From: Rhabdothermincola salaria
GTDB lineage: Bacteria > Actinomycetota > Acidimicrobiia > Acidimicrobiales > Acidimicrobilacustridaceae
Length of the DNA: 64,000 bases
Assembly (NCBI RefSeq): GCF_021246445.1
Contig: NZ_JAJQXW010000001.1
Coordinates: forward strand, 1,258,168-1,322,167
Direction of reading: 5' to 3'
Shown here: in pieces, positions 1 through 64,000 of the stretch
Layout of the letters: every line of letters begins with the position of its first letter
How positions within the stretch are numbered: position 1 is the stretch's first letter
Position numbers and translations under genes: made by a program
Notes under the pieces: model-generated
The model's input: only the letters and a program-made list of their open reading frames with translations
The model's database searches: none
Told to the model about the DNA's origin: nothing

Positions 1-112
1 TGCGGGCACGATGGCGAGCAACGTGCCATGCGGGTCGGCCACCGCCAGACCCTAGCTGGCCACCTCTACCGGCCCATCTCGGGGACGACCGCGGGGGCGA
101 CCTCCGTCAGCC

Positions 113-1354
113 TCACGTCGGGGTCCCGGAGGCGATCCTGACGGACCAGGACGACGATCGTCGACGCTCGAACGCGGTGCGCGCGTCGGTGAGGAGCGCT
201 TCGTAGTTCTCCATGACCACATCCCAGGCATAGTGCTGCTCGACGTAGCGACGGCCGGCCTGCCCGAGGCGCTCGGCCACGGCGGGCTCTGCCAGCAAGA
301 TGTCCAATGCGGCCTCGAACTCCGCGAAGCCGACATAGGGGATGGCCCCGCCCGACCTACGGCTCTGGCCGACCAGGACATCGCACCGCCCCTGCACCAG
401 GGCCGCTCGTTCGAGGGCCCACGCCTCGGTGAGCGCCATCGAGAAGCTCTCGAAGTACGACGGTTGGAGAAAAGCCAGCGAGCCGGCCAAGGCGTCGGTC
501 TTCGCTTGCTCGGACAGGAAGCCGGTCAGCACGACATCGGGATGCGGTGGCAGCGGCACGACCTGGTCTCCCACGACCACGAGCTTCAAGGGCCCCGGGT
601 TCCGTTCCTTGTAGGTCAGGAAGTACTGGTAGGCCTCGAGAGACCCCTTCCCAGGGTCCACTCTCCCCACGTAGACGAGGTACGGCTCGTCGCCGAGCCC
701 GTGGGCCGCCCTGAACGTCGACCCGTCGCCCTCGACGTCGAGGTCCACCCCCACTCCCAGCACGTCGTTGAGGGTCTGCACCCCGCGGCTCTCCTCGACC
801 AGCCCGCGCTCTTCGACGGTGAGGTAGCCGATCGCATCCGGCAGGCGGAAGAGTCGATCGTAGAGGGGCACGGTGAAGCCCGGCTCGTGGTGGGCAGTCG
901 GGTGGAAGACCGTGCACACCTTGCCGGCCACTGCCTCGAGTCCGCGCACCGTGGGGAAGTAGTGGTACGTGAAGAAGACGATGACGTCGAGGTCCGAGGC
1001 GCGCTGGACCAGGTAGGCCGGAAGGTCCACGGTGCGGGGGCCCATGCGGTCCACCCACTCCTCCTGCAGGAAGAGCGGCACCGGTCGGTTGGTACCCACG
1101 TTCACCCAGTTGATGTCGGAGAAGTGTGCATCTCGAGGCCGATCGACCGGGAAGCGGTGAACCGTCACCCCGTTGACGTCGGTGGGGCCGGCCGGGAACT
1201 CGTTCACCCAGTCCGTGTAACGCCGAGCACAGCTCGTCGCCACCTCGACGTGGTGCCCGCGCTGCAGCATGTGCTCGGCGAACAGCCGGCAGCACTGCTC
1301 CGATCCCCCGGCGATGTCCTCTCCATAGCGTTGGACCACGAACATCAGCCGCAT
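113..1354 (-). CDS. GT4-family glycosyltransferase
   Basis: N-terminal QRYGEDIAGGSE, YVGRVDPGKG and PSYFESFSMALTEAW GT-B signatures; 1-bp overlap with upstream gene. Confidence 0.9.
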   Translation of the reverse strand: MRLMFVVQRYGEDIAGGSEQCCRLFAEHMLQRGHHVEVATSCARRYTDWVNEFPAGPTDVNGVTVHRFPVDRPRDAHFSDINWVNVGTNRPVPLFLQEEWVDRMGPRTVDLPAYLVQRASDLDVIVFFTYHYFPTVRGLEAVAGKVCTVFHPTAHHEPGFTVPLYDRLFRLPDAIGYLTVEERGLVEESRGVQTLNDVLGVGVDLDVEGDGSTFRAAHGLGDEPYLVYVGRVDPGKGSLEAYQYFLTYKERNPGPLKLVVVGDQVVPLPPHPDVVLTGFLSEQAKTDALAGSLAFLQPSYFESFSMALTEAWALERAALVQGRCDVLVGQSRRSGGAIPYVGFAEFEAALDILLAEPAVAERLGQAGRRYVEQHYAWDVVMENYEALLTDARTAFERRRSSSWSVRIASGTPT

Positions 1355-2418
1355 CAGATGACCTCGGCCAGTTCGTCGAGGAACGCGCTGATGTTGCGGT
1401 CGAGCACGAGCTCGTCAGCCCGCCGGCGCCCGTGCGCGCCCAGCTCCTGGGCGAGGCGCCGGTCAGCGTGGACCTCGCTGACCGCCTCCGCGAGCTCGAC
1501 CGCCCCCGTGTCGGCCGGAAGGACCATGCCGCCGGCGCCGACCGTGTCGGCCAGGCCCCCGGAGTCTCGAGCGATGACCGGTACTCCCATCGCCAGCGCC
1601 TCGAGGACCGCGGGCGACGACCCCCGGTGCTCACTCGCCGTGACCACGATGTCCGCTCGGCGCATCACCGCGGCCAGCGCATCCTCACCCAGCGCACCGA
1701 GCATGAGGCACATGGGGATCCCCAGGTCCCGGGCGTGCTCCTGCAACGCCCTCGCGGTCACCGGGTCGGTCGAGGGACCGACGATCGCCAGCGTCGACGA
1801 GAGACCGATCCGGTGCAGAACGAGCTGCGCGTGCAGGATCACGTCGAGCCGTTCGTGCGCCAGCAGCTCGCCCACGGCGACCACGAGGGGATCGCCCACA
1901 TAGGCGCTCAAGGTCTGCATGGCGTTCTCATCGGGGTCGACACGCCGCAACCGCCCCACGTCCAGCCCGACCGGGATCGTCACCACGTCGACGTAGCCGA
2001 GCGCCTCGAGGTCCTGGCCCGCTGGGCGGGAGTCGGCCACCGCGAGGGCCACCCGGGGACGCAGGAGCTCGAGTTCCCGCTGCCCCCAGTGGATCATCGC
2101 CGCCCGGTGAGGATCGTTCAGCTCGAACGACTCCATCGGTGGTGGACTCCGGTAGATCAGCACGAGGGGCTCGGGTCGCTCGAGCAGGAATCGCAATGCG
2201 GCAGGGTTCCCCTCCCCGCCGTGGAAGAGGATCACCCCGTCCTGGGAACCCACCGAGGGAAAGGTCCACAACGGCTCGATCCCGGCATCGACCGGCGCGT
2301 CCCCCACGACGAAGACACGTGACTCCCCGCACTGGCTCAGCACCGCGCCGAGGTTGCGGGCGCAGCTGATCCTGGGATCGTCGGGTCCCGCAGCGGCCAC
2401 GACCTGGTGGAAGTACAC
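1354..2418 (-). CDS. GT4-family glycosyltransferase (divergent)
   Basis: C-terminal ASEHRGSSPAVLEALAMGVPVIARDSGG motif; start placed at GTG 2418 just after the upstream stop (track start 2586 overlaps upstream gene). Confidence 0.75.
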   Translation of the reverse strand: MYFHQVVAAAGPDDPRISCARNLGAVLSQCGESRVFVVGDAPVDAGIEPLWTFPSVGSQDGVILFHGGEGNPAALRFLLERPEPLVLIYRSPPPMESFELNDPHRAAMIHWGQRELELLRPRVALAVADSRPAGQDLEALGYVDVVTIPVGLDVGRLRRVDPDENAMQTLSAYVGDPLVVAVGELLAHERLDVILHAQLVLHRIGLSSTLAIVGPSTDPVTARALQEHARDLGIPMCLMLGALGEDALAAVMRRADIVVTASEHRGSSPAVLEALAMGVPVIARDSGGLADTVGAGGMVLPADTGAVELAEAVSEVHADRRLAQELGAHGRRRADELVLDRNISAFLDELAEVI

Positions 2419-2422
2419 CTCG

Positions 2423-2980
2423 TCAGGCCCGTGGGTCGCCGTGGCGGGCCTCGCCGGGAGGGAGGCGGGCCTCGATGTCGTCGAGGCGCCGGGCGATCTC
2501 CTCCAGCGAGGAGAGGCGGTCGGCGATGGTGGCCACACGACGCTCCGTCTCCGGGTGCCCGTGCAGAGCCAGCGTCTCGACCACATCGCTCATGCGGTCG
2601 ACCACCCGACGGACGGTCACGGCGTAGTCCTGCATCTGGGCCAGCACCCCTCGGGTCTGGTGTCGGGCCAACCGGGCCCAGATCCGCTGGTACATCCGTA
2701 CCAGCCGATGGCGCGACGTCCGCTCGATCCGGGAGGCGCCGAACGGCTCCATGCGGTCGAGCTCTGACACGGCCTCCTGGAGGATCTCGACCGCGGCGTG
2801 CTCGGTGGCCAACGTGGAGACCAGCGCCCGGTAGTGGTGGTCGAGCTGCTTCTCCATCCCCGGGGGGTAGTCACCCATGGCCCGACGTTCGGCGACCCTC
2901 TTGCGGATCCGTTCCAGAGCCGCCTCCACCTCGGACGAACCGGACTCTCTTGCAGGACCGTCGTCATCGTGGTCGCTCAT
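2423..2980 (-). CDS. hypothetical helical/coiled-coil protein of the glycan locus
   Basis: GC3-rich ORF, amphipathic heptad-like C-terminus, co-oriented with neighbours. Confidence 0.7.
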   Translation of the reverse strand: MSDHDDDGPARESGSSEVEAALERIRKRVAERRAMGDYPPGMEKQLDHHYRALVSTLATEHAAVEILQEAVSELDRMEPFGASRIERTSRHRLVRMYQRIWARLARHQTRGVLAQMQDYAVTVRRVVDRMSDVVETLALHGHPETERRVATIADRLSSLEEIARRLDDIEARLPPGEARHGDPRA

Positions 2981-3058
2981 CAGCTCGTCTCGATTCGCCG
3001 TCTGGCACCGGGGCCGGGTGCGGCGACCCCGCCGGCCGCCGCACAGGCATTTAGTACA

Positions 3059-3907
3059 TCACCCGGAAAGCCGTTCGACCAGACGGCTCAGGGGAACGCG
3101 GAAGTCGTCGAGGAGGGGGAGTCCCGACATGCGCAGGGCGGCGTTGTCGAGCACCGAGTTCGCCGGCCGCGGCGCCGGCCGGGGGGGCTGCAGATCGGCG
3201 GTGGCCACCGGCCGGACCCGGTCCGGGTCCTGGCCGCTGGCAGCGAGGACCTCGCGCGCGAACTCGTACCAGCTCACCGCCCCTTGGTTGGTGACGTGGA
3301 ACGTGCCCGGTCGGTGCTCGACCACCAGACGCATGATCATGGCGGCCAGGTCGTCGGCGAAGGTGGGGTGGCCCCTCTGATCGTCGACGAAGCTGAGGGT
3401 CTCGTGCTCGCCGGCCAGGCGCAGGATGGTCTTCACCATGTTGCCGCCGTGGTAGCCGCACACCCAGGAGGTGCGGATCACGGTGGACCCGGGGTCGAGC
3501 TCGTGCTCCCCCGCCAACTTCGACGCGCCGTAGACCGAGGCCGGCGAGGTCGGGTCCCACTCGGTGTAGGGGCTCGCCTTGGTGCCGTCGAAGACGTAGT
3601 CGGTCGAGACGTAGAACACCGGCGCCCCGACGCGGCGGGCGCCCTCGGCCACGTGGCGGGTGCCGAGGGCGTTCACCAGGAAGGCCCGCTCGGGGTCGCC
3701 CTCGCAGGCATCCACCGCCGTCCACGCCGCCGGGTGCACCACGGCATCGGGTCGGGTCGAGGTGATGGCGGCCAGCACCGCGTCGCGGTCGGACACGTCG
3801 ACGGTGGCGTGGTCGGCGGCCACCACCTCGTGGTGCCCGGCGGCCTCGAAGCAGGCCACCAGCTCCGAACCGACCTGGCCGCCGGCGCCGGTGATGAGGA
3901 CGCGCAC
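3059..3907 (-). CDS. rfbD: dTDP-4-dehydrorhamnose reductase
   Basis: VLITGAGGQVG, STDYVFDG, YGASKLAGE, RPANSVL motifs; GTG start 3907. Confidence 0.95.
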   Translation of the reverse strand: MRVLITGAGGQVGSELVACFEAAGHHEVVAADHATVDVSDRDAVLAAITSTRPDAVVHPAAWTAVDACEGDPERAFLVNALGTRHVAEGARRVGAPVFYVSTDYVFDGTKASPYTEWDPTSPASVYGASKLAGEHELDPGSTVIRTSWVCGYHGGNMVKTILRLAGEHETLSFVDDQRGHPTFADDLAAMIMRLVVEHRPGTFHVTNQGAVSWYEFAREVLAASGQDPDRVRPVATADLQPPRPAPRPANSVLDNAALRMSGLPLLDDFRVPLSRLVERLSG

Positions 3908-3912
3908 GGTTC

Positions 3913-4869
3913 TCAGGCCCCCTTCAGGGGTTCCCACCAGGCGCGGTTGGCCCGGTACCAGTCGACGGTGGCCGCCAACGCCTCGTCGAGGCTGCGGCTC
4001 GGGTTCCAGCCCAGGGCGTTGGCCTTGGAGCAGTCGATCGAGTAGCGGCGGTCGTGGCCGAGGCGATCGGTGACGTACTCGATCATGTCGTCGCCGGCGC
4101 CGCACAGGGCCAGCACCTTCTCGGTGAGTTCCCGGTTGGTGGTCTCGTTGCCCCCGCCGATGTTGTAGATCTCGCCGATCTCGCCCTTGCGCAGGACCAT
4201 GTCGACGCCGGTGCAGTTGTCCTCGACGTAGATCCAGTCGCGGATGTTGAGTCCGTCGCCGTAGAGCGGGACCTTCTTGGCATCGAGCAGGTTGGTGACG
4301 AACAGCGGGATGACCTTCTCGGGGAACTGGTAGGGCCCGAAGTTGTTCGACGAGCGGGTGACGATGACCGGCAGGTCGTAGGTCTCCTCGTAGGACAGCG
4401 CGATGAGGTCCGAGCCCGCCTTGGACGAGGAGTACGGCGAGCGGGGGCCCAACCGGTCGGTCTCGACGAACGACCCCTCCTCGATGGAGCCGTAGACCTC
4501 GTCGGTGGAGATGTGCAGGAACCTCTCGACGCCGATCTGGCGGGCCACGTCGCACATCACGTTGGTGCCCAGGCAGTTGGTGCGCACGAAGGTGTCGGGG
4601 TCGACGATGGAGCGATCGACGTGGCTCTCGGCCGCGAAGTGCACCACCGCGTCGTGCCCGGCCATGGCCGCGGCCACCGCCTCGCGGTCGCAGATGTCGC
4701 CCTGCACGAAGCGGTACCGGGGGTCGTCGGCCACGTCGGCCAGGCTGGAGAGGTTGCCGGCGTAGGTCAGCGCGTCGTAGACGGTGACCTCGTCGTCGGT
4801 GGTGCCCAGCACGTGACGCACGTAGTTGGAGCCGATGAACCCGGCCGCGCCGGTGACGAAGAGCTTCAT
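3913..4869 (-). CDS. rfbB: dTDP-glucose 4,6-dehydratase
   Basis: VTGAAGFIGS, HFAAESHVDRS, STDEVYGS, YSSSKA, DRLGHDRRY. Confidence 0.97.
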   Translation of the reverse strand: MKLFVTGAAGFIGSNYVRHVLGTTDDEVTVYDALTYAGNLSSLADVADDPRYRFVQGDICDREAVAAAMAGHDAVVHFAAESHVDRSIVDPDTFVRTNCLGTNVMCDVARQIGVERFLHISTDEVYGSIEEGSFVETDRLGPRSPYSSSKAGSDLIALSYEETYDLPVIVTRSSNNFGPYQFPEKVIPLFVTNLLDAKKVPLYGDGLNIRDWIYVEDNCTGVDMVLRKGEIGEIYNIGGGNETTNRELTEKVLALCGAGDDMIEYVTDRLGHDRRYSIDCSKANALGWNPSRSLDEALAATVDWYRANRAWWEPLKGA

Positions 4870-4933
4870 GGACGAGGAGACCTTTCGAGCGGGTCGAGCG
4901 CATCGCGCTCCCGGGCCGGGAGCACCGCGCGAT

Positions 4934-5500
4934 CTAGGGACGCAGGCCGTAGTGGGGTTGCCACTGGGGCTCGATGTCGGCACGGCGGGGGTTCGCCTGG
5001 TCGCGCCCCGACAAGATGGGGTCAGTGACCCCCCAGTCGGCGGCGATGGCCGGGTCGTCCCACGCCACGCCCAGCTCGTCGGTGGGGTTGTAGTAGCCGT
5101 CGACCAGGTAGGTGATGGTCATGTCGGTGAGCGCGGCGAAGCCGTGCGCGACACCCGGGGGGATGAACACGCCGCGGTGGGGGTTCGTGCCGTCGGGCTG
5201 CACCCCGAGATCGAGCCACAGGGTGGCGCCGTCGGTGGGCGAACCGGTGCGCAGGTCGTGCAGCACCACCCGGGCGGTGCCGAAGGGCACGTACCAGTAG
5301 TCGGCCTGGTGGAGGTGGTAGTGCAGGCCGACGATGGCACCCGCCTGGCGATCACCCCGGTTCCCCTGGATCATCTCGCGGCCCTGGGGGAACCACTCCC
5401 GGCGATAGGTCTCGACGAAGAAGCCCCGGTCGTCACCGTGGACCACGGGATCGACGACGTGCACGCCGGCGATGACATCGGAAGGGTGGACGACAGCCAT
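4934..5500 (-). CDS. rfbC: dTDP-4-dehydrorhamnose 3,5-epimerase
   Basis: DDRGFFVE, GLHYH, IPPGVAHGF, WDDP cupin motifs. Confidence 0.93.
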   Translation of the reverse strand: MAVVHPSDVIAGVHVVDPVVHGDDRGFFVETYRREWFPQGREMIQGNRGDRQAGAIVGLHYHLHQADYWYVPFGTARVVLHDLRTGSPTDGATLWLDLGVQPDGTNPHRGVFIPPGVAHGFAALTDMTITYLVDGYYNPTDELGVAWDDPAIAADWGVTDPILSGRDQANPRRADIEPQWQPHYGLRP

Positions 5501-5733
5501 GGGAACGTGCCTCGAGGTGGTCCGAAGGGGGTTCGTACGGGACCGGAGGCTAGCGGAAGCGCCACCGCGCTCCGTGGGCACCACCCATCCGCCCCGGTCC
5601 GGCGGCGATGATGCTGCCGAGGTACGCGCCGGGGGCCGTCTGGCCGGGCGGTAACCTGCGACCCGCCTCTGACCACCGGAGGCCCCAGTGGCGGTGCTGG
5701 GCGCTCGACGCCATCGGGGCGAAGGAGGCGGAC

Positions 5734-7839
5734 GTGCCGAACGAACCCGTCCTGGCGGAAAGCACGAGCGTCGACGGCCCCTCTGCCGGTCGGGGCGGCC
5801 GCGTGGGATCGACCGCCGCTCGCTGGCTTCCCTTCGTGGTGCTCGTCCCTCCCACCCTGGTCGCCACCGTGGGCCTGATCGGACTCACCCAGGCCTTCCT
5901 CGGCTCCTTCTCTGCCCTGTGGGCTCTGGCCGGTGGCCTGGTCGTGACCGGAGCGATCCTCGGGGTGGGAGTCCGAGTCGTTCGCGCGACGCCCACCGCA
6001 CGTCGAGAGGTGCCGCCCTTCGGAGTCGCCCTTCTCATCTCCGTCGCGTTCGCCCTGTGGGCCGGCTGGGCGCCGGCCCAGCACGTCCTCATCGATCGTG
6101 ACCCCGGCTCGTACGCCAACACGGCGGTGTGGTTGGCGAACGACGGAGACCTGGCGGTGGAGACCGATGGCGAGGTGTACCAGACCCTCCGCGACGAGGA
6201 GCTCCGGCTCCACTCGGCAGCCGTGACCACCGCCGGGCCCGACGAGCTCCAGTTCCAGTTCAACCACCTCACCAGCGTGATCCTGGCCGTCGGCTACGAG
6301 GTGGGCGGCTACCAGCTGATGGTGCGCGTCCCGGCCCTGGCCACGGCAGCCGGGCTCTTGGTCGTCTACGCGTTCGCAGCGCGAGCCTTGCGACGACCGT
6401 GGATCGCCCTTCTGGTGCCCGGAGCCCTCGCGTTGATGGCTCCGGTGCTGTTCATCGCTCGCGACACCTACTCGGAGCCGTTCGCCTTCCTGGTCGCCTG
6501 GGGAGCCTTCTTCGCCCTTGTCTCCGCGTACGAACGCTCCTCCCCGCTCCTCGCAGCCTGGGGTGGGTTCTTGCTCGGCGCGGTCACGGCGATCCGGGTC
6601 GACGCGCTCTTGTACGTCGCCCTCGCCGTGCCGTTGGGCGCCCTGGCCGTCGCGATGCGCTTCCACTCACCGCGACGACGGCGGACGTTGCTGGCCGTGG
6701 GAGCGGCGGCGGTCGGCCTCCTGCCTGGCCTTCTCATCGGGTGGGCCGACCTCGAGTGGCACTCCAGGGTGTACGCCTCTGCGCTCTCCGGCCAGATCGC
6801 CTCTCTGCGGATCCTGCTCGTGGGGGCCACCCTGGTGTCGGCCGTCGGGGCGTGGGCGGTGATCTGGCTCTCCGGTCGCCCCGACGTACTGGAGCGGGCC
6901 CGCCGGGTCGCCCGACGGGCGGCTCCCTTCGCCGCGATCCTCCTGGCCGTCGGCCTCCTCGCGGCGTGGTTGCTCCGACCGTTCCTGTTCGAAGCACGAG
7001 GTGCGAGCAGAATCCGCTACCTCGAGCACTATCAGGCCCTCGAGGGCCTGGAGGTCGACGGCCGTCTCCGCTACACGGAAGAGACCCTCTGGTGGATGGC
7101 TTGGTACCTCGGCCCGATCGGGCTGGCGGCGGCGATCGCCGGGCTGGCAACGACAGCGGCGCGGGCCCTCCGCAGCCGCGTCACGCCGGGCGCTCTCGTC
7201 GCCCTGGTCCTCTGTCTGGCGGCCGGTTCGCTCTACTGGCTCCGGCCCAGCATCACGCCCGACCAGCTCTGGGCGTCACGTCGGTTCGTCCCTGTCGTGT
7301 TGCCGGCGCTGAGCATCATGGCGACGGTCGCCGTCGCGGCCGTCTGGTCGGTACGGACCCGCCCCATGGTCATGCGGGGGCTGGCGACGTTGCTCGGCCT
7401 CTCCTTGCTGGTCGGTCCCCTGCTCGTCACCTTCCCGATCCGCGACGGCGTCCAGCAGGCCGGCTACGTCCAGGTCGTCGAAGAAGCCTGCGCCGCAGTG
7501 CCCGACGACACCGTCTTCTTCGTCGTCGGTCCCCACGCGTCCATCGTCCTGCCCCAGACACTCCGTTCCTGGTGTGGTCACCCAGCAGCCATCGTCAGGG
7601 GTCCCGACGAGCTGGCCACCGCCACCGCCGCGGCCGATCGAATGCGGGGCCTGGGCCGGGCCCCGGTGGCCGTCTCCACCGATCCGGGGGCGCTCCAGAT
7701 CCTCCAGCCCTTGGCCGGGGCCGACACCATCGTCACCTCGACCGCAGTGTCCTCGAACGAGATCGTTCCCACCATCAGCGGGCCCCCGACCGACTACGCG
7801 GAGAGCACCTTCACCCTCTACCTCCTGCCGTTGGACTGA
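5734..7839 (+). CDS. polytopic membrane protein, probable GT-C fold glycosyltransferase
   Basis: AAGGAGG SD before GTG 5734; many hydrophobic segments; DRDPGSY loop after early TM, YSEP and WASRRFVP motifs typical of lipid-linked sugar transferases (inference). Confidence 0.6.
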   Translation: MPNEPVLAESTSVDGPSAGRGGRVGSTAARWLPFVVLVPPTLVATVGLIGLTQAFLGSFSALWALAGGLVVTGAILGVGVRVVRATPTARREVPPFGVALLISVAFALWAGWAPAQHVLIDRDPGSYANTAVWLANDGDLAVETDGEVYQTLRDEELRLHSAAVTTAGPDELQFQFNHLTSVILAVGYEVGGYQLMVRVPALATAAGLLVVYAFAARALRRPWIALLVPGALALMAPVLFIARDTYSEPFAFLVAWGAFFALVSAYERSSPLLAAWGGFLLGAVTAIRVDALLYVALAVPLGALAVAMRFHSPRRRRTLLAVGAAAVGLLPGLLIGWADLEWHSRVYASALSGQIASLRILLVGATLVSAVGAWAVIWLSGRPDVLERARRVARRAAPFAAILLAVGLLAAWLLRPFLFEARGASRIRYLEHYQALEGLEVDGRLRYTEETLWWMAWYLGPIGLAAAIAGLATTAARALRSRVTPGALVALVLCLAAGSLYWLRPSITPDQLWASRRFVPVVLPALSIMATVAVAAVWSVRTRPMVMRGLATLLGLSLLVGPLLVTFPIRDGVQQAGYVQVVEEACAAVPDDTVFFVVGPHASIVLPQTLRSWCGHPAAIVRGPDELATATAAADRMRGLGRAPVAVSTDPGALQILQPLAGADTIVTSTAVSSNEIVPTISGPPTDYAESTFTLYLLPLD

Positions 7840-7890
7840 ACGGCTGGACGGCTGGACGGCCCCGACCCACCCGACCACTACGCTCGCCCC

Positions 7891-8964
7891 ATGGCGGTGG
7901 ACGACCGAGGAATCACGAGAGACGCCACCGGCGATCGAGCCGACGGACGCAAGCTGATCATCCAGATCCCGTGCCTCAACGAGGAGGAGCAGCTCCCGGC
8001 GACGCTGGCCGAGCTCCCCCGCCACGTCCCCGGCTTCGACGTCGTCGAGTGGCTGGTCATCGACGACGGCAGCACCGACCGAACCGTCGAGGTCGCCCGC
8101 GAATGCGGCGTCGACCACATCGTGAGCCTGCCCTACAACCGTGGCCTGGCCACCGCCTTCACCACGGGCCTCGACGCGGCCCTTCGAGCCGGCGCCGACG
8201 TGATCGTCAACACCGATGCCGACAACCAGTACGACGCCGCCTGCATCCCCGACCTGGTCGCTCCGGTCGTCGCCGACGAGGCCGACATGGCTGTCGGAGA
8301 ACGACCGATCGAGTCCATCCAGACGTTCTCGTTCGTGAAGAAGCGCCTCCAACGGCTCGGCAGCTGGACGGTGCGCCTCTTCAGCCGGACCGAGGTCCGC
8401 GACGCGGCCTCGGGGTTCCGGGCCTTCTCGCGAACCGCCGCCCTCAAGGTCCAGCTCAACGGCCGCTACTCCTACACGATGGAGACCCTGATCCAGGCCG
8501 GCTGGGAGAACCTCCGGGTGGCCACCGTTCCGGTCCAGGTCAACGGCGAGACGCGACCCTCGCGCCTGGTCCGCAGCATGCCTCGCTACGTGTTCCACTC
8601 GGCACAGACCATCCTGAGGAGCTTCGTCCTCTACAAGCCGTTCCGCTTCTTCTTCGTCCTGGGCGCGCTCCCGTTCCTCCTCAGCACCATTCTCGTCGTG
8701 CGCTGGTTCGCGCTCACATGGTTCGGCGATTCATCGGGGAGCCGAGTCCCCAGCCTGGTGGCAGCCGCGGTGCTGATGCTGATGGCGTTCCAGCTCTGGA
8801 TCTTCGGTGTGATCGCCGACCTCATGTCGGTCAACCGCAGGATCCTCTCGGAGCTTCGGTTCGCCGAGCGCCTTCGAAACCTCTCCGGGCCGGAAGCCGA
8901 CGACGGACCGGCTACCCGAACAGCCACCGCGACAGAGATGAGCAGCCGTGCCCCCCGATCCTGA
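7891..8964 (+). CDS. GT2-family glycosyltransferase (DPM/polyprenol-phosphate sugar synthase-like)
   Basis: IPCLNEE, IDDGSTD, NTDADNQY, DAASGFRA; two C-terminal TM segments. Confidence 0.9.
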   Translation: MAVDDRGITRDATGDRADGRKLIIQIPCLNEEEQLPATLAELPRHVPGFDVVEWLVIDDGSTDRTVEVARECGVDHIVSLPYNRGLATAFTTGLDAALRAGADVIVNTDADNQYDAACIPDLVAPVVADEADMAVGERPIESIQTFSFVKKRLQRLGSWTVRLFSRTEVRDAASGFRAFSRTAALKVQLNGRYSYTMETLIQAGWENLRVATVPVQVNGETRPSRLVRSMPRYVFHSAQTILRSFVLYKPFRFFFVLGALPFLLSTILVVRWFALTWFGDSSGSRVPSLVAAAVLMLMAFQLWIFGVIADLMSVNRRILSELRFAERLRNLSGPEADDGPATRTATATEMSSRAPRS

Positions 8965-9793
8965 CAGGGACTCCGACCCGATCGACTACCAGGAGTACCT
9001 CGCCTGGACCTACTTCGGCGAGGGGGGACTCGACGCGTCCGAGTTCGAGCGGTTCGGCGCACTTCTCGACGGGGTCGACACCTTCATCGACGTCGGAGCC
9101 TCGCACGGCGTGTACACGTTCCATGCGCTCCGCCACATGGCCACCGGAAGGATCATCGCCATCGAGGCCGACCCGGCCCGCTTCGCGCTCCTGCAGAAGA
9201 ACGTGGCCGAGTGGACCACCGACACCGACGTCGAGGTGGAGTGCCGATTCGCCGCCGTCTCGGACGACGAGGACCTCCGCGACGGGCCCACGGTCGAGTT
9301 CTACACGACCGGGACCCAGATCTCCGGTGGCCTCTTCCCCGTCGAGGAGCGCTCCAACGAGTACGCACCCGTCGAGGTCCCGTTGATCAAGCTGGACGAC
9401 CTGCTCGACGCTGATCACCGGTACCTCGTCAAGATCGATGTCGAGGGTGGGGAGCTACGGGTCCTCAAGGGCGCTCGAGAGATGATCCGGTCCGGCGCGG
9501 CGACCTTCTTCGTGGAGCTGTCCTGGTGGGGCGACCGCGACCGGGGGACGTCGGTCCTCACCTCCATCCGCTTCATCCACCGCCAGGGCCTCGGGATCCG
9601 TCGAAGGCTGCGATCCGACTACCTGCTGTTCCCCGAACCGTCACGGCTGCGAGCGATCGGCCAGACGGCGCGTGTCGTTCCACCCCTGCTCCCGCGCTAC
9701 CTCTTCACCACCCTCGTGCCGGCGCGGCTGCGTCGTGCCTACATCCGCCGCCAGAACCGCCAACGCCTGTCTCGGGCACCGCGATCGTCCTGA
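8948..9793 (+). CDS. FkbM-family SAM-dependent methyltransferase
   Basis: FIDVGASHGVYT, AIEADP, VKIDVEGGELRVLKG. Confidence 0.88.
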   Translation: MPPDPDRDSDPIDYQEYLAWTYFGEGGLDASEFERFGALLDGVDTFIDVGASHGVYTFHALRHMATGRIIAIEADPARFALLQKNVAEWTTDTDVEVECRFAAVSDDEDLRDGPTVEFYTTGTQISGGLFPVEERSNEYAPVEVPLIKLDDLLDADHRYLVKIDVEGGELRVLKGAREMIRSGAATFFVELSWWGDRDRGTSVLTSIRFIHRQGLGIRRRLRSDYLLFPEPSRLRAIGQTARVVPPLLPRYLFTTLVPARLRRAYIRRQNRQRLSRAPRSS

Positions 9794-10812
9794 GCCAACG
9801 CCGCGTCGCCACCGCTCACCTCCGTGGCGTCGCCGTGCCTGCGCGTGCCGTCAGCGCGCGCCGAACGGGCCTCCGCCGACCGGTGCAGCGCCCGTGAAGT
9901 CACGATGAAGCTCGGGATCCCCGCGATCAGCACGACGGCGAGGCTGATCGCCCGCTCCGCGGAGGAACCCAGGATGCCGTCGCTGAACGGCCGACCCAAG
10001 GCAACGACCGCTGCTGCGATGGCCAGCTCGCGGATCCCGAGGCCGGCGGGGGTGATCGCCACGAAGGTCGCCAGCGCAGCGATGGGGGCGATGGCCAGGA
10101 AGAAGAAGTAGGAGTCGTCCACTCCGAGCCAGCCGAAAGCGATGTCCAGCCGCCAGGCGGCCAGCCCATAGCGGGCCGCCTCGAGCACGAAGACCACTGC
10201 GGCGGCGGCGCGTGCCCGACGGGCCCTCTCCCATCCCTGTCCGAGGCGCACCCAGGCCGACCCGAGACGGGTCTCCCGGGGTTTCGGCGACACCGGCACC
10301 ACCGCGGCCGCCCCTGCCACTGCGATCAGGAAGACCAACCCCACCGTCAGCAGCAACGACCAGGTGCCGTCGGTGAGGCCCAAGCAGACGAGGGCGAAGA
10401 GCCCGGTCACGCCCGTGGCGAAGATGGTGATCACGAAGTTGGCGCTGTAGGCCGCTGTGGAGATCGAGTACGGCATCTCGTGGACGTCGCGGAGGTACTT
10501 GAACCGATAGAGGGTGCCGATCTGGCCGGGCAGGTAGTTGCCGGCCTGGCCGGCGGAGTACAGCAGCCAGTTCTCGCCGTAGCCGATCCGCGCTCCCATC
10601 ACCCGGTACAGGAGCCCGAACTCCATGGCGTTCAAGAGGAATCCGAGTGCGCTCAGCACCGCCACCAGCAGGATCTGGGTGGGAGGGATGTCCCCCAGCG
10701 CCTCGAACTGCGAGCGTCGGCTGTAGACGTAGCCGCCCAGTAGGCCCACGGCCACCGTGGGGACCACGACGTTGTACAGCCACCAACGTCGACCCCGGAC
10801 CGAGCGAGTCAA
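9739..10812 (-). CDS. lysylphosphatidylglycerol-synthase-TM / flippase-like membrane protein
   Basis: multiple TMs, GNYLPGQIG and ITPAGLGIRE motifs. Confidence 0.8.
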   Translation of the reverse strand: MTRSVRGRRWWLYNVVVPTVAVGLLGGYVYSRRSQFEALGDIPPTQILLVAVLSALGFLLNAMEFGLLYRVMGARIGYGENWLLYSAGQAGNYLPGQIGTLYRFKYLRDVHEMPYSISTAAYSANFVITIFATGVTGLFALVCLGLTDGTWSLLLTVGLVFLIAVAGAAAVVPVSPKPRETRLGSAWVRLGQGWERARRARAAAAVVFVLEAARYGLAAWRLDIAFGWLGVDDSYFFFLAIAPIAALATFVAITPAGLGIRELAIAAAVVALGRPFSDGILGSSAERAISLAVVLIAGIPSFIVTSRALHRSAEARSARADGTRRHGDATEVSGGDAALAQDDRGARDRRWRFWRRM

Positions 10813-12569
10813 GTGACGAGCCGGCTGAACGATCCGTAGGACGCCAGCAGCCCGATCGCCTGGAAGGCGTGCTTGGAGATCGCCACTCGCTCCCGATAGA
10901 CGCGTTCGGCCACCTTCGGTCGCAGGATCTCCTCGACGTAGGCCCGGTCGTAGGCAAAGGGAAGGTCGTCGAGCAGTTCGAGGACCGTCGATCGAAGGGG
11001 ACCGGCATACCAGCCGTCCACCGGCGCTTCCGTGGGTGACTGCTTGGGTTGGTAGACGACCTCCTCGGGAAGTAGCCCTGCTGCGATGGCGGCCTCCTGG
11101 AGCACAGGCTTGCCCTCGGCCCCGCGCAGCCGCCCATGGGGTTGCTGGCGGTGGGTCGGCAACGCAGCGAACGCCTCCTTGAACCGCGGTGCGACGAACG
11201 GAGAGAAGACAGGGAGCCCGGTGCGCGCCACGACGCCCTCGACCTTCGACTGGCTCTGGCCGGTGAGGGTGTTGCCCTCCACCGCCAGTCGTGCCGAGGT
11301 GGTCTGGCGCGAGGCCTCGGCCAGACGACGCCGGACCTGGTCGACCGGTTCACTCTGGGTCGGTCCGGTCCCGCCCACCCGCAGACGGTGCAGGGCGACC
11401 TCGTCGAGGTAGCGCGTCGGGAGGTGGAGCCCGGCGGGGCCGTCCAGGAGGCTGGCGGACACAGCGCTCCGTCCCACCCGGGCGACGTGGCCCAGACGAC
11501 GGTCCACCGGTCGCGTGCCGAGGAGACGCAAGACGGCCTTGCGGACAGGAGCCGGCACCCGCCGCAGCGACGTGGTGGCGTTCGCCCGGGCGTTGATGGT
11601 GGGGTAGGCCGCGAACAGCGCATCGCAGCCGTCGCCGGTGAAGATCGCCTGTGCCCCGGCTGCTCTTGCGGCCTCGGCCGCGATGATGGTCTGGAGCTGG
11701 TAGTGGGGTTGGGGGCTCGGCTGGTTGAGCCTGGCGGGGAGCGTCGTCAACGCCTCCCCCATCAGGTCCGGGGTGAATCGCACCCAGTGGTGCTCGGCTC
11801 GAGCGGCGGCGACTGCGGCCTCGACGTGGCGCTGCTGGAAGCCGGGTTCCGCGTACGAGAATGTGAACGTGTGCACGGCGCGGCCGGTGCGGTGCAGGGC
11901 CGCCGCCACCAGGGCCGAGTCGAAACCGCCGAGGAGGACCCCGACCGTGCGTGCCGAGCCGGCCTGTTGGTCGACGACCTCGCACACCAGCTCGGCGAGA
12001 TCAGAAGCATCGGCTGGCTCGGTGGGCCCGGACTCCGCCGGTACCGCCTCCAGCTCGTCACCCGAGGCGACATCGAACACGGCCGGACGAGCCAGCACGG
12101 CGACGCCCTCGAACACCGTTCGGCCATCGGGGAGGAACCCGAAGCCCAACAGGAAGTCCTCGTAGGAGCGGTCCAGGGAGAGGTCCGGCCCGAGGGCCGC
12201 CGCCAGAGCGCCGACGTGGGTCGATACCAGCACCCCATTCGGCCCTCGGTGCTGGAAGAGACGCTGGTTGCCCTCGCCCGACCCGACCAGGAGCGTGCCT
12301 GCGTCGAGGGCCACGGCGACGGTGCCATCGGGCACTCGTCCGAGGCGCAGATCGGCGATCGGTGGTCCGGCTCGCACGCCGAGCGACGCCACGGCACCTT
12401 CAGGCGCTCGGCGGAGCTGGGCCATGGGCCCACCGCTCGAGGCTAGGGCGATGACCCCCCGACCGCCCTCGACCCGTTCGACTCCGGTGGCACCCTGTTC
12501 ACCTGCCCACGACAGAGCCCGCTCGATCGCGCCAGGGGCGAGATCGATCCCGGCGACGATCACGTGCAC
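10809..12569 (-). CDS. asparagine-synthetase-like (adenine nucleotide alpha-hydrolase) protein
   Basis: GVLLGGFDSALV, FTGDGCDALF, SPF, GKPVL, QPKQ motifs of the AsnB synthetase domain. Confidence 0.8.
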   Translation of the reverse strand: MHVIVAGIDLAPGAIERALSWAGEQGATGVERVEGGRGVIALASSGGPMAQLRRAPEGAVASLGVRAGPPIADLRLGRVPDGTVAVALDAGTLLVGSGEGNQRLFQHRGPNGVLVSTHVGALAAALGPDLSLDRSYEDFLLGFGFLPDGRTVFEGVAVLARPAVFDVASGDELEAVPAESGPTEPADASDLAELVCEVVDQQAGSARTVGVLLGGFDSALVAAALHRTGRAVHTFTFSYAEPGFQQRHVEAAVAAARAEHHWVRFTPDLMGEALTTLPARLNQPSPQPHYQLQTIIAAEAARAAGAQAIFTGDGCDALFAAYPTINARANATTSLRRVPAPVRKAVLRLLGTRPVDRRLGHVARVGRSAVSASLLDGPAGLHLPTRYLDEVALHRLRVGGTGPTQSEPVDQVRRRLAEASRQTTSARLAVEGNTLTGQSQSKVEGVVARTGLPVFSPFVAPRFKEAFAALPTHRQQPHGRLRGAEGKPVLQEAAIAAGLLPEEVVYQPKQSPTEAPVDGWYAGPLRSTVLELLDDLPFAYDRAYVEEILRPKVAERVYRERVAISKHAFQAIGLLASYGSFSRLVT

Positions 12570-13780
12570 GAAGCGGCCCCCTCGGTCGTCGTACCCACCA
12601 ACGCGACCACCTGATCTGAGATCGCCTCAGCCGACTGGCGCAGCTCGGGGCTCCGATCGCGAACGGTGGCCCGCACCTCGTCGAGGCGCTCGATCAGCTG
12701 TGAGATCGCGATCGACAACCGGTCGCCGTCGAGGTCGGCGGGGTCGACGACGTAGTCGGAGAGTCCCGCCGAGGCGGCGAAGCCACTCGCCTTGTGCTCG
12801 TAGGGGATGGTCACCGCGGCCACTCCGGCGGAGACGGCGAAGACCAGGGGGTGGTAGCGCCCGGCCAGCACGAAGTCGCTGGCCGCGACCAAACCTCGTT
12901 GCTCGTCACTGCTCAGGTCCTCGGGCACCACCACCACCGAGCCACCCCGCCGACGGGCCCGAACCGCAAGCTTCTCCAGGTACGGCTGGTCACGATGGCG
13001 CGGCCCGTGCAACTGCGGGAGCAGGAGCACCGTGCGTCCTGCATCGCCGACCTGGATCAGGGCATCGACGACCGCGTCGTCGTGCATCTCTCTCCCATCG
13101 GGACCGGGATCTCGGAAGGTCGCAGTGACGATCGGCTGCGTTCTGGGGGTCCCGTCGTCGAACCAGGGCGACGGATCGACGGGCTCCACCGACTGCTGGA
13201 GAGCGGAGTCAGAGCCGAGGTGCACCTCCCGCCCCGTGAACGACTCCAGGTGACCCACCGAGATCTGCTCTCGGGCGCTCAGGAACCGAAACCATCCGAA
13301 ACCCCGTCGACGCAGGGGGTTCAGCAGCCGATTGCGCAACGGCCCGGCAGAGGGCTGGTACAGGCACAGGGGCTTGCGGTGGAGCCTGGCGAGCCAGGCG
13401 TAGAACCAGTGCACGGCCTCGTGGTTCGCATAGAGGTCTCCGAAATACGGACCACCGGGCGCCGAGATCACCAGATCGGCGCGTGCGTAGGCCTCCACGA
13501 TCTGGAGACCCAGCGGCCCCAACAGCGACCTCGGCGCAGCTCCCACCCGCCGGAGGAGGGCCCAGAGCGAGAGCCGAAGCGCCTCCGGTATCGGCAGGCG
13601 AAGCGGCAGGTAGTCGACTCGTTCGTAGTCGATCGCGCTCTTCGGGTCGGCGAACTGGTGGAGCACCGTGATGTCGGAATCCGGAACTCGGCTCCGGAGT
13701 GCGGCGAACAGCCCCTTCATCGCGGCCTCGTCGCCCCGGTTGTCGCCGTGCTGGTTGATCACCAAGAAGCGCGTCGCCAT
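12560..13780 (-). CDS. polysaccharide pyruvyl transferase family protein (WcaK/CsaB-like)
   Basis: NRGDEA, GGPYFGD, SAGP, AREQIS, GRYHPLVFA, YEHK motifs; ATG 13780. Confidence 0.88.
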   Translation of the reverse strand: MATRFLVINQHGDNRGDEAAMKGLFAALRSRVPDSDITVLHQFADPKSAIDYERVDYLPLRLPIPEALRLSLWALLRRVGAAPRSLLGPLGLQIVEAYARADLVISAPGGPYFGDLYANHEAVHWFYAWLARLHRKPLCLYQPSAGPLRNRLLNPLRRRGFGWFRFLSAREQISVGHLESFTGREVHLGSDSALQQSVEPVDPSPWFDDGTPRTQPIVTATFRDPGPDGREMHDDAVVDALIQVGDAGRTVLLLPQLHGPRHRDQPYLEKLAVRARRRGGSVVVVPEDLSSDEQRGLVAASDFVLAGRYHPLVFAVSAGVAAVTIPYEHKASGFAASAGLSDYVVDPADLDGDRLSIAISQLIERLDEVRATVRDRSPELRQSAEAISDQVVALVGTTTEGAASCT

Positions 13781-13793
13781 GGGAGGTCGAATG

Positions 13794-14984
13794 CTAGTGG
13801 CCCCAGTAGCGATGGCGGCCACGAAGGCTCGCGGCTCGCAACGCCTCCCCGATCTGATCTCGGAGGGCCTCCGGCGAGAAGGCCTCGAGAGCCCGACTGC
13901 GAGCGGCGCTTCGTCGCTCCTCCAGGTACTCCGGATCCGAAGCGAGCGCCACGATGGCGTCCGCCAGGGCCTCGGCATCGCCTGCAGGGACGTAGATCCC
14001 GGCACCGCCCAGGACCGCTCGCTGGGATTCGGTTCCCGAAGTGACCACGGCGCAACCGGCCGCAGCGCCTTGGTAGACCTTGTTCGGCACCACCCGCATC
14101 GCCTTCGGAGTGGTGCCGAAGATCCCCAGGCACACATCGTGAGCTGCCACCGTCCGAGCCAGGGCCTCCGGCTCCAGCCAGTCCACCCATCGCACCGATG
14201 GGTTCGGGCCCACCGTCTCCTCGACGAGTGCCCGCTGCTGCCCGTCTCCGATGAGTGTCCAGGTGACGGCCGCCCGGGCGTCGACCCGGCGGATGGCCTC
14301 GGCGATCACGGTCGTGCCCTGCAGCGGGGTGTAGAGACCGAAGAAGCAGACCTCCAGCGGACCGGTCGGGTCCGGCGCCCCACCGTCGCTGTGGAACCAC
14401 TCGTCAGGAGCACCGACGTGGACCACGAGGGCCTTCTCGGTCGCCTTGGCGGTCGTCGACCCGAGGATGCGGTGAGCCTCGGTGTCCCAGACCACCACGG
14501 ATGACGCCGCTGAGGCGACACGATCGATGACACGGAGCAGGCCGCCCAGCGGCAGGTCCCGATCCTCGGCGATGCCTCCCAGAGGCGCCATGTTGTCGAG
14601 GATGACTGGCGCTGCGAAACAGCAACGAGCCAGGTGGACGTCGAGCACACCGAGGTAGCCGACCAGCACGACATCGGGCGTCTCCCGCCCGATGCGGCGA
14701 GCCCGCCGAGCGAGCCTCCACCACACCTTGAGAAGCTGGAGCAGGACCGGGCCGGCCAGCCACGGCCGCCTCACGAGGCGAACCCGCTCCGCCGTGGAGA
14801 CGCGCAGCGGTTCGTTGCACTTCACGACGCGATGACCGAGGCCTTCCATGGCCTCGACCAACACCTTCACCCGAGGGTGGCTCGCCTCGTCGAAGGTACC
14901 GAAGACGACGACGGTCAGCGGTGAAGAAGAGCCCTCGACTCGCCCAGCCGACGCCGATCCGGACCAGGATCGGGGGTCCGTCAA
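13794..14984 (-). CDS. GT4-family glycosyltransferase
   Basis: FFGLYTPLQG, LGIFG..KAMRVVPNKVYQ motifs. Confidence 0.85.
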   Translation of the reverse strand: MTDPRSWSGSASAGRVEGSSSPLTVVVFGTFDEASHPRVKVLVEAMEGLGHRVVKCNEPLRVSTAERVRLVRRPWLAGPVLLQLLKVWWRLARRARRIGRETPDVVLVGYLGVLDVHLARCCFAAPVILDNMAPLGGIAEDRDLPLGGLLRVIDRVASAASSVVVWDTEAHRILGSTTAKATEKALVVHVGAPDEWFHSDGGAPDPTGPLEVCFFGLYTPLQGTTVIAEAIRRVDARAAVTWTLIGDGQQRALVEETVGPNPSVRWVDWLEPEALARTVAAHDVCLGIFGTTPKAMRVVPNKVYQGAAAGCAVVTSGTESQRAVLGGAGIYVPAGDAEALADAIVALASDPEYLEERRSAARSRALEAFSPEALRDQIGEALRAASLRGRHRYWGH

Positions 14985-15027
14985 CTCGGTGACCCTTCGC
15001 GACGGATCGGAGACCGGCGGGTGGGCA

Positions 15028-17100
15028 CTAGAAGGTGCGACAGCCGATCAGGGCGTTGGCGCCGGGCGGGGCCACGTCGATCGCGAACACACACATCTGG
15101 TTGGTGCCAGGGGGCCCCGGCGTGACCGGAACCAAGCCGTCGTAGCCGTGCGCGTTGCCGAACCCCGGGTAGGCCTGTCCCACGTCCGCTCTCTGGCGGT
15201 CGGCCGTCAGGACGTAGCCTTGACCGTTGACGTAGACGTGCACGGGGATGGACGCCGAGGTGTTCGGGTCGATCGCCCACCCGGCCACCCGGAGGCCGCT
15301 GGGCACCTCCGAGACCAGGTCGAGCGAACCGAACGGGCTCCCCGACCCGGTGACGGTGACCGTGCGGCATCCGAGGAGGCGGTTGGATCCCGAGCCGGAG
15401 GCGTTGATGGCGTAGGCGCACACCGAGTGGACGCCGGCCTCCGCCGGGATCGATCCGCGGAACCCGTGGTTGTTGCCATAGCCGGGGAATGCTCGCCCGA
15501 CGTCGGAACGCCCACGATCAGCGGTGAGGGCCAACCCGGTGCCGGCCCCGTAGACGTGCACCGGGATGGGAGCGGCGGTGTCCGGGTCGATCGCCCAGCC
15601 GCTCACGTCGATGCGGCCGTTGCCACCTCGGACGACGTCGAGCGAGCCGAACGGGTCGCCTGTCGGGAGCACCACGGTGCGGCAGCCCAGGTACGTGTTG
15701 CCGCCCGGACCGGCCTTGTTGATGGCATAGGCGCACACCTGCTGCCGGCCGCCCCCTGCGGGGAGCACGACGTCGAAGCCGTGGTTGGCGCTCCACCAGG
15801 GGAAGGCGGACTGGACGTCGGAGCGGGCCTTGGAGGCGGTGACAGCCGTCCCCACACCGTTGACGTAGATGTGCACGTCGGGGGACGAGACGGTGTTCGG
15901 ATCGAGCGCCCATCCCGCGACGCGGACCTGCCCCGGGCCTGCCGACCTGACCGCATCGAGGTTCCCGACCGGGCTCCCGCCCAGGTTCCGGCAACCGAGG
16001 CCCACGTTGCCACCGGGGCCGGTGTTGATGGCGTAGACGCACACCTGACGAGCGCCGTCGGGCACCGGCACGGTCGTGGAGTAGCCATGGTCGGGCCCGA
16101 AGCCTCGATAGGCGACGCCGACGTCGTTGCGGGTCTTGGACGCCGTGGTGGAGTGCCCCTGGCCGTCGACGTAGACGTGCACCGAGATGGGGTCGGTCGT
16201 GTCGGGGTCGATCGCCCAGCCCGACACCCGCGCCGAGTTGGGTCCTTCCATGGCCACCGCGTCGACGCTCCCGAAGGGGTTTCCCGCGCTCCCACCCCCG
16301 CCTGCCAGCCCGGTCAGGTTCGCGAGCGAACAGCAGAATCGGTTGAGATCGACGTTTCCGACGATGCCGGGCACGCTCCCGGTGGAGGTGTACTGCCAGA
16401 ACGTCCACGTCGCCCACCCCGATGGCACCAAGGGCGTGAAGGTGGTGCTGTCGGGGTTCAGCGGGTAGCTCGGGAGCCAGAGGCGGTACTTGGCGCCGAT
16501 GTCGGTGGGGTTGCCCACGGCGTCGCGCCAGAAGTAGTAGCCGGTGTACACGATGGGGGCCCGCCCGGTGAGACGCTCCACCTCGGCCAACCAGATCCGC
16601 GCCCACTGGGCGAGATCGCCCTTGGAGAGGCCACCCGACTCCTCGAGGTCGAGCACCGCTGGGAGGTCACGGGCGCCCGACAGCGACCCGGTGGCGGAGA
16701 CGAAGTAGCGGGCCTGATCGACCGCGCTGGAGAGCGGCAGCTTGGGTCGGGCGTAGTGGTAGGCGCCCCGGTACAGCCCGGCCGCAGCGGCGCCGGCGAA
16801 GTCGGTCGTGTAGAAGGGGTTGCGGTAGGTGGTGCCCTCGGTGGCCTTCACGAAGGCGAACGAGTGCCCGGCGTTGCGCACCTGCGACCAGTTGATCGGC
16901 GCACCGTTGGGATGCTGGTCGGTCGGCGGATGCTGCCAGCTGGCCACGTCGACCCCGGTGAGCTGCGCCGCAGCCGGGATCGCCGCTCCGCCGACGATCG
17001 CCACCACCACCACGAGCGCCGTCGCCAGTCGACGCCGCGCCCGGGATGGCCACGCCGTGGCCTTCGGTCGGCCACTTGTCCGAGCGGGAGGATTGCTCAT
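15028..17100 (-). CDS. secreted GH25 muramidase with four C-terminal ~100-aa repeats
   Basis: signal peptide; GVDVASWQ, VKATEG, GAYHY, LDLEE (DxE), WQYTS, NVDLN; repeats beginning GNPFGSVD/GSPVGNLD/GDPFGSLD/GSPFGSLD. Confidence 0.9.
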   Translation of the reverse strand: MSNPPARTSGRPKATAWPSRARRRLATALVVVVAIVGGAAIPAAAQLTGVDVASWQHPPTDQHPNGAPINWSQVRNAGHSFAFVKATEGTTYRNPFYTTDFAGAAAAGLYRGAYHYARPKLPLSSAVDQARYFVSATGSLSGARDLPAVLDLEESGGLSKGDLAQWARIWLAEVERLTGRAPIVYTGYYFWRDAVGNPTDIGAKYRLWLPSYPLNPDSTTFTPLVPSGWATWTFWQYTSTGSVPGIVGNVDLNRFCCSLANLTGLAGGGGSAGNPFGSVDAVAMEGPNSARVSGWAIDPDTTDPISVHVYVDGQGHSTTASKTRNDVGVAYRGFGPDHGYSTTVPVPDGARQVCVYAINTGPGGNVGLGCRNLGGSPVGNLDAVRSAGPGQVRVAGWALDPNTVSSPDVHIYVNGVGTAVTASKARSDVQSAFPWWSANHGFDVVLPAGGGRQQVCAYAINKAGPGGNTYLGCRTVVLPTGDPFGSLDVVRGGNGRIDVSGWAIDPDTAAPIPVHVYGAGTGLALTADRGRSDVGRAFPGYGNNHGFRGSIPAEAGVHSVCAYAINASGSGSNRLLGCRTVTVTGSGSPFGSLDLVSEVPSGLRVAGWAIDPNTSASIPVHVYVNGQGYVLTADRQRADVGQAYPGFGNAHGYDGLVPVTPGPPGTNQMCVFAIDVAPPGANALIGCRTF

Positions 17101-17225
17101 CGGTGCACCATCTCTGCCTTCGGTATCGACGCCGCAGGGACGTCCCCACGACATCGGCACGATCGGACCCCGCCTGAAGTGTGGCAGATGGACGGCCGTC
17201 GGTACCGGCCGAGGCCCGTCGCGGA

Positions 17226-18332
17226 TCAGGCCAGGTCCACGACCGAGTGGTCACCCACCATGAGCCGCGTGGCCCGGGGGCGCGTCTCGGAGCGCCGCAC
17301 CAGGACCTGCTTGCCGATGAGGGAGTCGGCCACGCGGGCGATGTCGAGCACCTTGGACTCCTCGAGGACGACCGAGTGCTCGATCTCGGAGTCCACGATC
17401 TCGCAGTCGAAGTACACCGAGGTGAACGGTCCGATGTAGCTGTTCACCACGCGGGTGCGCTCGCCGATGATGGCGGGGCCTCGCACCGTGGAGTTGATGA
17501 TCTGGGCGCCCTCCTCGATCACCACGCGCCCGTCGATGAGCGAGTCGGCGTCGACGCTGCCGCGAACCTCCGGCTCGATGGTCTCGAGCACCAGGCGGTT
17601 CCCCTCGAGGAGGGGCTGGAGCTTGCCGGTGTCCTTCCACCAACCGTCGAGGACCTCGTGACGGACCCGCTTGCCGGCGTCGATGAGCCACTGGATGGCG
17701 TCGGTGATCTCGAGCTCCCCCCGATCGGAGGGCTCGATGGTGGCGACGGCCTCGTGGATGCTGGGATCGAAGAGGTACACCCCCACCAGCGCCAGGTCCG
17801 ACGGCGGTTCCACCGGCTTCTCGACCAGACGCACCACCTCTCCGCTGGCGCCGATCTCGGCGACACCGAAGCGCTGCGGATCGGAGACCTTCGCCAGCAG
17901 GATCTGGGCCGAGGGGGCCGCCTCGGACTGATCGAGCGTCGGCGCGTCGAAGCGTCGGCGATCGGCTTCGAAGCGCTCGACGAACTCGGCGATGCCCTGG
18001 CGCAGCAGGTTGTCGCCGAGGTACATCACGAAGTCGTCGTCGCCCAGGAAGTCGCGAGCGATCAGCACGCAGTGGGCCAGCCCCAGGGGTGCGTCCTGGG
18101 GGATGTAGGTGACGGTCGCGCCCCAGCGGGAGCCGTCACCGACCGCGGCCCGGATCTCGGCGCCGGTGTCGCCGGTGATGATGCCGATCTCGGTGATGCC
18201 GGCCTCGACCATGTCCTCGATCCCGTAGAACAGGATCGGCTTGTTGGCCACCGGGACGAGCTGCTTGGCACTCGTGTGGGTGATCGGTCGCAGTCGGGTG
18301 CCGGCGCCGCCGGAGAGGATGAGGCCCTTCAC
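17226..18332 (-). CDS. rfbA: glucose-1-phosphate thymidylyltransferase (long form)
   Basis: GLILSGGAGTRLRPIT, KQLVPVANKP, LGDN, VEKP, RGELEITD; C-terminal left-handed beta-helix-like region. Confidence 0.95.
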   Translation of the reverse strand: MKGLILSGGAGTRLRPITHTSAKQLVPVANKPILFYGIEDMVEAGITEIGIITGDTGAEIRAAVGDGSRWGATVTYIPQDAPLGLAHCVLIARDFLGDDDFVMYLGDNLLRQGIAEFVERFEADRRRFDAPTLDQSEAAPSAQILLAKVSDPQRFGVAEIGASGEVVRLVEKPVEPPSDLALVGVYLFDPSIHEAVATIEPSDRGELEITDAIQWLIDAGKRVRHEVLDGWWKDTGKLQPLLEGNRLVLETIEPEVRGSVDADSLIDGRVVIEEGAQIINSTVRGPAIIGERTRVVNSYIGPFTSVYFDCEIVDSEIEHSVVLEESKVLDIARVADSLIGKQVLVRRSETRPRATRLMVGDHSVVDLA

Positions 18333-18379
18333 AGGCTTCTGTCTACCATCGCCCCACTACGCCACCGGCCCTGCGGAAC

Positions 18380-20629
18380 TCACACCGTCCGACAGCCGAG
18401 CAGGACGTTGCCACCACCTCCGGCGACGTTGATCGCGTACACACACACCGGCACCGCCGAGCCCGGGGCCGGGAGCGTGCCCGCGTAGCCGTGGGCATCG
18501 CCGTAGCCGGGGAAGGCCGCTCCGACGTCGGGGCGCGGACGATCGGCTCGCAGCGCGTAGCCGGCCCCGCCGACGTAGACGTGCACGTCGGCGGCTCCGG
18601 TCGTGTCGGGGTCGATGGCCCAACCGGCGACGGCGATCCCCGAGGCGGTGCGGCGAACCACGTCGAGGGAGCCGAACGGGGAGCCCCCGACGACCGTCAC
18701 CGTCCGGCAGCCGAGGGAGACGTTGCTCCCTCCCCCGACGTTGATGGCGTAGGCGCACACCGTGGTGGGCCCTGCTCCGGTCTCGATCCGCGCCGAGTAG
18801 CCGTGCTGCGAGCCGTAGAGGGGGAAGGCGGCGCCGACGTCGCCACGGGTCCGATCGGCTCGCACAGCCACGCCGGTGGACCCGGCGTAGACGTGGACGT
18901 CGATCGCTGCGCTCGTGTCAGGATCGATCGCCCAGCCCGCGACCTCCACACCCCCCGAGACGGGGCGCACGACATCCAACGAGCCGAACGGCGGCCCCGT
19001 CGGGAGGGTGACGGTGCGGCATCCGAGCGCCTCCGGCGGTGCCCCCACCGAGCTCAGGCACACCCGGTGGGTGCCCCCCTCGGACGGGATCTGCACCGAG
19101 AAGCCCGCCGTGGCGCCCGCACCGGGCACCGATGCCTGCACGTCGGAACGGGTCAACGACGGCGTGAACCGGGCCCGCTCGACGCCGTTGACACGGATCA
19201 CGGCCTGGGCGGAGAGGTCGCCCTCGACGCTCATCCAACCCGCGGCCCTCAACGACCCGGGACGGCCGGTGACGACGTCGAGGCTGCCTCGCGGCGGGCC
19301 CAGCACGGTCACCGACCGACAGCCCAGCAGCACGTTGCTCGAGCCACCGACATCGATGGCGTAGGCGCACACGTCATGGGTCCCCACCGGGGCCGGCAGG
19401 ACGGCGTCGAAGCCGCGCCGGTCGCCCGTGCCGGGGTAGGCGCCGGCGACGTCGGCGCGCGGCTTGTTCGCCGTGATGGCGTGGCCCGAGGAGCCGATGT
19501 AGACGTGCACGGGGATGCCGGACTGCGTGTCCCGGTCGATCGCCCACCCCTGGACCCGGACCTGGTTGGGTCCCGGCGACCTGGCGGCGTCGAAGCTGCC
19601 GAACGGGACGCTGTTGCCGCAACTCCCCCGACCGAGGGTGCGGTCGCACAACGGTGCCGACCGCACCCAGGTCAGCGACGTCCGTGCGTTCCCCGTGATC
19701 GACTTGTGGGCGGTGATCCCGGTGTCGTAGCCGGTGTCGACGGGCAACCAGTAGCGGTACTCGCGACCGTTGTGGGACACCACGTAGAACGGCTCGGGCA
19801 GTGGCGTGACGCCTCCCGGCTTGGCCGGGTCGTACGAGCCGTAGCGCCATCCGGTGGACCCCTGGGCCCGCGCCGGGTCGACGTACCAGCAGGTCAGCGC
19901 CGTGCCGAGGCCCGAGATGTCGCAGGTGCGCTGCTCCATGCCCCCGTAGCGACCCACCCGGTCGTCGACGCTGACATCGAGCATCTCGGACTCGTACAGG
20001 TCCTGGTACAGGGCCTCGCAGTCCCAACCAGACCACGAGCTGCAGCCGTACCACGGTCCCCAGGCGTACGCCCGGCGAGCCGCATCCTGGTCGGCCACCG
20101 ACGAGGGCGGGTTGCAGTAGCGGAAGGCGATCGTGGTGGCCGCCTGTTGGGCGGCCTTCACCGAGTCGATGGCGTCGGCCGCCGTGAGGTTCCACCCGCC
20201 GGCCGAGTCGAACTGCCACATCCCCACCCCGGCCGTGAAGAAGGCCCCGACGTAGGGCCCGCTGGTCTGCCCGAACGCGAAGAGGTTCGAGTTGAGCGAC
20301 CACACGTTGACGTTGTCCCAGCGCCCGAGCGTCATGGGGGACGGGACGGGCCCGCCGGTCTCCGGGTAGGTGGGCACCATCATCATGGCGGCGAGCTCGG
20401 CCGACGTGAGCCCGGAGCACTTGGCATGGGCGTCGGCGGCCGCCCAGACGGCGTCGATCGGACCCTGGCCGTAGGTCCGGCCCGAAGTCGACGGCGAGAG
20501 CAGCGGGACGCACGCGCTCAGCACGAACGAGGCGACCAGCGCCAGCGAGATCGTCGACACCCGCCACGCTCGGCGGGTCGAAGAGAGGTGCGTGGGGTTC
20601 GCTCGTTGCGGACTCTTCGGAGTTGGCAT
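18380..20629 (-). CDS. putative lipoprotein with lysozyme-like N-terminal domain and four C-terminal ~100-aa repeats
   Basis: lipobox LSAC; PETGG...GVGMWQFD motif; same repeat as the GH25 protein. Confidence 0.7.
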   Translation of the reverse strand: MPTPKSPQRANPTHLSSTRRAWRVSTISLALVASFVLSACVPLLSPSTSGRTYGQGPIDAVWAAADAHAKCSGLTSAELAAMMMVPTYPETGGPVPSPMTLGRWDNVNVWSLNSNLFAFGQTSGPYVGAFFTAGVGMWQFDSAGGWNLTAADAIDSVKAAQQAATTIAFRYCNPPSSVADQDAARRAYAWGPWYGCSSWSGWDCEALYQDLYESEMLDVSVDDRVGRYGGMEQRTCDISGLGTALTCWYVDPARAQGSTGWRYGSYDPAKPGGVTPLPEPFYVVSHNGREYRYWLPVDTGYDTGITAHKSITGNARTSLTWVRSAPLCDRTLGRGSCGNSVPFGSFDAARSPGPNQVRVQGWAIDRDTQSGIPVHVYIGSSGHAITANKPRADVAGAYPGTGDRRGFDAVLPAPVGTHDVCAYAIDVGGSSNVLLGCRSVTVLGPPRGSLDVVTGRPGSLRAAGWMSVEGDLSAQAVIRVNGVERARFTPSLTRSDVQASVPGAGATAGFSVQIPSEGGTHRVCLSSVGAPPEALGCRTVTLPTGPPFGSLDVVRPVSGGVEVAGWAIDPDTSAAIDVHVYAGSTGVAVRADRTRGDVGAAFPLYGSQHGYSARIETGAGPTTVCAYAINVGGGSNVSLGCRTVTVVGGSPFGSLDVVRRTASGIAVAGWAIDPDTTGAADVHVYVGGAGYALRADRPRPDVGAAFPGYGDAHGYAGTLPAPGSAVPVCVYAINVAGGGGNVLLGCRTV

Positions 20630-20834
20630 GCAGACCTCGAGGGTGACGGCGCGCGCGACGCCGGGTCTCCGCCCGGCGCCAAGCTAGCAACCGTGCGCAC
20701 GCCAGAGGCGGAGGCCCAGCCCATTGCTCATCGGGCGTCAGCGGTCCGACCTTGAGGAAGCGGTCGCATCGTCGACAGTCGTCGGCGGCCGCCGACGGCC
20801 CGAGGCCGCCATGACCACCGCCTCAGCTCCGCGG

Positions 20835-22016
20835 TCAGCCGACGGCGGCCGGCACCGGGTGCGGGGTGCAGAACTGGTCGTACTCGGCGATGACGAGGTC
20901 GTCGGGATCGATCGAGCACGCCGGGCAGTTCGGGTCCCGACGGATCTTGTAGTTCATGAACGACTGGTCCGTGCTGTCGTAGGCCAGCAGCCGCCCGGAG
21001 AGGGACTCGCCGAGGCCGAGGAGAAGCTTGATGGCCTCCATGGCCTGGATGGAGCCGATGATGCCGGGCAGCACGCCGAGCACGCCGGCCACCGAGCACG
21101 AGGGGGCCAGCTCCGGCGGCGGGGGCACCGGCAGGAAGCAGCGGTAGCACGGCCCGTCGTGGGGCTTGAAGACCGTGGCCTGCCCCTCGAAGCGGAAGAT
21201 CGAGCCGTGCACCACCGGGGTGCCGGTCTTGAGCGAGGCGTCGTTGAGCAGGTAGCGGCTGGGGAAATTGTCGGCCCCGTCGACCACCAGGTCGTACTGG
21301 CTCAACAGCTCCACCACGTTCGACGCGTCGAGGCGCGTGTCGTGGGTCTCGACCTTGACGTCGGGGTTGAGCTTCTCGATCGTCTCGCGCGCGGAGTCGA
21401 CCTTGCGCATGCCCACCCGATCGAGGTTGTGGATGATCTGGCGCTGGAGGTTGGACTCGTCGACGACGTCCATGTCGATGATGCCGATGGTGCCCACCCC
21501 GGCGGCGGCCAGGTACAGCGCGGACGGCGCACCGAGGCCTCCGGCGCCGAGGAGCAGCACCTTGGCGTCGAGCAGCTGCAGCTGGCCCTCTTCGCCGACC
21601 TCGGGCAGCAGCAGGTGGCGTTGGTAGCGGTTGCGCTGCTCTGGGGTGAGGGTGCGGGGAGCGGACCAGGGCCGGTCCTGGTCCTTCCACTGGTTGAACC
21701 CGCCCGACATCGACACCACGTCGGTGTAGCCGAGCTCGGACAGCGTCTTGGCTGCGAACGCCGACCGCACCCCACCGGCGCAGAAGACGACCACGGGGGT
21801 CTCACGGCCGGGGATCCGGCTCTCGACCTGGGCCTCGAGGTGCCCGCGGGGGATGAACACCGCCCCGGGGATGGCGCCCTGCTCGAACTCGTCGGGCTCG
21901 CGCACGTCGAGGAAGACGGTCTCGGGTTCGGTGTCGCGCCGGGTGTCCGCCTCGGCCGGGGTGATCTCGCGGATCTGGGCCTTGGTGGCGGTGAGGAGGT
22001 CTCGGAAGGTGGGCAT
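20835..22016 (-). CDS. moeB: MoeB/ThiF adenylyltransferase with N-terminal rhodanese domain
   Basis: DVREPDEF and VFCAGGVRS (rhodanese); RYQRH, GAGGLG, SNLQRQ, CYRC, CPAC (E1-like). Confidence 0.9.
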   Translation of the reverse strand: MPTFRDLLTATKAQIREITPAEADTRRDTEPETVFLDVREPDEFEQGAIPGAVFIPRGHLEAQVESRIPGRETPVVVFCAGGVRSAFAAKTLSELGYTDVVSMSGGFNQWKDQDRPWSAPRTLTPEQRNRYQRHLLLPEVGEEGQLQLLDAKVLLLGAGGLGAPSALYLAAAGVGTIGIIDMDVVDESNLQRQIIHNLDRVGMRKVDSARETIEKLNPDVKVETHDTRLDASNVVELLSQYDLVVDGADNFPSRYLLNDASLKTGTPVVHGSIFRFEGQATVFKPHDGPCYRCFLPVPPPPELAPSCSVAGVLGVLPGIIGSIQAMEAIKLLLGLGESLSGRLLAYDSTDQSFMNYKIRRDPNCPACSIDPDDLVIAEYDQFCTPHPVPAAVG

Positions 22017-22090
22017 CGACATCGCCTTCGCAGGGGGGGTCGTGTCAGGGGCGACGACGACCGACGGATCCGGTGGAAGCAAAACCCTAC

Positions 22091-22888
22091 CTAGTTGGTC
22101 GACATTTCGCTACCCCCGTCGGAGCGGGGGGCGAAGAGCAGCGGGAGCACGTCGCTCGCCGAGCCCCTGACCACCACCGTGACGGCATCGTCGAACGGGG
22201 TGGGTTCGGCGTTCACGATCACCACGGGGCGTCCGAGCTCGAGGGCCAGCGGCACCATGCCCGCCACCGGATAGACATTCAGGCTGGTGCCCACCGCCAC
22301 CAGCACGTCGGCCTCGATGGCGGCGCGCTCGGCCCGGGCCAGATCGGCGGGCACGAGAGCCTGGCCGAACATGATCGTCGCCGACTTGAGGATCCCCCCG
22401 CAGGCCGCGCAGGGCGGGTCGGGCTCCCCCTGGCGCACCCGTTCGAGCACGGGACCCATGGGCCCCCGGTCGCCGCAACCGAGGCATTCGACGGCGTGCA
22501 CGGTGCCGTGCACCTCGACCACGTGGTCGGCGGAGAGCCCCGCCGCCGAGTGCAGGCCGTCGATGTTCTGGGTGACCAGCGTGTGCAGGCGACCCTGGCG
22601 AGCCAGATCCGCGACGGCGTGGTGTCCGGCGTTGGGCTCGGCCGCCCACATCTCGGACTCGAGGCGGATGCGCCAGGCCGCCTCCCGCACCGTCGTATCC
22701 GAGAGGTAGTGATCGATGGTCGATCGCTTCTCGGCGGCGGGGTCACGCGTCCAGATGCCGTTGGGCCCCCTGAAGTCCGGGATGCCCGAGTCGGTGCTGA
22801 TGCCGGCGCCGGTGAGCACGGCGACGCGTCGGGCACCGTCGAGGACCGCGCGTGCGGCGGCGAGGGCAGCGGGGTCGACCGGGTCCAT
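22091..22888 (-). CDS. NAD-dependent protein deacylase (sirtuin)
   Basis: TGAGISTDSGIPDFRG, TQNIDGLH, HG..CLGC..CAAC, GTSLNVYP. Confidence 0.93.
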   Translation of the reverse strand: MDPVDPAALAAARAVLDGARRVAVLTGAGISTDSGIPDFRGPNGIWTRDPAAEKRSTIDHYLSDTTVREAAWRIRLESEMWAAEPNAGHHAVADLARQGRLHTLVTQNIDGLHSAAGLSADHVVEVHGTVHAVECLGCGDRGPMGPVLERVRQGEPDPPCAACGGILKSATIMFGQALVPADLARAERAAIEADVLVAVGTSLNVYPVAGMVPLALELGRPVVIVNAEPTPFDDAVTVVVRGSASDVLPLLFAPRSDGGSEMSTN

Positions 22889-22902
22889 GGCTCGAGCCTG
22901 CC

Positions 22903-23859
22903 TCAACCGGCCGCGTCCTCCTCGGATCGGGGGGCGATGTGCTCGACGTCGGCATCGACCATGGCGCCGACGATGACCGCCAGGGCGCTGAGCAGCAGCC
23001 ACAGCATGAGCACGAGCACGGAGCCCATCGTCCCGTAGGTGGCCTCGAGGTCGGCGACCCGCGAGGCGTAGAGCGCAAGGCCCGCCGAGCCCAGCAACCA
23101 GATGGCGGTGGCCACGAGGGACCCAGGGCTGAACCAGCGCCAGCGGGCATCCTCGGCCGCCGGGGCGATCCGGTAGAGCACCGCCATGGCGGCCAGGAAC
23201 ACCAGGGCGACGAGCGGCCATCGCAGCCAGGCCACGACCGAGCCCAGCACGTCGCTCGCCTCCCGGACCAGCGGGGGCACGACCGTGAGGACACCGAACA
23301 GCACCGCCAGCAGGACCACGGCGCCGACGGCCATCCCCAGGGCGCGGAGCCGAGCCTGCACGAAGGTGCGCGGGGCCTCGCCGTACGCCGCCCGGACCGC
23401 CTTGGTGAGGTGGCCGATGCCGCTCGACGCCGACCAGAGGGCCACGACGAGGGACACGACCAGGGCCACACCGAGGCCGGTGGGTGACGTCTCGACGATG
23501 CGGTTCAGCTGGTCGTCGAGGAACTCCTTGCTCGCCTCGGGGAGGCCCGCGGCCAGGTTCTCCACCTGGCGGGCCACATCGCTTGGATCCGACACGAGCC
23601 CGTAGATGCTGACCAGGGCGACGAGCGCCGGAAAGACGGCGAACAGCCCGAAGAAGGCGACGCCGGCCGCCAGGAGCACGACGTTGTCGTCTCGGACCCT
23701 GCCCTTCACCCGCATGGCCACCGAGCGCCAGTCCGTGGACTCCTCCGGTCCCGTCGAGGCCGGGGCCGATCGCTCGTCCGCCGGACCGGGGTCCGCCCCG
23801 GCACGGGCGTCGGCGCGGTCGGGGGTCCGGGCGGAGGCGGCGGCCGGTGGCGATGACAT
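22903..23859 (-). CDS. YihY/virulence factor BrkB family membrane protein
   Basis: LAAGVAFFGLFAVFP, LWSASS, PGSLVA, TYGTMGSV motifs. Confidence 0.9.
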   Translation of the reverse strand: MSSPPAAASARTPDRADARAGADPGPADERSAPASTGPEESTDWRSVAMRVKGRVRDDNVVLLAAGVAFFGLFAVFPALVALVSIYGLVSDPSDVARQVENLAAGLPEASKEFLDDQLNRIVETSPTGLGVALVVSLVVALWSASSGIGHLTKAVRAAYGEAPRTFVQARLRALGMAVGAVVLLAVLFGVLTVVPPLVREASDVLGSVVAWLRWPLVALVFLAAMAVLYRIAPAAEDARWRWFSPGSLVATAIWLLGSAGLALYASRVADLEATYGTMGSVLVLMLWLLLSALAVIVGAMVDADVEHIAPRSEEDAAG

Positions 23860-23930
23860 GCCTCGCGTCTACCCCACCGATGGACCCCGTTGCCCGCCGG
23901 AAGAGACATCTCGGTGCATTTCGATCCCCC

Positions 23931-23959
23931 TTGACACACCAAGAACCATCTGGAACATT
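23931..23959 (+). promoter_or_regulatory. candidate sigma70-type promoter for the 24049 gene
   Basis: TTGACA (23931-23936), 17-bp spacer, AACATT (23954-23959) preceded by TG-n, in an AT-enriched intergenic stretch. Confidence 0.5.
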
Positions 23960-24048
23960 GACGTTCACCGAAATCCTCGGAACGCACCGACATGCATTTC
24001 GAGGTCGCCGCGGGCTGGACACCGCGGCGCTCTCACGAAGGAGGCGAC

Positions 24049-24906
24049 GTGCCCCACATGATCGATGCCGAGTCACCACTGCCCGTCCTCACCGTCGAAC
24101 CGTGGGCCGACCCCCTGGTCGACGAGCTCGGTGTGGACCCGAGAGCGCCGTACGTCGAGCGCTTCTGGCTGCCGGTCCTCGGCCCCTCGACCGTGTGGCT
24201 CCTGCGCCGAGTGGCCGACCGCCTCGACGCCGAGCCCGACGGCTTCCGCCTCGATCTGGGCGACACCGCCCGCTGCCTGGGGGTCGGGATGCGCGGTGGC
24301 CGCAACGCCCCGATCCTCAAGACCGTCGAACGGTGCTGTCGCTTCGGCGCCGCCCGGATGTTCGGCCACGACCACCTCTCGGTGCGCCGGCGGCTGGCTC
24401 CGCTCAACCGCTCCCAGGTCGAACGCCTCCCCGACTGGCTGCAGGCCGAGCACGCCGAGTGGGTGGCCCGCCCCTCCGAAGTGCCCGCCGTCGAGCAGAT
24501 GCGCCAGCGGGCCCGCCGGTTGGCCCTGTCGTTGCTCGAGTTGGGCGAGTCACCCGAGGCGTGCGAGCGCCAACTCCACGCCTGGCGGTTCCACCCTGCG
24601 GTGGCGTTCGACGCCGTGCGTTGGGCCCGATCGTCGAGCGACGTCGACGGGGCGGCTCCCCCGGCGCCGAGCCGCGAGCCGGCCACCGCGGTCGCTCGCG
24701 CCGCGATGGCCCGCGCCGAGAACCTCTCCACCCGCGTCGCCGCACCGCCGGCGCCCCCTGCACCCCGGTCGGCGCCGACCGACGACCCCACCCCCGGGTC
24801 ACGGTCGCCGCGACCCCCGCTGCCGAGGACCGTCCCGCCCCGGTCCTCGGCAGACGGCGGGTCGAGCGGGATCAGCCCCGGGACCGGCGGCGACGAGGCG
24901 GCGTGA
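24049..24906 (+). CDS. hypothetical protein, possible winged-helix DNA-binding domain plus Pro-rich tail
   Basis: AAGGAGG SD at 24038-24044; globular N-terminal ~185 aa (YVERFWLPVLGPS...LGDTARCLGV) and low-complexity C-terminus; start may be ATG 24058. Confidence 0.7.
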   Translation: MPHMIDAESPLPVLTVEPWADPLVDELGVDPRAPYVERFWLPVLGPSTVWLLRRVADRLDAEPDGFRLDLGDTARCLGVGMRGGRNAPILKTVERCCRFGAARMFGHDHLSVRRRLAPLNRSQVERLPDWLQAEHAEWVARPSEVPAVEQMRQRARRLALSLLELGESPEACERQLHAWRFHPAVAFDAVRWARSSSDVDGAAPPAPSREPATAVARAAMARAENLSTRVAAPPAPPAPRSAPTDDPTPGSRSPRPPLPRTVPPRSSADGGSSGISPGTGGDEAA

Positions 24907-26368
24907 AGGTGCGGGCCAGCTCCAGGAGCGTGCGCACCCCGTAACCGGTGCCGCCCTTGCTCCACTCGCCGTCGTCACCGTCGCCCCACCATGCGGTTCC
25001 GGCGATGTCGATGTGCGCCCAGGGGATCCCGTCGGCCACGAACTCGGCGAGGAACAGCGACGCGGTGATGGTGCCGCCGTCCTTGGTGGTCGAGATGTTG
25101 CGCAGATCGGCCACGGTCGACTCGAGCCGAGAGCGGTAGTCGGCGGGAAGGGGCAACGGCCAGATGCGCTCGCCTGCTCCCCCGGCCGCGGCCTCGACCT
25201 GATCGAGCCACACCTCGTCGTTGCCCAGCACGCCGGCGATCCGGTTGCCCAGCGCCACCTCCACGGCCCCCGTGAGGGTGGCCAGGTCGACGATCGCATC
25301 GGGCTCGCTCTCACTGGCCAGGCACAGGGCGTCGGCCAGGATCAGGCGGCCCTCGGCGTCGGTGTTGAGCACCTCGACCGTGGTGCCGTTGCGGATGGTG
25401 AGCACGTCGCCGGGGCGGGTGGCGTCGCCGCCGGTCATGTTGTCGGTCATGGGCAGGTACCCGAGGACGCGACAACGTGGTGCCACCGCCCGCAGGGCGG
25501 AGAAGGCCCCGATCACCGCGGCGGCGCCGCCCATGTCCATCTTCATGGTCATCATGCCTTCGCCCGACTTGATGGACAGCCCACCGGAGTCGAAGGTGAT
25601 GCCCTTGCCGACGATGGCGAGGGTGCCCCGGGGTCGCTCGGGTTCGTAGGCGAGCTCCACGAACCGTGGCTCCTGGTTCGACCCCCGGTTCACGCCCAGC
25701 AGCCCTCCCAGCCCTGCCTCGGCGATCTCGTCGGGGCCGAGGACGGTGACCTTGAGGTCCTCGCGCTCGGCGATCTCGACGGCGACCTCGGCCAGCATCG
25801 CCGGGGTGAGGGTGCCCCCGGGGGTGTTCACCAGGTCACGGGCCAGGCACTGGGCCTCGGCGATGCGAGCCCCCAGTTCGACCGCTGCCGCGGTCTTGGC
25901 CCCACCCTTGCCGATCACCACCACCCGCTCGAGGACCTCGGGGGTGGGCTCGGAGCGGAAGTCCACGAAGCGGTAGGCGCCGAGGCCGGCACCTTCGGCG
26001 ACGGCGCGGGCGGCCTGCGCCCGTTGCCCAGCGGTGACGTCGGCGTCGAGCACCTCGAGGAGGCGGAGGCCGAGTGAGCCGACCCGACGACCAGCGCGCA
26101 CGGCCTGGGCGGCCGCCCGGCGGAGGCGGTCGGCGTCGACCTCGGCCGCCGGCCCGACGCCGACCACGACCCGAGGCGGGCCCGACTCCGACCCCGGCAC
26201 CAGGGCCACCTGGTCCGCCGCCCCGGTGAACCCCTGGGCCGCCAGCAAGGTGGCGGGCAGCTCGTCCTCGCCCAGTCGCGGTTCCTCGGCGCCCTCGGTG
26301 GTGACGGCGACGGCGAGCAGGTCGAGCCCCTCGGGCACGTCGCGGCTGACCTCGATCACGGGTGGCAT
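24872..26368 (-). CDS. pepA: leucyl aminopeptidase (M17)
   Basis: VGKGITFDSGG, MKMDMGGAA, NTDAEGRLILAD, DLATLTGA, WAHIDIAG. Confidence 0.96.
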   Translation of the reverse strand: MPPVIEVSRDVPEGLDLLAVAVTTEGAEEPRLGEDELPATLLAAQGFTGAADQVALVPGSESGPPRVVVGVGPAAEVDADRLRRAAAQAVRAGRRVGSLGLRLLEVLDADVTAGQRAQAARAVAEGAGLGAYRFVDFRSEPTPEVLERVVVIGKGGAKTAAAVELGARIAEAQCLARDLVNTPGGTLTPAMLAEVAVEIAEREDLKVTVLGPDEIAEAGLGGLLGVNRGSNQEPRFVELAYEPERPRGTLAIVGKGITFDSGGLSIKSGEGMMTMKMDMGGAAAVIGAFSALRAVAPRCRVLGYLPMTDNMTGGDATRPGDVLTIRNGTTVEVLNTDAEGRLILADALCLASESEPDAIVDLATLTGAVEVALGNRIAGVLGNDEVWLDQVEAAAGGAGERIWPLPLPADYRSRLESTVADLRNISTTKDGGTITASLFLAEFVADGIPWAHIDIAGTAWWGDGDDGEWSKGGTGYGVRTLLELARTFTPPRRRRSRG

Positions 26369-26399
26369 GGGGGCTCCTGGAGCGACGGTGAGGGGCGGG

Positions 26400-26942
26400 T
26401 CAGGACGGCTCGACGGAGCGGGTGGGCACCGAGGTGCCCTCCTCCCATCGGGCGATGGTCCACAACAGGTCGGACAGCCGGTTGAGGTAGGGCACGACCG
26501 AGCTCCCCGGCACCGCGGCGGCCAGCGCGTCACGCTCGGCGCGGCGGGCGACGGTTCGGGCCACGTCGACCGATGCGGCCACACGGGTCTCTCCGGGCAC
26601 CACGAACTCGGTGGGTGGCTCGAAGCGCTCGCTGATCTCGTCGATCAGGCTCTCGAGCCGGCTCACCATGTCGTCGGTGACGAGGGTCTGGCCCTCGACC
26701 AGCCGGTCCCGCTTGGCGGGGTCGGTGGCCAGCTCGGCCATGAGCACCCAGAGGTCGCGCTGGATGCCGATGAGGAGGCCGGTGAGCTCTCCGTCGTCGG
26801 TCTCGGCTCGGGCCACCCCCAGCGATGCCTGCAGCTCGTCGACGGTGCCGTAGGCCGTCGGCGCCGCCGAGTCCTTGGGCACCCGCCCTCCGTAGAGCAG
26901 GCCGGTGGTTCCGTCGTCGCCGGTGCGCGTGTAGATCTTCAC
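26400..26942 (-). CDS. PduO-type cob(I)alamin adenosyltransferase
   Basis: KIYTRTGDDGTT, YGTVDEL, ARTVARRAER, YLNRLSD. Confidence 0.93.
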   Translation of the reverse strand: MKIYTRTGDDGTTGLLYGGRVPKDSAAPTAYGTVDELQASLGVARAETDDGELTGLLIGIQRDLWVLMAELATDPAKRDRLVEGQTLVTDDMVSRLESLIDEISERFEPPTEFVVPGETRVAASVDVARTVARRAERDALAAAVPGSSVVPYLNRLSDLLWTIARWEEGTSVPTRSVEPS

Positions 26943-27142
26943 GTTCGCCGACACTACCGACCCGGCGGTGCCGACCCGGGCTCGGGCCTCGTCTCGGAAG
27001 GGCTCGGCGGGACTCGCACCGTTCCGGAGCACCGCTGCTAGCGTGGGCCGCTGCCTCGAGCTGTCCTGATGGGGAGGGCGTGTTCGCCCCGGCTCCGGCG
27101 ATGATGGAGATCCGTCTTCGACGCGCCAGGAGTACCCACGAG

Positions 27143-30100
27143 ATGAGCAGTTCCTTCCTCGACGCCGCCCGCCAGCGAGTGGTCGTCTACGACGGTGCCA
27201 TGGGCACCGGCATCCAGTCCGCCGGGCTCACGGCCGACGACTTCGGGGGTCCGGACCTGGAGGGGTGCAACGAGCTCCTCGTGGTGACGCGTCCGGAGTT
27301 CGTCGCCGATCTCCACGCCAGCTACCTGGAGGTGGGGTGCGAGGTGATCGAGACCGACAGCTTCGGCAGCCTCGGCCTCACCCTGGCCGAGTACGGCATC
27401 GCGGAGCGGGCCCACGAGCTCAACGTGGCCGCCGCCCGCGTCGCCAAGGACGTCGCCTCGTCGTACGCCACCCCGGATCGCCCCCGGTGGGTGGCCGGCT
27501 CCATCGGCCCCGGCACCAAGTTCCCCTCGCTGGGCCAGGTGCGCTACGCCGAGATGCGCGACGAGTACGAGGTCCAGGCCCACGGCCTCATCGAGGGTGG
27601 CGCCGACCTGCTCATCATCGAGACGTTCTTCGACCTGCTCTCGGTGAAGGCGGCCATGAACGGCGCCCGCCGGGCCATGCGATCGATCGGCCGGGAGGTC
27701 CCCCTTCAGGTCCAGGTCACCATGGAGCTCACCGGGCGCATGCTGCCCGGCACCGAGATCGCCGCCGCCCTGGCCGCCATCGACCCGCTGCGCCCCGACG
27801 TGATCGGCATCAACTGCGCCACCGGGCCGGTGGAGATGGGCGAGCACCTACGCCACCTGGCCGCCCACGCCCGCGTCCCGATCTCGTGCATCCCCAACGC
27901 CGGCCTGCCCAGCGTGGTCGACGGCGAGATGCACTACGACCTGACCCCCGCCCAGCTGGCCGAGCACCATGCCCGCTTCGTCACCGAGCTCGGCGTCAAC
28001 GTCATCGGCGGCTGCTGCGGCACGACACCCGAGCACCTCGCCGCCGTGGTCGAGCGCTGCCGCGACCTGGAGGTCGCACCACGCTCCCCGCAGCACGAGG
28101 CCGGGGCGACGTCGATCTACTCCCTGGTGCCCTTCGAGCAGGACACCTCGTTCATGATCATCGGCGAGCGAACGAACGCCAACGGCTCCAAGAAGTTCCG
28201 CGAGTCGTTGCTCGAGGGCGACCTCGACACCTGCGTGCAGATGGCCAAGGACCAGGTCAAGGAGGGCGCCCACGTCCTCGACCTGTGCGTCGACTACGTC
28301 GGGCGCGACGGCACGGCGGACATGGACGAGCTGGCCAAGTTGCTCGCCACCCAGGCCAGCGTCCCGCTGGTCCTCGACTCCACCGAGGCCCAGGTGCTCG
28401 AGGCCGGCCTGCAGTGGCTGGGCGGACGGGCGATCCTCAACTCGGCCAACCTCGAGGACGGCGACGCCGAGGGCAGCCGCTTCGACAAGGTCATGAAGCT
28501 GGCCAAGGAGTACGGCGCAGCGGTGATCTGCCTGCTCATCGACGAGGAGGGCCAGGCCCGTGACGTCGAGTGGAAGATGCGGGTCGCCCACCAGATCCAC
28601 GACCTCGCGGTGGACCGCTACGGGCTGGAGTCGAGCGACCTGATCTTCGACGCCCTCACGTTCCCGTTGTCCACCGGCGACAACGACCTGCGCGGCGACG
28701 CCATGGCCACGATCGAGGCCATCCGGCGCATCAAGTCCGAGCTGCCGGGTGTCTACACCACCCTCGGCGTGTCCAACGTGTCGTTCGGCCTGAAGCCGGC
28801 TGCCCGCCACGTCCTGAACTCGGTCTTCCTGCACGAGTGCGTGCAGGCCGGCCTCGACTCGGCGATCGTCCACGCGGCGCGCATCATGCCGCTCAACAAG
28901 ATCCCCAACGAGCAGCGAGAGGGCTGCCTCGACCTCATCTACGACCGCCGTCGCGACGACTACGACCCCCTCACAGCGCTGCTCGACACCTTCGCCGACG
29001 TCCAGACCAGCGAGGTCGTGCGCGAGGACCGCACCGACTGGTCCGTGGAGCAGCTGCTGAGCCAGCGCATCATCGACGGCGAGCGAGAGGGGCTCGAGGA
29101 CGACCTCGACGCCGCCATGGCCAAGGGCCTCGCGCCGTTGGCGATCATCAACGACGTGCTGCTGGCCGGGATGAAGGTGGTCGGTGAGCTCTTCGCCACC
29201 GGCGAGATGCAGCTCCCCTTCGTGCTGCAGTCCGCCGAGACGATGAAGACGGCCGTCGCCTACCTCGAGCCGCACATGGAGAAGGACGACTCCGGCGGCA
29301 AGGGCCGCATCGTGCTGGCGACCGTCAAGGGCGACGTGCACGACATCGGCAAGAACCTGGTCGACATCATCCTCACCAACAACGGCTACGAGGTGGTCAA
29401 CCTCGGCATCAAGATCTCGATCGCCGAGATGATCGAGAAGGTCCAGGAGGTGAAGGCCGACGCGATCGGCATGAGCGGCCTGCTCGTGAAGTCCACCCTG
29501 ATCATGCGCGAGAACCTCGAGGAGCTCAACGCCCGGGGCCTGGCCGAGATCCCGGTGCTGCTCGGCGGGGCCGCCCTCACCCGCAGCTACGTCGAGCGGG
29601 ACCTGCGCGAGGTGTACGAGGGCCGGCTCTTCTACGGCAAGGACGCCTTCGAGGGTCTGCGGGTCATGGACCGCATCGCCGACATCAAGAAGGGCGGTGA
29701 CGACGACGCCGACTGGGGCCGGGTCCCGAGCGAGAGCACCGTCCCGGCTCGTCGCAGCACGACCACCGCCGACCCGGCCGAGCCGGTGGTGCTCCCGGCT
29801 CGCTCCCCCGACGTCGAGACCGACAACCCGGTGTTCCGGCCCCCGTTCCTGGGCACCAAGGTCGTGAAGGGCATCCCCCTCGACGACATCGTCGACTACG
29901 TCAACGAGACCGCCCTCTTCCGCAACCAGTGGGGCTTCCGTCCGGAGTCGACGGCCGACGGGAGCACCGAGACCGACGAGGAGTTCAAGGCCCGGGTCCG
30001 GTCGACCCTGCGCTCCCAGCTGGCCGAGGCCAAGGCCGCCGACATGCTCGTCCCCCAGGTGGTCTACGGGTACTTCGCCGCCAACGGCGACGGCGACGAT

Positions 30101-30640
30101 CTGGTCGTGTGGAGCGACGAGTCCCGTACCGAGGAGTTGGCCCGCTTCCACTACCCGCGCCAGAACAAGGCCCCGTTCCTGTGCATCGCCGACTTCTTCC
30201 GCCCGGTCGACTCCGGTGAGGTCGACTACGCCGCCTTCCACATCGTGACGATGGGCCAGCGGGTCAGCGACGTGACCGCCCGGCTCTTCGCCGAGGACCG
30301 CTACCAGGAGTACCTGCTGGTGCACGGCCTCGGGGTCGAGATGGCCGAGGCCCTCGCCGAGTACTGGCACCGGCGCATCCGGGAGGAGTGGGGCTTCGCC
30401 GACGAGGACGGGCCGTCGCTGGCCGGTCTGTTCCGCCAGCAGTACCGAGGGGGCCGCTACTCGTGGGGCTACCCCGCCTGCCCGGACCTCGAGGACAACG
30501 AGACCGTGGGGCGCCTGCTCGACGCCGGCCGGGTGGGCATCGAGGTCGGTGAGGAGACCGGCTTCCAGTTCCAGCCCGAACAGACGACGTCGGCCATCAT
30601 CTGCCATCACCCCCGCGCCAAGTACTTCGTGGCCCGCTGA
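27143..30640 (+). CDS. metH: cobalamin-dependent methionine synthase
   Basis: DGAMGT, GGCCGT, IGERTNANGS, GDVHDIGKN, SGLL, RYSWGYPACP. Confidence 0.98.
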   Translation: MSSSFLDAARQRVVVYDGAMGTGIQSAGLTADDFGGPDLEGCNELLVVTRPEFVADLHASYLEVGCEVIETDSFGSLGLTLAEYGIAERAHELNVAAARVAKDVASSYATPDRPRWVAGSIGPGTKFPSLGQVRYAEMRDEYEVQAHGLIEGGADLLIIETFFDLLSVKAAMNGARRAMRSIGREVPLQVQVTMELTGRMLPGTEIAAALAAIDPLRPDVIGINCATGPVEMGEHLRHLAAHARVPISCIPNAGLPSVVDGEMHYDLTPAQLAEHHARFVTELGVNVIGGCCGTTPEHLAAVVERCRDLEVAPRSPQHEAGATSIYSLVPFEQDTSFMIIGERTNANGSKKFRESLLEGDLDTCVQMAKDQVKEGAHVLDLCVDYVGRDGTADMDELAKLLATQASVPLVLDSTEAQVLEAGLQWLGGRAILNSANLEDGDAEGSRFDKVMKLAKEYGAAVICLLIDEEGQARDVEWKMRVAHQIHDLAVDRYGLESSDLIFDALTFPLSTGDNDLRGDAMATIEAIRRIKSELPGVYTTLGVSNVSFGLKPAARHVLNSVFLHECVQAGLDSAIVHAARIMPLNKIPNEQREGCLDLIYDRRRDDYDPLTALLDTFADVQTSEVVREDRTDWSVEQLLSQRIIDGEREGLEDDLDAAMAKGLAPLAIINDVLLAGMKVVGELFATGEMQLPFVLQSAETMKTAVAYLEPHMEKDDSGGKGRIVLATVKGDVHDIGKNLVDIILTNNGYEVVNLGIKISIAEMIEKVQEVKADAIGMSGLLVKSTLIMRENLEELNARGLAEIPVLLGGAALTRSYVERDLREVYEGRLFYGKDAFEGLRVMDRIADIKKGGDDDADWGRVPSESTVPARRSTTTADPAEPVVLPARSPDVETDNPVFRPPFLGTKVVKGIPLDDIVDYVNETALFRNQWGFRPESTADGSTETDEEFKARVRSTLRSQLAEAKAADMLVPQVVYGYFAANGDGDDLVVWSDESRTEELARFHYPRQNKAPFLCIADFFRPVDSGEVDYAAFHIVTMGQRVSDVTARLFAEDRYQEYLLVHGLGVEMAEALAEYWHRRIREEWGFADEDGPSLAGLFRQQYRGGRYSWGYPACPDLEDNETVGRLLDAGRVGIEVGEETGFQFQPEQTTSAIICHHPRAKYFVAR

Positions 30641-30675
30641 CCGGGCTGGTCAGCGGCCGCGCCCACTGCCGACCG

Positions 30676-32265
30676 CTATCGGTCGGAGGCCTCGGGTTCG
30701 AGCAACGGTGCCACCAGCGCCTGCACGCGCTCGGCGAAGCGTTCGAAGCCGAACTCCTGGGCGCGGGCGATGGCGGCCCGGGACATCTCCCGGCGGAGGT
30801 CGGGGTCGCCCACGAGCTGCGCGGTCACGGCGACCAGCCCGTCGAGGTCGCGGAACACGAAGCCGTCGTGACCGTCGCGGACGATGTCGGGTTGACCGCC
30901 CGCCGCCATGACGACCGGCACCGCACCCGCCGACATGGCCTCGACGGTGGTGATGCCGAAGTGCTCGGCGCGGACGGGGTCGGCGTCGACGTCCTCCCCC
31001 AACCCCGTCGCGTGCCAGTAGACCGAGGCTCTCCGGTAGAGCGCGTCGAGCTCGGCGCCACTGGCATCGATGTGGATGGTGACCGCCAGCCCCTCTGCGG
31101 CAGCTCGCACCTCGTCGAGGTAGGCATGGTCGTGGGGATCGCAGCCCCCGACCAGGTGGAGCTCCCAGCCCGGGGCCAGCCCGGTGCGGACCAGGCGGGC
31201 GAAGGCGTCGACCATCTCCCGTTGCTTCTTGGCATGGCCGCGGCCGGGAGCGAAGAAGCGACCCACCGAGAGGATGATCGGGTCCTTGGCCGCCGGTTCG
31301 CGAAGTCGCACCGGCGGTTCGAGCACCGTGCTGGTCCGGCCCCACCATCGCTCGATCCACCGTTGCGTGAACGGCGAGTTGGCCACGATCCGGTCGTAGG
31401 AGTCCAGCCAGGTGGTGTCGGTCGGGTCAGCGGCGAGGAGCGAGGCCCGGCCCAGGACGTGTCGACGCCACCCGTGGCCTCGTGTCACGGCCACCAGCGG
31501 CACACCCAACCGGCGCCGGTCGCCGTTGCCGAGCACCTCGTGAGCGACGTCGCTGTCGCTGTGGATCTCGACCAGCGCTCCGCCCGGGCGGCCCGGAACG
31601 ACGATGTCGAGGGAGAACGGGTCGATCAGGTCGCGCTTGCTCCGCGGGGGGCTCAGGGTGCCTTCGGCGACGACCTCACCGTCCACGAGGACACCGATCT
31701 GTCGTTCAGGGCCGCCCGGCACGTAGCGCCCGAACCACAGGGTGATCGGCTCCACCCCACCGGCCTGACCGTGCACCCGTAGGACCCCGTGGCCGTTCGT
31801 CCAGTGGACCTCCTGCCACCTGATCAGATCGGAGCGGTGCAGGCCACGCACCGCGTCGACGCGCAGCGAAGGCCGAGCCCACCGTCGTCCGCTGCGGACC
31901 AGAGCCCGTTGCCACGGTCGCAGCTCGCCACCGGGCTGATCCGGGAAGTGCACGACGTAGACGCCACGGGCGGCGCCGCAGCGGCCGTGGTCCCGATAGG
32001 AGAGGTTCACGAGGAGGTCGAAGCCGGCCGTCGTGGCCACCAGGGGCTCGGTCGGGTCGACGACCTGCACCGCGACCCGGGAGAGGTCCGCGGTGAGCCG
32101 CTCTCCCATCCAGCCGGTGTCGACGGCGTCGTGGGCGAGGAGGGTGACCTCGTGGTCCCGGCTCAGGACCTCGGCGACCCCTGCCGCGTACGCCTCGCCT
32201 CCACCGGCGGTCGGCCAGTAGGCGTCGTAGACAGCGACCCGGCGTCGCGACCCGCTCCCCGTCAC
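30676..32265 (-). CDS. GT4-family glycosyltransferase with internal extra domain
   Basis: WPTAGGGEAY, SVGRFF, EHFGITTVEAMSAG. Confidence 0.88.
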   Translation of the reverse strand: MTGSGSRRRVAVYDAYWPTAGGGEAYAAGVAEVLSRDHEVTLLAHDAVDTGWMGERLTADLSRVAVQVVDPTEPLVATTAGFDLLVNLSYRDHGRCGAARGVYVVHFPDQPGGELRPWQRALVRSGRRWARPSLRVDAVRGLHRSDLIRWQEVHWTNGHGVLRVHGQAGGVEPITLWFGRYVPGGPERQIGVLVDGEVVAEGTLSPPRSKRDLIDPFSLDIVVPGRPGGALVEIHSDSDVAHEVLGNGDRRRLGVPLVAVTRGHGWRRHVLGRASLLAADPTDTTWLDSYDRIVANSPFTQRWIERWWGRTSTVLEPPVRLREPAAKDPIILSVGRFFAPGRGHAKKQREMVDAFARLVRTGLAPGWELHLVGGCDPHDHAYLDEVRAAAEGLAVTIHIDASGAELDALYRRASVYWHATGLGEDVDADPVRAEHFGITTVEAMSAGAVPVVMAAGGQPDIVRDGHDGFVFRDLDGLVAVTAQLVGDPDLRREMSRAAIARAQEFGFERFAERVQALVAPLLEPEASDR

Positions 32266-32353
32266 GACGCCACCCCGACTGTGAACGCGCCGAGACCAGC
32301 CATCGCCACGACCCTACCGGCGCGACCTCGCGGCCCGAGGACGCCGGTGGCGC

Positions 32354-33694
32354 TCAACGAGCGACGAACCACGCGACCAGCTCGCGGTCGGCGACCCGCT
32401 GTCGGCGCCGCAAGCCCCGGCGCTTCGCCAGCATCCGGGGCAGAAGGCGGACGAAGCCGAGGAACGAGCCGACGCGACGACGGACCTGCACCGCCGTCGG
32501 TCGGCGAGCCCGGAGCACCGGGAGGACGACGTCGCGCCGGGCGTAGGAGGCGGTGACCAGGACGAAGCGCCACACCTCCCGCCACGCCATGGCGCGGGGC
32601 GCGTTCTTCACCAGCATCAGCAGCCGGTTCCGTTCGACGTAGTAGGCGAACAGCGGTGACGTGGCGTCCGAGCTGGCCGCGTGCACGTGGCGGGCCACCG
32701 CTCCCGGGGCCGTGCGATAGCCCCAGCCGAGGGCCCGACCCCGCCACGCCAGGTCGGTGTCCTCGTAGTACAGGAAGAAGTCCTCGTCGAAGAGCCCGGC
32801 GTCGGTGAGGTAGCCCTTGCGGAGCAGCACACCGCCTCCGCACCACGCGAACACGTCGCTCGGCTCGTCGAACTGGCCGAGATCACGTTCGAGCCAACCC
32901 CGGTCGGCGCCCGCCCCGTCCTCGTAGAGGATGGACCCGACGTTGTTCACCACGTCGTAGGCGGTGCCCGCCACCGGCACGACCACGTCGCACGCCCGAC
33001 GCCCCACGACCACGGTCACCTGGCCCGCCCCTCCGTCGATCACCACGTCCTTGGTCCGCTCGGCCTGCAACCGCAGCGTCACCGACGTGGGCTGGTCCTC
33101 ACCGACCGGCACCCTCAGCACCGACGAGCCGCTCGCCCACTCGAAGATCCCGTCGCGATCGTGCTCGATGCCCCAACCGCCCCGGCCGAAGTGGGCGTCG
33201 CGTCGACAGGACCGCCCCTCGACGACGACGTCGCGGAGCATGACCGCCAGCTCCCGCGAATCCCCGGTGCCGGGCACGAACGCAGGCGCACTGAGCGAGA
33301 GCTCGAGGAAGCGGGGGGCGAGCACCAGCTTCGAGCAGGCGGCCCCCAGCGCTCCATCGGCCTCCAGGGTGTCGACGAGCGCCGCCAGCCAGCCGGGTTC
33401 GACGAACGCGTCGTTGTTGATGAGCGCCACGTGGTCGACGCCCTCGAGGTCCCGCATGGCCAGGTTGTTGGCCGGGAACCCGCCGTTCACCGTGTTCGCC
33501 CGGATCTCGACCTCCGGGAAGCGCTGACGGATGGCCTCCAGGCTGTCGTCCGCCGACGCGTTGTCGACCACGACGATCTCGTAGCGATCATCGGGGTAGT
33601 GCACGCGCCGGAGGTGCTCGACGCACTTGGCCGTCATGGTGCCGCCGTTGAAGTTGAGCACGACGACGCGCACGAAAGGTCTCGATTGGGGCAC
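32354..33694 (-). CDS. GT2-family (rhamnosyltransferase-like) glycosyltransferase with internal extra domain
   Basis: VVVDNASAD, INNDA, GLFDEDFFLYYEDTDLAWR. Confidence 0.9.
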   Translation of the reverse strand: MPQSRPFVRVVVLNFNGGTMTAKCVEHLRRVHYPDDRYEIVVVDNASADDSLEAIRQRFPEVEIRANTVNGGFPANNLAMRDLEGVDHVALINNDAFVEPGWLAALVDTLEADGALGAACSKLVLAPRFLELSLSAPAFVPGTGDSRELAVMLRDVVVEGRSCRRDAHFGRGGWGIEHDRDGIFEWASGSSVLRVPVGEDQPTSVTLRLQAERTKDVVIDGGAGQVTVVVGRRACDVVVPVAGTAYDVVNNVGSILYEDGAGADRGWLERDLGQFDEPSDVFAWCGGGVLLRKGYLTDAGLFDEDFFLYYEDTDLAWRGRALGWGYRTAPGAVARHVHAASSDATSPLFAYYVERNRLLMLVKNAPRAMAWREVWRFVLVTASYARRDVVLPVLRARRPTAVQVRRRVGSFLGFVRLLPRMLAKRRGLRRRQRVADRELVAWFVAR

Positions 33695-33779
33695 GAGGCG
33701 AGCGTAGATCCCCTCTCGGGGCCCGAGGACCTCCCCTGTCGAGGCCCGAGGTCACCGCCCGCGGCGCGCCGGTACCCGG

Positions 33780-34658
33780 TCAGGACGCCTTCGACCGAGC
33801 CTCCCCCGCCTCGTCCGCCTGGCCCTCGTCGTCAGCGTCTCCGGTGTCGGCGCCACGCGCCGTGGGATGGCGCTTGCGGGTCTCCTTGGCGGCAGCCACC
33901 GAGGCTTCGAGCGCCGCCATGAGGTCGACCACCCGCTCGGGCTCGGCGGTGGCCGCCGGGACGACGACCTCCTCACCCGCCGCCTTGCGGTCGATCAGGT
34001 CGAGCACCGCCTGGCGGTAGGTGTCCTGGAAGCGCGCCGGCTCGAAGTCGGCCGAGAGCGACTCGACCAGCTGGGTCGCCATGGCCAACTCCTTGTCCGA
34101 GACCTCCACCTCGGCCACCTCGGCCAGATCGGGGATCTCGGCCGGGTCGTTGATCTCGTCGGCGTAGACCATGGTGGAGAGCACCAACCGGCCCTCCTGG
34201 GGACGGATGGCCGCCAGGTACTGCTTGGTCCGCATCACGAAGTGGGCGATGCCGACCTTGCCCTCTTCCTCCATGGCCCTGGCCAACAGGGCGTAGGGCT
34301 TGGAGGACTTGTCGGGCACCAGGTAGTAGGCGGCGTCGTAGAAGATCGGGTCGATCGAGGAGAGGTCGACGAACTCCTCGAGGTCGATCGTGCGGACCGC
34401 CTTGGGGTCGAGGGCCGCCAGCTCGTCCTCGCTGATGGTGACGTAGGCCCCGGAGTCGAGCTCGTAGCCCTTGACGATCTGGTCCCACGGGACCTCTTCG
34501 CCGGTCTCGGCGTCGACGCGACGCTGCTTCACGCGCGCTCCGGTGCGGCTGTCGAGCTGGTTGAAGTGCACCGTCTTGCGGCTCACGGCGCTGTAGAGCT
34601 TCACGGGGATGTTGACCAGCCCGAAGCTGATCGACCCACTCCAGATGGCACGGGGCAT
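33780..34658 (-). CDS. ku: non-homologous end-joining protein Ku
   Basis: MPRAIWSGSISFGLVNIPVKLYSA, IVKGYE, YYLVP, VVDLMAALEAS. Confidence 0.96.
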   Translation of the reverse strand: MPRAIWSGSISFGLVNIPVKLYSAVSRKTVHFNQLDSRTGARVKQRRVDAETGEEVPWDQIVKGYELDSGAYVTISEDELAALDPKAVRTIDLEEFVDLSSIDPIFYDAAYYLVPDKSSKPYALLARAMEEEGKVGIAHFVMRTKQYLAAIRPQEGRLVLSTMVYADEINDPAEIPDLAEVAEVEVSDKELAMATQLVESLSADFEPARFQDTYRQAVLDLIDRKAAGEEVVVPAATAEPERVVDLMAALEASVAAAKETRKRHPTARGADTGDADDEGQADEAGEARSKAS

Positions 34659-34682
34659 GGCGCTCTCCTTCCCGCCCGGTCC

Positions 34683-35549
34683 TCAGGAAAGTAGCGCCCG
34701 GGCGACCAGATCGGTGCTGAAGGCGGTGAGGATGGCCAGGTAGAGCAACCCGGTGGCGGCCATCACCGCGCTGTAGGCCCGTTCCTTCAACGCCAATCGG
34801 GTGACGACGACCAGGCCCAGGGTGGTGACGGCCGACATCACCCAGTACCAGCCGAGCAAGCCGTTGTACCCGTCGTCGATCGTGCCGTTCAGGGCCGACA
34901 CCATCCCGACCGGCACCAACAGCAGTGCGACCTCCGGGAACCACATGATGCCGGTCCAGCGCACCAGCTCGAGCAGGGGACCCCGGGCCATCCCCGGCTG
35001 CACGAGGTACCAGTGCCCGAGCAGCATGGCGTCGCTGACCGCTCCCAGGAAGGCCGCCCCCACGAGGAAGCGGGCGATCGCCAGCCACAGCTCTCCGTCG
35101 CCCGCGTCGGCGGCCACCGCCGCCGCGGCCAGGATGCCGGGCACGCCCAGGATGGGGGCGATGAGGTCGAGGCGAGGATCGAACTCCCGGACGGTCTCGT
35201 CCTTGCTGGCCGCCGATCGGTCGATGCCCGTCATGGCGGCCACCCGGGCCGAGCGGGCCTCGGCCAGCTCGACCTGGCCGGCGACGCCCGCCTGACGGCG
35301 CACCACCGACGAGACCAGGGCCGCGGTGGCCGCCACGGCGACCGCGACCGACGACAGGTCCCGCACGAGGTTGGTGTCGATGATCGCGAAGCCGATGTAG
35401 GCGGCGCCGGCCGCCATGAGGGCATACGTGCCCCGCATCAGCCACCCGTAGCCGAGGGAGACCTCACGTCGCCGGGTGGTCACCCACAAGAAGAGCAGGC
35501 CCCCGACCGACCACTGCAGCAGCACCGAGGCCGCGTCGAGGCTGATCAC
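34683..35549 (-). CDS. hypothetical polytopic membrane protein
   Basis: several TM segments; MLLGHWYL and MAATGLLY motifs. Confidence 0.75.
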   Translation of the reverse strand: MISLDAASVLLQWSVGGLLFLWVTTRRREVSLGYGWLMRGTYALMAAGAAYIGFAIIDTNLVRDLSSVAVAVAATAALVSSVVRRQAGVAGQVELAEARSARVAAMTGIDRSAASKDETVREFDPRLDLIAPILGVPGILAAAAVAADAGDGELWLAIARFLVGAAFLGAVSDAMLLGHWYLVQPGMARGPLLELVRWTGIMWFPEVALLLVPVGMVSALNGTIDDGYNGLLGWYWVMSAVTTLGLVVVTRLALKERAYSAVMAATGLLYLAILTAFSTDLVARALLS

Positions 35550-35562
35550 GAGGCGACAGGGC

Positions 35563-36672
35563 TCACGCGTCGACGACGACGAGGTCGTGGTCGGCCCGGT
35601 TGAGCGGTTCCGGCCCGTCGCTGGTGGTCACCACGATGTCCTCGAGTCGCAGTCCGAACCGTCCCGGCAGGTAGATGCCGGGCTCCACGGAGTAGGCGTG
35701 CCCCGCGGCGAGCGCGGTGGTGTTGCCCGTCACGATGTAGGGGTCCTCGTGCTCCTCGACGCCGATGCCGTGACCGGTGCGGTGGATGAAGTGGGCGCCG
35801 AGGCCGGCTGCTTCGATGACCCCCCGGGCGGCGGCGTCGACGTCCTCGCAAGGCGTGCCCGGCGACCCGGCGGCCACGGCGGCGGCCTGGGCCGGCTGCA
35901 ACACGGCGTAGGCCTCGGCCACGTCGGCCGGCGGCGCGTCACCCGCGACCACGCAGCGGGTGATGTCGGAGCAGTAACCGGCGCCGCTCTCGGTGGGGAA
36001 GGTGCCTCCGAAGTCGCAGAGCACCACCTCGCCCCGACCGATGCGCCGGTCCCCCGGCTCGTGGTGGGGGCTGGCGGCGTTCGGTCCGGCGGCGACGATG
36101 GCGAAGTTCACGCGCTGGTGGCCCTCGGCCAGGATGCGCCGCCCCAGCTCGGCGGACAGCTCGGCCTCGGTGCGGCCCACGAGGGGGATCTCGCCGCTCT
36201 GCAGGGCGAGGGCGATGCGGTCGACCGCCGCCGCCGCGGTGCGCAGGGCCTCGATCTCGGCTGCGTCCTTGATCGCCCGCAGCGGGCCGGTGACCCGGGA
36301 TGCGGCGCCGAAGCGGGCCGAAGGGAGCGCCTGTTGCAGGGCGAGGACGAACTGGGCCCAGGTTCGGTCGCCGATGACGGCGTTGGTGGCGGGGCCGACG
36401 AGGTCGGCCACCAGGGCGATGGGGTCCTCGGTCTCGCCCCACGGCCGCACGTGGAACACATCGGGGCGCTCGACCACCCGAGGCTGCTCGAGACGGGGCA
36501 CCACGAGGGTGGCGTCGCCGTCGCGGGGCACCACCAGCATCGTGAGTCGCTCGAGGGGCATGGCCTCGTAGCCGATCAGCCAGGGCAGGTCGGGCCCGAC
36601 CGAGAGCAGGCACACGTCGACACCCTGTTCGTCCATGGCGGCCCGCACCCGGGCCAGTCGCTCTGCGTGCAC
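35563..36672 (-). CDS. Xaa-Pro aminopeptidase (M24)
   Basis: ASPHH, DFGG..YCSDITR, HRTGHGIG.EEHE, SVEPGIY, GLRLED. Confidence 0.93.
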   Translation of the reverse strand: MHAERLARVRAAMDEQGVDVCLLSVGPDLPWLIGYEAMPLERLTMLVVPRDGDATLVVPRLEQPRVVERPDVFHVRPWGETEDPIALVADLVGPATNAVIGDRTWAQFVLALQQALPSARFGAASRVTGPLRAIKDAAEIEALRTAAAAVDRIALALQSGEIPLVGRTEAELSAELGRRILAEGHQRVNFAIVAAGPNAASPHHEPGDRRIGRGEVVLCDFGGTFPTESGAGYCSDITRCVVAGDAPPADVAEAYAVLQPAQAAAVAAGSPGTPCEDVDAAARGVIEAAGLGAHFIHRTGHGIGVEEHEDPYIVTGNTTALAAGHAYSVEPGIYLPGRFGLRLEDIVVTTSDGPEPLNRADHDLVVVDA

Positions 36673-36768
36673 GCGGTGAGGCTACCGGGGGGTCTCACCG
36701 CGTCCGAACTCGAGGTCAGGGCCTGACGCCCCGACCCGACGCCACCCCGGCGGGGGCGGCGACGAGGC

Positions 36769-38607
36769 TCAGGCGGTGACCCGGGTGTCCTCGACCGCGG
36801 TGCCGGCCGCCGCCGACGCCTGCCGGGCGTGGTAGCTGGACCGGGTGAGCGGGCTGGACTCCACGTGGGCCAGGCCCATCGACTCCCCTGCCCGTCGGTA
36901 CTCGTCGAACTGGGCGGGCGTCACCCACCGGTGCACGGGGAGGTGGTGCGACGTGGGCCGCAGGTACTGCCCGATGGTGACGATGTCGACACCGACCCCG
37001 GCGAGGTCGGCGAGGGTGGCCGCCACCTCGTCGTCGGTCTCGCCCATGCCGACCACGAGCCCCGACTTGGTGACCAGGCCGGCATCCTTGGCCCGAGCCA
37101 GCACCGACAGCGATCGGGCGTAGCCGGCGGAAGGACGGACCGCCCGCTGGAGGCGAGGGACGGTCTCGACGTTGTGGTTGAGCACCTCGGGCCGGCTGGC
37201 GAAGATGGTGTCGAGGGCGTCGCGGCGACCACGGCAGTCCGAGATCAGCACCTCGACCTGCACCCCCGGGGTGCGGGCGTGGATGGCCGCCACGGTGGCG
37301 GCCATGGCGGCGGCCCCCTCGTCGGGGAGGTCGTCGCGGGCGACCGTCGTGACCACGGCGAAGCCCAGCCCCATGCGGGCCACCGCCTCGGCCACCCGAT
37401 CGGGCTCGGTCGGGTCGAGGGGCTCGGGCCGGCGGGTGTCGACGAGGCAGAAGCCACAGGCTCGTGTGCAGCGCTCGCCGTTGATCATGAAGGTGGCGGT
37501 GCCGTCGTCGCCCCAGCACTCGGACCGGTTGGGGCACCCGGCTTCCTCGCACACGGTGACCAGGCCCAGGTCTCGCACGGTCTGCTCGAGGCGTCGCACC
37601 CCGGGCCCGAGCCGCACCGGGGCCCGCAGCCAGTCGGGCTTGCGGTCGCGCACGGCGAGACCACCGGCCACACCGGCCTCGGCCAGCCGCCCCCGGAGGC
37701 GCAGGGACGGACCGGCCACGGCGGTCTCGGGCGGGCCCTCGACGAGCGGAGGAGGCGCCACCGGCGCGGCCCCTGGCTCATCCGGGCCGTGGTCGGCCGC
37801 CCGACGGACGGGGGTGCCGGCGCCCTCGCCCCGGCTGAAGGGGGCCAGGTCGTCGTCGCCGGCCCGGGGGCTGCGCCACACCACGTCGGCCCGCTCCACC
37901 GGGCGGCCGTCGGGCGCCCATCGCGCGATGGCGTGCTGGGCCAGCACGTCGACGACCTCGGCCATCGACGCGTCGATGCCTTCCTCGGCCAGGCTGGTCA
38001 CGGCCTTGTCGGCGATGCCGCAGGGCACGATGTGACCGAACATCGCCATGTCGGGGGCCACGTTGAGGGCGAAGCCGTGCATCGAGCGGCCCCGTGTGAG
38101 GCGGACCCCGATGGCCGCGATCTTGCGGGGGGCGGAGCTGTTCGGCTCGACCCACACACCGGGGTAGTCGCGCAGGCGACCGACGTCGGTCAGCCCCAAC
38201 GAGGCGAGGGTGTCGATGACCAGCTGCTCGACCGAGCGCACGTAGGCGACGGTGTCGGCCATGCCTCCACCGCGCTTGCCCGGCACGGTGAGGATCGGAT
38301 AGCCGACCAACTGCCCGGGGCCGTGGTAGGTGACGTCGCCGCCCCGGTCGGTGGGCACGAGCTCGGCGCCGACCGACGCCGGATCGACCAGCACGTGCTC
38401 GGTGCTGGCGCTGGCCCCCAACGTGTAGACGTGCGGATGCTCCAACAGCAGCAGCCAGTCGTCACGACCGTGCGTGAACAGCCCGTGCTGGAGCGCGTGC
38501 GCCTCGTGGTAGGGCACCGTGCCCAACCAGCGCAGGCGAAGGGGACGCGACGACGCCCGCTCCCGCTGCTCGGTCGGACCGAGAGGGGGGAGCGGGACCG
38601 TGCTCAC
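36769..38607 (-). CDS. lipA: fused octanoyltransferase LipB - lipoyl synthase LipA
   Basis: LipB: EHPHVYTLG, DRGGDVTYHGPGQ, IVPCG; LipA: CEEAGCPNRSEC, CTRACGFC, RSSY; single frame. Confidence 0.93.
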   Translation of the reverse strand: MSTVPLPPLGPTEQRERASSRPLRLRWLGTVPYHEAHALQHGLFTHGRDDWLLLLEHPHVYTLGASASTEHVLVDPASVGAELVPTDRGGDVTYHGPGQLVGYPILTVPGKRGGGMADTVAYVRSVEQLVIDTLASLGLTDVGRLRDYPGVWVEPNSSAPRKIAAIGVRLTRGRSMHGFALNVAPDMAMFGHIVPCGIADKAVTSLAEEGIDASMAEVVDVLAQHAIARWAPDGRPVERADVVWRSPRAGDDDLAPFSRGEGAGTPVRRAADHGPDEPGAAPVAPPPLVEGPPETAVAGPSLRLRGRLAEAGVAGGLAVRDRKPDWLRAPVRLGPGVRRLEQTVRDLGLVTVCEEAGCPNRSECWGDDGTATFMINGERCTRACGFCLVDTRRPEPLDPTEPDRVAEAVARMGLGFAVVTTVARDDLPDEGAAAMAATVAAIHARTPGVQVEVLISDCRGRRDALDTIFASRPEVLNHNVETVPRLQRAVRPSAGYARSLSVLARAKDAGLVTKSGLVVGMGETDDEVAATLADLAGVGVDIVTIGQYLRPTSHHLPVHRWVTPAQFDEYRRAGESMGLAHVESSPLTRSSYHARQASAAAGTAVEDTRVTA

Positions 38608-38626
38608 GGCCGGGCGACCGCGCCGC

Positions 38627-40015
38627 TCACAGCTCGGCGTCCCAGTCGCGGGTCTCGAGGATCTCCTTGACCTCGCGCATGAACGAGGCGGCGTAGGCAC
38701 CGTCGAACGCCCGGTGGTCCCAGGCCAGGCCCAACAGGCCCACCGAGTGGATGGCGATGGACTCGCCCCCGTCGGCGTCGGTGACCACCACCGGCTTGCG
38801 GCTCACACCGTCCGTGCTCAGCACGGCGACCTGAGGCTGGCTGATCACCGGGAGCACGAGGTGGCTCCCGAACGACCCGGAGTTCGACAGCGTGAAGGTG
38901 CCGCCGGAGATGTCGTCCATGCTGAGCTTCTTGGACCGGGCCCGGCTGGCGAGGTCGTTGATGTCGCGGGCGATGGCCCGCAGGCGCTTGTCGTCGGCGC
39001 CCTGCACCACTGGCACCAACAGGCCCTGGAAGTCGAGATCGACGGCCACGCCGAGGTTGACGTAGTTGTGCACCACCAGCTCGCCGTCGCCCACCGAGGC
39101 GTTCATGTGCGGGTACTGGCGGAGGGCGTCGATCACGGCCCGGGAGATGAACGGCAGGTACGTGAGGCTGAACCCCTCGCCGGCCTTGAAGTCGCCACGG
39201 TGGCGACGCCGCACCCGCTCGACGTTCTCGTAGTCGACCTCCACGATGGTGTACGCGTGCGGGGAGGTGGCCTTGGACATGACCATGTGCTCACCGGTGC
39301 GACGCCGGATGTTGTTGAGCGGTTCGACCGTGTCGCCCGTGCCCGAACGAGGGGCGGGGGCCGGACGCCGAGCGCCTCCGGACTCGGTCGGGGCCGGGGA
39401 CGCCGCCGCGGGACGGGCCGGCGCGGCCGTGCTGGCCGCCCCCTCCCGGATGGCCCGGTCGACGTCGGCGCGGGTGATGCGACCGCCGGGGCCGGAGCCC
39501 TCGATGCGGGCCGGGTCGAGCCCGTAGTCGTTGATCAGGCGACGCACGATCGGTGACAGCAGACGTCCGGCGGTGGCCTCGGCCGGCGCCTCGGGCGCGG
39601 ATGCGGATTCGGAGGCGGCAGGAGCGGGGGCCGAGGCAGGGGTCGGTGCCGGCGCCTCGGGCTCGGGGGCCGGCTCCGGGGCCGGCGACTCCGCCGGCGC
39701 CTCGGGCTCGGGCGCCGCTTCGGGCTCCGGGGCGGTCTGCGTCTCGGGGGTGGCGGCCGCGGGGGCGCTGTCGGCCGCACCGGCGTCGCCGACGACGGCG
39801 ATGACCGTGCCCACGTCGACGGTGTCGCCCTCGGGGACCCGGATCTCGGTGAGGGTGCCGGTCACCGGCGACGGGACCTCCGAGTCGACCTTGTCGGTCG
39901 AGACCTCGAACAGCACCTCGTCCTCGGCGATCTGGTCGCCGATCTGCTTGAACCACTTCGTGATGGTGCCCTCGGTGACCGATTCACCGAGTTGGGGCAG
40001 CTGGATCTCGGCCAT
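38627..40015 (-). CDS. dihydrolipoamide acyltransferase (E2, DlaT/SucB-like), one lipoyl domain
   Basis: PQLGESVTEG, VSTDKVDSEV, GSGPGGRITRAD, DHRAFDG. Confidence 0.93.
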   Translation of the reverse strand: MAEIQLPQLGESVTEGTITKWFKQIGDQIAEDEVLFEVSTDKVDSEVPSPVTGTLTEIRVPEGDTVDVGTVIAVVGDAGAADSAPAAATPETQTAPEPEAAPEPEAPAESPAPEPAPEPEAPAPTPASAPAPAASESASAPEAPAEATAGRLLSPIVRRLINDYGLDPARIEGSGPGGRITRADVDRAIREGAASTAAPARPAAASPAPTESGGARRPAPAPRSGTGDTVEPLNNIRRRTGEHMVMSKATSPHAYTIVEVDYENVERVRRRHRGDFKAGEGFSLTYLPFISRAVIDALRQYPHMNASVGDGELVVHNYVNLGVAVDLDFQGLLVPVVQGADDKRLRAIARDINDLASRARSKKLSMDDISGGTFTLSNSGSFGSHLVLPVISQPQVAVLSTDGVSRKPVVVTDADGGESIAIHSVGLLGLAWDHRAFDGAYAASFMREVKEILETRDWDAEL

Positions 40016-40186
40016 GGGGCGGGGTTCCTCCGTCGATGGGGGGTGGGTTCCGGTCTCGGCGGGAGTGGTGGGACCGGGCGGCTGGGGGATGTGGGGGGCG
40101 GATGGTCGGGAGCGCCCGGTGACGAGGGCGAAGAGGGTGGCGGCGGCGCGGCCTAGGGCAGCCAGCAGGCGCACCACGTCAGCCCG

Positions 40187-41599
40187 TCACTCGTAGGAGC
40201 GACCGGTGAGCGTGAAGGCACCATGGCCGAAGACCTCGCTGAGGGTCGGATGGGGCTGGATGAACTGGGCGATCTCCTCGGCGGTGGCCTCCCAGTTCAC
40301 CGCCAGGTAGGCCTGCCCGAGCTGTTCGGTGACCCACGGGCCGACCATGTGCACGCCCAGGATGCGGCCGCCGGTGCCGTCGGACTGCTTCTCGGCGATG
40401 ACCTTCACCATGCCCTCGGCCTCGTCGAGGATGATGGCCCGGCCGTTGCCGCCGAAGCGTCGCTTGGACACCACCACGTCGTGGCCGGCCTCCTTGGCGC
40501 TGGCCTCGGTGTGGCCGACGAAGCTGACCTCGGGGTGGCAGTAGATGCACCACGGCACGCGCCCGTAGTCGACGGGCACGGGGTCCTCGCCGAGGATGTC
40601 CTGGATGGCGAGGACGCCTTCGGCGAAGCCGACGTGGGCCAGGGCGGGCGTGGCGATGACGTCGCCGATGGCGTAGACGCCGGCTTCGCCGGTGCGGCAC
40701 CACTCGTCGACCTCGATGTGCCCGCGGTCGGAGACCTTCACCGCGGTGCCGTCGAGACCGAGGTTCTCCGACAGCGGGCGGCGGCCGACGGACACGACGA
40801 CCATCTCGACGTCGATGGTCTCGTCGTCGCCGAAGCGGACCTTGGTACCGCCGTCGTGGTCGTGGGGCTCGTGGCCGGTGACCGCCACACCCGTGCGCAC
40901 GTCGATGCCCTGCTTCTTGAACGACTGGAGCACGACCCGGGTGATGTCGTCGTCGAGGCCGGGGAGGATCTTGGGCAGGGCCTCGAGGATGGTGACGTCG
41001 GTGCCGAGGTCGCTCATCATGGAGGCGAACTCGCAACCGATGGCCCCGCCGCCGATCACCACGGCCGACGCCGGGAGCCGCTCGAGGGAGAGCAACTCGT
41101 CGGACGTCACCACCCGCTGGCCGTCGACCTCGAAGCCGGGGATGGTGCGCGGCACCGAGCCCGACGCCAGGATGACGTGGTCACCTGTGAGCTCGACATC
41201 GCCGGACGAGCCCCCGGACACCCGCACCAGGTGGTCGCCGTGGAGCGTGCCGGTGCCGTCGAGCACGGTGACCTTGCGGGACTTGAGCAGGCCCGACAAC
41301 CCACCGAAGAGCTTGTCGATGACCTCTTGCTTGCGCTGCTGGGTGACGGAGAAGTCGAGGGAGGGTTCGCCGGCGGTGATGCCGAAGGTGGAAGCCCCCA
41401 CCACGGCGCGGTGCACGGCGGCGGTCTCGAGCAGCTCCTTGGCCGGGATGCAGCCGACGTGCAGGCACGTGCCGCCGACCTTGTACTTCTCGACCAGGGC
41501 GACGTCGAGCCCGGCTGACGCGCCGTACAGGGCTGCGGCGTAGCCACCGGGGCCGCCACCGATGATGACGACGTCGTAGTTCTCGGCCGTGGGGACCAC
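40187..41599 (-). CDS. lpdA: dihydrolipoyl dehydrogenase (E3)
   Basis: GGGPGGY, GGTCLHVGCIPAK, GGGAIGCE, PHPTLSE. Confidence 0.95.
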   Translation of the reverse strand: MVPTAENYDVVIIGGGPGGYAAALYGASAGLDVALVEKYKVGGTCLHVGCIPAKELLETAAVHRAVVGASTFGITAGEPSLDFSVTQQRKQEVIDKLFGGLSGLLKSRKVTVLDGTGTLHGDHLVRVSGGSSGDVELTGDHVILASGSVPRTIPGFEVDGQRVVTSDELLSLERLPASAVVIGGGAIGCEFASMMSDLGTDVTILEALPKILPGLDDDITRVVLQSFKKQGIDVRTGVAVTGHEPHDHDGGTKVRFGDDETIDVEMVVVSVGRRPLSENLGLDGTAVKVSDRGHIEVDEWCRTGEAGVYAIGDVIATPALAHVGFAEGVLAIQDILGEDPVPVDYGRVPWCIYCHPEVSFVGHTEASAKEAGHDVVVSKRRFGGNGRAIILDEAEGMVKVIAEKQSDGTGGRILGVHMVGPWVTEQLGQAYLAVNWEATAEEIAQFIQPHPTLSEVFGHGAFTLTGRSYE

Positions 41600-41702
41600 C
41601 TCCTCGGGGTATCGGTCGGAGCCTACCCAGGCCAGAGGGCGGCGCCGACCGGGCCCGCACGCCGACCCCCGGCACCGACCGACGGGATCGGCCCGGTCGG
41701 TC

Positions 41703-42614
41703 CTATTGCTGCTGCAGCGCCGAGGTGGGGCGCCCGGCGGCGGCGGGGAGGCGACGGATCTCGACGTGGGGTTCGACCGTGGCCCGGGTGTTCCCCGAGA
41801 AGATGCCCCGCAGTGGCTGCACGTCGTCGTAGTCGCGGCCGTGGCCGATCTTGACGTGCCGGGGCCCGACGGGCTGCTGGTTGGTCGGGTCGAGGCCGAG
41901 CCACCCCACACCGGGGACCGCGGCCTCGAACCAGGCGTGGGTCTGGACCGACACGACGTCGTCGTCGCCGTCCTCGGAGGGGTCGAGGTTGGTCGTCTCG
42001 TCGCGGGTGAACAGGTACCCCGACACGTAGCGCGCCGGGATGCCCTGGCTGCGACAGAGGGCCACCGCGAGGTGGGCGAAGTCCTGGCACACGCCGTGCC
42101 CGTGGGCCAGCACGTCCTCCACCGACACGCCGATCTCGGTGGAGCCGGGCGTGTAGCGCAACGAGGTGCCGACGAAGCGGTGCATGGCCAACACCATGCC
42201 GACGGTGTCGGGACCCACGAGCGCGGCCTGGGTGGTCGCCGCCTGTCGCACCCCTTCGTCCCACTCGGCGTGCGGCGACGGGGCCAGGTACTCGGCGTGC
42301 TCGTCGCGGAAGGCAGGGGCGTCGAGGGCGGCACGGTGGCTGGCGGAGCTGAACAACGGCCTCGGCAGCGTCTCCACGGTGGCCTCGGCCACGACCTCCA
42401 TCGCCACGTGGGGGGACCGCAACCCGAAGGCGTCGACCCTGGTCCCCCAGTAGTCGACGAAGGAGGAGACCTTGGCCGAGGGGAAGGTGGTGACCCGATA
42501 GCTGACGAGCTGTTGGTGCTCGTCGGTGATGGGGCAGGCCCGCAGCTCGTTCTGGGACTCGCGCACCAGGGCGTCGTAGGTGAAGCTCGTGCGGTAGCGG
42601 ATGTCGAGCCTCAT
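41703..42614 (-). CDS. bacterial transglutaminase-family protein
   Basis: GVCQDFAH, ARYVSGY, THAW, LDPTN, GRDY.DV.P; Gln tail. Confidence 0.92.
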   Translation of the reverse strand: MRLDIRYRTSFTYDALVRESQNELRACPITDEHQQLVSYRVTTFPSAKVSSFVDYWGTRVDAFGLRSPHVAMEVVAEATVETLPRPLFSSASHRAALDAPAFRDEHAEYLAPSPHAEWDEGVRQAATTQAALVGPDTVGMVLAMHRFVGTSLRYTPGSTEIGVSVEDVLAHGHGVCQDFAHLAVALCRSQGIPARYVSGYLFTRDETTNLDPSEDGDDDVVSVQTHAWFEAAVPGVGWLGLDPTNQQPVGPRHVKIGHGRDYDDVQPLRGIFSGNTRATVEPHVEIRRLPAAAGRPTSALQQQ

Positions 42615-43585
42615 GACGCCCACTGCTCGCCGGGGAGCACCTTCAGGGTGTGCATGTCGAACTCGTGGCTGTTGGTGAAGTACTGCAGGCCCACCGCGGT
42701 GCCGACCTGGGCGATGGCCGCCTCCACCCGGATCAGCTCCGCCGAGAGGTCTCCCGCCATCAGCTCGCCGACCTCGGCGTACTCGAGGTCGGCTCGGAGC
42801 CGGCCGAGCAGGCGCAGCGGGCGAGAGAGCTCGCCGTGGGGCGGCGACAGCAGCGTGAGGCTCTCCTCCGCGGTGCGCACCGCGTGCAGCACCGACCGGG
42901 GGAAGGTCCGCGACAACAACAGGAAGGCCACCACGTCGGCGGGGGCCATGGAGGCCCGATGGGTGCGGCGGTACGCCTCGAGGGCCGAGGCCGAGCGCAG
43001 CGTGCCCACCCACTCGTGGAAGCCCGCCGAGGCCAGCTGACCCTGCCGGACGCGCAGCAACCGGCAGGCCCACGCCGCCCGCTCGAGGTGCCAGCCGAGC
43101 TCGAGGAAGCGCCACCCCTCGTCGCGGGTCATGGTCTCGTGAGCCATGCCGGCGACCGCCTGGCACTCGCGTCGCACGAAGCCGTAGAGCTCGTGGGGCT
43201 GGAACTCGAGGTCGAGCTTGAGGTTGCGCCCCCGCAGCTGCAGACAGAACGAGTTGATGGCGCCCCACAGCTCGGTGGAGAGCCAGCCCCGCACCGTCCG
43301 GGCGTTCTCACGGGCCTGTTCGACGCTGGCCAGGATCGAGCCCCGGTTGTCGCGATCGACCACCAGGAACTCCGAGACCATGGCCGCCGTGAGGGGGCGC
43401 TCGGTCTCGTCGAACGTGCCCCGCAGGCCCACGGCCGCGAGCACACCGCCCCACGCCGCCCGCTCCTCGGCGGCGGTCGTCTCGAGCAGCCCGTGGTAGG
43501 TGACGTCGAGCAGCCGGGCGGTGTCCTCCGCCCGCTCGAGGTAGCGGCCGATCCAGAACAGGCTCTCGGCGTCGCGTGCCAGCAT
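42611..43585 (-). CDS. alpha-E domain protein
   Basis: FWIGRYLERAE, ARENAR, LGWHLERA, FPRSV. Confidence 0.92.
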   Translation of the reverse strand: MLARDAESLFWIGRYLERAEDTARLLDVTYHGLLETTAAEERAAWGGVLAAVGLRGTFDETERPLTAAMVSEFLVVDRDNRGSILASVEQARENARTVRGWLSTELWGAINSFCLQLRGRNLKLDLEFQPHELYGFVRRECQAVAGMAHETMTRDEGWRFLELGWHLERAAWACRLLRVRQGQLASAGFHEWVGTLRSASALEAYRRTHRASMAPADVVAFLLLSRTFPRSVLHAVRTAEESLTLLSPPHGELSRPLRLLGRLRADLEYAEVGELMAGDLSAELIRVEAAIAQVGTAVGLQYFTNSHEFDMHTLKVLPGEQWAS

Positions 43586-45135
43586 CAGCGCACCGCTTCG
43601 ATCGTTGCGTCGCTCCGGGCCCCCGAGAGGCCCGAGCCCTCGGCCGCCTCGGCCAGCTCGGCTTCCTCGGCGGCCACCTCGGCGGCGGTGCGCGCCAGCA
43701 CCCAGGTGTCCTTGGAGCCACCTCCCTGCGAGGAGTTCACCACCAGCGAGCCGGCCTTCATCGCCACCCGGGTGAGGCCGCCCGGGATGACCTCGACGGT
43801 GTCGCTGGTGACCACGAAGGGCCGCAGGTCGACGTGGCGGCCCTCGAGGTGGTCGCCGACGAGCGTGGGGTGCCGGGACAGCGAGACCACCTCCTGGGCG
43901 ATCCACCCCCGGGGGTCGGCCAGGATCGCGTCTCGACAGGCCGCCAACTCGGCATCGGTGGCGGCCGGGCCGATGGTGATGCCGTAGCCGCCGGCCTCGG
44001 CGACCGGCTTGATCACCAGCTGGTCGAGGCGTTCGAGAACGGCCGCGCGTTGCTCGGGGTCCCAGAGCAGGTAGGTCTCGACGTTGGGCAGGATGGGCTC
44101 CTCCCCCAGGTAGAAGCGGATCATCTCCGGCACGTAGGGGTACACCGCCTTGTCGTCGGCGACGCCGTTGCCGATGGCGTTGGTCACGGTGACGTTGCCG
44201 GCCCGCACGGCCGCCAGCAGGCCCGGGACGCCGAGGGTCGAGTCGTGGCGGAAGACGACGGGGTCGAGGAAGCTGTCGTCGATGCGGCGGTAGATGACGT
44301 CGACGCGCTGCAGGCCCTGGGTCGTGCGCATGTAGACGACGTGGTCGTCGACGACGAGGTCGCGGCCCTCGATGAGCTCCACCCCCATGTGGGCGGCGAG
44401 GAACACGTGCTCGAAGTAGGCCGAGTTGTAGACGCCGGGGGTGAGCACCACGATCGTCGGGTTCTCGCCGGCGGCCGGCGGCGCCACCCGGGTGAGCGCG
44501 CCGAGCAACGACCGCCCGTAGTGGTCCACCGGGCGGACGGGCGTGTTGGCGAACACGTGAGGCAACAGGCGGGTCATGGCCACCCGGTTCTCGACCACGT
44601 AGGAGATGCCGCTGGGGCTGCGCAGGTTGTCCTCGAGCACCCGGTACGTGCCCTCTGCGTCCCGCACGAGGTCGCTGCCCGCCACCAGCACCCGGGCGCC
44701 CAGCGGCACCGGCACCCCGAACGCCTCACGGGCGAAGCCGTCGGAGCTCGACAGCAGCCACCAGGGGATGATCCCGTCTCGCACGATGGCCCGGTCGCCC
44801 ACGTAGAGGTCGTCGAGGAAGCGGTTGAGGGCGGTCACCCGCTGGGCCAGGCCGTCCTCGACCACCGCCCACTCGTCGGCCGGGACCACGCGGGGCAGCA
44901 GGTCCATGGGGAAGGTCCGCTCGATACCCTCGCCCTCCCCGTACACGGTGAACGTGATGCCCTGGCTGCGGAAGGCGGCGTCGCGCCGCAGCTCGCGCCG
45001 GGCCAGGTCGTCGGCGTCGAACCGCGACAACCGCTCGACCAGAGCGCCGTAGTGGTCGCGCACCTCACCGTCCGGGGTGAAGACCTCGTCGAAGAACCCC
45101 TCGGTTCGGTACTCGCGGAACAGATCGCCTACCAC
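43585..45135 (-). CDS. circularly permuted type-2 ATP-grasp peptide ligase
   Basis: GITFTVY, LEDNLRSPSG, YRRIDD, GVADDK, GGLTRVA, NSSQGGGSKDTW. Confidence 0.94.
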   Translation of the reverse strand: MVGDLFREYRTEGFFDEVFTPDGEVRDHYGALVERLSRFDADDLARRELRRDAAFRSQGITFTVYGEGEGIERTFPMDLLPRVVPADEWAVVEDGLAQRVTALNRFLDDLYVGDRAIVRDGIIPWWLLSSSDGFAREAFGVPVPLGARVLVAGSDLVRDAEGTYRVLEDNLRSPSGISYVVENRVAMTRLLPHVFANTPVRPVDHYGRSLLGALTRVAPPAAGENPTIVVLTPGVYNSAYFEHVFLAAHMGVELIEGRDLVVDDHVVYMRTTQGLQRVDVIYRRIDDSFLDPVVFRHDSTLGVPGLLAAVRAGNVTVTNAIGNGVADDKAVYPYVPEMIRFYLGEEPILPNVETYLLWDPEQRAAVLERLDQLVIKPVAEAGGYGITIGPAATDAELAACRDAILADPRGWIAQEVVSLSRHPTLVGDHLEGRHVDLRPFVVTSDTVEVIPGGLTRVAMKAGSLVVNSSQGGGSKDTWVLARTAAEVAAEEAELAEAAEGSGLSGARSDATIEAVR

Positions 45136-45185
45136 GACGTCACCGTAGCCACCGTCGCCTGTCCCGGCGGACCCTCGACGCGCAC

Positions 45186-45202
45186 GTTCACGAGTCGTTC
45201 AC
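45186..45202 (-). promoter_or_regulatory. 11-bp-periodic direct repeat GTTCAC-n5-GTTCAC (plus-strand reading), candidate OmpR-family box
   Basis: perfect hexamer repeat 51-67 nt upstream of the ATP-grasp GTG; -10-like TACGGT at 45142-45147. Confidence 0.5.
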
Positions 45203-45234
45203 ACGCAGACGGCGCGCCGATCGCCATGCCGGGC

Positions 45235-45780
45235 TCAGCTCAGCGCGTCGAGCAGCTCCTGCTTGGTCATCCCCGAGCGTCCCTCGATGTCTCGCGCCCG
45301 GGCTCGCTCGTAGAGCTCGTCTCGGGTGAGTCCGGAGAGATCGTCCGCGTCCTCACGGTCCGGTGAGGCGACGATCACGGCGTAGCTGCCGATGCCGAGC
45401 AGGCGGTTGCCCTGCACGTCGTCGTCGGGGAGCAGGAGGCGTCGGATCTCGCCGGTCTCGGCGTCGAAACTCACGTCGGCGACCTTCCCCAGCGCCACAC
45501 CGTCCTCGGTGAGGACGCGCCGTCCGAGCGGGTCGCTGCGACCCTGCACGGCGGCCTCCTCGGCATCGGTGGACGGCTCCCGGACGAGGTCTCGCGAACT
45601 GATGGTGACGGCGTCGCGGCCCACCCCTCCGGAGTCGTCCCAGCCGATGACACCGGCGCCGGTGACCACACCGACGCACCGGGAGGAGTCGACGTCGACG
45701 ACGATGCCGTCGACCGATCCGACCTTCGACGCATCCGACGTGTCGATCACGTCGATGCCCAACGTTCGTCGCCAGCGCAT
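45235..45780 (-). CDS. tandem PRC-barrel protein with C-terminal Rho_N-like helix pair
   Basis: two PRC-like units (KVGSVDGIVVD, LGKVADVSFD); TRDELYERAR..DIEGRSGMTKQEL. Confidence 0.75.
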   Translation of the reverse strand: MRWRRTLGIDVIDTSDASKVGSVDGIVVDVDSSRCVGVVTGAGVIGWDDSGGVGRDAVTISSRDLVREPSTDAEEAAVQGRSDPLGRRVLTEDGVALGKVADVSFDAETGEIRRLLLPDDDVQGNRLLGIGSYAVIVASPDREDADDLSGLTRDELYERARARDIEGRSGMTKQELLDALS

Positions 45781-46343
45781 CAGGCGTCCTCCCCCAACTG
45801 GTTGCGGAACTCCTCGACGGCCGACCCGAACCCGGCCAGGTCGTCACGGATGTACGAGGTGGCCCCGTCCGGGACGATCACACGCGCCCCCGACACGGCC
45901 AGGGTGTCGGGCAACGGCAGGAACACGTGCCGGTCGCCGCCGCCGGAGAACTCCTCGGCGGGCTCGATCTCGAAGCCGACCACGTCGGCTTGGGCCCGGC
46001 CCACCTGCACGATGGCCTCGACCACCTCCCCGATCACCGACCCGGACTCGGTGAGCACCTCTGCGCCGAGGACGTCGCCCCGTCCTCCGTCGAGGTCGGC
46101 CCCCGGGCCGAACACGTCCTCGTCGGCGACCACGACAGCATCGGGTCCGAGGCCGTGCACGCCCTTCCACAACAAGACGTCACCCACCGGGCCACCCAGG
46201 AACCCGTGCTTGCGCAGGGTGAAGCCGAGGATCTCTCCCGAGTCGGGACCGAAGACGACGTCCTTCACCTCGAGGGGGGACTCGCCCGACAAGGTCACCA
46301 CCGGGGTACCGGTCAGCGTGCCCGCCCGCAACAAGCGACTCAC
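45780..46343 (-). CDS. tandem PRC-barrel protein
   Basis: GTPVVTLSGE..EVKDVVF and GAEVLTESG..IGEVVE units. Confidence 0.75.
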   Translation of the reverse strand: MSRLLRAGTLTGTPVVTLSGESPLEVKDVVFGPDSGEILGFTLRKHGFLGGPVGDVLLWKGVHGLGPDAVVVADEDVFGPGADLDGGRGDVLGAEVLTESGSVIGEVVEAIVQVGRAQADVVGFEIEPAEEFSGGGDRHVFLPLPDTLAVSGARVIVPDGATSYIRDDLAGFGSAVEEFRNQLGEDA

Positions 46344-46471
46344 GAGCCGCCTCCCTCGTCCCCTGACACGACGACGCCACCCTTGCGGCGTCGCTGCTGC
46401 ACCAGCACCAGGGCGACGACGATCGCCACGAGCACCACCACAGCGATGGCGATGATCACCAACGGATCCAC
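46340..46471 (-). CDS. small single-TM protein (43 aa)
   Basis: GAAAGGA SD, GTG start, hydrophobic run then QQRRRK; GTGA overlap with downstream gene. Confidence 0.65.
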   Translation of the reverse strand: MDPLVIIAIAVVVLVAIVVALVLVQQRRRKGGVVVSGDEGGGS

Positions 46472-46598
46472 GAGTGCGTCCTTTCGATCGGTGACGGGCC
46501 AGCGGCGCACCTGATGCGCCGCGCGACCCCGCTTCACTCGTATCCGCCGACCACCCGATCCAGACCTCGGCCCCGTCGTGCCCCGGACCGACGGCCCG

Positions 46599-46688
46599 CT
46601 ACCGGGCGATGAAGAGCTGGAGCGCGAACGCGCCCAGGATGGCCAGGCCGCAGGCGAGGGACAGCAGGATCAGCTTCCGGGTGCTCAT
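46599..46688 (-). CDS. small membrane peptide MSTRKLILLSLACGLAILGAFALQLFIAR (29 aa), absent from ORF track
   Basis: ATG..TAG, all internal codons G/C-ending, TAGGCT -10-like hexamer 9 nt upstream. Confidence 0.6.
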   Translation of the reverse strand: MSTRKLILLSLACGLAILGAFALQLFIAR

Positions 46689-46754
46689 CGACCGTGGAGC
46701 CTACCGGGCGGCCCCGTCGGGCATACCAGCGCGCCGACGGCGGTTGTGCCTGGC

Positions 46755-47675
46755 ATGAGGATCGCCATCACCGGCTCGACCGGTCTCATCGGGACCGCCC
46801 TCGGCCGTTCCCTCGCCGCCGACGGCCACGAGGTCGTGCCCGTGGTCCGACGCCCCCTCACCGCGGGAGAGGTCGGCATCAGCTGGGATCCGTCGGGAGG
46901 CACGATCGACACGGCCGCACTCGAGGGCCTCGACGCCGTGGTGCACCTCGCGGGAGCCGGTATCGGCGACAAGCGCTGGACCGACGAGTACAAGCGCACG
47001 ATCCTCGAGAGCCGCACCAAGGGCACGGACGTGCTGGCCCGCGCCCTGGCGGGGCTCTCCGACCCCCCGTCCGTGCTGGTGAGCGCGTCGGCCATCGGGT
47101 ACTACGGCGACACCGGCGACTCGGCCGTCACCGAGCAGGCGCCGGCCGGCGACGACTTCCTCGCCGACGTGTGCGTGCAGTGGGAGGGCGCCGCCGCCCC
47201 CGCCACCGAGGCCGGCATCAGGGTGGTCCACCCCCGCACCGGCATCGTCCTCAGCCCCGAGGGCGGAGCCCTGGCCAAGCTGCTCCCGCTGTTCAAGGTG
47301 GGGCTCGGCGGACGCATGGGCTCCGGACAGCAGTGGTGGAGCTGGATCACGCTCCCCGACGAGGTGGCTGCGATCCGCCACCTGATCGACCACGACGTCT
47401 CCGGTCCGGTCAACCTCACCGCCCCCGACCCGGCCACCAACTCTCAGCTGACCAAGGTGTTGGGCTCGGTGCTGCACCGCCCCACCCTCGTGCCCGTGCC
47501 CTCGTTCGGGCCGAAGCTCCTGCTCGGCGGCGAGCTCGCCGACGCCTTGTTGTTCAACAGCCAGCGGGTCCTCCCGGGGGTGCTCGACGCCCAGGGGTTC
47601 TCCTTCGCCCACCCCGACCTCGAAGGGGCGCTGCGGGCCCTGCTCGACCGGCCCGCCGACGACGCCGCGGCCTGA
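46755..47675 (+). CDS. TIGR01777/YfcH-family NAD(P)-dependent epimerase-like protein
   Basis: ITGSTGLIG, HLAGAGI..RW, SASAIGYYG, RTGIVL, GSGQQWWSWI. Confidence 0.9.
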   Translation: MRIAITGSTGLIGTALGRSLAADGHEVVPVVRRPLTAGEVGISWDPSGGTIDTAALEGLDAVVHLAGAGIGDKRWTDEYKRTILESRTKGTDVLARALAGLSDPPSVLVSASAIGYYGDTGDSAVTEQAPAGDDFLADVCVQWEGAAAPATEAGIRVVHPRTGIVLSPEGGALAKLLPLFKVGLGGRMGSGQQWWSWITLPDEVAAIRHLIDHDVSGPVNLTAPDPATNSQLTKVLGSVLHRPTLVPVPSFGPKLLLGGELADALLFNSQRVLPGVLDAQGFSFAHPDLEGALRALLDRPADDAAA

Positions 47676-47718
47676 CGCACCCCGTGCGGCGCGAGGTGTC
47701 CGGTACCGTGACGATCTC

Positions 47719-48774
47719 GTGAGCGATCGTGCCGGGCCCGGCCCGGAGCCGCCACCGCGCCTCGCGGCGCTCGGGTGGGACCAGGACTGGGCCGACGCGC
47801 TGGTGGACTTCGGTCCCGGCGCCCAGCCCGCCCGTGTGCTCCAGCACCACGGAGCCGGACTCGTGCTGGCCCTGGCCGACGAGACCCGCACGTTCATGTT
47901 CACCCGCCGCCTCGATCCCGAGCCGGCGGTGGGCGACTGGATCGCGGTCGTCGACGGAGAGATCAGCGCCGTGCTCCCCCGTCGTTCGCTCCTGCGGCGC
48001 CGAGCCCCGGGAGGCGGTGAGCAGCAGCTGGCCGCCAACGTCGACCGCCTGCTGCTGGTGTGCGGGCTCGACCGGCCGGTGAAGGACGGCCGCATCCAGC
48101 GCGGCACGGCCATCGCCCACGACGCCGGCGCCGAGCCCGTGGTCGTGCTCACCAAGGCGGCCGACCCCAGCGCCGCCGACCCCGACGAGGCCCGGGCCGA
48201 GGCGCGCGCCGGGAACCCGGGGATCGAGGTCGTGGTGACCTCGGTGATGGAGGGTGAAGGGCTCGGCGCCCTCGAAGAGCTCGTCGCCGGACGCACCGTC
48301 GCCCTGCTGGGCGAATCGGGGGCGGGCAAGTCGTCGATCGTCAACGCCCTGTTGGGCACCGAGGTGGCCCTCGTCGGCGACGTGCGCGGCGGCGACAGCA
48401 AGGGACGGCACACCACCACGACCCGCGAGCTGCACCTGCTCGCCAACGGCGGCATCCTCATCGACTCGCCCGGCATCCGCGAGGTGGGCCTGGTGGGCGA
48501 CACCGAGGCCGTGGAGGAGACCTTCGCCGAGGTGGCCGAGGTGGCCGAGCTGTGCCGCTTCAGCGACTGCGCCCACGAGACCGAGCCCGGCTGCGCGCTA
48601 CGGGCCGCCCTCGAAGCCGGCGAGCTCGATCCGGTTCGGGTGCAGCGCTGGCAGGACCTCATGGAGGAGACAGCTGCCGCCGAGGTGCGGGCCTCTCCCG
48701 TCGAGCGACGTCGCCACGACAAGCGCTTCGCCCGCATGGTCAAGGACGTCAAGCGCCAGAAGGGTCGCGACTGA
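47719..48774 (+). CDS. rsgA: ribosome small subunit-dependent GTPase A
   Basis: AANVD, TKA, GESGAGKSS, GRHTTT, DSPG, CRFSDCAH..EPGC. Confidence 0.93.
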   Translation: MSDRAGPGPEPPPRLAALGWDQDWADALVDFGPGAQPARVLQHHGAGLVLALADETRTFMFTRRLDPEPAVGDWIAVVDGEISAVLPRRSLLRRRAPGGGEQQLAANVDRLLLVCGLDRPVKDGRIQRGTAIAHDAGAEPVVVLTKAADPSAADPDEARAEARAGNPGIEVVVTSVMEGEGLGALEELVAGRTVALLGESGAGKSSIVNALLGTEVALVGDVRGGDSKGRHTTTTRELHLLANGGILIDSPGIREVGLVGDTEAVEETFAEVAEVAELCRFSDCAHETEPGCALRAALEAGELDPVRVQRWQDLMEETAAAEVRASPVERRRHDKRFARMVKDVKRQKGRD

Positions 48775-48797
48775 TCCCGGCCGCCCGACCGGGCGCG

Positions 48798-49082
48798 CTA
48801 TGCCTCGACCGTGACGCCTCGCCAGAAGGCCACGTAGCCGGCGATCTCGGCCGCCGCGTCCTTGGGCTCCGGGTAGGACCAGGCGGCGTCGCCGTTCACC
48901 TGGCCGTCGACGACGACGTTGCGGTAGCTCGCCGTGCCCTTCCACGGGCACACCGAGTGGTGGTCGCTGTCGGTGAAGAGCTCGTCGTTCACGCTCGCCG
49001 GAGGGAAGTAGTGGTTGCCCTCCACGACGATCGTGTCGTCGCTCTCGGCCAGCACCGCACCGTTCCAGATCGCCTTGGCCAT
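48798..49082 (-). CDS. DUF427-family protein
   Basis: VEGNHYFP, CPWKGTASY, AAWSYPEP. Confidence 0.9.
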   Translation of the reverse strand: MAKAIWNGAVLAESDDTIVVEGNHYFPPASVNDELFTDSDHHSVCPWKGTASYRNVVVDGQVNGDAAWSYPEPKDAAAEIAGYVAFWRGVTVEA

Positions 49083-49173
49083 CTCGTCCTCCTCGACACT
49101 CCCGGGACGCGAACCGGCCCGGTCCCAGGAGAGAACCCCTGAGCCGGGCCGGATCTTCCCTACCTATGGCGCC

Positions 49174-49303
49174 GCGGAGCGACGCGGTGTGAGCGGGGTC
49201 GCTGGCGCTCCCGACCGCTCACCACCCCGAACCACACCACCCACCCCACCCCACGGCGGAGCGACGCGGTGTGAGCGGGGTCGCTGGCGCTCCCGACCGC
49301 TCA
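49174..49303. repeat. two identical 48-bp structured direct repeats (49174-49221, 49256-49303)
   Basis: GCGGAGCGACGCGGTGTGAGCGGGGTCGCTGGCGCTCCCGACCGCTCA twice, 34-bp C-rich spacer. Confidence 0.9.
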
Positions 49304-49308
49304 GCGGC

Positions 49309-50085
49309 TCACTTCGGGGCGAGGCGGGCGCCGCCGTCGACCCGGATGGTCTGGGCGTTCATGTAGGAGTTGGTGACCAGCTCGACCACCATGCTGGCCA
49401 GCTCGTCGGCCGACCCGAGGCGCTTGGGGAACAGCACGTCCTTGGCCAGGTTGGCCTTGAACGCCTCGGAGCCCTCACCCTCGCCGTAGATCGGGGTGTC
49501 GATGAGGCCCGGTGCGATGGTGTTGACCCGGACGCCGACGACCGCGAGGTCGCGGGCGATCGGCAGGGTCATGCCCACCACGCCGCCCTTGGATGCGGAG
49601 TACGCGGCCTGGCCGATCTGGCCGTCGAAGGCGGCGACCGACGCCATGTTCACGATGGCGCCACGCTCGCCGGACTCGAGGGGCTCGGTCTGGCCCATGG
49701 CGGTGGCGGCCAACCGGATGACGTTGAAGGTGCCGGTCAGGTTGATGTCGATGACCTTGCGCCAGTAGTCGAGGTTGAACGCCGAGTCGTAGCTGCCGTC
49801 CTTGCCGATGGTGCGGCTGGCGGCGCCGATGCCGGCGGAGTTCACGACGGCGCGCAGCGGCCCCATCTCCTTGGCGGTCTCGACGGCGGCGATGACCTCG
49901 TCGACGTTGGTCACGTCGACGTGGCAGAAGGCGCCACCGAGCTCGGAGGCGACGGCGTTGCCCCGCTCGTCGTTGAGATCGGCGATGACGACCTTGGCGC
50001 CGCGGGCGGCCAGCTGACGGGCCGACGCTTCGCCGATGCCACTGGCCCCACCGGTGACGATGGCAGAGGTTCCATTGATGTCCAT
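49309..50085 (-). CDS. short-chain dehydrogenase (HSD10/3-hydroxyacyl-CoA dehydrogenase type 2-like)
   Basis: [36 protein letters not shown]. Confidence 0.92.
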
Positions 50086-50173
50086 GGGAACCGATCCTAC
50101 GGATCCGACGATCCGGGGACCGCATCCACCGTGTCCGGCGGGGCGGAGTCCCCGACGGCGAGGGACCGGTCGT

Positions 50174-51751
50174 TCAGGCGGGCGGGCCCCAGCCGCCACC
50201 GCCGGGCGTGCGCAGACGGACCACGTCGCCGGCGTCCACCACGACCGTCACCTTGTCCGGCAAGGGCTGGGCGGCGCCCTCGTCTCCCCTCGGCAGGAGC
50301 CAGTTCTCGCCCGTCGCGCCTGCCGCGCCGCCCTCGTGCCCCCACGGGGCCGAGCGCCGGCGCTCGGTGATGAGCGAGACCACGGCGGGGGCGAGGACCT
50401 CGAGGTCGCGCTCCACCCCGTCGCCGCCGGCGTGGAGCCCGGCGCCGCCACTCCCCCGCCGCAAGGTGAGCCGTCGCACCCGCAGCGGGAACGCCCGCTC
50501 CAACGCCTCGATGGGCGTGTTCTTGGTGTTGGTCATCGCCGTGTGGACGCCGCTCATGCCGGGGCCGTGCACCCGGCCGCCCTGCCCACCGGCCACGGTC
50601 TCGTAGTACACCCAGGGCCGCTGCGCCTCGGTCGCGTCGGCGGCGCGTCGTCCCCCGATGAGCAGGTTGTTCATGGTGCCCTGCGAGGCCGCCCCCAGAC
50701 GCCCTGGTCGGGCCAGGGCGAGGGCGCCCAGGCAGATGTCGGCCACCCGCTGGCTCACCTCCACGTTGCCCGCCCCCACCGCGGCCGGTTCGGAGGCGGC
50801 CACGATGGTGCCCGGCCGGGTGACGACCCGCACGGGTCGCAGGGCACCGCCGTTGGCGGGCATGGTCGGGTCGAGGGCGCACCGCAGGGCGTACACCGCG
50901 GCGCTGACCGTGACCGCCTCGACCGCGTTGACGTTGCCCGGCCGTTGGGGGTCGCTGTCGGACAGGTCGAACGTGATGCTGTCACCCTCGACGGTGACCG
51001 CCACCCGCACATGGGTCTCGACCTGTTGGTCCGGCGCCGGCCCGAAGCTGTCGACCACGTCGGCGAAGCGCCAGGTGCCGTCGGGCATCTCGGACAGGGC
51101 GGCCCGCATGCGCCGTTCGCCGTGCTCGAGCACGGCCGCGAACGGGGCGTCGGACAGCTCGGCGAGGCGAGCCACCCCCCGGCGGTTGGCGCCGACCTGG
51201 GCGTCGAGGTCGCCGGCCCGCTCGTCGGGGGTGCGGGAGTTGGCCAGCAGCACGGCGCGCACCTCGTCGGTGAGGCGCACCGGCGGCAGACGGAGTCCTT
51301 CCGCGTAGATCTCCGTGGCCTCCGCCGGCATCGACCCGGGAGCGGCGCCGCCGACGTCGGCGTGGTGGGCGCGGTTGGCTGCCCATCCGACGAGCCGGCC
51401 GTCGACAACGCACGGGGCGACGAGGGTGATGTCGTTGAGGTGCGTTCCTCCGCGGAACGGGTCGTTGAGCACGACCTGGTCACCTCCGGCCAGCGCCTCC
51501 CAGCCAGCTGTCCCCGGACCGAACCGGTCGATGGCCGCCGCCACCGACGCCGGCATGGAGCCGAGGTGCACCGGGATGTGCTCGGCCTGCACCAAGAGCT
51601 CGCCCTCGGCGGTGAACAGCGCGGCCGAGTGATCGTGACGCTCCTTGATGTTGGGGCTGAACGCGCTGCGACCCAGGACCGCCCCCATCTCGGTGGCGAT
51701 GCCGGTGAGGCGGGCGATGAGCACCTGCAGGGCGGCGGGATCGAGGGTCAC
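50174..51751 (-). CDS. hydantoinase B / oxoprolinase subunit
   Basis: FSPNIKERHD, HIPVHLGSM, NDPFRGGTHLND, NTPIE, RTPGGGGWG. Confidence 0.92.
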   Translation of the reverse strand: MTLDPAALQVLIARLTGIATEMGAVLGRSAFSPNIKERHDHSAALFTAEGELLVQAEHIPVHLGSMPASVAAAIDRFGPGTAGWEALAGGDQVVLNDPFRGGTHLNDITLVAPCVVDGRLVGWAANRAHHADVGGAAPGSMPAEATEIYAEGLRLPPVRLTDEVRAVLLANSRTPDERAGDLDAQVGANRRGVARLAELSDAPFAAVLEHGERRMRAALSEMPDGTWRFADVVDSFGPAPDQQVETHVRVAVTVEGDSITFDLSDSDPQRPGNVNAVEAVTVSAAVYALRCALDPTMPANGGALRPVRVVTRPGTIVAASEPAAVGAGNVEVSQRVADICLGALALARPGRLGAASQGTMNNLLIGGRRAADATEAQRPWVYYETVAGGQGGRVHGPGMSGVHTAMTNTKNTPIEALERAFPLRVRRLTLRRGSGGAGLHAGGDGVERDLEVLAPAVVSLITERRRSAPWGHEGGAAGATGENWLLPRGDEGAAQPLPDKVTVVVDAGDVVRLRTPGGGGWGPPA

Positions 51752-53616
51752 GAGCGCTCCTGCCCCACCCGCCGCAGCACCAGGGCACCGGCCGCGCCGA
51801 GCTCGGCGACCCATCCGTCGGGGACCCAGATCGTGCAGTCCTCCTCGGCGAGCACGGCCGGCCCGACGGCACCGACCCGGTCGGGCGCCGGCAGGTCGTC
51901 GACCCCGACGGGCGACTCGATCCAGGCCTTGACCCGCACGGCGATCACCTCGACGGGGTGCTCCGGACGCTCGTAGCCGTTGCGGAGCCGGTGCTCGCGG
52001 TGGAAGCGCCCCGGGTGGCGCACCGCCAGCTCGTGGCTCTGGCCGGCGTAGCGGCAGTCGAAGGCCACGTCGCTGTGGACCCGGTGCTCGGCCGTGGTGA
52101 CCCCGACGAGGCCGGCCCCGAGGTCGTCGTGGCGGTCAGCCGGTGGTGGCGGCGCCTGGGCGAGGAGCTGCGTCGTCGCCTCCTGGACGAGCTCGTGGCC
52201 CAAGAGGCGGGCGCCGGCGTGGTCGCGGGGGTCGACGACGGAGCGCACCAGGTCGACCCGCAACGGCGCGCCGAGTATGCCCACCGCCGAGAGCACGCCC
52301 GCTCGGGCCGGCACGACCACCGCGGCCATGTCCAGGGCCTCGGCCAGGGCGCACGCGTGCAGCGGACCGGCGCCCCCGAAGGCGACCAGGGCCAGACCCG
52401 ACGGGTCGACACCGCGCTCGACGGTGACCACCCGGATGGCTTCCTCCATGGCGGCGTCGACCACGGCCAGCACTCCGTCGGCGGTGACGCCGGCGGCGGC
52501 CAACGCCGTCTCGGCCGCATCGCGGTCGAGTGGACCGAGACCGGGGAAGGCGGCGTCGGCCGGGATGCGGCCGGCGACCAGGTCGGCATCGGTGACGGTG
52601 GGACGCCGACCACCCCGGCCGTAGCAGGCCGGCCCGGGTTCGGCCCCGGCGCTCTCGGGCCCCACGACGAGGGCCCCACCGTCGTCGAGGTGGGCGATGG
52701 ACCCCCCGCCGGCGCCGATGGTGTGCACGTCGAGCGACGGCATTCGCACCGGGAAGCCGGCGACCTCCCGTTCGGCGGCCGGCTCGGGGGTGCCGCCGAG
52801 CACGAGGCACACGTCGGTGGACGTGCCCCCCATGTCGAAGGTGACCGCATCGGGGAACCCGTTGGCCGCGGCGGCCACGGCCCCGGCCAGCACCCCGCCG
52901 GCGGGGCCCGACAACAGCAGCGCCGCCGGTCGCTCGGCCGCCCGCCTCGCCGGCACCAGGCCCGCCGCCGAGGTCATGACGAGCACGCGGTCGGCTGCGT
53001 CGTCGAGGTCGCGCAGATAGGTCCGACAGGCGGGCCGCAGGTAGGCGTTCACGACGGTGGTCACCGTGCGCTCGTACTCGCGGAACTCCGGGCTCACGTC
53101 GCACGAGCAGCTCACGTCGTGGCCCCGGAACTCCAGCTCGGCCCCGACCACCCACTCGTGCCCTGGTTCGAGGTCGCTGTGCAGCAGGCACACGGCGACC
53201 GCGTCGACGACGTCGGGGATGACCGGGATCTCGCCGAGGGGCACCAGCTCGGTGCCGTCGGCGGCCAGGCGCTCGTCGACCTCGAGGCGCAGGTGGCGGG
53301 GCACCAGCGGCTCGGGGCGGGTCGCCGACTGGTCGTACAACGCGGGACGGTCCTGGCGGGCGATCTCGATGACGTCGGCGAAGCCGGCCGTCGTCACCAG
53401 CGCCACCCGGGCGCCCTTGCGTTCGAGCAGGGCGTTGGTGGCGACGGTGGTGCCGTGGGCCAGGGTCTCGGCCTGCTCGTCACCGAGCAGCAGGGCCAGA
53501 CCGTCGCGCACGGCGCGACCGGGGTCGTCTCGGGTGCTGGGCACCTTGGCGATGCGACCGTCGGCGGTGACCAGGTCGGTGAAGGTGCCCCCGGTGTCGC
53601 TGCCGACGCGCGTCAT
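51748..53616 (-). CDS. hydantoinase A / oxoprolinase subunit
   Basis: DTGGTFTD, HGTTVATNALL, SGPAGG, DMGGTSTD, GAGGGS, FGGAG.LHA. Confidence 0.92.
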   Translation of the reverse strand: MTRVGSDTGGTFTDLVTADGRIAKVPSTRDDPGRAVRDGLALLLGDEQAETLAHGTTVATNALLERKGARVALVTTAGFADVIEIARQDRPALYDQSATRPEPLVPRHLRLEVDERLAADGTELVPLGEIPVIPDVVDAVAVCLLHSDLEPGHEWVVGAELEFRGHDVSCSCDVSPEFREYERTVTTVVNAYLRPACRTYLRDLDDAADRVLVMTSAAGLVPARRAAERPAALLLSGPAGGVLAGAVAAAANGFPDAVTFDMGGTSTDVCLVLGGTPEPAAEREVAGFPVRMPSLDVHTIGAGGGSIAHLDDGGALVVGPESAGAEPGPACYGRGGRRPTVTDADLVAGRIPADAAFPGLGPLDRDAAETALAAAGVTADGVLAVVDAAMEEAIRVVTVERGVDPSGLALVAFGGAGPLHACALAEALDMAAVVVPARAGVLSAVGILGAPLRVDLVRSVVDPRDHAGARLLGHELVQEATTQLLAQAPPPPADRHDDLGAGLVGVTTAEHRVHSDVAFDCRYAGQSHELAVRHPGRFHREHRLRNGYERPEHPVEVIAVRVKAWIESPVGVDDLPAPDRVGAVGPAVLAEEDCTIWVPDGWVAELGAAGALVLRRVGQERS

Positions 53617-54695
53617 GGACCCGGAGGCGCAGGCGGAGGAGGGGGCGGCGGCGGGGCCACGACGACCACGGCGGTGGACCCGAGGTGGTCGACGAGGGTG
53701 CGGTGCAGGCGCCCCATCGCCTCGTCGTGGCCGTCCCACACCAACAGGGCGGCGCGGGCCCGGCGGGCCAGCCAGTCGTCGCGCCGGGCCATCGCGGCGC
53801 GCTGGTCGTCGACGCTTGCCGGCACGTCGGGGCGCAGCACCCGCACCCCGTCGGCCTCGCCCACGAGCTCCTCGAAACGCTCGCGGTCCGCCTCGGGCCA
53901 CCCCGTGGCCGGGTCGGGCCACGGGAGCACGGCCACGTAGGGCACGCCCGCCCCCACGGCGGCCTCGGCGGCCAGCTGCTCGGCCCCCCGGCGCAGCCCG
54001 GTGACGACCACCAGCTCGGGGTCGCGCTCGACCAGGGTGACCAGCTTGGTGAGCAGCTCGTCGAGGAGGATGCCGGCCCCCTCGGGGTCGGCTTCGGGAT
54101 CCACGACGGGAGGGCGATGCCCGAGGATCACCACCGGATGGCCGGGCAGGTCGCCGTCGGTTCCCGAACCGGTGTCGTCGGTGCCGCTGGTGCCGACCGA
54201 GGCCGCCGACCGCGTCGGTGCGCCCGGTCGGTCGGGTGCCCCGACCTCTTCCGGGGGCGAGTCGCCCGACCGGCCCTGCTGGGTCTCCGCGGCCTCCACG
54301 GCCAGGCGATCGACGAGGTCGTTGCCCGGGTCGCCGCCGTGCCCCTTCACCCAACGGAACCTCACGTCGCCGCGAGCGACGACGAGGTCGACGAAGGGCT
54401 CCCACAGATCGCGGTTGGCCACCGGCTTGCGCTGGGAGTTGAGCCACCCCTTGCGCTTCCAGCCCTCCCACCAGCCGTCACGGAAGCAGTGCACGACGTA
54501 GGTGGAGTCGCTCACCACCTCCAGCGGCCCGGGGTTGGCCTTCACCGCCTCGAAGGCCGCCGTGATCTCCATGCGCTGGTTGGTGGAGTGGGCCTCTGCG
54601 CCGCTGGCGAAGGCTCCGCCCGGCACCGCCCAGGCCCAGCCCCCGGGGCCAGGGTTCCCCTTGCAGGCACCATCGGTGTAGGCCACGGTCGTCAC
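53613..54695 (-). CDS. rnhA: ribonuclease HI fused to a YspA/DUF1273-like SLOG domain
   Basis: TDGACKGNPGPGGW, TNQRME, SDSTY, WVKGH, NDLVD; C-terminal GHRP..VTG...GAEQLAAE..P...W..RD.WL..LVWDG. Confidence 0.85.
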   Translation of the reverse strand: MTTVAYTDGACKGNPGPGGWAWAVPGGAFASGAEAHSTNQRMEITAAFEAVKANPGPLEVVSDSTYVVHCFRDGWWEGWKRKGWLNSQRKPVANRDLWEPFVDLVVARGDVRFRWVKGHGGDPGNDLVDRLAVEAAETQQGRSGDSPPEEVGAPDRPGAPTRSAASVGTSGTDDTGSGTDGDLPGHPVVILGHRPPVVDPEADPEGAGILLDELLTKLVTLVERDPELVVVTGLRRGAEQLAAEAAVGAGVPYVAVLPWPDPATGWPEADRERFEELVGEADGVRVLRPDVPASVDDQRAAMARRDDWLARRARAALLVWDGHDEAMGRLHRTLVDHLGSTAVVVVAPPPPPPPPAPPGP

Positions 54696-54815
54696 CCGCC
54701 CAGCGTCGCACAGACCGGTTCATGCACAGTTCTCCCGAACTACCCACCGGTAACCGACCGAGGGGCGGCATCATGGAAGGCGCCCTGCCCCTCGAGCCCG
54801 GAAGGGTCTCCCCCC

Positions 54816-57548
54816 GTGAACCTCGACCAGCACGTCTCGCAACTGCCCGATGCCGACCCCACCGAGACCGGCGAGTGGTTGGACTCGCTGGACGCGGTGA
54901 TCGGCGAGCGGGGCAAGACTCGGGCCCGCTACCTGGTGTCACGCCTCACCGAGCGGGCCCGGGAGCGCCAGGTCGGGACCCCGGCCGAGGTGTCCACCCC
55001 GTACGTGAACACCATCCCCGTGAACGAGCAGCCCTGGTTCCCGGGCGACGAGTACGTGGAGAAGCGCCTGCGCCGCATGCTGCGCTGGAACGCCGCGGTC
55101 ATGGTGATCAACGCCAACACCCAGGCCGAGGGCATCGGCGGGCACCTGTCGACGTTCGCTTCGTCGGCGATGCTCTACGAGGTCGGGTTCAACCACTTCT
55201 TCCGGGGCAAGGAGGACGGGCTCGCCGGCGACCACGTGTACATCCAGGGCCACGCCGCGCCGGGCATCTACAGCCGGGCGTACCTCGAGCGCCGCCTCGA
55301 CGAGTCCCACCTCGACGGGTTCCGTCGCGAGATCGACGGACCCGGGCTCTCCTCGTACCCCCACCCGTGGCTCATGCCCGACTTCTGGGAGTACCCGACG
55401 GTGTCCATGGGCCTGGGGCCCATCAACTCGATCTACCAGGCCCGGTTCAACAAGTACCTGCACAGCCGCCGCGTCGACGACACCGCCGCCAGCCGGGTGT
55501 GGTGCTTCCTCGGCGACGGTGAGACCGACGAGCCCGAGACGCTGGGCGCCATCTCGCTGGCCGGGCGCGAGGGGCTCGACAACCTCACCTGGGTCATCAA
55601 CTGCAACCTGCAACGCCTCGACGGCCCGGTGCGGGGCAACGGCAAGATCATCCAGGAGCTCGAGAGCTCGTTCCGCGGTGCCGGCTGGAACGTGATCAAG
55701 GTCATCTGGGGCGCCGGGTGGGACGACCTGTTGGCGCGCGACGTCGACGGCGTGCTGCTGGCCAAGATGAACGCCACCCTCGACGGCGAGTGGCAGCGCT
55801 ACGCGGTCGAGTCCGGCGAGTACATCCGCGAGCACTTCTTCGGCCCCGACCCGCGGTTGCGCAAGCTCGTCGAGCACCTCTCCGACGACGAGCTGCGGGC
55901 CCTGCCCCGAGGCGGTCACGACTACAAGAAGGTGTTCGCCGCCTACAAGGCCGCGGCCGAGACCAAGGGCGTACCCACCGTCATCCTGGCCAAGACGGTC
56001 AAGGGCTGGGCCCTGGGCTCGGAGGTCGAGGGCCGCAACTCCACCCACCAGATCAAGAAGATGTCGATGGCCCAGCTGCGCGAGCTGCGCGACCGGTTGC
56101 ACCTCGACGACGTCATCCCCGACGACGCCCTCGACGACGAGGACACTCCGCCCTACTACCGGCCCGACACGGACTCGCCCGAGTACAAGTACCTGATGGA
56201 CCGGCGGCGCGCCCTCGACGGGCCGTTGCCCATCCGCTCCACCGAGGTCCGCCGTCCGCTCACCCTGCCCGATCCGGCCGCGTTCGCCGAGTTCGACGCC
56301 GGCTCCGGTGGGCAGGCGGTGTCCACCACCATGGCCTTCACCCGGATGCTGCGCGGCCTCGCCCGCGACGAGGGCTTCGGCGACCGCGTCGTGCCCATCA
56401 TCCCGGACGAGGCCCGCACCTTCGGCATGGACGCCCTGTTCCGCGAGCTGAAGATCTACGCCAGCCATGGCCAGCTCTACGAACCCGTTGATGCCTCCTT
56501 GCTGCTCAGCTACGTGGAGGGCAAGGACGGCCAGATCCTCGAAGAGGGCATCACCGAGGCCGGGGCCATGGCCAGCTTCACCGCGGCGGGCACCAGCTAC
56601 GCCACTCGAGGCGTGCCCATGGTGCCCTTCTTCATCTTCTATTCGATGTTCGGATTCCAGCGGGTCGGCGACCTCATCTGGGCGGCGGCCGACGCCCAGG
56701 CCAAGGGCTTCCTCATCGCCGCCACCGCGGGGCGCACCACCCTCATGGGCGAAGGGCTGCAGCACCAGGACGGCCACAGCCTGGTGCTGGCCTCCACCGT
56801 GCCCACCTGCCACGCCTACGACCCCGCCTTCGCCTACGAGATGGCAGCCATCATCGAGCACGGCCTGCACGAGATGTACGGCGGGCCCGAGGGCCGCGCC
56901 GCCGGCGACGGGCCCAACGGCGGCGACGGTGGCTTCTACTACCTCACCGCCTACAACGAGAACTACCAGATGCCCGCCCGACCCGATCACGTCACGGCCG
57001 ACGACATCGTGGGTGGCCTCTACAAGTGGGCCGACAGCCCCGAGGGGGTCGAGGCCCAGGCCACCCTCGTGTTCTCGGGCACCGCCCAGGCGGCGGCCCG
57101 CGACGCCCAGGCGGCCCTCGCCGAGGCCGGGGTCGGGGCCGAGCTGTGGTCGGCCACCAGCTACAAGGCCCTGCGCGAGGACGCCCTCTCCGTCGAGCGG
57201 TGGAACCGGCTCCACCCGCTCGACCCGCCCCGCACCTCCCGCGTCGCCCGCCTCCTCGCCGATGCCCCCGGTCCCATCGTCGCCGTCACCGACTTCATGA
57301 AGTCGGTCCCCGACCAGGTCGCCCGGTTCCTCGGCGAGCGCACGTTCGTCCCCCTCGGCACCGACGGCTTCGGCCGGTCCGACACCCGCGAAGCCCTGCG
57401 CCGGCACTTCGAGACCGACGCCGCCCACGTCGAGGTGGCGGTGCTCTCGGCCCTGGCCCACGACGGAGCGGTCGACCCGACCAGGGTGGCCGACGCCATC
57501 AAGCGCCACGAGCTCGACCCCGACACCCCCGACCCCCGCACCATCTGA
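54816..57548 (+). CDS. aceE: pyruvate dehydrogenase E1, homodimeric type
   Basis: [58 protein letters not shown]. Confidence 0.97.
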
Positions 57549-57612
57549 CCGGCCACCGTCACCGCCGTCTCCGGCGGCGGACGGCACCGACGGGTTGGGT
57601 AGCGTGACCGCC

Positions 57613-58197
57613 ATGGCCGCGCCATCCATCCCCGTCACCGGCGACCCCGAGGCCGACCGCCTCCTCGTCACCGATCCTCTGGCCCTGCTCATCGGCATGC
57701 TGCTCGACCAGCAGGTGCCGATGGAGTGGGCGTTCAAGGGGCCCCTCACCTTGTCGCAGCGCCTGGACGGGCTCGACGCCGCTGCCATCGCGGCCATGGA
57801 CCCCGACGCCCTCGTCGAGGTCTTCGTCACCAAGCCCGCCCTGCACCGCTACCCCGCCGCCATGGCCCGCCGCACGCACGAGCTGTGCCAGTTCCTCACC
57901 GAGCACTACGACGGCGACGCCGCCAAGGTCTGGAAGGGCGTCCGCTCCGGCGACGAGCTCTACCGACGCCTCCGCGAACTCCCCGGCTACGGCGAGGAGA
58001 AGGCCAAGATCTTCATGGCCATCCTGGCCAAGCGGCTGGGCAAGGCGCCGGCCGGATGGGAGGCAGCCGCCGCGCCGTTCTCCGACGACGTGCCCCGGTC
58101 AGTGGCCGACATCTCCTCGCCCGAGGCCCTGCTGAAGGTCCGCGAGTGGAAGAAGGCCCAGAAGGCCAAGGGAAAGGGCAAGGCCGACAAGGCGTGA
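57613..58197 (+). CDS. HhH-GPD-type base-excision-repair-related protein
   Basis: GMLLDQQVPME.AF.GP, LHRYP, LPGYGEEKAKIF, RSVAD. Confidence 0.88.
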   Translation: MAAPSIPVTGDPEADRLLVTDPLALLIGMLLDQQVPMEWAFKGPLTLSQRLDGLDAAAIAAMDPDALVEVFVTKPALHRYPAAMARRTHELCQFLTEHYDGDAAKVWKGVRSGDELYRRLRELPGYGEEKAKIFMAILAKRLGKAPAGWEAAAAPFSDDVPRSVADISSPEALLKVREWKKAQKAKGKGKADKA

Positions 58198-58258
58198 CGA
58201 CCCCGCCGGGCCGAAGGCGCCCGGCCACCCCTGGACACCGGGCGACGCCTCGACGCCG

Positions 58259-58891
58259 CTACGACGACGAACCCTCGTCCTCCGCCCGTTCGCGGGCGAC
58301 GTGAAGGGGCACCGACACCTCGGTGCCGGTGGACAGCGAGGGCCGGTCGGGCTCGATCTCGGCGAGCGGCTCGCACCGCAGAAGCGAACCACGGCTGCGT
58401 CGGGCGAGCTCTTGGTACACGCGCACCCCGTTGGCCTTCCATCCCAGGGCGGTGTCGTCGAGCTCGCGCACCACCTTGGCCGGGTTCCCCGCCGCCAGGT
58501 GCCGAGCCGGCACCTCCATGCCGGCCGGCACGAAGGCGTTGGCCCCCACCAACGCCTCGCCACCGATGCGGGCGCCGTCCATCACCACGGCGTTCATGCC
58601 GATCATGGCGAAGGAGCCGACCGTGCAGCCGTGGAGGATGGCGCCATGGCCGACGTGGGCCTCGGGTGCGAGCTCGCAGGCCTCCCCCGGGAAGCAGTGC
58701 AGCACGCAGCCGTCCTGCACGTTGGCGCCCTCGCCCACGACGATGCGACCGAAGTCGCCTCGCAGGCTGGCCAACGGGCCCACGTAGGCGCCCTCGCCGA
58801 CGTGCACGTCGCCGATGAGCACGGCGTCGGGGTGCACGAACGCCCCGGGGTGCACGACGGGCCGGACGCCCTCGATCTCATAGGCCGGCAC
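58259..58891 (-). CDS. hexapeptide-repeat gamma-carbonic-anhydrase-like protein (PaaY/CaiE-like)
   Basis: HPDAVLIGDV, LRGDFG, NVQDGCVLH, GHGAILHGC. Confidence 0.85.
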   Translation of the reverse strand: MPAYEIEGVRPVVHPGAFVHPDAVLIGDVHVGEGAYVGPLASLRGDFGRIVVGEGANVQDGCVLHCFPGEACELAPEAHVGHGAILHGCTVGSFAMIGMNAVVMDGARIGGEALVGANAFVPAGMEVPARHLAAGNPAKVVRELDDTALGWKANGVRVYQELARRSRGSLLRCEPLAEIEPDRPSLSTGTEVSVPLHVARERAEDEGSSS

Positions 58892-58917
58892 GCGGTCCTC
58901 CAGTCGGTCGGGGTCGG

Positions 58918-59691
58918 TCAGCTCGACCGGTCGGCCGAGCTGAGGGCCCGCTGACGGTTCAGCCAGCCGAGCAGGACGGCCACCGCACGGGGATCGTGGC
59001 GCAGCTGGTGCCCACCGCCGTCGATGATGCGCAGGTCGGCGTCGCCGTGGGCGTCGGCCAGGACCCGGGCGTCGAACACGGGCACCACGTCGTCGTCCGA
59101 GCCGTGCAACAGCAGCACCGATCGAGGTGCCACCTTCGGGATGGCCGCCACGGCCCGCACGTCGCGGATCTCACGGGCCCAGGCGTCGAACGCCGGCGGG
59201 TAGGCCGCCGAACGGATGATGCCGGTGTCGCGCGCGTGCTGCAGGAGCCGGCGTGGGTGGCTGGCCCAGTCGTCGAAGTCGGCGGGTGCCCCCACCGCCG
59301 CCACTCCTCGGATCTCGGGATCGGCCGCGGCGGCGCAGACGCTGAGGGCCCCACCCGTGCCGAACCCGGCTGCCCACACGCCCCGCACGGCGTCGACCTC
59401 GCGCAGGAAGCGGGCTGCCGCCAACAGGTCGTCGAGCCATCCCCGCAACGAGAAGTCGCCGCCGGAGTCGCCGCAGCCACGGAAGGTGAAGGTGAGCACC
59501 ACCCACCCCATCTCGGTGGCGATGCGCTCCGCCAGCTCCGGGAAAGACCGCGCCGAGAGCCGCCCGCCCTGGTTCATGTGGGGGAACCCGTGGGTGATCA
59601 ACAGCCCCGGCACCTGCGTCCCCGCCGCGATGCTGGGCCGGGCCAGGTGCCCGGCGATCCCGATGCCCCCCGAGGTGAACAGCTGCTCCAT
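58918..59691 (-). CDS. alpha/beta-hydrolase fold protein (nucleophile elbow GFGTG)
   Basis: HGFP, FRGCGDSGG, GFGTGG, LHGSDDDVVP, GGGH. Confidence 0.8.
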   Translation of the reverse strand: MEQLFTSGGIGIAGHLARPSIAAGTQVPGLLITHGFPHMNQGGRLSARSFPELAERIATEMGWVVLTFTFRGCGDSGGDFSLRGWLDDLLAAARFLREVDAVRGVWAAGFGTGGALSVCAAAADPEIRGVAAVGAPADFDDWASHPRRLLQHARDTGIIRSAAYPPAFDAWAREIRDVRAVAAIPKVAPRSVLLLHGSDDDVVPVFDARVLADAHGDADLRIIDGGGHQLRHDPRAVAVLLGWLNRQRALSSADRSS

Positions 59692-59704
59692 GACTATGGG
59701 CGAC

Positions 59705-59837
59705 GCGGAGCGCCGCCGGTGCGAGACGGGTCGCTGGCGCTCCCGACGTCTCGCCACCCCCCACCCCGACACGAACCCACCCCGGAACGCGGAGCGCCGC
59801 CGATGCGAGACCGGCCGCTGGCGCTCCCGACGTCTCG
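59705..59837. repeat. two near-identical 49-bp structured direct repeats (59705-59753, 59789-59837), variant of the 49174 repeat
   Basis: GCGGAGCGCCGCCGRTGCGAGACSGGYCGCTGGCGCTCCCGACGTCTCG twice, 35-bp C-rich spacer. Confidence 0.9.
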
Positions 59838-59848
59838 GCCGATGCGGG

Positions 59849-60067
59849 TCACTCGGCGACGCCGGCGCCCGAGCCGTCGCCCTTGTAGGGCTTGTAGCCG
59901 CGGTTGCGGGCCTCGGCCAGGGTGTCGGGGCCGAAGCCGATGAACGTCTCGGCCGCCATGAGCTCGGCGATGATCTCGGGCTCGGTGAGGTTGTCGACGT
60001 CGTAGACCACCTGGGTGCGCTTGTCGCCCACCCATCGGTGCTCGGCGTACTTCCCGGGACGTTCCAT
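59849..60067 (-). CDS. small hypothetical protein (72 aa)
   Basis: GGAGG SD, GC3-rich codons, own -10-like TACGAT at 60100-60105. Confidence 0.75.
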   Translation of the reverse strand: MERPGKYAEHRWVGDKRTQVVYDVDNLTEPEIIAELMAAETFIGFGPDTLAEARNRGYKPYKGDGSGAGVAE

Positions 60068-60117
60068 TGGTCGTGCGCACCTCCGCTGCAGGGAGCCTCA
60101 TCGTAGGGCGGGCGCGA

Positions 60118-60147
60118 ACAGGGGAGGGCACGAAGGCCCTCCCCTGT
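60118..60147 (-). terminator. 12-bp perfect hairpin, probable intrinsic terminator
   Basis: ACAGGGGAGGGC / GCCCTCCCCTGT arms, 6-nt loop reading CUUCGU on the minus strand; only a short U tail. Confidence 0.65.
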
Positions 60148-60262
60148 CACTGAGTAAGTGGAATGAGACCGGTGGGACGTTGGCTACCGGGCGGGACGAG
60201 CTCCCGGCCGTCGTCACCGGCGGTGGCTGGGTGGGATTCACCAGCCGGCCCAGCTCGCCGCG

Positions 60263-60307
60263 CTAGCGACCAGCCACCTCCGAGGTCCCACAACAACCGT
60301 CGTTCAT
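60263..60307 (-). CDS. candidate 14-aa small ORF MNDGCCGTSEVAGR
   Basis: ATG..TAG preceded by GAAAGGAGGTGGTCCA; absent from ORF track. Confidence 0.45.
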   Translation of the reverse strand: MNDGCCGTSEVAGR

Positions 60308-60384
60308 CTGGTGGACCACCTCCTTTCCTCGGTCCGAGCAGTGTGCCAGCTCTGCCCCGCCGAGTGCACGCGCCTTTCGGCTCC

Positions 60385-60401
60385 GTTCACACGCCGTTCG
60401 C
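60385..60401 (-). promoter_or_regulatory. 11-bp-periodic repeat GTTCAC-n5-GTTCGC (plus-strand reading), candidate OmpR-family box
   Basis: offset from a -10-like hexamer (CACACT, 60340-60345) within 1 bp of that of the 45186 box. Confidence 0.4.
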
Positions 60402-60406
60402 AGGGC

Positions 60407-60859
60407 TCAGGAGCTCGCCGAGGGATCCGGCGGCTCGGGAACCTGACCGCCGATGGCGCCGATGGCCTCGAGGTACTCACCCGAGGCGTCGAGGACCCGC
60501 ACCACCCACACGTCGTCGAGCTCGAGACCGCCTTCGGCCGCCTTGCCGAGCACGTAGGCCAGCCCCTCGTCCTCGGCGGCGACCAGCGGACCGCTGGTGT
60601 CGTTCTCACCGAAGTCGCGGGCCACGCCCCGATCCTCGAGGTAGTCGAGGTGCCACAGCAGCAGCGCCCGCACGTCGTCGTAGGTCAGCTCGGCGGTCAT
60701 CTCCTCGGGGAGGCGGTCGGCCACGAACTCCACCGCCTCCTCGAGGTCGTACACCGACGTGGGCGGCTCGTCCTCGAGGCGGTAGGTGAGGCGCCCGATG
60801 GTGACCAGGGCGATGACCAGCACCGCCACCACGGTGAGCACGACGAAGACGATGAGCAC
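60407..60859 (-). CDS. hypothetical protein with N-terminal membrane anchor
   Basis: hydrophobic N-terminus, acidic soluble domain, TAGTCT hexamer 6 nt before GTG. Confidence 0.75.
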   Translation of the reverse strand: MLIVFVVLTVVAVLVIALVTIGRLTYRLEDEPPTSVYDLEEAVEFVADRLPEEMTAELTYDDVRALLLWHLDYLEDRGVARDFGENDTSGPLVAAEDEGLAYVLGKAAEGGLELDDVWVVRVLDASGEYLEAIGAIGGQVPEPPDPSASS

Positions 60860-60885
60860 GACACGAGACTACGGAGAAAACGGCG

Positions 60886-60915
60886 GAGGCCCGCACCGGC
60901 GACGGTGCGGGCCTC
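60886..60915 (-). terminator. intrinsic terminator downstream of acyl-CoA dehydrogenase
   Basis: 13-bp stem GAGGCCCGCACCG/CGGTGCGGGCCTC, 4-nt loop, followed on the minus strand by CGCCGTTTTCT. Confidence 0.7.
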
Positions 60916-60951
60916 GCGGTCGTGGTCGGCCCCGAGGGCCCGACGACCGGC

Positions 60952-62067
60952 TCAGATGCCGATGCGCTGGGCGAGGAGCTCGCGGTGGTAGGTGGGGTCG
61001 CCGAAGAGCAGTTCGGAGCTCTTGGCCCGCTTGAAGTACAGGTGGGCCGGGTGCTCCCAGGTGAAGCCGATGCCGCCGTGGATCTGGATGTTCTCGGAGG
61101 CGGCGTGGAAGTAGGCCTCCGAGCAGTAGGCCTTGGCCAGGGAGGCGACCGACGGCAGCTCGTCGTTCATCTCCGAGGCGCACCAGCCGGCGTAGTAGGC
61201 GGCCGACTTGGCCGACTCGACCTCGAGGAGCATGTCGGCGCACTTGTGCTTGATGGCCTGGAACGAGCCGATGGGCCGGCCGAACTGCACGCGCACCTTG
61301 GCGTACTCGACGGCCATGTCGAGGCACATCTGGGCGCCGCCGACCTGCTCGGCAGCGAGGCCGACCGCGGCGAGGTCGAGGACGGTGGACAGGGTGTCCC
61401 AGCCGGCGCCGTCGGTGCCGAGGAGGGTGGCCTCGACGCCGTCGAAGTCGAGCTTGGCCTGCTTGCGGGTCTGGTCCATGGTGGACAGCGCCGTGCGGGT
61501 GAGCCCAGCGGCGTCGCCGGGGACGTGGAAGAGGCTCACACCGGCGGCGGTGCGGGCGGCCACCACGATCAGGTCGGCCACGTGGCCGTCGAGGACGTAG
61601 CTCTTGGTGCCGCTGATCTTCCAGGTGCCGCCGTCGTCGGTGGCGGTGGCCTCGATGCCGGACTCGTCCCAGCGACCGTTGGGCTCGGTGAAGGCGAGGG
61701 TGGCGATGGTCTCGCCCGAGGCGATGCCCGGCAGCAGGGCGGCCTTGGCGTCGTCGTCACCGGCCTGCAGGATCGTGTTGGCGGCGAGCACCACCGTGGA
61801 GAAGTACGGGGCGCACAGCAGCGAGCGGCCCATCTCCTCGAGCACGACGATGAGCTCGACGTAGCCGAAGCCCTGGCCGCCGAACTCCTCGGGGATGGTG
61901 AGGCTCTGCAGGCCGAGCTGCTCGGCCATCTGGCTCCACACCGTGGGGTCGTAGCCCCGCTCGGTCTCCATCTGCTCGCGCACGGTGGCCTCGGAGGACT
62001 TGGCCTCCAGGAACTGACGGACGATGTTGCGGAGCTCTTCCTGCTCCTCGGAAAAGGCGAAGTTCAT
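60952..62067 (-). CDS. acyl-CoA dehydrogenase
   Basis: IPEEFGG.G, YAKVRVQFGRPIGSFQAIKH, QIHGGIGFTWE. Confidence 0.94.
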   Translation of the reverse strand: MNFAFSEEQEELRNIVRQFLEAKSSEATVREQMETERGYDPTVWSQMAEQLGLQSLTIPEEFGGQGFGYVELIVVLEEMGRSLLCAPYFSTVVLAANTILQAGDDDAKAALLPGIASGETIATLAFTEPNGRWDESGIEATATDDGGTWKISGTKSYVLDGHVADLIVVAARTAAGVSLFHVPGDAAGLTRTALSTMDQTRKQAKLDFDGVEATLLGTDGAGWDTLSTVLDLAAVGLAAEQVGGAQMCLDMAVEYAKVRVQFGRPIGSFQAIKHKCADMLLEVESAKSAAYYAGWCASEMNDELPSVASLAKAYCSEAYFHAASENIQIHGGIGFTWEHPAHLYFKRAKSSELLFGDPTYHRELLAQRIGI

Positions 62068-62111
62068 GGGCCGGGACGCTACGAGGCGGCGCGCCGGGCT
62101 GCAAACCATCT

Positions 62112-62121
62112 TGTGTACACA
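62112..62121. promoter_or_regulatory. palindrome TGTGTACACA, candidate vapBC autoregulatory operator
   Basis: perfect 10-bp palindrome ending 26 nt upstream of the antitoxin start. Confidence 0.6.
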
Positions 62122-62146
62122 CGCGTCCACATCTACGGTGGGTGCC

Positions 62147-62413
62147 GTGCAGATCGGCGTGCGAGAGCTCCGGGCCAACCTCGCCGGCCTCGTGCGACGG
62201 GCCCAGGCGGGCGAGGCCATCGTGGTGACCGTCTCGGGTCGACCGGCGGCGGTGCTCGGACCTGTCGGCGGCGGCCACGAGGTCGGGCTCGACGACCTCG
62301 TGGCCATGGGCGCGGTGCGGGCACCGCGGGCCCGCACGGGGCGGCCGGACGTGGCCCGCACTCCCCTGCCGGTCGACACCCGGTCCGACATCGAGCTGCG
62401 CAAGGTCCGCTGA
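62147..62413 (+). CDS. vapB: Phd/YefM-family antitoxin (VapB)
   Basis: IGVRELRANL..LVRRA.AGE.IVVT..GRPAA.L.P. Confidence 0.88.
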   Translation: MQIGVRELRANLAGLVRRAQAGEAIVVTVSGRPAAVLGPVGGGHEVGLDDLVAMGAVRAPRARTGRPDVARTPLPVDTRSDIELRKVR

Positions 62414-62416
62414 ACC

Positions 62417-62830
62417 GTGGCGCTGGCCATCGACTCGAGCGCCCTGGTGAAGCGCTACGTGGACGAACCGGAGAGCGCCGCGGTCACCGCGCTGATGGAC
62501 GCCGAGGCCCAGTGGTTCGCCTCGGACCTCGTGCGGTGCGAGACCACGATCCTGCTGGCCCGTCTGGCCACGAGCGCTCGCCAAGCCGAAGACCTCACCG
62601 CCCGTTTCTACGCCGACTGGGACGCCTTCCACGTGGTGCCCGTCGACGAACGCTGCCTCTCACGCGCCGCCGAGATCGGCGCCGACTTCGGCCTGCGGGT
62701 GGTCGACGCCATCCACCTGGCCGCCGCCACCCGGCTCCCCCGCCCCGTGCGCCTCTTGACCCTCGACCCTCGCCAGGTGCTGGCGGCGGTGGCCCTCGAC
62801 CTCGAACCGGTACCCACGCCCGAGGACTGA
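62417..62830 (+). CDS. vapC: PIN-domain toxin (VapC)
   Basis: IDSSALVK, RCE, DAIHLAAA, TLD acidic PIN residues; directly follows antitoxin. Confidence 0.9.
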   Translation: MALAIDSSALVKRYVDEPESAAVTALMDAEAQWFASDLVRCETTILLARLATSARQAEDLTARFYADWDAFHVVPVDERCLSRAAEIGADFGLRVVDAIHLAAATRLPRPVRLLTLDPRQVLAAVALDLEPVPTPED

Positions 62831-62890
62831 CACCTCGGCGGCCGGGCGGACCCGGGTGCGAACAGGGCCCGGAGACGAGAGGATGGTCCC

Positions 62891-63496
62891 ATGACGCTGC
62901 TGCTCTCCGACACCGGCTGGGAGCTCCACAACGTGGTGGTGGGGCCCGTCGACAACAACGTGTACGTGCTGCGCTGCACCGAGACGGGCGACGCGCTGCT
63001 CATCGACGCCGCCAACGAGCACGACCGCCTGCTCGACCTGTGCCGCACCCTCGAGGTGCGCACCGTGGTGGAGACCCACGGCCACTGGGACCACATCCAG
63101 GCCATCCCCGAGATCCGCGACGCCGGCTACGAGGTCGGCGTGACCGCGGCCGACGCCGGGATGCTGCCCAGCTACGACTACCTGCTCGAGGACGACACCG
63201 TGTTCGACGTGGGCCGTCTGAAGCTGCGCACCATCCTCACGCCGGGCCACACGCCGGGTTCGATCTGCTTCAAGGTCGAGGGCACCCCCCTGCTCTTCAC
63301 CGGCGACACCCTGTTCCCGGGCGGGCCGGGCAACACCAGCTTCGAGCACAGCGACTTCGACACGATCATCGAGTCGATCGACCGGCGTCTCTTCACCCTC
63401 CCCGAGGACCTCATCGTCCTGCCCGGCCACGGCGACCGCACCACGATCGGCACCGAACGGCCTCACCTGCAGGAGTGGGTCGACCGGGGCTGGTGA
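62891..63496 (+). CDS. metallo-beta-lactamase-fold hydrolase (glyoxalase II-like)
   Basis: THGHWDH, TPGHTPGS, FTGDTLF, LPGHG. Confidence 0.92.
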   Translation: MTLLLSDTGWELHNVVVGPVDNNVYVLRCTETGDALLIDAANEHDRLLDLCRTLEVRTVVETHGHWDHIQAIPEIRDAGYEVGVTAADAGMLPSYDYLLEDDTVFDVGRLKLRTILTPGHTPGSICFKVEGTPLLFTGDTLFPGGPGNTSFEHSDFDTIIESIDRRLFTLPEDLIVLPGHGDRTTIGTERPHLQEWVDRGW

Positions 63497-63575
63497 GCCG
63501 ACAGCTCTTCGCCGCCGAACCTCTGGTTCGGTGTCGCCGCTCGGTCGAGGTGAACGACACCTAGGATCGCCGTCC

Positions 63576-64000
63576 GTGCCTGTTCCTCGACGAGCTGCTC
63601 GCATGCTGCGCGCGCTGCTGGTGGCCTCGACGGTCTTGATCGCCTCGGCGTGCGGGACCTCGGGCTCAGCTCAGGTCGAGGCGCCGGGGAGCGACCGCTC
63701 CCTGGTGCACCCCGATGAGCTCTGTGACGAGGCACTCGAGAGCGACGACACGGTGCTCGTCACGGCTGCCCACGTCGTCACCGACGGGCGACTCGGCGCG
63801 CTGTGCTTCGGCGAACCCGACGACACCCTCGTCGAGGCGTGGGACGAGCTCGTCGCCATCACCCCACCCGGTCAGCTCTCCGACCTCGCCGTCGTCGTCG
63901 GCTTCGTCGCGGACGAAGACGACGACAGCCAGACCCTCGCCTTCGTGAACGCCTTGGACTCGGAGGGCCTGGCGTTCCAGATGTCGATCAACCTGCCCGC
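63576..64000 (+). CDS. putative lipoprotein, truncated by window end
   Basis: open frame VPVPRRAARMLRALLVASTVLIASACG... with lipobox; TAGGAT hexamer 8 nt before GTG; no stop before 64000. Confidence 0.6.
   Translation, partial: MPVPRRAARMLRALLVASTVLIASACGTSGSAQVEAPGSDRSLVHPDELCDEALESDDTVLVTAAHVVTDGRLGALCFGEPDDTLVEAWDELVAITPPGQLSDLAVVVGFVADEDDDSQTLAFVNALDSEGLAFQMSINLP

Follow-up and report, generated by a model that had tools for sequence, protein, structure and literature searches.

The window analysed here is a stretch of 64,000 nt from the genome of Rhabdothermincola salaria, with a G+C content of about 70%. The RNA described below occupies an intergenic site in this window. Its neighbours are an acyl-CoA dehydrogenase gene, two ORFs of 150 and 72 residues that have no match in Pfam or NCBIfam, and an alpha/beta hydrolase gene; the two enzyme genes have Pfam matches. 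A preliminary description, made from the letters of this DNA, had placed here a stand-alone structured RNA with a -10-like CACACT, a small ORF, several helices, four C-rich motifs and a 12-bp terminal hairpin. All of these elements are present on the minus strand where they had been placed. In the order of transcription, the locus has the following features:

60340-60345, minus strand: -10-like hexamer CACACT, read in the sequence, with its end 6 nt upstream of where the Rfam match starts.
60333, minus strand: A at model position 1 of the Rfam family, predicted as the start of transcription (+1).
60329-60332, minus strand: 5' strand of helix P1, leader CCGA, pairing with 60280-60283.
60313-60328, minus strand: SD1, GGAAAGGAGGTGGTCC, a 16-nt complement of the 16S rRNA 3' tail of the genome's own 16S, with two G-U pairs.
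60263-60307, minus strand: small ORF of 14 codons, ATG (at 60307) to TAG (60265-60263), MNDGCCGTSEVAGR, read in the sequence.
60285-60289, minus strand: 5' strand of the predicted pseudoknot, GGGAC in codons 7-8 of the small ORF, pairing with the P5 loop at 60193-60197.
60280-60283, minus strand: 3' strand of P1, TCGG in codons 9-10 of the small ORF, pairing with 60329-60332.
60270-60278, minus strand: 5' strand of helix P3, the second Shine-Dalgarno-like element GGTGGCTGG in codons 10-13 of the small ORF, pairing with 60222-60230.
60238-60269, minus strand: hairpin P3a, whose stem contains the TAG stop and the sense codon before it, in the minimum free energy and centroid folds.
60231-60237, minus strand: bulge ATCCCAC between P3a and P3, unpaired in the fold (family motif GAATCC or GACTCC).
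60222-60230, minus strand: 3' strand of P3, the anti-Shine-Dalgarno-like CCAGCCACC, pairing with 60270-60278, so that P3 encloses the stop-codon hairpin.
60193-60197, minus strand: 3' strand of the predicted pseudoknot, GTCCC of the motif GTCCCGC, in the loop of the P5 hairpin of the Rfam consensus.
60169-60220, minus strand: 3' domain, an outer helix P4 (CCGGTG with CACCGG) around hairpin P5, from the Rfam consensus only.
60118-60147, minus strand: GC-rich terminal hairpin of 12-13 bp without a U tract (strands 60147-60136 and 60129-60118), from sequence and fold.

A scan of the window against Rfam returned a full-length match to RF02471 (Ms_IGR-5, "Actinobacteria sRNA") at 60162-60333 on the minus strand (45.9 bits, E = 3.8e-7), the sole Rfam match at gathering level in the 64 kb. 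The copy aligns with model positions 1-184 of 184 and has the same score in a search of the whole 3.9-Mb genome, where it is the only RF02471 match. Its margin over the gathering score of 45 bits is only 0.9 bits, and six positions of its alignment with the model are non-canonical, of which two belong to the first helix and four to the outer 3' helix. The core of the family is complete in this copy: an extended Shine-Dalgarno sequence, an in-frame start, a stop 15 nt after GAGGTG, helices P1, P3 and P3a, and the pseudoknot, and the same core is conserved or covaries in relatives. We consider it almost certain that the feature belongs to the Ms_IGR-5 family. The preliminary description suggested an Rfam scan and named a match to a described family as something that would refute it; that scan finds the described family RF02471, and the claim of a new RNA is therefore refuted. 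The window copy adds a divergent member to a known family, not a new kind of RNA.

The top-scoring members of RF02471 (110-186 bits) occur in a sample of the window's own phylum, as would be expected of relatives of the seed sequences, and the G+C content of the window is consistent with an actinobacterial host. Of the 151 genomes in this sample, 50 have a match at E<=0.01, with 20 above the cut-off. This tally includes four unpublished genomes (G001, G018, G048 and G120), all of which match; without them it becomes 46 of 147, with 19 above the cut-off. Among 121 genomes sampled from the window's own class, 32 have a match at E<=0.01, and the window copy alone passes the cut-off. With one of 32 class matches above the cut-off, the window copy represents a divergent branch that the curated model barely reaches, and since the current model misses most copies of this class, the family is under-annotated. 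The window copy, a full-length match above the curated cut-off, has in common with the high-scoring members the Shine-Dalgarno sequence, the small ORF, the stop hairpin, the GAATCC-type bulge, the CAGnCACC strand and the GTCC loop. It differs in having a longer P1 (CCGAGG with CCTCGG), in missing the bulged base that most members have in their P3 strand, and in a separate GC-rich terminal hairpin after the 3' domain. The 6C RNA (RF01066) is likewise small, conserved across actinobacteria and equipped with C-rich single-stranded elements. It consists of two hairpins with C-rich loops and has no ORF, an architecture that differs from that of the window RNA, and the region 59800-60700 has no RF01066 match at E<=1, with RF02471 alone reported there.

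Transcription of Ms_IGR-5 has been described in several organisms. The RNA was confirmed by RNA-seq in S. lividans (PMC8079986), was one of two sRNA transcription units matching Rfam in S. avermitilis (PMC8780764) and was seen as a transcript in M. smegmatis as ncMSMEG15794c, that is, IGR-5 (PMC10454040). For M. abscessus and M. smegmatis, the homologues of Ms_IGR-5 are reported to carry ribosome footprints (PMC4974804). A preprint lists M. smegmatis IGR-5 as an NAD-capped RNA by NAD captureSeq, with A as its start, and terms it "validated but yet uncharacterized" (bioRxiv 10.1101/2021.12.14.472595). Literature searches by family and locus names and by topic brought up no description of a function for Ms_IGR-5. 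In the literature searched, the family has been known by name only since 2013.

Several features suggest that the RNA is a transcription unit of its own. Of 57 relatives, 48 have a hexamer of the form TANNNT (25 cases) or NANNNT (23 cases) whose end lies 4-9 nt upstream of the match, and the match opens with an A in 55 of the 57. Among 30 loci of the window's class, 21 have a hairpin of 8 bp or more no farther than 80 nt downstream of the match, compared with 7 of 30 in the upstream control, and the terminal hairpin measures 12-15 bp in the three closest kin. A scan for sigma-70 consensus promoters and one for U-tract terminators returned nothing for the RNA at the window site. The preliminary description is supported in its proposal of an independent structured RNA that has a -10 box of its own and ends in a hairpin.

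Contigs of two RNA-library runs from different studies cover the site, at 60173-60313 (with one mismatch and adapter sequence on both ends) and at 60166-60324. Within the 901 nt examined, these two runs have no contig cover on the flanks, only over 60166-60324. Two runs of a third study, labelled as probably DNA, contain identical contigs at 60168-60309 and 60183-60335, plus pieces of the flanks. The contigs of the two RNA-library runs end at 60166-60173, upstream of the terminal hairpin; contigs cannot define the ends of the RNA. The runs were found by searching with this same stretch, and their depths are low and not quantitative; the cover is a weak hint that a discrete RNA is expressed.

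The flanking gene order of the window is shared only with its close kin L031, L037, L034 and L059, and no gene neighbourhood is conserved across the phylum sample, with the exception of distant acyl-CoA dehydrogenase matches (about 28% identity, on the opposite strand) at two loci. The 72-codon ORF (60067-59849) is co-directional with the RNA and starts about 50 nt past the terminal hairpin, an arrangement that occurs in three of four close genomes, with L037 and L034 among those that have it. Because of this arrangement, local read-through into the 72-codon ORF is possible in the window's own bacterial family. In L031, the 72-codon gene lies about 1.2 kb from the RNA.

Such an arrangement is what a cis-acting leader or attenuator of the 72-codon gene would have, and the window's small ORF carries two adjacent Cys codons through which a leader of this kind could sense cysteine, as the preliminary description had suggested as its less likely reading. 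Mycobacterial polycysteine small ORFs reportedly act as leader-peptide attenuators (work attributed to Canestrari et al., 2020), and they resemble the window copy, with its Cys-Cys, in having a short ORF whose translation alters downstream pairing. The Cys-Cys pair is, however, found in only two of 72 copies, those of the window and of L031, which belong to the same bacterial family; a third genome of that family has Ser-His, and in L031 the supposed target is the distant gene mentioned above. Because of these two copies in 72, the cysteine attenuator is rejected. The ORF also has a Shine-Dalgarno sequence of 16 nt, unlike the leaderless polycysteine ORFs, and the window RNA further differs from those attenuators in that neither the Cys codons nor the downstream gene are conserved and no cysteine-related operon is seen downstream. 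By a rough GC3-based ORF call in 24 more distant relatives, the gene that follows is convergent in 18 and co-directional in six (28 loci were examined; the window, one locus without a downstream call and two unpublished loci were dropped). The conserved co-directional downstream gene of ribosome-dependent attenuators is thus absent, co-direction being confined to the window's own bacterial family, and the 72-residue protein, outside any Pfam or NCBIfam family, has no visible link to sulfur metabolism. As a reading of the family, a leader or attenuator is largely refuted, and for the window we hold it to be highly improbable. The feature is best read as the sole Ms_IGR-5 gene of the genome, with a free-standing RNA some 170-220 nt long as its product rather than a leader.

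The folding energy of the window copy is unremarkable (z = -1.67; 12 of 200 shuffles fold as well). As judged from sequence comparison, the evidence against a chance structure is the Rfam match together with covariation in relatives, rather than folding energy. Covariation was assessed in a MAFFT alignment of 71 copies (A1), in which the proposed helices P1, P2, P3 and P3a comprise 22 pairs. For this set, 91.5% of cells are paired, compared with 27-45% when the partners are slid by 1-3 columns. Compensatory cells number 194, compared with 63 in shuffles, and none of 500 shuffles reaches 194, a statistic whose significance is overstated because the sampled sequences are related. RNAalifold recovered only parts of P3 and P3a from the MAFFT alignment, because MAFFT misaligns the variable inserts.

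P1 (columns 3-6 with 54-57) is 95.4% paired, with compensatory changes in three of its four pairs; column pair 4-56 is CG in 28 copies, GC in 23 and AU in 12, and pair 5-55 is AU in 28, CG in 25 and GC in 11. P3 (columns 59-67 with 220-229) is 90.3% paired with compensatory changes in six of nine pairs, counts that are lowered because copies without the bulged base, including that of the window, are misplaced by one column in the alignment. Column pair 65-222 is UA in 43 copies and CG in 25, and pair 67-220 is GC in 23, AU in 21 and CG in 7. Across the family, the second Shine-Dalgarno-like element GGTGGCTG pairs with CAGnCACC; in the window, the two strands have a predicted duplex energy of -23.8 kcal/mol. 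The pairing of GGCTGG with CCAGCC in the preliminary description lies inside these strands (GGTGGCTGG at 60278-60270 and CCAGCCACC at 60230-60222) and holds up as helix P3, which covaries in relatives. As one strand of this covarying helix is within the ORF, translation would have to refold the RNA. P3a (columns 69-72 with 206-210) is 91.5% paired, and three of its four pairs covary. The second pairing of the preliminary description, CCGGT with ACCGG (60220-60216 and 60173-60169), falls in the outer helix P4.

The ORF also contributes to a predicted long-range interaction with the P5 loop. Columns 48-53 are 85% paired with columns 268-273, compared with 15-50% with a slid partner, and pair 49-272 is GC in 56 copies, CG in nine, AU in three and unpaired in two. 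From the alignment, this ORF-loop pairing is a pseudoknot maintained through two kinds of double change. The preliminary description had instead paired GTGGGAC of the ORF with GTCCCAC at 60172; that pairing is specific to the window and is missing in L031 and L037, and the conserved partner of the ORF segment is the loop at 60191-60197. An additional helix, P2, in which the GGTCC adjacent to SD1 would pair with GGAC of the ORF, was considered and rejected. It does not covary, and its pair 22-49 breaks in 13 of 71 copies, in which the pseudoknot partner compensates. P2 may be a transient alternative at most.

The four C-rich motifs had been taken as repeats of one seed. They are located at 60231-60237, 60191-60197, 60172-60178 and 60158-60164, and the pattern RTYCCRC that they share occurs 65 times on both strands of the 64-kb window, or about once per 2 kb of strand. 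At that frequency, four on one strand within 80 nt form a genuine local cluster, for a pattern that was defined post hoc. Their structural roles are unrelated: ATCCCAC forms the bulge, which is conserved and unpaired, GTCCCGC provides the hairpin loop for the pseudoknot with the ORF, GTCCCAC is one strand of the 3' helix and is missing in close kin, and ATTCCAC lies beyond the end of the Rfam match. Because the motifs sit in such different structural contexts, the repeated-seed reading was rejected. Of the preliminary description as a whole, the structure, the stand-alone unit and the ORF are largely borne out, and the novelty, the motif reading and the cysteine idea are not.

The bulge does bear on the related proposal of a dual-function RNA, according to which the unpaired C-rich AATCC element would act in trans by base-pairing with G-rich sites, for example in the Shine-Dalgarno regions of targets. 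The bulge ATCCCAC at 60231-60237 is unpaired and its core, GAATCC or GACTCC, is conserved in alignment A1. In the founding paper of Ms_IGR-5, that of Li et al. in 2013, the RNA was reportedly pulled down with a foreign Hfq. Of the four motifs, however, the bulge alone is both unpaired and conserved, the loop motif being taken by the internal pseudoknot, and the conserved free core is just 3-5 nt long. A base-pairing role would, moreover, leave unexplained a conserved start, frame and stop and a 16-nt match to the 16S tail, and we think it unlikely to be the function of the family.

SD1 stands out within the genome. The 3' end of the genome's own 16S rRNA is GGATCACCTCCTTTCT, and SD1 pairs with all 16 of its bases, with a predicted duplex energy of -25.1 kcal/mol. 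Among about 15,000 GGAGG sites on both strands of the genome, 16 contiguous pairs are reached only by SD1 and by the antisense strand of the rRNA gene; the next longest sites have 15 pairs (two sites) and 14 pairs (one site). SD1 begins six nt after the conserved +1 A, and the start codon follows nine nt later. The GGTCC adjacent to it is invariant even where its internal pairing partner changes. Since GGTCC is kept although P2 has no compensation, it must be held constant by something outside this RNA, for which the match to the 16S tail would be the obvious candidate. A possible swap, in which the internal anti-Shine-Dalgarno-like strand would move from the second Shine-Dalgarno-like element to SD1 and block re-initiation, was also considered and is not supported: the median energy of its pairing with SD1 is -11.2 kcal/mol, compared with -9.2 kcal/mol for shuffled strands and -16.4 kcal/mol for the second element.

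A complement of this length could also serve as a decoy or sponge for the 16S tail, with the RNA sequestering, protecting or marking free 30S subunits or 16S precursors and the ORF offering an escape for trapped ribosomes. The span of the complement over the entire free tail and the invariance of GGTCC despite changes of its internal partner would fit such a role, as would the 16S duplex at -25 kcal/mol, which far exceeds the internal alternatives at -11 to -16 kcal/mol. A decoy would, however, require very high abundance from a single-copy sRNA, for which the contig depths are low (and not quantitative), and it leaves unexplained why the fold is mostly built from the ORF. We give this reading little credence.

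The small ORF is present on the minus strand where the preliminary description had placed it, and its signals were compared in 72 parsed loci (two unpublished loci, one mis-parsed locus and one that could not be parsed were left out). All 72 have a stop codon 15 nt after the conserved GAGGTG (TAG in 39, TGA in 23 and TAA in 10). TGG, the only sense codon that T[AG][AG] allows, is not seen, compared with 12.5 cases expected if the two variable positions were independent. An ATG, GTG or TTG located 3-13 nt after SD1 is in the frame of the stop in 59 of 72 loci, compared with 3 and 16 in the other two frames; when CTG and ATH are allowed, the stop's frame has a start in all 72, compared with 11 and 38. 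The starts are TTG (39), ATG (14), CTG (12), GTG (5) and ATA (1), with one more TTG only 3 nt after the Shine-Dalgarno sequence, and the parsed ORFs are 12-15 codons long. The unparsed locus, read by eye, has an ATT start and a TAG stop. As some copies need CTG (12), ATA (1) or ATT (1) as their start, translation may be weak or absent in some clades.

These signals would also be expected of a micro-gene with a functional 14-residue peptide (consensus end T-x-E-V-x-x-x), for which the RNA structure would only adjust how much is made or how long it lasts. Start, frame and stop are conserved, the Shine-Dalgarno sequence is very strong, and the C-terminus of the peptide, T-[LRP]-E-V-[AVT]-[GAE]-[RC], recurs across the phylum. 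The N-terminal half, in contrast, is not conserved, and the starts are near-cognate in 14 copies. Moreover, the conserved residues coincide exactly with the base-paired codons that covary as RNA: the exchange of Ser for Leu that separates the window from L031 has its counterpart in a change of the leader, and a rare GCT codon is retained where the pairing requires GCT. The conservation of the 3' half of the ORF can, to judge from the alignment, be explained by RNA pairing alone, the coding signals being start, frame and stop only. A functional peptide is accordingly improbable in our estimation.

We consider it moderately probable that Ms_IGR-5 is a translated, ribosome-engaging sRNA, with a mechanism that would run through its fold. 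The 3' half of the ORF supplies one strand each of P1, the pseudoknot, P3 and P3a, which form the core of that fold. Dual-function sRNAs, such as SgrS/SgrT, RNAIII/hld and SR1/SR1P, are likewise small, stand-alone, structured and translated. Their ORF can be separated from the base-pairing domain, and their peptide is conserved, whereas the ORF of the window RNA forms the core of the fold and encodes a peptide that is half unconserved. The tmRNA is likewise pseudoknotted and ribosome-engaging, with a short internal frame that leads to a fixed stop. Unlike tmRNA, the window RNA has no tRNA-like domain, and ribosomes would enter through an extreme canonical Shine-Dalgarno sequence and a start codon rather than by trans-translation; no Rfam tmRNA match was found at the window site.

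A translated, ribosome-engaging Ms_IGR-5 RNA could work as follows. A 30S subunit would dock very tightly on the exposed SD1 and initiate at the start codon of the small ORF. The translating ribosome would then melt P1, the pseudoknot, P3 and P3a in turn and terminate at the fixed stop, where the second Shine-Dalgarno-like element, GGAGGTGG, would end 6 nt upstream of the P-site codon, a gap equal to the spacing of an initiation site. The RNA would refold after the ribosome has passed; as the ribosome would melt the fold en route, each round of translation would unfold the RNA and let it refold. The output would then be ribosome engagement or remodelling, for example as a read-out of free ribosome capacity, and not the peptide. 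We infer the remodelling and sensor steps purely from the arrangement of the elements. That Ms_IGR-5 is a new type of riboregulator, a ribosome-activity sensor that grips the whole free 16S tail and forces the ribosome through a mini-frame in the core of its fold, is a tentative suggestion, about which we have more doubt than confidence.

For the window, the significance of this result is mainly one of annotation, as an unannotated gap contains a copy of a catalogued sRNA. For the family, which at E<=0.01 is matched in roughly one in three of the genomes sampled from a large phylum, the anatomy points to direct action on or by the ribosome, not to ordinary mRNA targeting; the pointers are the 16 nt complementary to the 16S tail, the conservation of start, frame and stop, and the fact that the fold is formed by the ORF. 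If the sensor idea is true, the RNA would turn translational capacity into a conformational or stability signal of its own, and the conserved +1 A together with NAD capping might couple such a sensor to the redox or energy state of the cell.

Matches to the curated Rfam model of Ms_IGR-5 (RF02471) at E<=0.01 were detected in 32 of the 121 genomes sampled from the same class, and among these the gathering score was reached by the window copy alone. The own-class branch (loci L031-L059) is under-called by this model. Many of its copies have in common a promoter-like TGTGGCA.ACT immediately upstream of the start.

The first base of the RNA (window 60333) is A in 55/57 copies across the whole family. 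According to a preprint (bioRxiv 10.1101/2021.12.14.472595), IGR-5 of M. smegmatis is NAD-capped at its +1 A, with transcription from promoters that carry a GGGTA motif. This motif was also seen upstream of the three top-scoring loci (L002-L004).

On the 3' side, ends of contigs assembled from runs of three separate studies (RNA libraries in two, runs labelled probably DNA in the third) cluster within 8 nt, at 60166-60173 (-). The cluster lies directly past the 3' strand of P4, the outer helix of the 3' domain, and upstream of the terminal hairpin. It may represent a processed 3' end, or merely an assembly break.

The surroundings of the sRNA contain the following features:

59700-59845 (-), two direct copies of a ~55-nt unit, between the 72-codon ORF and an alpha/beta hydrolase
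59849-60067 (-), 72-residue ORF flanking the sRNA
60407-60859 (-), 150-residue ORF flanking the sRNA
62024-62830 (+), a pair of neighbouring ORFs (129 and 137 codons) 3 nt apart

Neither flanking ORF matched a family in Pfam or NCBIfam. Genomes that belong to the same family or order keep both ORFs beside the sRNA, with identities of 53-79% for the 72-residue and 30-68% for the 150-residue product. The ~55-nt unit, identified by reading the sequence, runs GAGACGTCGGGAGCGCCAGCG...GTCTCGCA.CGGCGGCGCTCCGCGT with nested inverted repeats inside each copy, and the pair may represent either a palindromic element that is repeated or two terminators. The second ORF of the plus-strand pair starts MALAIDSSALVKRYV, which we take to resemble PIN-domain VapC toxins; the two ORFs may form a toxin-antitoxin pair.

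In 12 copies, most of which belong to one family (L013, L015-L017, L020-L023, L060, L062, L073 and L025), CTG, located 6-7 nt past GGTG, is the sole in-frame start at a suitable distance from the SD, the complement of the 16S rRNA 3' tail that precedes the sORF. These CTG-only copies suggest near-cognate initiation, predicted to be driven by the extreme SD.

Follow-up and report, generated by a model that had tools for sequence, protein, structure and literature searches.

The window analyzed here, a stretch of 64,000 nucleotides from the Rhabdothermincola salaria genome, contains a short reading frame preceded by a long complement of the 3' end of 16S rRNA. On the plus strand the site reads TGGACCACCTCCTTTC (60312-60327), with the 16-nt match lying one base lower than the end coordinate given in an earlier note on this DNA implied. 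In the minus-strand RNA, GAAAGGAGGUGGUCCA is followed by CCAG and by an ATG (60307-60305), from which the frame runs to a TAG (60265-60263) and encodes the peptide MNDGCCGTSEVAGR. The 16S gene of the host itself ends in ...GGCTGGATCACCTCCTTTCT; against this tail the 16-base core forms 15 Watson-Crick pairs and one G-U pair, and G60328 adds one more pair opposite the terminal 16S U, so that 17 of 17 positions are paired (15 Watson-Crick and two G-U).

Both strands of the genome (3,908,307 bases, GC content 71.8%) were scanned for in-register pairing to the 17-nt 16S tail. Only one run reaches 17 nt outside the antisense strand of the 16S gene, namely that at minus 60328-60312; below it come two runs of 15, three of 14 and 18 of 13, so that this match, termed SD1, lies far outside what chance would give. 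For the full site a duplex energy of -29.4 kcal/mol is predicted, compared with -8.7 for the GGAGG core alone. The earlier note had described a near-perfect 16-nt complement, far longer than a normal SD and with its one mismatch read as a G-U pair, in front of a short ORF for 14 amino acids; this observation is borne out. The features of the locus are collected in Table 1.

Table 1. Features of the locus in the direction of predicted transcription (window coordinates).
Feature	Position	Strand	Basis
-35-like hexamer GTGCAC, A-rich stretch before it	60364..60369	-	By eye; inferred
-10-like hexamer CACACT, closely preceded by TGG, with a spacer of 18 nt to -35	60340..60345	-	By eye
RNA body (RF02471 match), predicted 5' end A60333	60162..60333	-	Covariance model; single significant genome copy
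P_A 5' strand CCGA, extendable by GG	60329..60332	-	Covariation
SD1 (GGAAAGGAGGUGGUCCA), 17-nt complement of 16S rRNA 3' tail	60312..60328	-	Sequence match, genome scan, conservation, duplex energy
sORF, ATG + 13 codons + TAG (MNDGCCGTSEVAGR)	60263..60307	-	Start, frame, length and stop position conserved in 79/79 loci
P1 3' arm GGACC (codons 7-8), partner GGUCC 60317-60313	60284..60288	-	100% paired in A1, 82.9% in A2
P_A 3' strand UCGG, within ORF, abuts SD2	60280..60283	-	Covariation
SD2, second SD-like copy GGAGGUGGCUGG within ORF	60270..60281	-	GAGGTG invariant in 79/79
P3 hairpin, stop codon inside	60238..60269	-	79.4% paired; both-side changes in 7/12 pairs
Internal anti-SD-like strand CCAGCCACC (P2 3' strand)	60222..60230	-	9-nt perfect SD2 complement
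3' domain, helices P5, P5b and P4; GUCCC (60197-60193) in P4 loop	60169..60220	-	Covariation
G/C-rich hairpin, no U-tract; probable sRNA 3' end or terminator (inferred)	60118..60146	-	Predicted MFE fold

As judged from a covariance-model match, a structured RNA of roughly 170-215 nt belonging to the actinobacterial sRNA family Ms_IGR-5 (Rfam RF02471) has the flagged stretch as its 5' module, a membership that the earlier note did not recognize. The match (minus 60333-60162, 45.9 bits, E=1e-08) spans model positions 1-184 of 184 without truncation and exceeds the gathering cut-off of 45 by only 0.9 bit; the same score was returned by whole-genome searches, and the family is single-copy in the host genome, where the second match has E=0.41. 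The 5' motif of the family, AC..GGAAGGAGGUGGUCC, is aligned in the window with posterior '*', and nothing sets the window outside RF02471. The first helix of the Rfam model, which pairs GGUGGU with GCUGGU, forms weakly in the window, one of its pairs being non-standard, and was left out of the present model. At E<=0.01, the family was found in 25 of 41 relatives, in 42 of 151 genomes sampled from the class and in 50 of 151 sampled from the phylum (46 of 147 without four unpublished genomes), and in none of 14 control genomes.

Ms_IGR-5 was discovered in Mycobacterium smegmatis through Hfq co-purification. Its expression in S. lividans is reported as validated by RNA-seq (PMC8079986), and in S. 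avermitilis it is reported as a transcription unit of its own, with a start and an end (PMC8780764). For M. abscessus and M. smegmatis, Ribo-seq reads on the family have been reported (PMC4974804); since footprints in that study also lie on the non-coding RNAs 6C and F6, the support that they lend to translation of Ms_IGR-5 is weak. In the M. tuberculosis ribosome-profiling supplements of PMC9094748, searched as text, neither a short ORF for the mycobacterial homologue nor its DNA strings were found, and of the four 'EVAAR' matches in these supplements the two shown are long annotated proteins. The systematic sRNA names of the mycobacterial locus gave no literature match. A frame can be read in the Rfam consensus, which starts ...GGAAGGAgGugGuCc (in-frame reading UUG ... 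GAG GUG GCU GCC CGC UAG), and in the family member L055 (185.6 bits), which reads TTG AGT GAC TTA TGG ACA TGT GAG GTG GCT GCC CGC TAG. What the present sequence comparison adds to the family is the 17-nt 16S complement, the conserved sORF, the helix P_A and the predicted SD/anti-SD pairings; no description of these was found in the literature naming the family, the founding paper aside.

The comparative set comprised 79 homologous loci. SD1 pairs with the 16S tail over 17 of 17 positions in 69 of them, the longest run being 16 in nine and 9 in one. Opposite an rRNA U, SD1 has only A or G (positions 3, 4, 5 and 13, 79/79), opposite an rRNA G it has C or U, and the 16S pairing survives almost all of the SD1 substitutions. 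The host genome and four other genomes share an identical 16S tail (the 16S gene was located in four of the five looked at). These patterns demonstrate selection on the 17-nt site for what is predicted to be pairing with the whole single-stranded 3' tail of 16S rRNA. The suggestion in the earlier note of a ribosome-capturing RNA is strengthened in that the complement is kept phylum-wide, that its substitutions are compatible with pairing and that, by analogy, rreB co-sediments with 30S subunits; rreB and rreR are alpha-proteobacterial genes with a 17-nt SD and an sORF of 14 or 18 amino acids, the rreB RNA being 30S-bound and weakly translated (Hahn et al., RNA Biol 2017, PMC5711450). The alternative suggestion of a sequestering role is doubtful, as over-expression of rreB had no effect on growth and its authors argue that ribosomes far outnumber the RNA (PMC5711450).

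Behind SD1, all 79 loci carry a frame of 12-15 codons with an in-frame start or near-cognate and a stop located exactly three codons past an internal GAGGUG. The start lies 1-7 nt past the complement (4 nt in the window), the spacer from GGAGG to the start is 5-12 nt, and the loop length ranges over 25-32 nt with every mod-3 class represented. Among 51 unique sequences, ATG, GTG or TTG occurs in the conserved-stop frame in 40, versus 0 and 4 elsewhere, or 51 versus 4 and 4 when near-cognates are included; 74 unique sequences examined over a wider search span gave 57 versus 21 and 4 for canonical starts, and 74 versus 38 and 8 with near-cognates. The stops are TAG in 47 loci, TGA in 24 and TAA in eight, and never TGG, although the last two bases of the stop are paired and covarying. 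The start is other than ATG in 51/79 loci (GTG in seven) and a canonical start is absent in 21 (CTG in 18; ATT, ATC and ATA in one each), so that the frames of such lineages may be bound with very little translation. On this comparative evidence, selection acts on the ORF of 12-15 codons, with its well-placed and often weak start (UUG, CUG, GUG or AUU/AUC/AUA) and its fixed stop. Constraint at the RNA level already applies to the 3' half of the ORF, so the frame and the stop spacing of that half do not provide independent evidence for coding.

The fold of the RNA was modeled from covariation, since the single-sequence fold of the window was not significant against shuffled sequences (z = -1.15; 27 of 200 folded equally well). 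The minus strand is fixed as the RNA strand by widely kept G-U pairs (U-G in 29/29 at columns 72:98 of alignment A1). Over 29 sequences, the full structure model is 87.9% paired, with changes on both sides in 25 of 46 pairs; its score was reached by 0 of 500 shuffles, a figure that, like all of the shuffle tests, is inflated by the relatedness of the sequences, and slid controls reached at most 49.5%, a comparison flattered by the building of the curated structure from the window's own sequence. The helix P_A (columns 5-8 with 55-58) is paired in 95.7% of cells, with changes on both sides in three of its four pairs and with AU, GC, CG and UA variants; 0 of 500 shuffles reached the observed score. 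P_A replaced a pairing of columns 54-57 with 122-125 proposed by RNAalifold, which covaried far less well. P5, P5b and P4 are 81.2%, 68.8% and 92.4% paired, with both-side changes in 4/6, 4/4 and 6/6 pairs, and bases 2 and 3 of the stop codon covary with their P3 partners (TAG<->TGA).

The SD core is bulged out between P_A and P1, the latter nearly invariant; in the model, the 5' 11 nt of SD1 form the bulge between the two helices and its 3' GGUCC is the 5' arm of P1. The ORF also contains a second SD-like copy, SD2 (GGAGGUGG), whose GAGGUG ends 9 nt before the stop and which is predicted to be paired with an internal anti-SD-like strand: GGUGGCUGG (60278-60270) pairs with 60230-60222 (96.9% paired), and a 9-nt perfect complement of SD2 was equalled in two of 100 shuffles. 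As P1 and most of P2 show hardly any variation, they agree with the model and are not proven by covariation. In the model, the 3' half of the ORF passes through P1, P_A, P2 and P3. Tentatively, the P1 3' arm may instead pair with the GUCCC loop at 60197-60193, as a tertiary or alternative contact: GTCC lies in a predicted hairpin loop in 51/79 loci, and between xGGAC of the arm and GUCCy of the loop the x:y pair is Watson-Crick in 31 of these 51, with all four pair types, and fails in 12 of 18 A-type loci. The 6C sRNA was considered as a partner of the two G-rich copies and set aside, RF01066 not being found at E<=0.01 in a filtered search of the genome (97.8% complete), a result that falls short of proving absence.

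A frame conserved in this manner might be kept for its product, a peptide of 12-15 amino acids (core ...[R/G/W]-T-x-E-V-x-x-x), the RNA being merely its mRNA with an unusually strong RBS. Start, frame and stop are conserved in 79/79 loci, some differences among close relatives are synonymous (GAC/GAT in L003 versus L007; CAT/CAC in L012 versus L041) and some clades have N-terminal motifs of their own, for example M-[NS]-D and L-H-K-P. However, the widely conserved residues all fall on nucleotides that lie in helices or that do not vary even at third positions (GAG GUG, 79/79), the codon before GAG changes freely with the covariation of P_A (Ser, Leu, Pro, Cys, Arg, Glu), the last three residues are variable and some 100 nt of conserved covarying structure lie past the stop. 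Furthermore, the RreB and RreR peptides are described as unstructured and free of phenotype (PMC5711450). The peptide is therefore considered unlikely to be the functional product. Since the conserved residues T-x-E-V coincide with RNA-constrained nucleotides, we think that selection acts on translation up to a fixed stop, rather than on the sequence of the peptide.

Conversely, the RNA could be a purely non-coding sRNA that acts through base pairing or protein binding, with the SD-like stretches serving an intramolecular or other partner and the ORF incidental. Such a reading would agree with the filing of the family as an sRNA in Rfam, with internal strands of the GGACCACC type of at least 7 nt in 42/79 loci and anti-SD2 strands of at least 8 nt in 15/79, and with the 21 loci that have no canonical start. 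It is nevertheless quite unlikely: P_A, P4 and P5 covary freely whereas SD1 does not, the few substitutions in SD1 are those tolerated by the invariant 16S tail, an internal SD1 complement is absent in the window's lineage and others, and the start codon follows the frame despite the changes in loop length, with the stop never replaced by TGG.

Putative signals for a separate transcript are found on both sides of the RNA. Within the 60 nt upstream of the RNA in the 79 loci, inspection by eye revealed a recurrent TTG/GTG-type -35 with a GAAA-rich stretch, and a TANNNT/CANNNT element, in many cases preceded by TG, whose end lies 6-8 nt upstream of the conserved 5' AC; a simple sigma-70 scan did not flag the -10-like element at 60340..60345. 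The predicted leader is 26 nt in length, with the SD inside it. At the place of the 3' hairpin, a G-rich stretch recurs in alignment A1. The RNA of S. avermitilis, reported as a unit with an end of its own (PMC8780764), speaks against the family acting as a cis-acting leader (attenuator) for the co-oriented downstream 72-aa gene (60067-59849). This possibility draws on the gene order 150-aa gene, RNA, 72-aa gene, hydrolase, kept in 23/79 loci, all from the window's own taxonomic order, and on the hairpin at 60146-60118 between the RNA and the 72-aa gene. However, the linkage is lost outside that order (0/50 other loci), the downstream gene is convergent in some distant loci and in L007 the 72-aa gene lies ~1.4 kb away, and we give a leader function very little credence. 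Neither flanking small gene, including the 72-aa ORF, has a match in Pfam or NCBIfam. The search among relatives for the extended SD plus short ORF in the same synteny, as proposed in the earlier note, thus succeeded in part: both elements are kept, but with the same neighbors in only the 23 loci above.

A cysteine-responsive regulatory sORF, with ribosomes stalling at Cys-Cys when Cys-tRNA is scarce, would suit the two adjacent TGT codons of the window, the frequent Cys in the variable part of the peptide (at least one Cys in 38/79 loci) and two distant loci that adjoin ORFs resembling cysteine synthase and cystathionine-type enzymes (translations read by eye), but is scarcely believable given that the Cys run is not conserved (Cys-Cys in 9/79; MNDGRCGT..., with Arg-Cys instead, in four same-genus relatives), that the neighbors vary, with no conserved Cys-metabolism neighbor among the examined loci, and that the predicted 26-nt leader here carries an SD, whereas the known mycobacterial poly-Cys regulatory sORFs are leaderless and lie upstream of cysteine-related genes. 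The suggestion in the earlier note of a highly translated Cys-Cys peptide is not supported, given this count and the non-ATG starts in 51/79 loci; high translation would also be unexpected by analogy, as in rreB the extended SD and the non-ATG start each lowered translation (PMC5711450).

The reading that we favor, with moderate confidence, is that of a stand-alone ribosome-docking mini-mRNA with a fold coupled to translation, an actinobacterial counterpart of the rre genes. The RNA would be transcribed from the minus strand by its own promoter, starting at ~60333 and probably ending at the hairpin 60146-60118. A 30S subunit would dock very tightly on the exposed SD core, with P1 melted, and an elongating ribosome would have to unzip P_A, P2 and P3 up to the stop 9 nt past GAGGUG, so that translation and fold would be mutually coupled. 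This coupling could free the C-rich strands, and the state of docking or translation probably sets the stability or activity of the RNA, by analogy with rreB, the RNA stability of which depends on its start codon (PMC5711450).

A broader proposal, which we advance tentatively as one possibility, is that Ms_IGR-5 and rre represent a wider unrecognized class of ribosome-docked mini-mRNAs and that the RNA works as a translation-gated switch. The 17-nt site would capture the 30S subunit through the entire 16S tail, and the G at the wobble position might be kept because it has to pair both with the 16S U and with an internal C. Mimics of the 16S tail within the RNA (GGACCACC or CCAGCCACC) would compete for both SD copies, and the in-ORF SD, 9 nt before the stop, could re-engage a terminating ribosome through its anti-SD. 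A change in the fold or stability of the RNA, or in trans-acting C-rich strands, would then be the read-out of free 30S or initiation capacity.

Ms_IGR-5 is among the few sRNA families common to mycobacteria, streptomycetes and many other Actinobacteria, and its phylum-wide 17-nt 16S complement and mini-ORF offer a directly testable hypothesis of 30S docking and translation-coupled folding. The link to the rre genes suggests that ribosome-sensing mini-mRNAs are a class that is either old or repeatedly invented. For annotation, the 'non-coding' Ms_IGR-5 family should carry a small-mRNA flag, and extreme SD length could be used as a search key for such genes outside the alpha-proteobacteria.

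Structured RNAs with a translated mini-ORF overlapping regulatory helices include SgrS/SgrT and RNAIII/hld. A similar likeness is seen in rnTrpL/peTrpL of Sinorhizobium, a short structured RNA with a translated mini-ORF (trpL, 14 codons) over regulatory helices (PMC6614838). The present RNA differs from such dual-function or attenuator-derived sRNAs in having neither a conserved downstream operon nor a regulatory codon run, and in its extreme SD, which is not a known feature of theirs; it differs from leader-peptide attenuators in the limited retention and occasional convergence of its downstream gene. The closest characterized analogue is rreB/rreR, in the sense of working alike and not of membership, the likeness being one of described features. 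The two share a small size (165 nt there, ~170-215 nt here) and a stand-alone nature, and in each a stretch of 16-17 nt complementary to the 16S 3' end, single-stranded in its 5' part and within a conserved hairpin in its 3' part, precedes an sORF of 14 or 18 codons (14 here). In both, weak starts are frequent, the genomic context is kept only within a family or order, and the peptide is not kept between clades. Only for rreB has it been shown that the RNA binds 30S subunits strongly, is weakly translated and decays in a start-codon-dependent manner. The host phylum differs, the rreB complement is fully Watson-Crick (PMC5711450) whereas that of the window has two G-U pairs, and the last base of the rre complement is the initial G of the GTG start, whereas the ATG of the window lies 4 nt beyond. 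The actinobacterial RNA has in addition a second SD that sits inside the ORF and keeps a constant spacing to the stop, anti-SD-like strands in its interior and a covarying 3' domain of larger size.

On the plus strand, positions 60312-60327 read TGGACCACCTCCTTTC, and the minus-strand RNA carries GAAAGGAGGUGGUCCA, followed by CCAG and by a short open reading frame (sORF) from ATG (60307) to TAG (60265-60263), the translation of which is MNDGCCGTSEVAGR. The match of 15/16 plus one G-U pair reported in the earlier note is correct, because the genome's own 16S gene ends in ...GGCTGGATCACCTCCTTTCT; the pairing spans 17 bases (60328-60312, hereafter SD1), however, and not 16. Both strands of the genome (3,908,307 bases, GC 71.8%) were scanned for in-register pairing to the 17-nt 16S tail. 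SD1 was the sole 17-nt run, the antisense of the 16S gene aside, and the runners-up were two runs of 15. These two runs lie outside the window, at C2:601956-601972 (-) and C1:1402425-1402441 (-), with 11 Watson-Crick pairs each. The predicted energy of the duplex between SD1 and the 16S tail is -29.4 kcal/mol, compared with -8.7 kcal/mol for GGAGG, and opening of the site within the full RNA is predicted to cost 7.5 kcal/mol. The observation of a 16S-tail complement together with the sORF is confirmed and lies far beyond chance.

The locus is a member of a known family. An Rfam scan of 59500-61200 returned one significant match, RF02471 (Ms_IGR-5, 'Actinobacteria sRNA'), with 45.9 bits against a gathering score of 45 (E=1e-08; model positions 1-184), and this is the one significant copy in the genome. 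The consensus of RF02471 begins ...GGAAGGAgGugGuCc; therefore, the long stretch resembling an SD is a feature of the family. At E<=0.01, matches were found in 25/41 relatives (counting the window's genome), 42/151 class-sampled genomes and 50/151 phylum-sampled genomes, of which 20 exceed the cut-off, the top score being 185.6 bits; four of these 50 come from genomes marked as unpublished, and leaving them out gives 46/147. None of 14 control genomes matched at this threshold, and at E<=1 weak matches appeared in the controls Caulobacter vibrioides and Thermus thermophilus. In the two highest-scoring loci, L055 (185.6 bits) and L056 (175.9 bits), the RNA sits between two ORFs which, from reading of their translations, resemble a class-IV aminotransferase or aminodeoxychorismate-lyase type protein (upstream) and a nitrobindin or fatty-acid-binding type protein (downstream, convergent); these neighbours may aid in placing Ms_IGR-5 on annotated mycobacterial genomes.

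Part of the matches, 79 loci in total, was compared: 52 from the relatives and the class sample, including the window's own, and 27 from the phylum sample, from which two loci of unpublished genomes were dropped, so that no unpublished-genome loci were used. A further 12 matches in the class sample and 21 in the phylum sample had no locus attached. The window's genome shares its 16S tail, base for base, with the four others in which a 16S gene was found (4/5 genomes looked at). The extended SD and short ORF proved to be conserved in related genomes, as the earlier note had proposed to check: 69/79 loci pair with the 16S tail in register at 17/17 positions, and the longest paired run is 16 in nine loci and 9 in one (L064). 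Substitutions in SD1 preserve this pairing. Positions facing an rRNA U are A or G only (positions 3, 4, 5 and 13; 79/79), those facing two rRNA G residues are C or U (78+1; 77+2), and in five loci GAUCC replaces GGUCC, giving a perfect complement at that position. The preference at this wobble position (G 74 versus A 5) fits a second constraint, because a C in helix P1, or one in an internal GGACCACC strand, can serve as partner of the same G. In contrast, the true intramolecular helices of the RNA covary freely. The substitution pattern of SD1 is what would be expected of a site facing an invariant external RNA, and comparison of the loci indicates that selection on the 17-nt SD1 is for its pairing to 16S rRNA.

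The sORF frame is present in 79/79 loci, with 14 codons in 37, 13 in 29, 12 in 10 and 15 in three; it is free of internal stops and closes exactly three codons past an invariant GAGGUG (79/79). The stop is TAG in 47 loci, TGA in 24 and TAA in eight, its second and third bases covary with their partners in helix P3, and TGG in its place occurs in 0/79 loci, although these two bases lie in P3. Between SD1 and the second GGAGG lie 25 to 32 nt, with all three mod-3 classes represented, and the start codon still keeps the frame. At positions 10-17 after GGAGG, ATG, GTG or TTG is in frame in 40/51 unique sequences, and the two remaining frames have one in 0 and 4; when near-cognates (CTG, ATT, ATC, ATA) are included, the counts are 51/51 against 4 and 4. 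Over positions 9-20 and all 74 unique sequences, they are 57 against 21 and 4, and with near-cognates 74/74 against 38 and 8. Across the 79 loci the starts are ATG 28, TTG 23, CTG 18, GTG 7 and ATT, ATC and ATA one each.

The variable codons of the sORF are AT-rich (41% GC; the window's genome has 72% GC). Cys-Cys is found in 9/79 loci, and four relatives of the same genus read MNDGRCGT.... The interpretation in the earlier note holds in part: of its two readings, a ribosome-capturing or sequestering RNA or a highly translated Cys-Cys peptide, capture is favoured and the peptide is not. The residues conserved phylum-wide are [R/G/W]-T-x-E-V. They fall on nucleotides that do not vary, third codon positions included, or that are part of helices, and the amino acid encoded by the codon preceding GAG changes freely alongside covariation in helix P_A, from which we conclude that selection acts on translation of the sORF to a fixed stop; the same cannot be shown for the peptide sequence. 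In L063, L065, L067, L068, L073, L076 and L081, the start codon, TTG or CTG, is followed by CAT AAA CCG (His-Lys-Pro) as codons 2-4. This tripeptide, common to several families, is the only seemingly conserved part of the peptide without an obvious RNA-structure reason.

Helices P_A and P1 were evaluated on alignment A2, which covers the 5' module in all 79 sequences. P_A is paired in 95.7% of cells, with three of its four pairs changing on both sides (pair 7:56, for example, is AU 33, GC 20 and CG 16); 0/500 shuffles matched its covariation and slid controls paired at <=57%. P1 hardly varies. Between them, P_A and P1 leave the 11 nt of the SD core (GGAAAGGAGGU) bulged out and place the start codon within the loop of P1. 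A curated model of 46 pairs (helices P_A, P1, P2, P3, P5, P5b and P4) was applied to 29 sequences from loci of the window's order (A1), from which L026, L029, L030 and L033 had been removed by eye ahead of counting because their 3' halves differ. On A1, 87.9% of cells are paired, 25/46 pairs change on both sides, slid controls reach <=49.5% and 0/500 shuffles attain the observed score, for a model built from the window's own sequence and with kinship among the sequences inflating the shuffle tests. A single-sequence fold of the window RNA was no better than shuffles (z = -1.15). Instead of the P2 pairing of SD2, the second SD-like copy inside the sORF, other lineages have GGACCACC-type strands complementary to SD1, which are >=7 nt long in 42/79 loci and extend up to GGACCACCUCC in L063. 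Many sequences keep G-U pairs, and therefore the minus strand is the RNA strand.

Positions of the RNA, its elements and neighbouring features in the window
Feature	Position	Strand	Remarks
RF02471 match	60333-60162	minus	Ms_IGR-5
P_A	60332-60329 with 60283-60280	minus	four bases directly 5' of SD1 and four directly 5' of GAGGUG
P1	GGUCC 60317-60313 with GGACC 60288-60284	minus	82.9% of cells paired (A2)
P2	SD2 GGUGGCUGG 60278-60270 with CCAGCCACC 60230-60222	minus	curated model, A1
-10-like CACACT	60345-60340	minus	by eye
-35-like GTGCAC	60369-60364	minus	by eye
Hairpin ACAGGGGAGGGC ... GCCCUCCCCUGU	60118-60146	minus	12 bp, G/C-rich, without U-tract
72-aa ORF	59849-60067	minus	flanks RNA
150-aa ORF	60407-60859	minus	flanks RNA; N-terminal hydrophobic segment, remainder acidic
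PIN-domain protein	62417-62830	plus	PF01850, E=8e-13

Across the 79 loci, inspection by eye of the 60 nt ahead of the conserved 5' AC revealed a -10-like element, often preceded by TG, and a TTG/GTG -35 with an A-rich stretch before it. The hairpin lies just past the small RNA and ~50 nt ahead of the 72-aa ORF, with an anti-SD-like 3' arm, and a G-rich stretch recurs at its position in relatives. It is a probable U-less terminator, and could also belong to the leader of the downstream 72-aa gene. The RNA is bordered by an acyl-CoA dehydrogenase and the membrane-anchored 150-aa ORF on one side and by the 72-aa ORF and an alpha/beta hydrolase on the other; neither ORF has a Pfam or NCBIfam match. 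Homologues of each are found in 23/79 loci, all of the window's order. The surroundings are different in the other loci, some of which have a convergent gene downstream. The RNA appears to be a stand-alone gene. Further along, a small ORF ending at 62413, without a Pfam match, is just upstream of the PIN gene and was described as sharing a few bases with the start of that gene; the two are arranged in the manner of a VapBC-type toxin-antitoxin pair.

Three elements emerge from the comparison: a putative docking site for the 16S tail, a mini-ORF that looks translated, and helices through which this ORF runs. From this anatomy and from the rreB mRNA, a mechanism may be proposed in which 30S subunits would dock tightly on the exposed SD core, melting P1. 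The over-long duplex would throttle initiation, to which weak start codons may add in many lineages. An elongating ribosome would have to open P_A, P2 and P3, releasing C-rich strands, and would stop 9 nt past the internal GAGGUG, a spacing that could permit anti-SD re-pairing at termination. The docking or translation state may thereby set the fold, stability or activity of the RNA. A global 'ribosome sponge' role is unlikely, given the argument on numbers and the over-expression result of the rreB authors (PMC5711450).

Ms_IGR-5 has been validated by RNA-seq in S. lividans (PMC8079986) and mapped, start and end, as an sRNA transcription unit in S. avermitilis (PMC8780764), and its homologues in M. 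abscessus and M. smegmatis carry Ribo-seq reads, as do the non-coding 6C and F6 (PMC4974804); the Ms_IGR-5 passages of these three papers mention neither an ORF nor a long SD. The text of PMC5711450 does not contain the words Actinobacteria, Mycobacterium, Streptomyces, Gram-positive or Rfam, and the name 'rreB' was found nowhere else in the searchable literature, which apparently contains no link of Ms_IGR-5 to the 17-nt 16S complement, to the conserved sORF or to the rre genes. The closest characterized system is rreB/rreR, with analogues reported from four alpha-proteobacterial orders (PMC5711450). These include Caulobacterales, and the weak match in Caulobacter vibrioides might therefore be an rre-like locus of Caulobacter. 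rreB is described there as a 165-nt mRNA of Bradyrhizobiaceae with which 30S subunits co-sediment; it is weakly translated because of its long SD and GTG start, is stabilized when the start codon is swapped for a stop, and has a complement predicted to be single-stranded in its 5' nucleotides only. Like the RNA in the window, rreB combines a 17-nt complement of the 16S 3' end, perfect in its case, with an sORF of 14 amino acids, matching the 14 codons found here.
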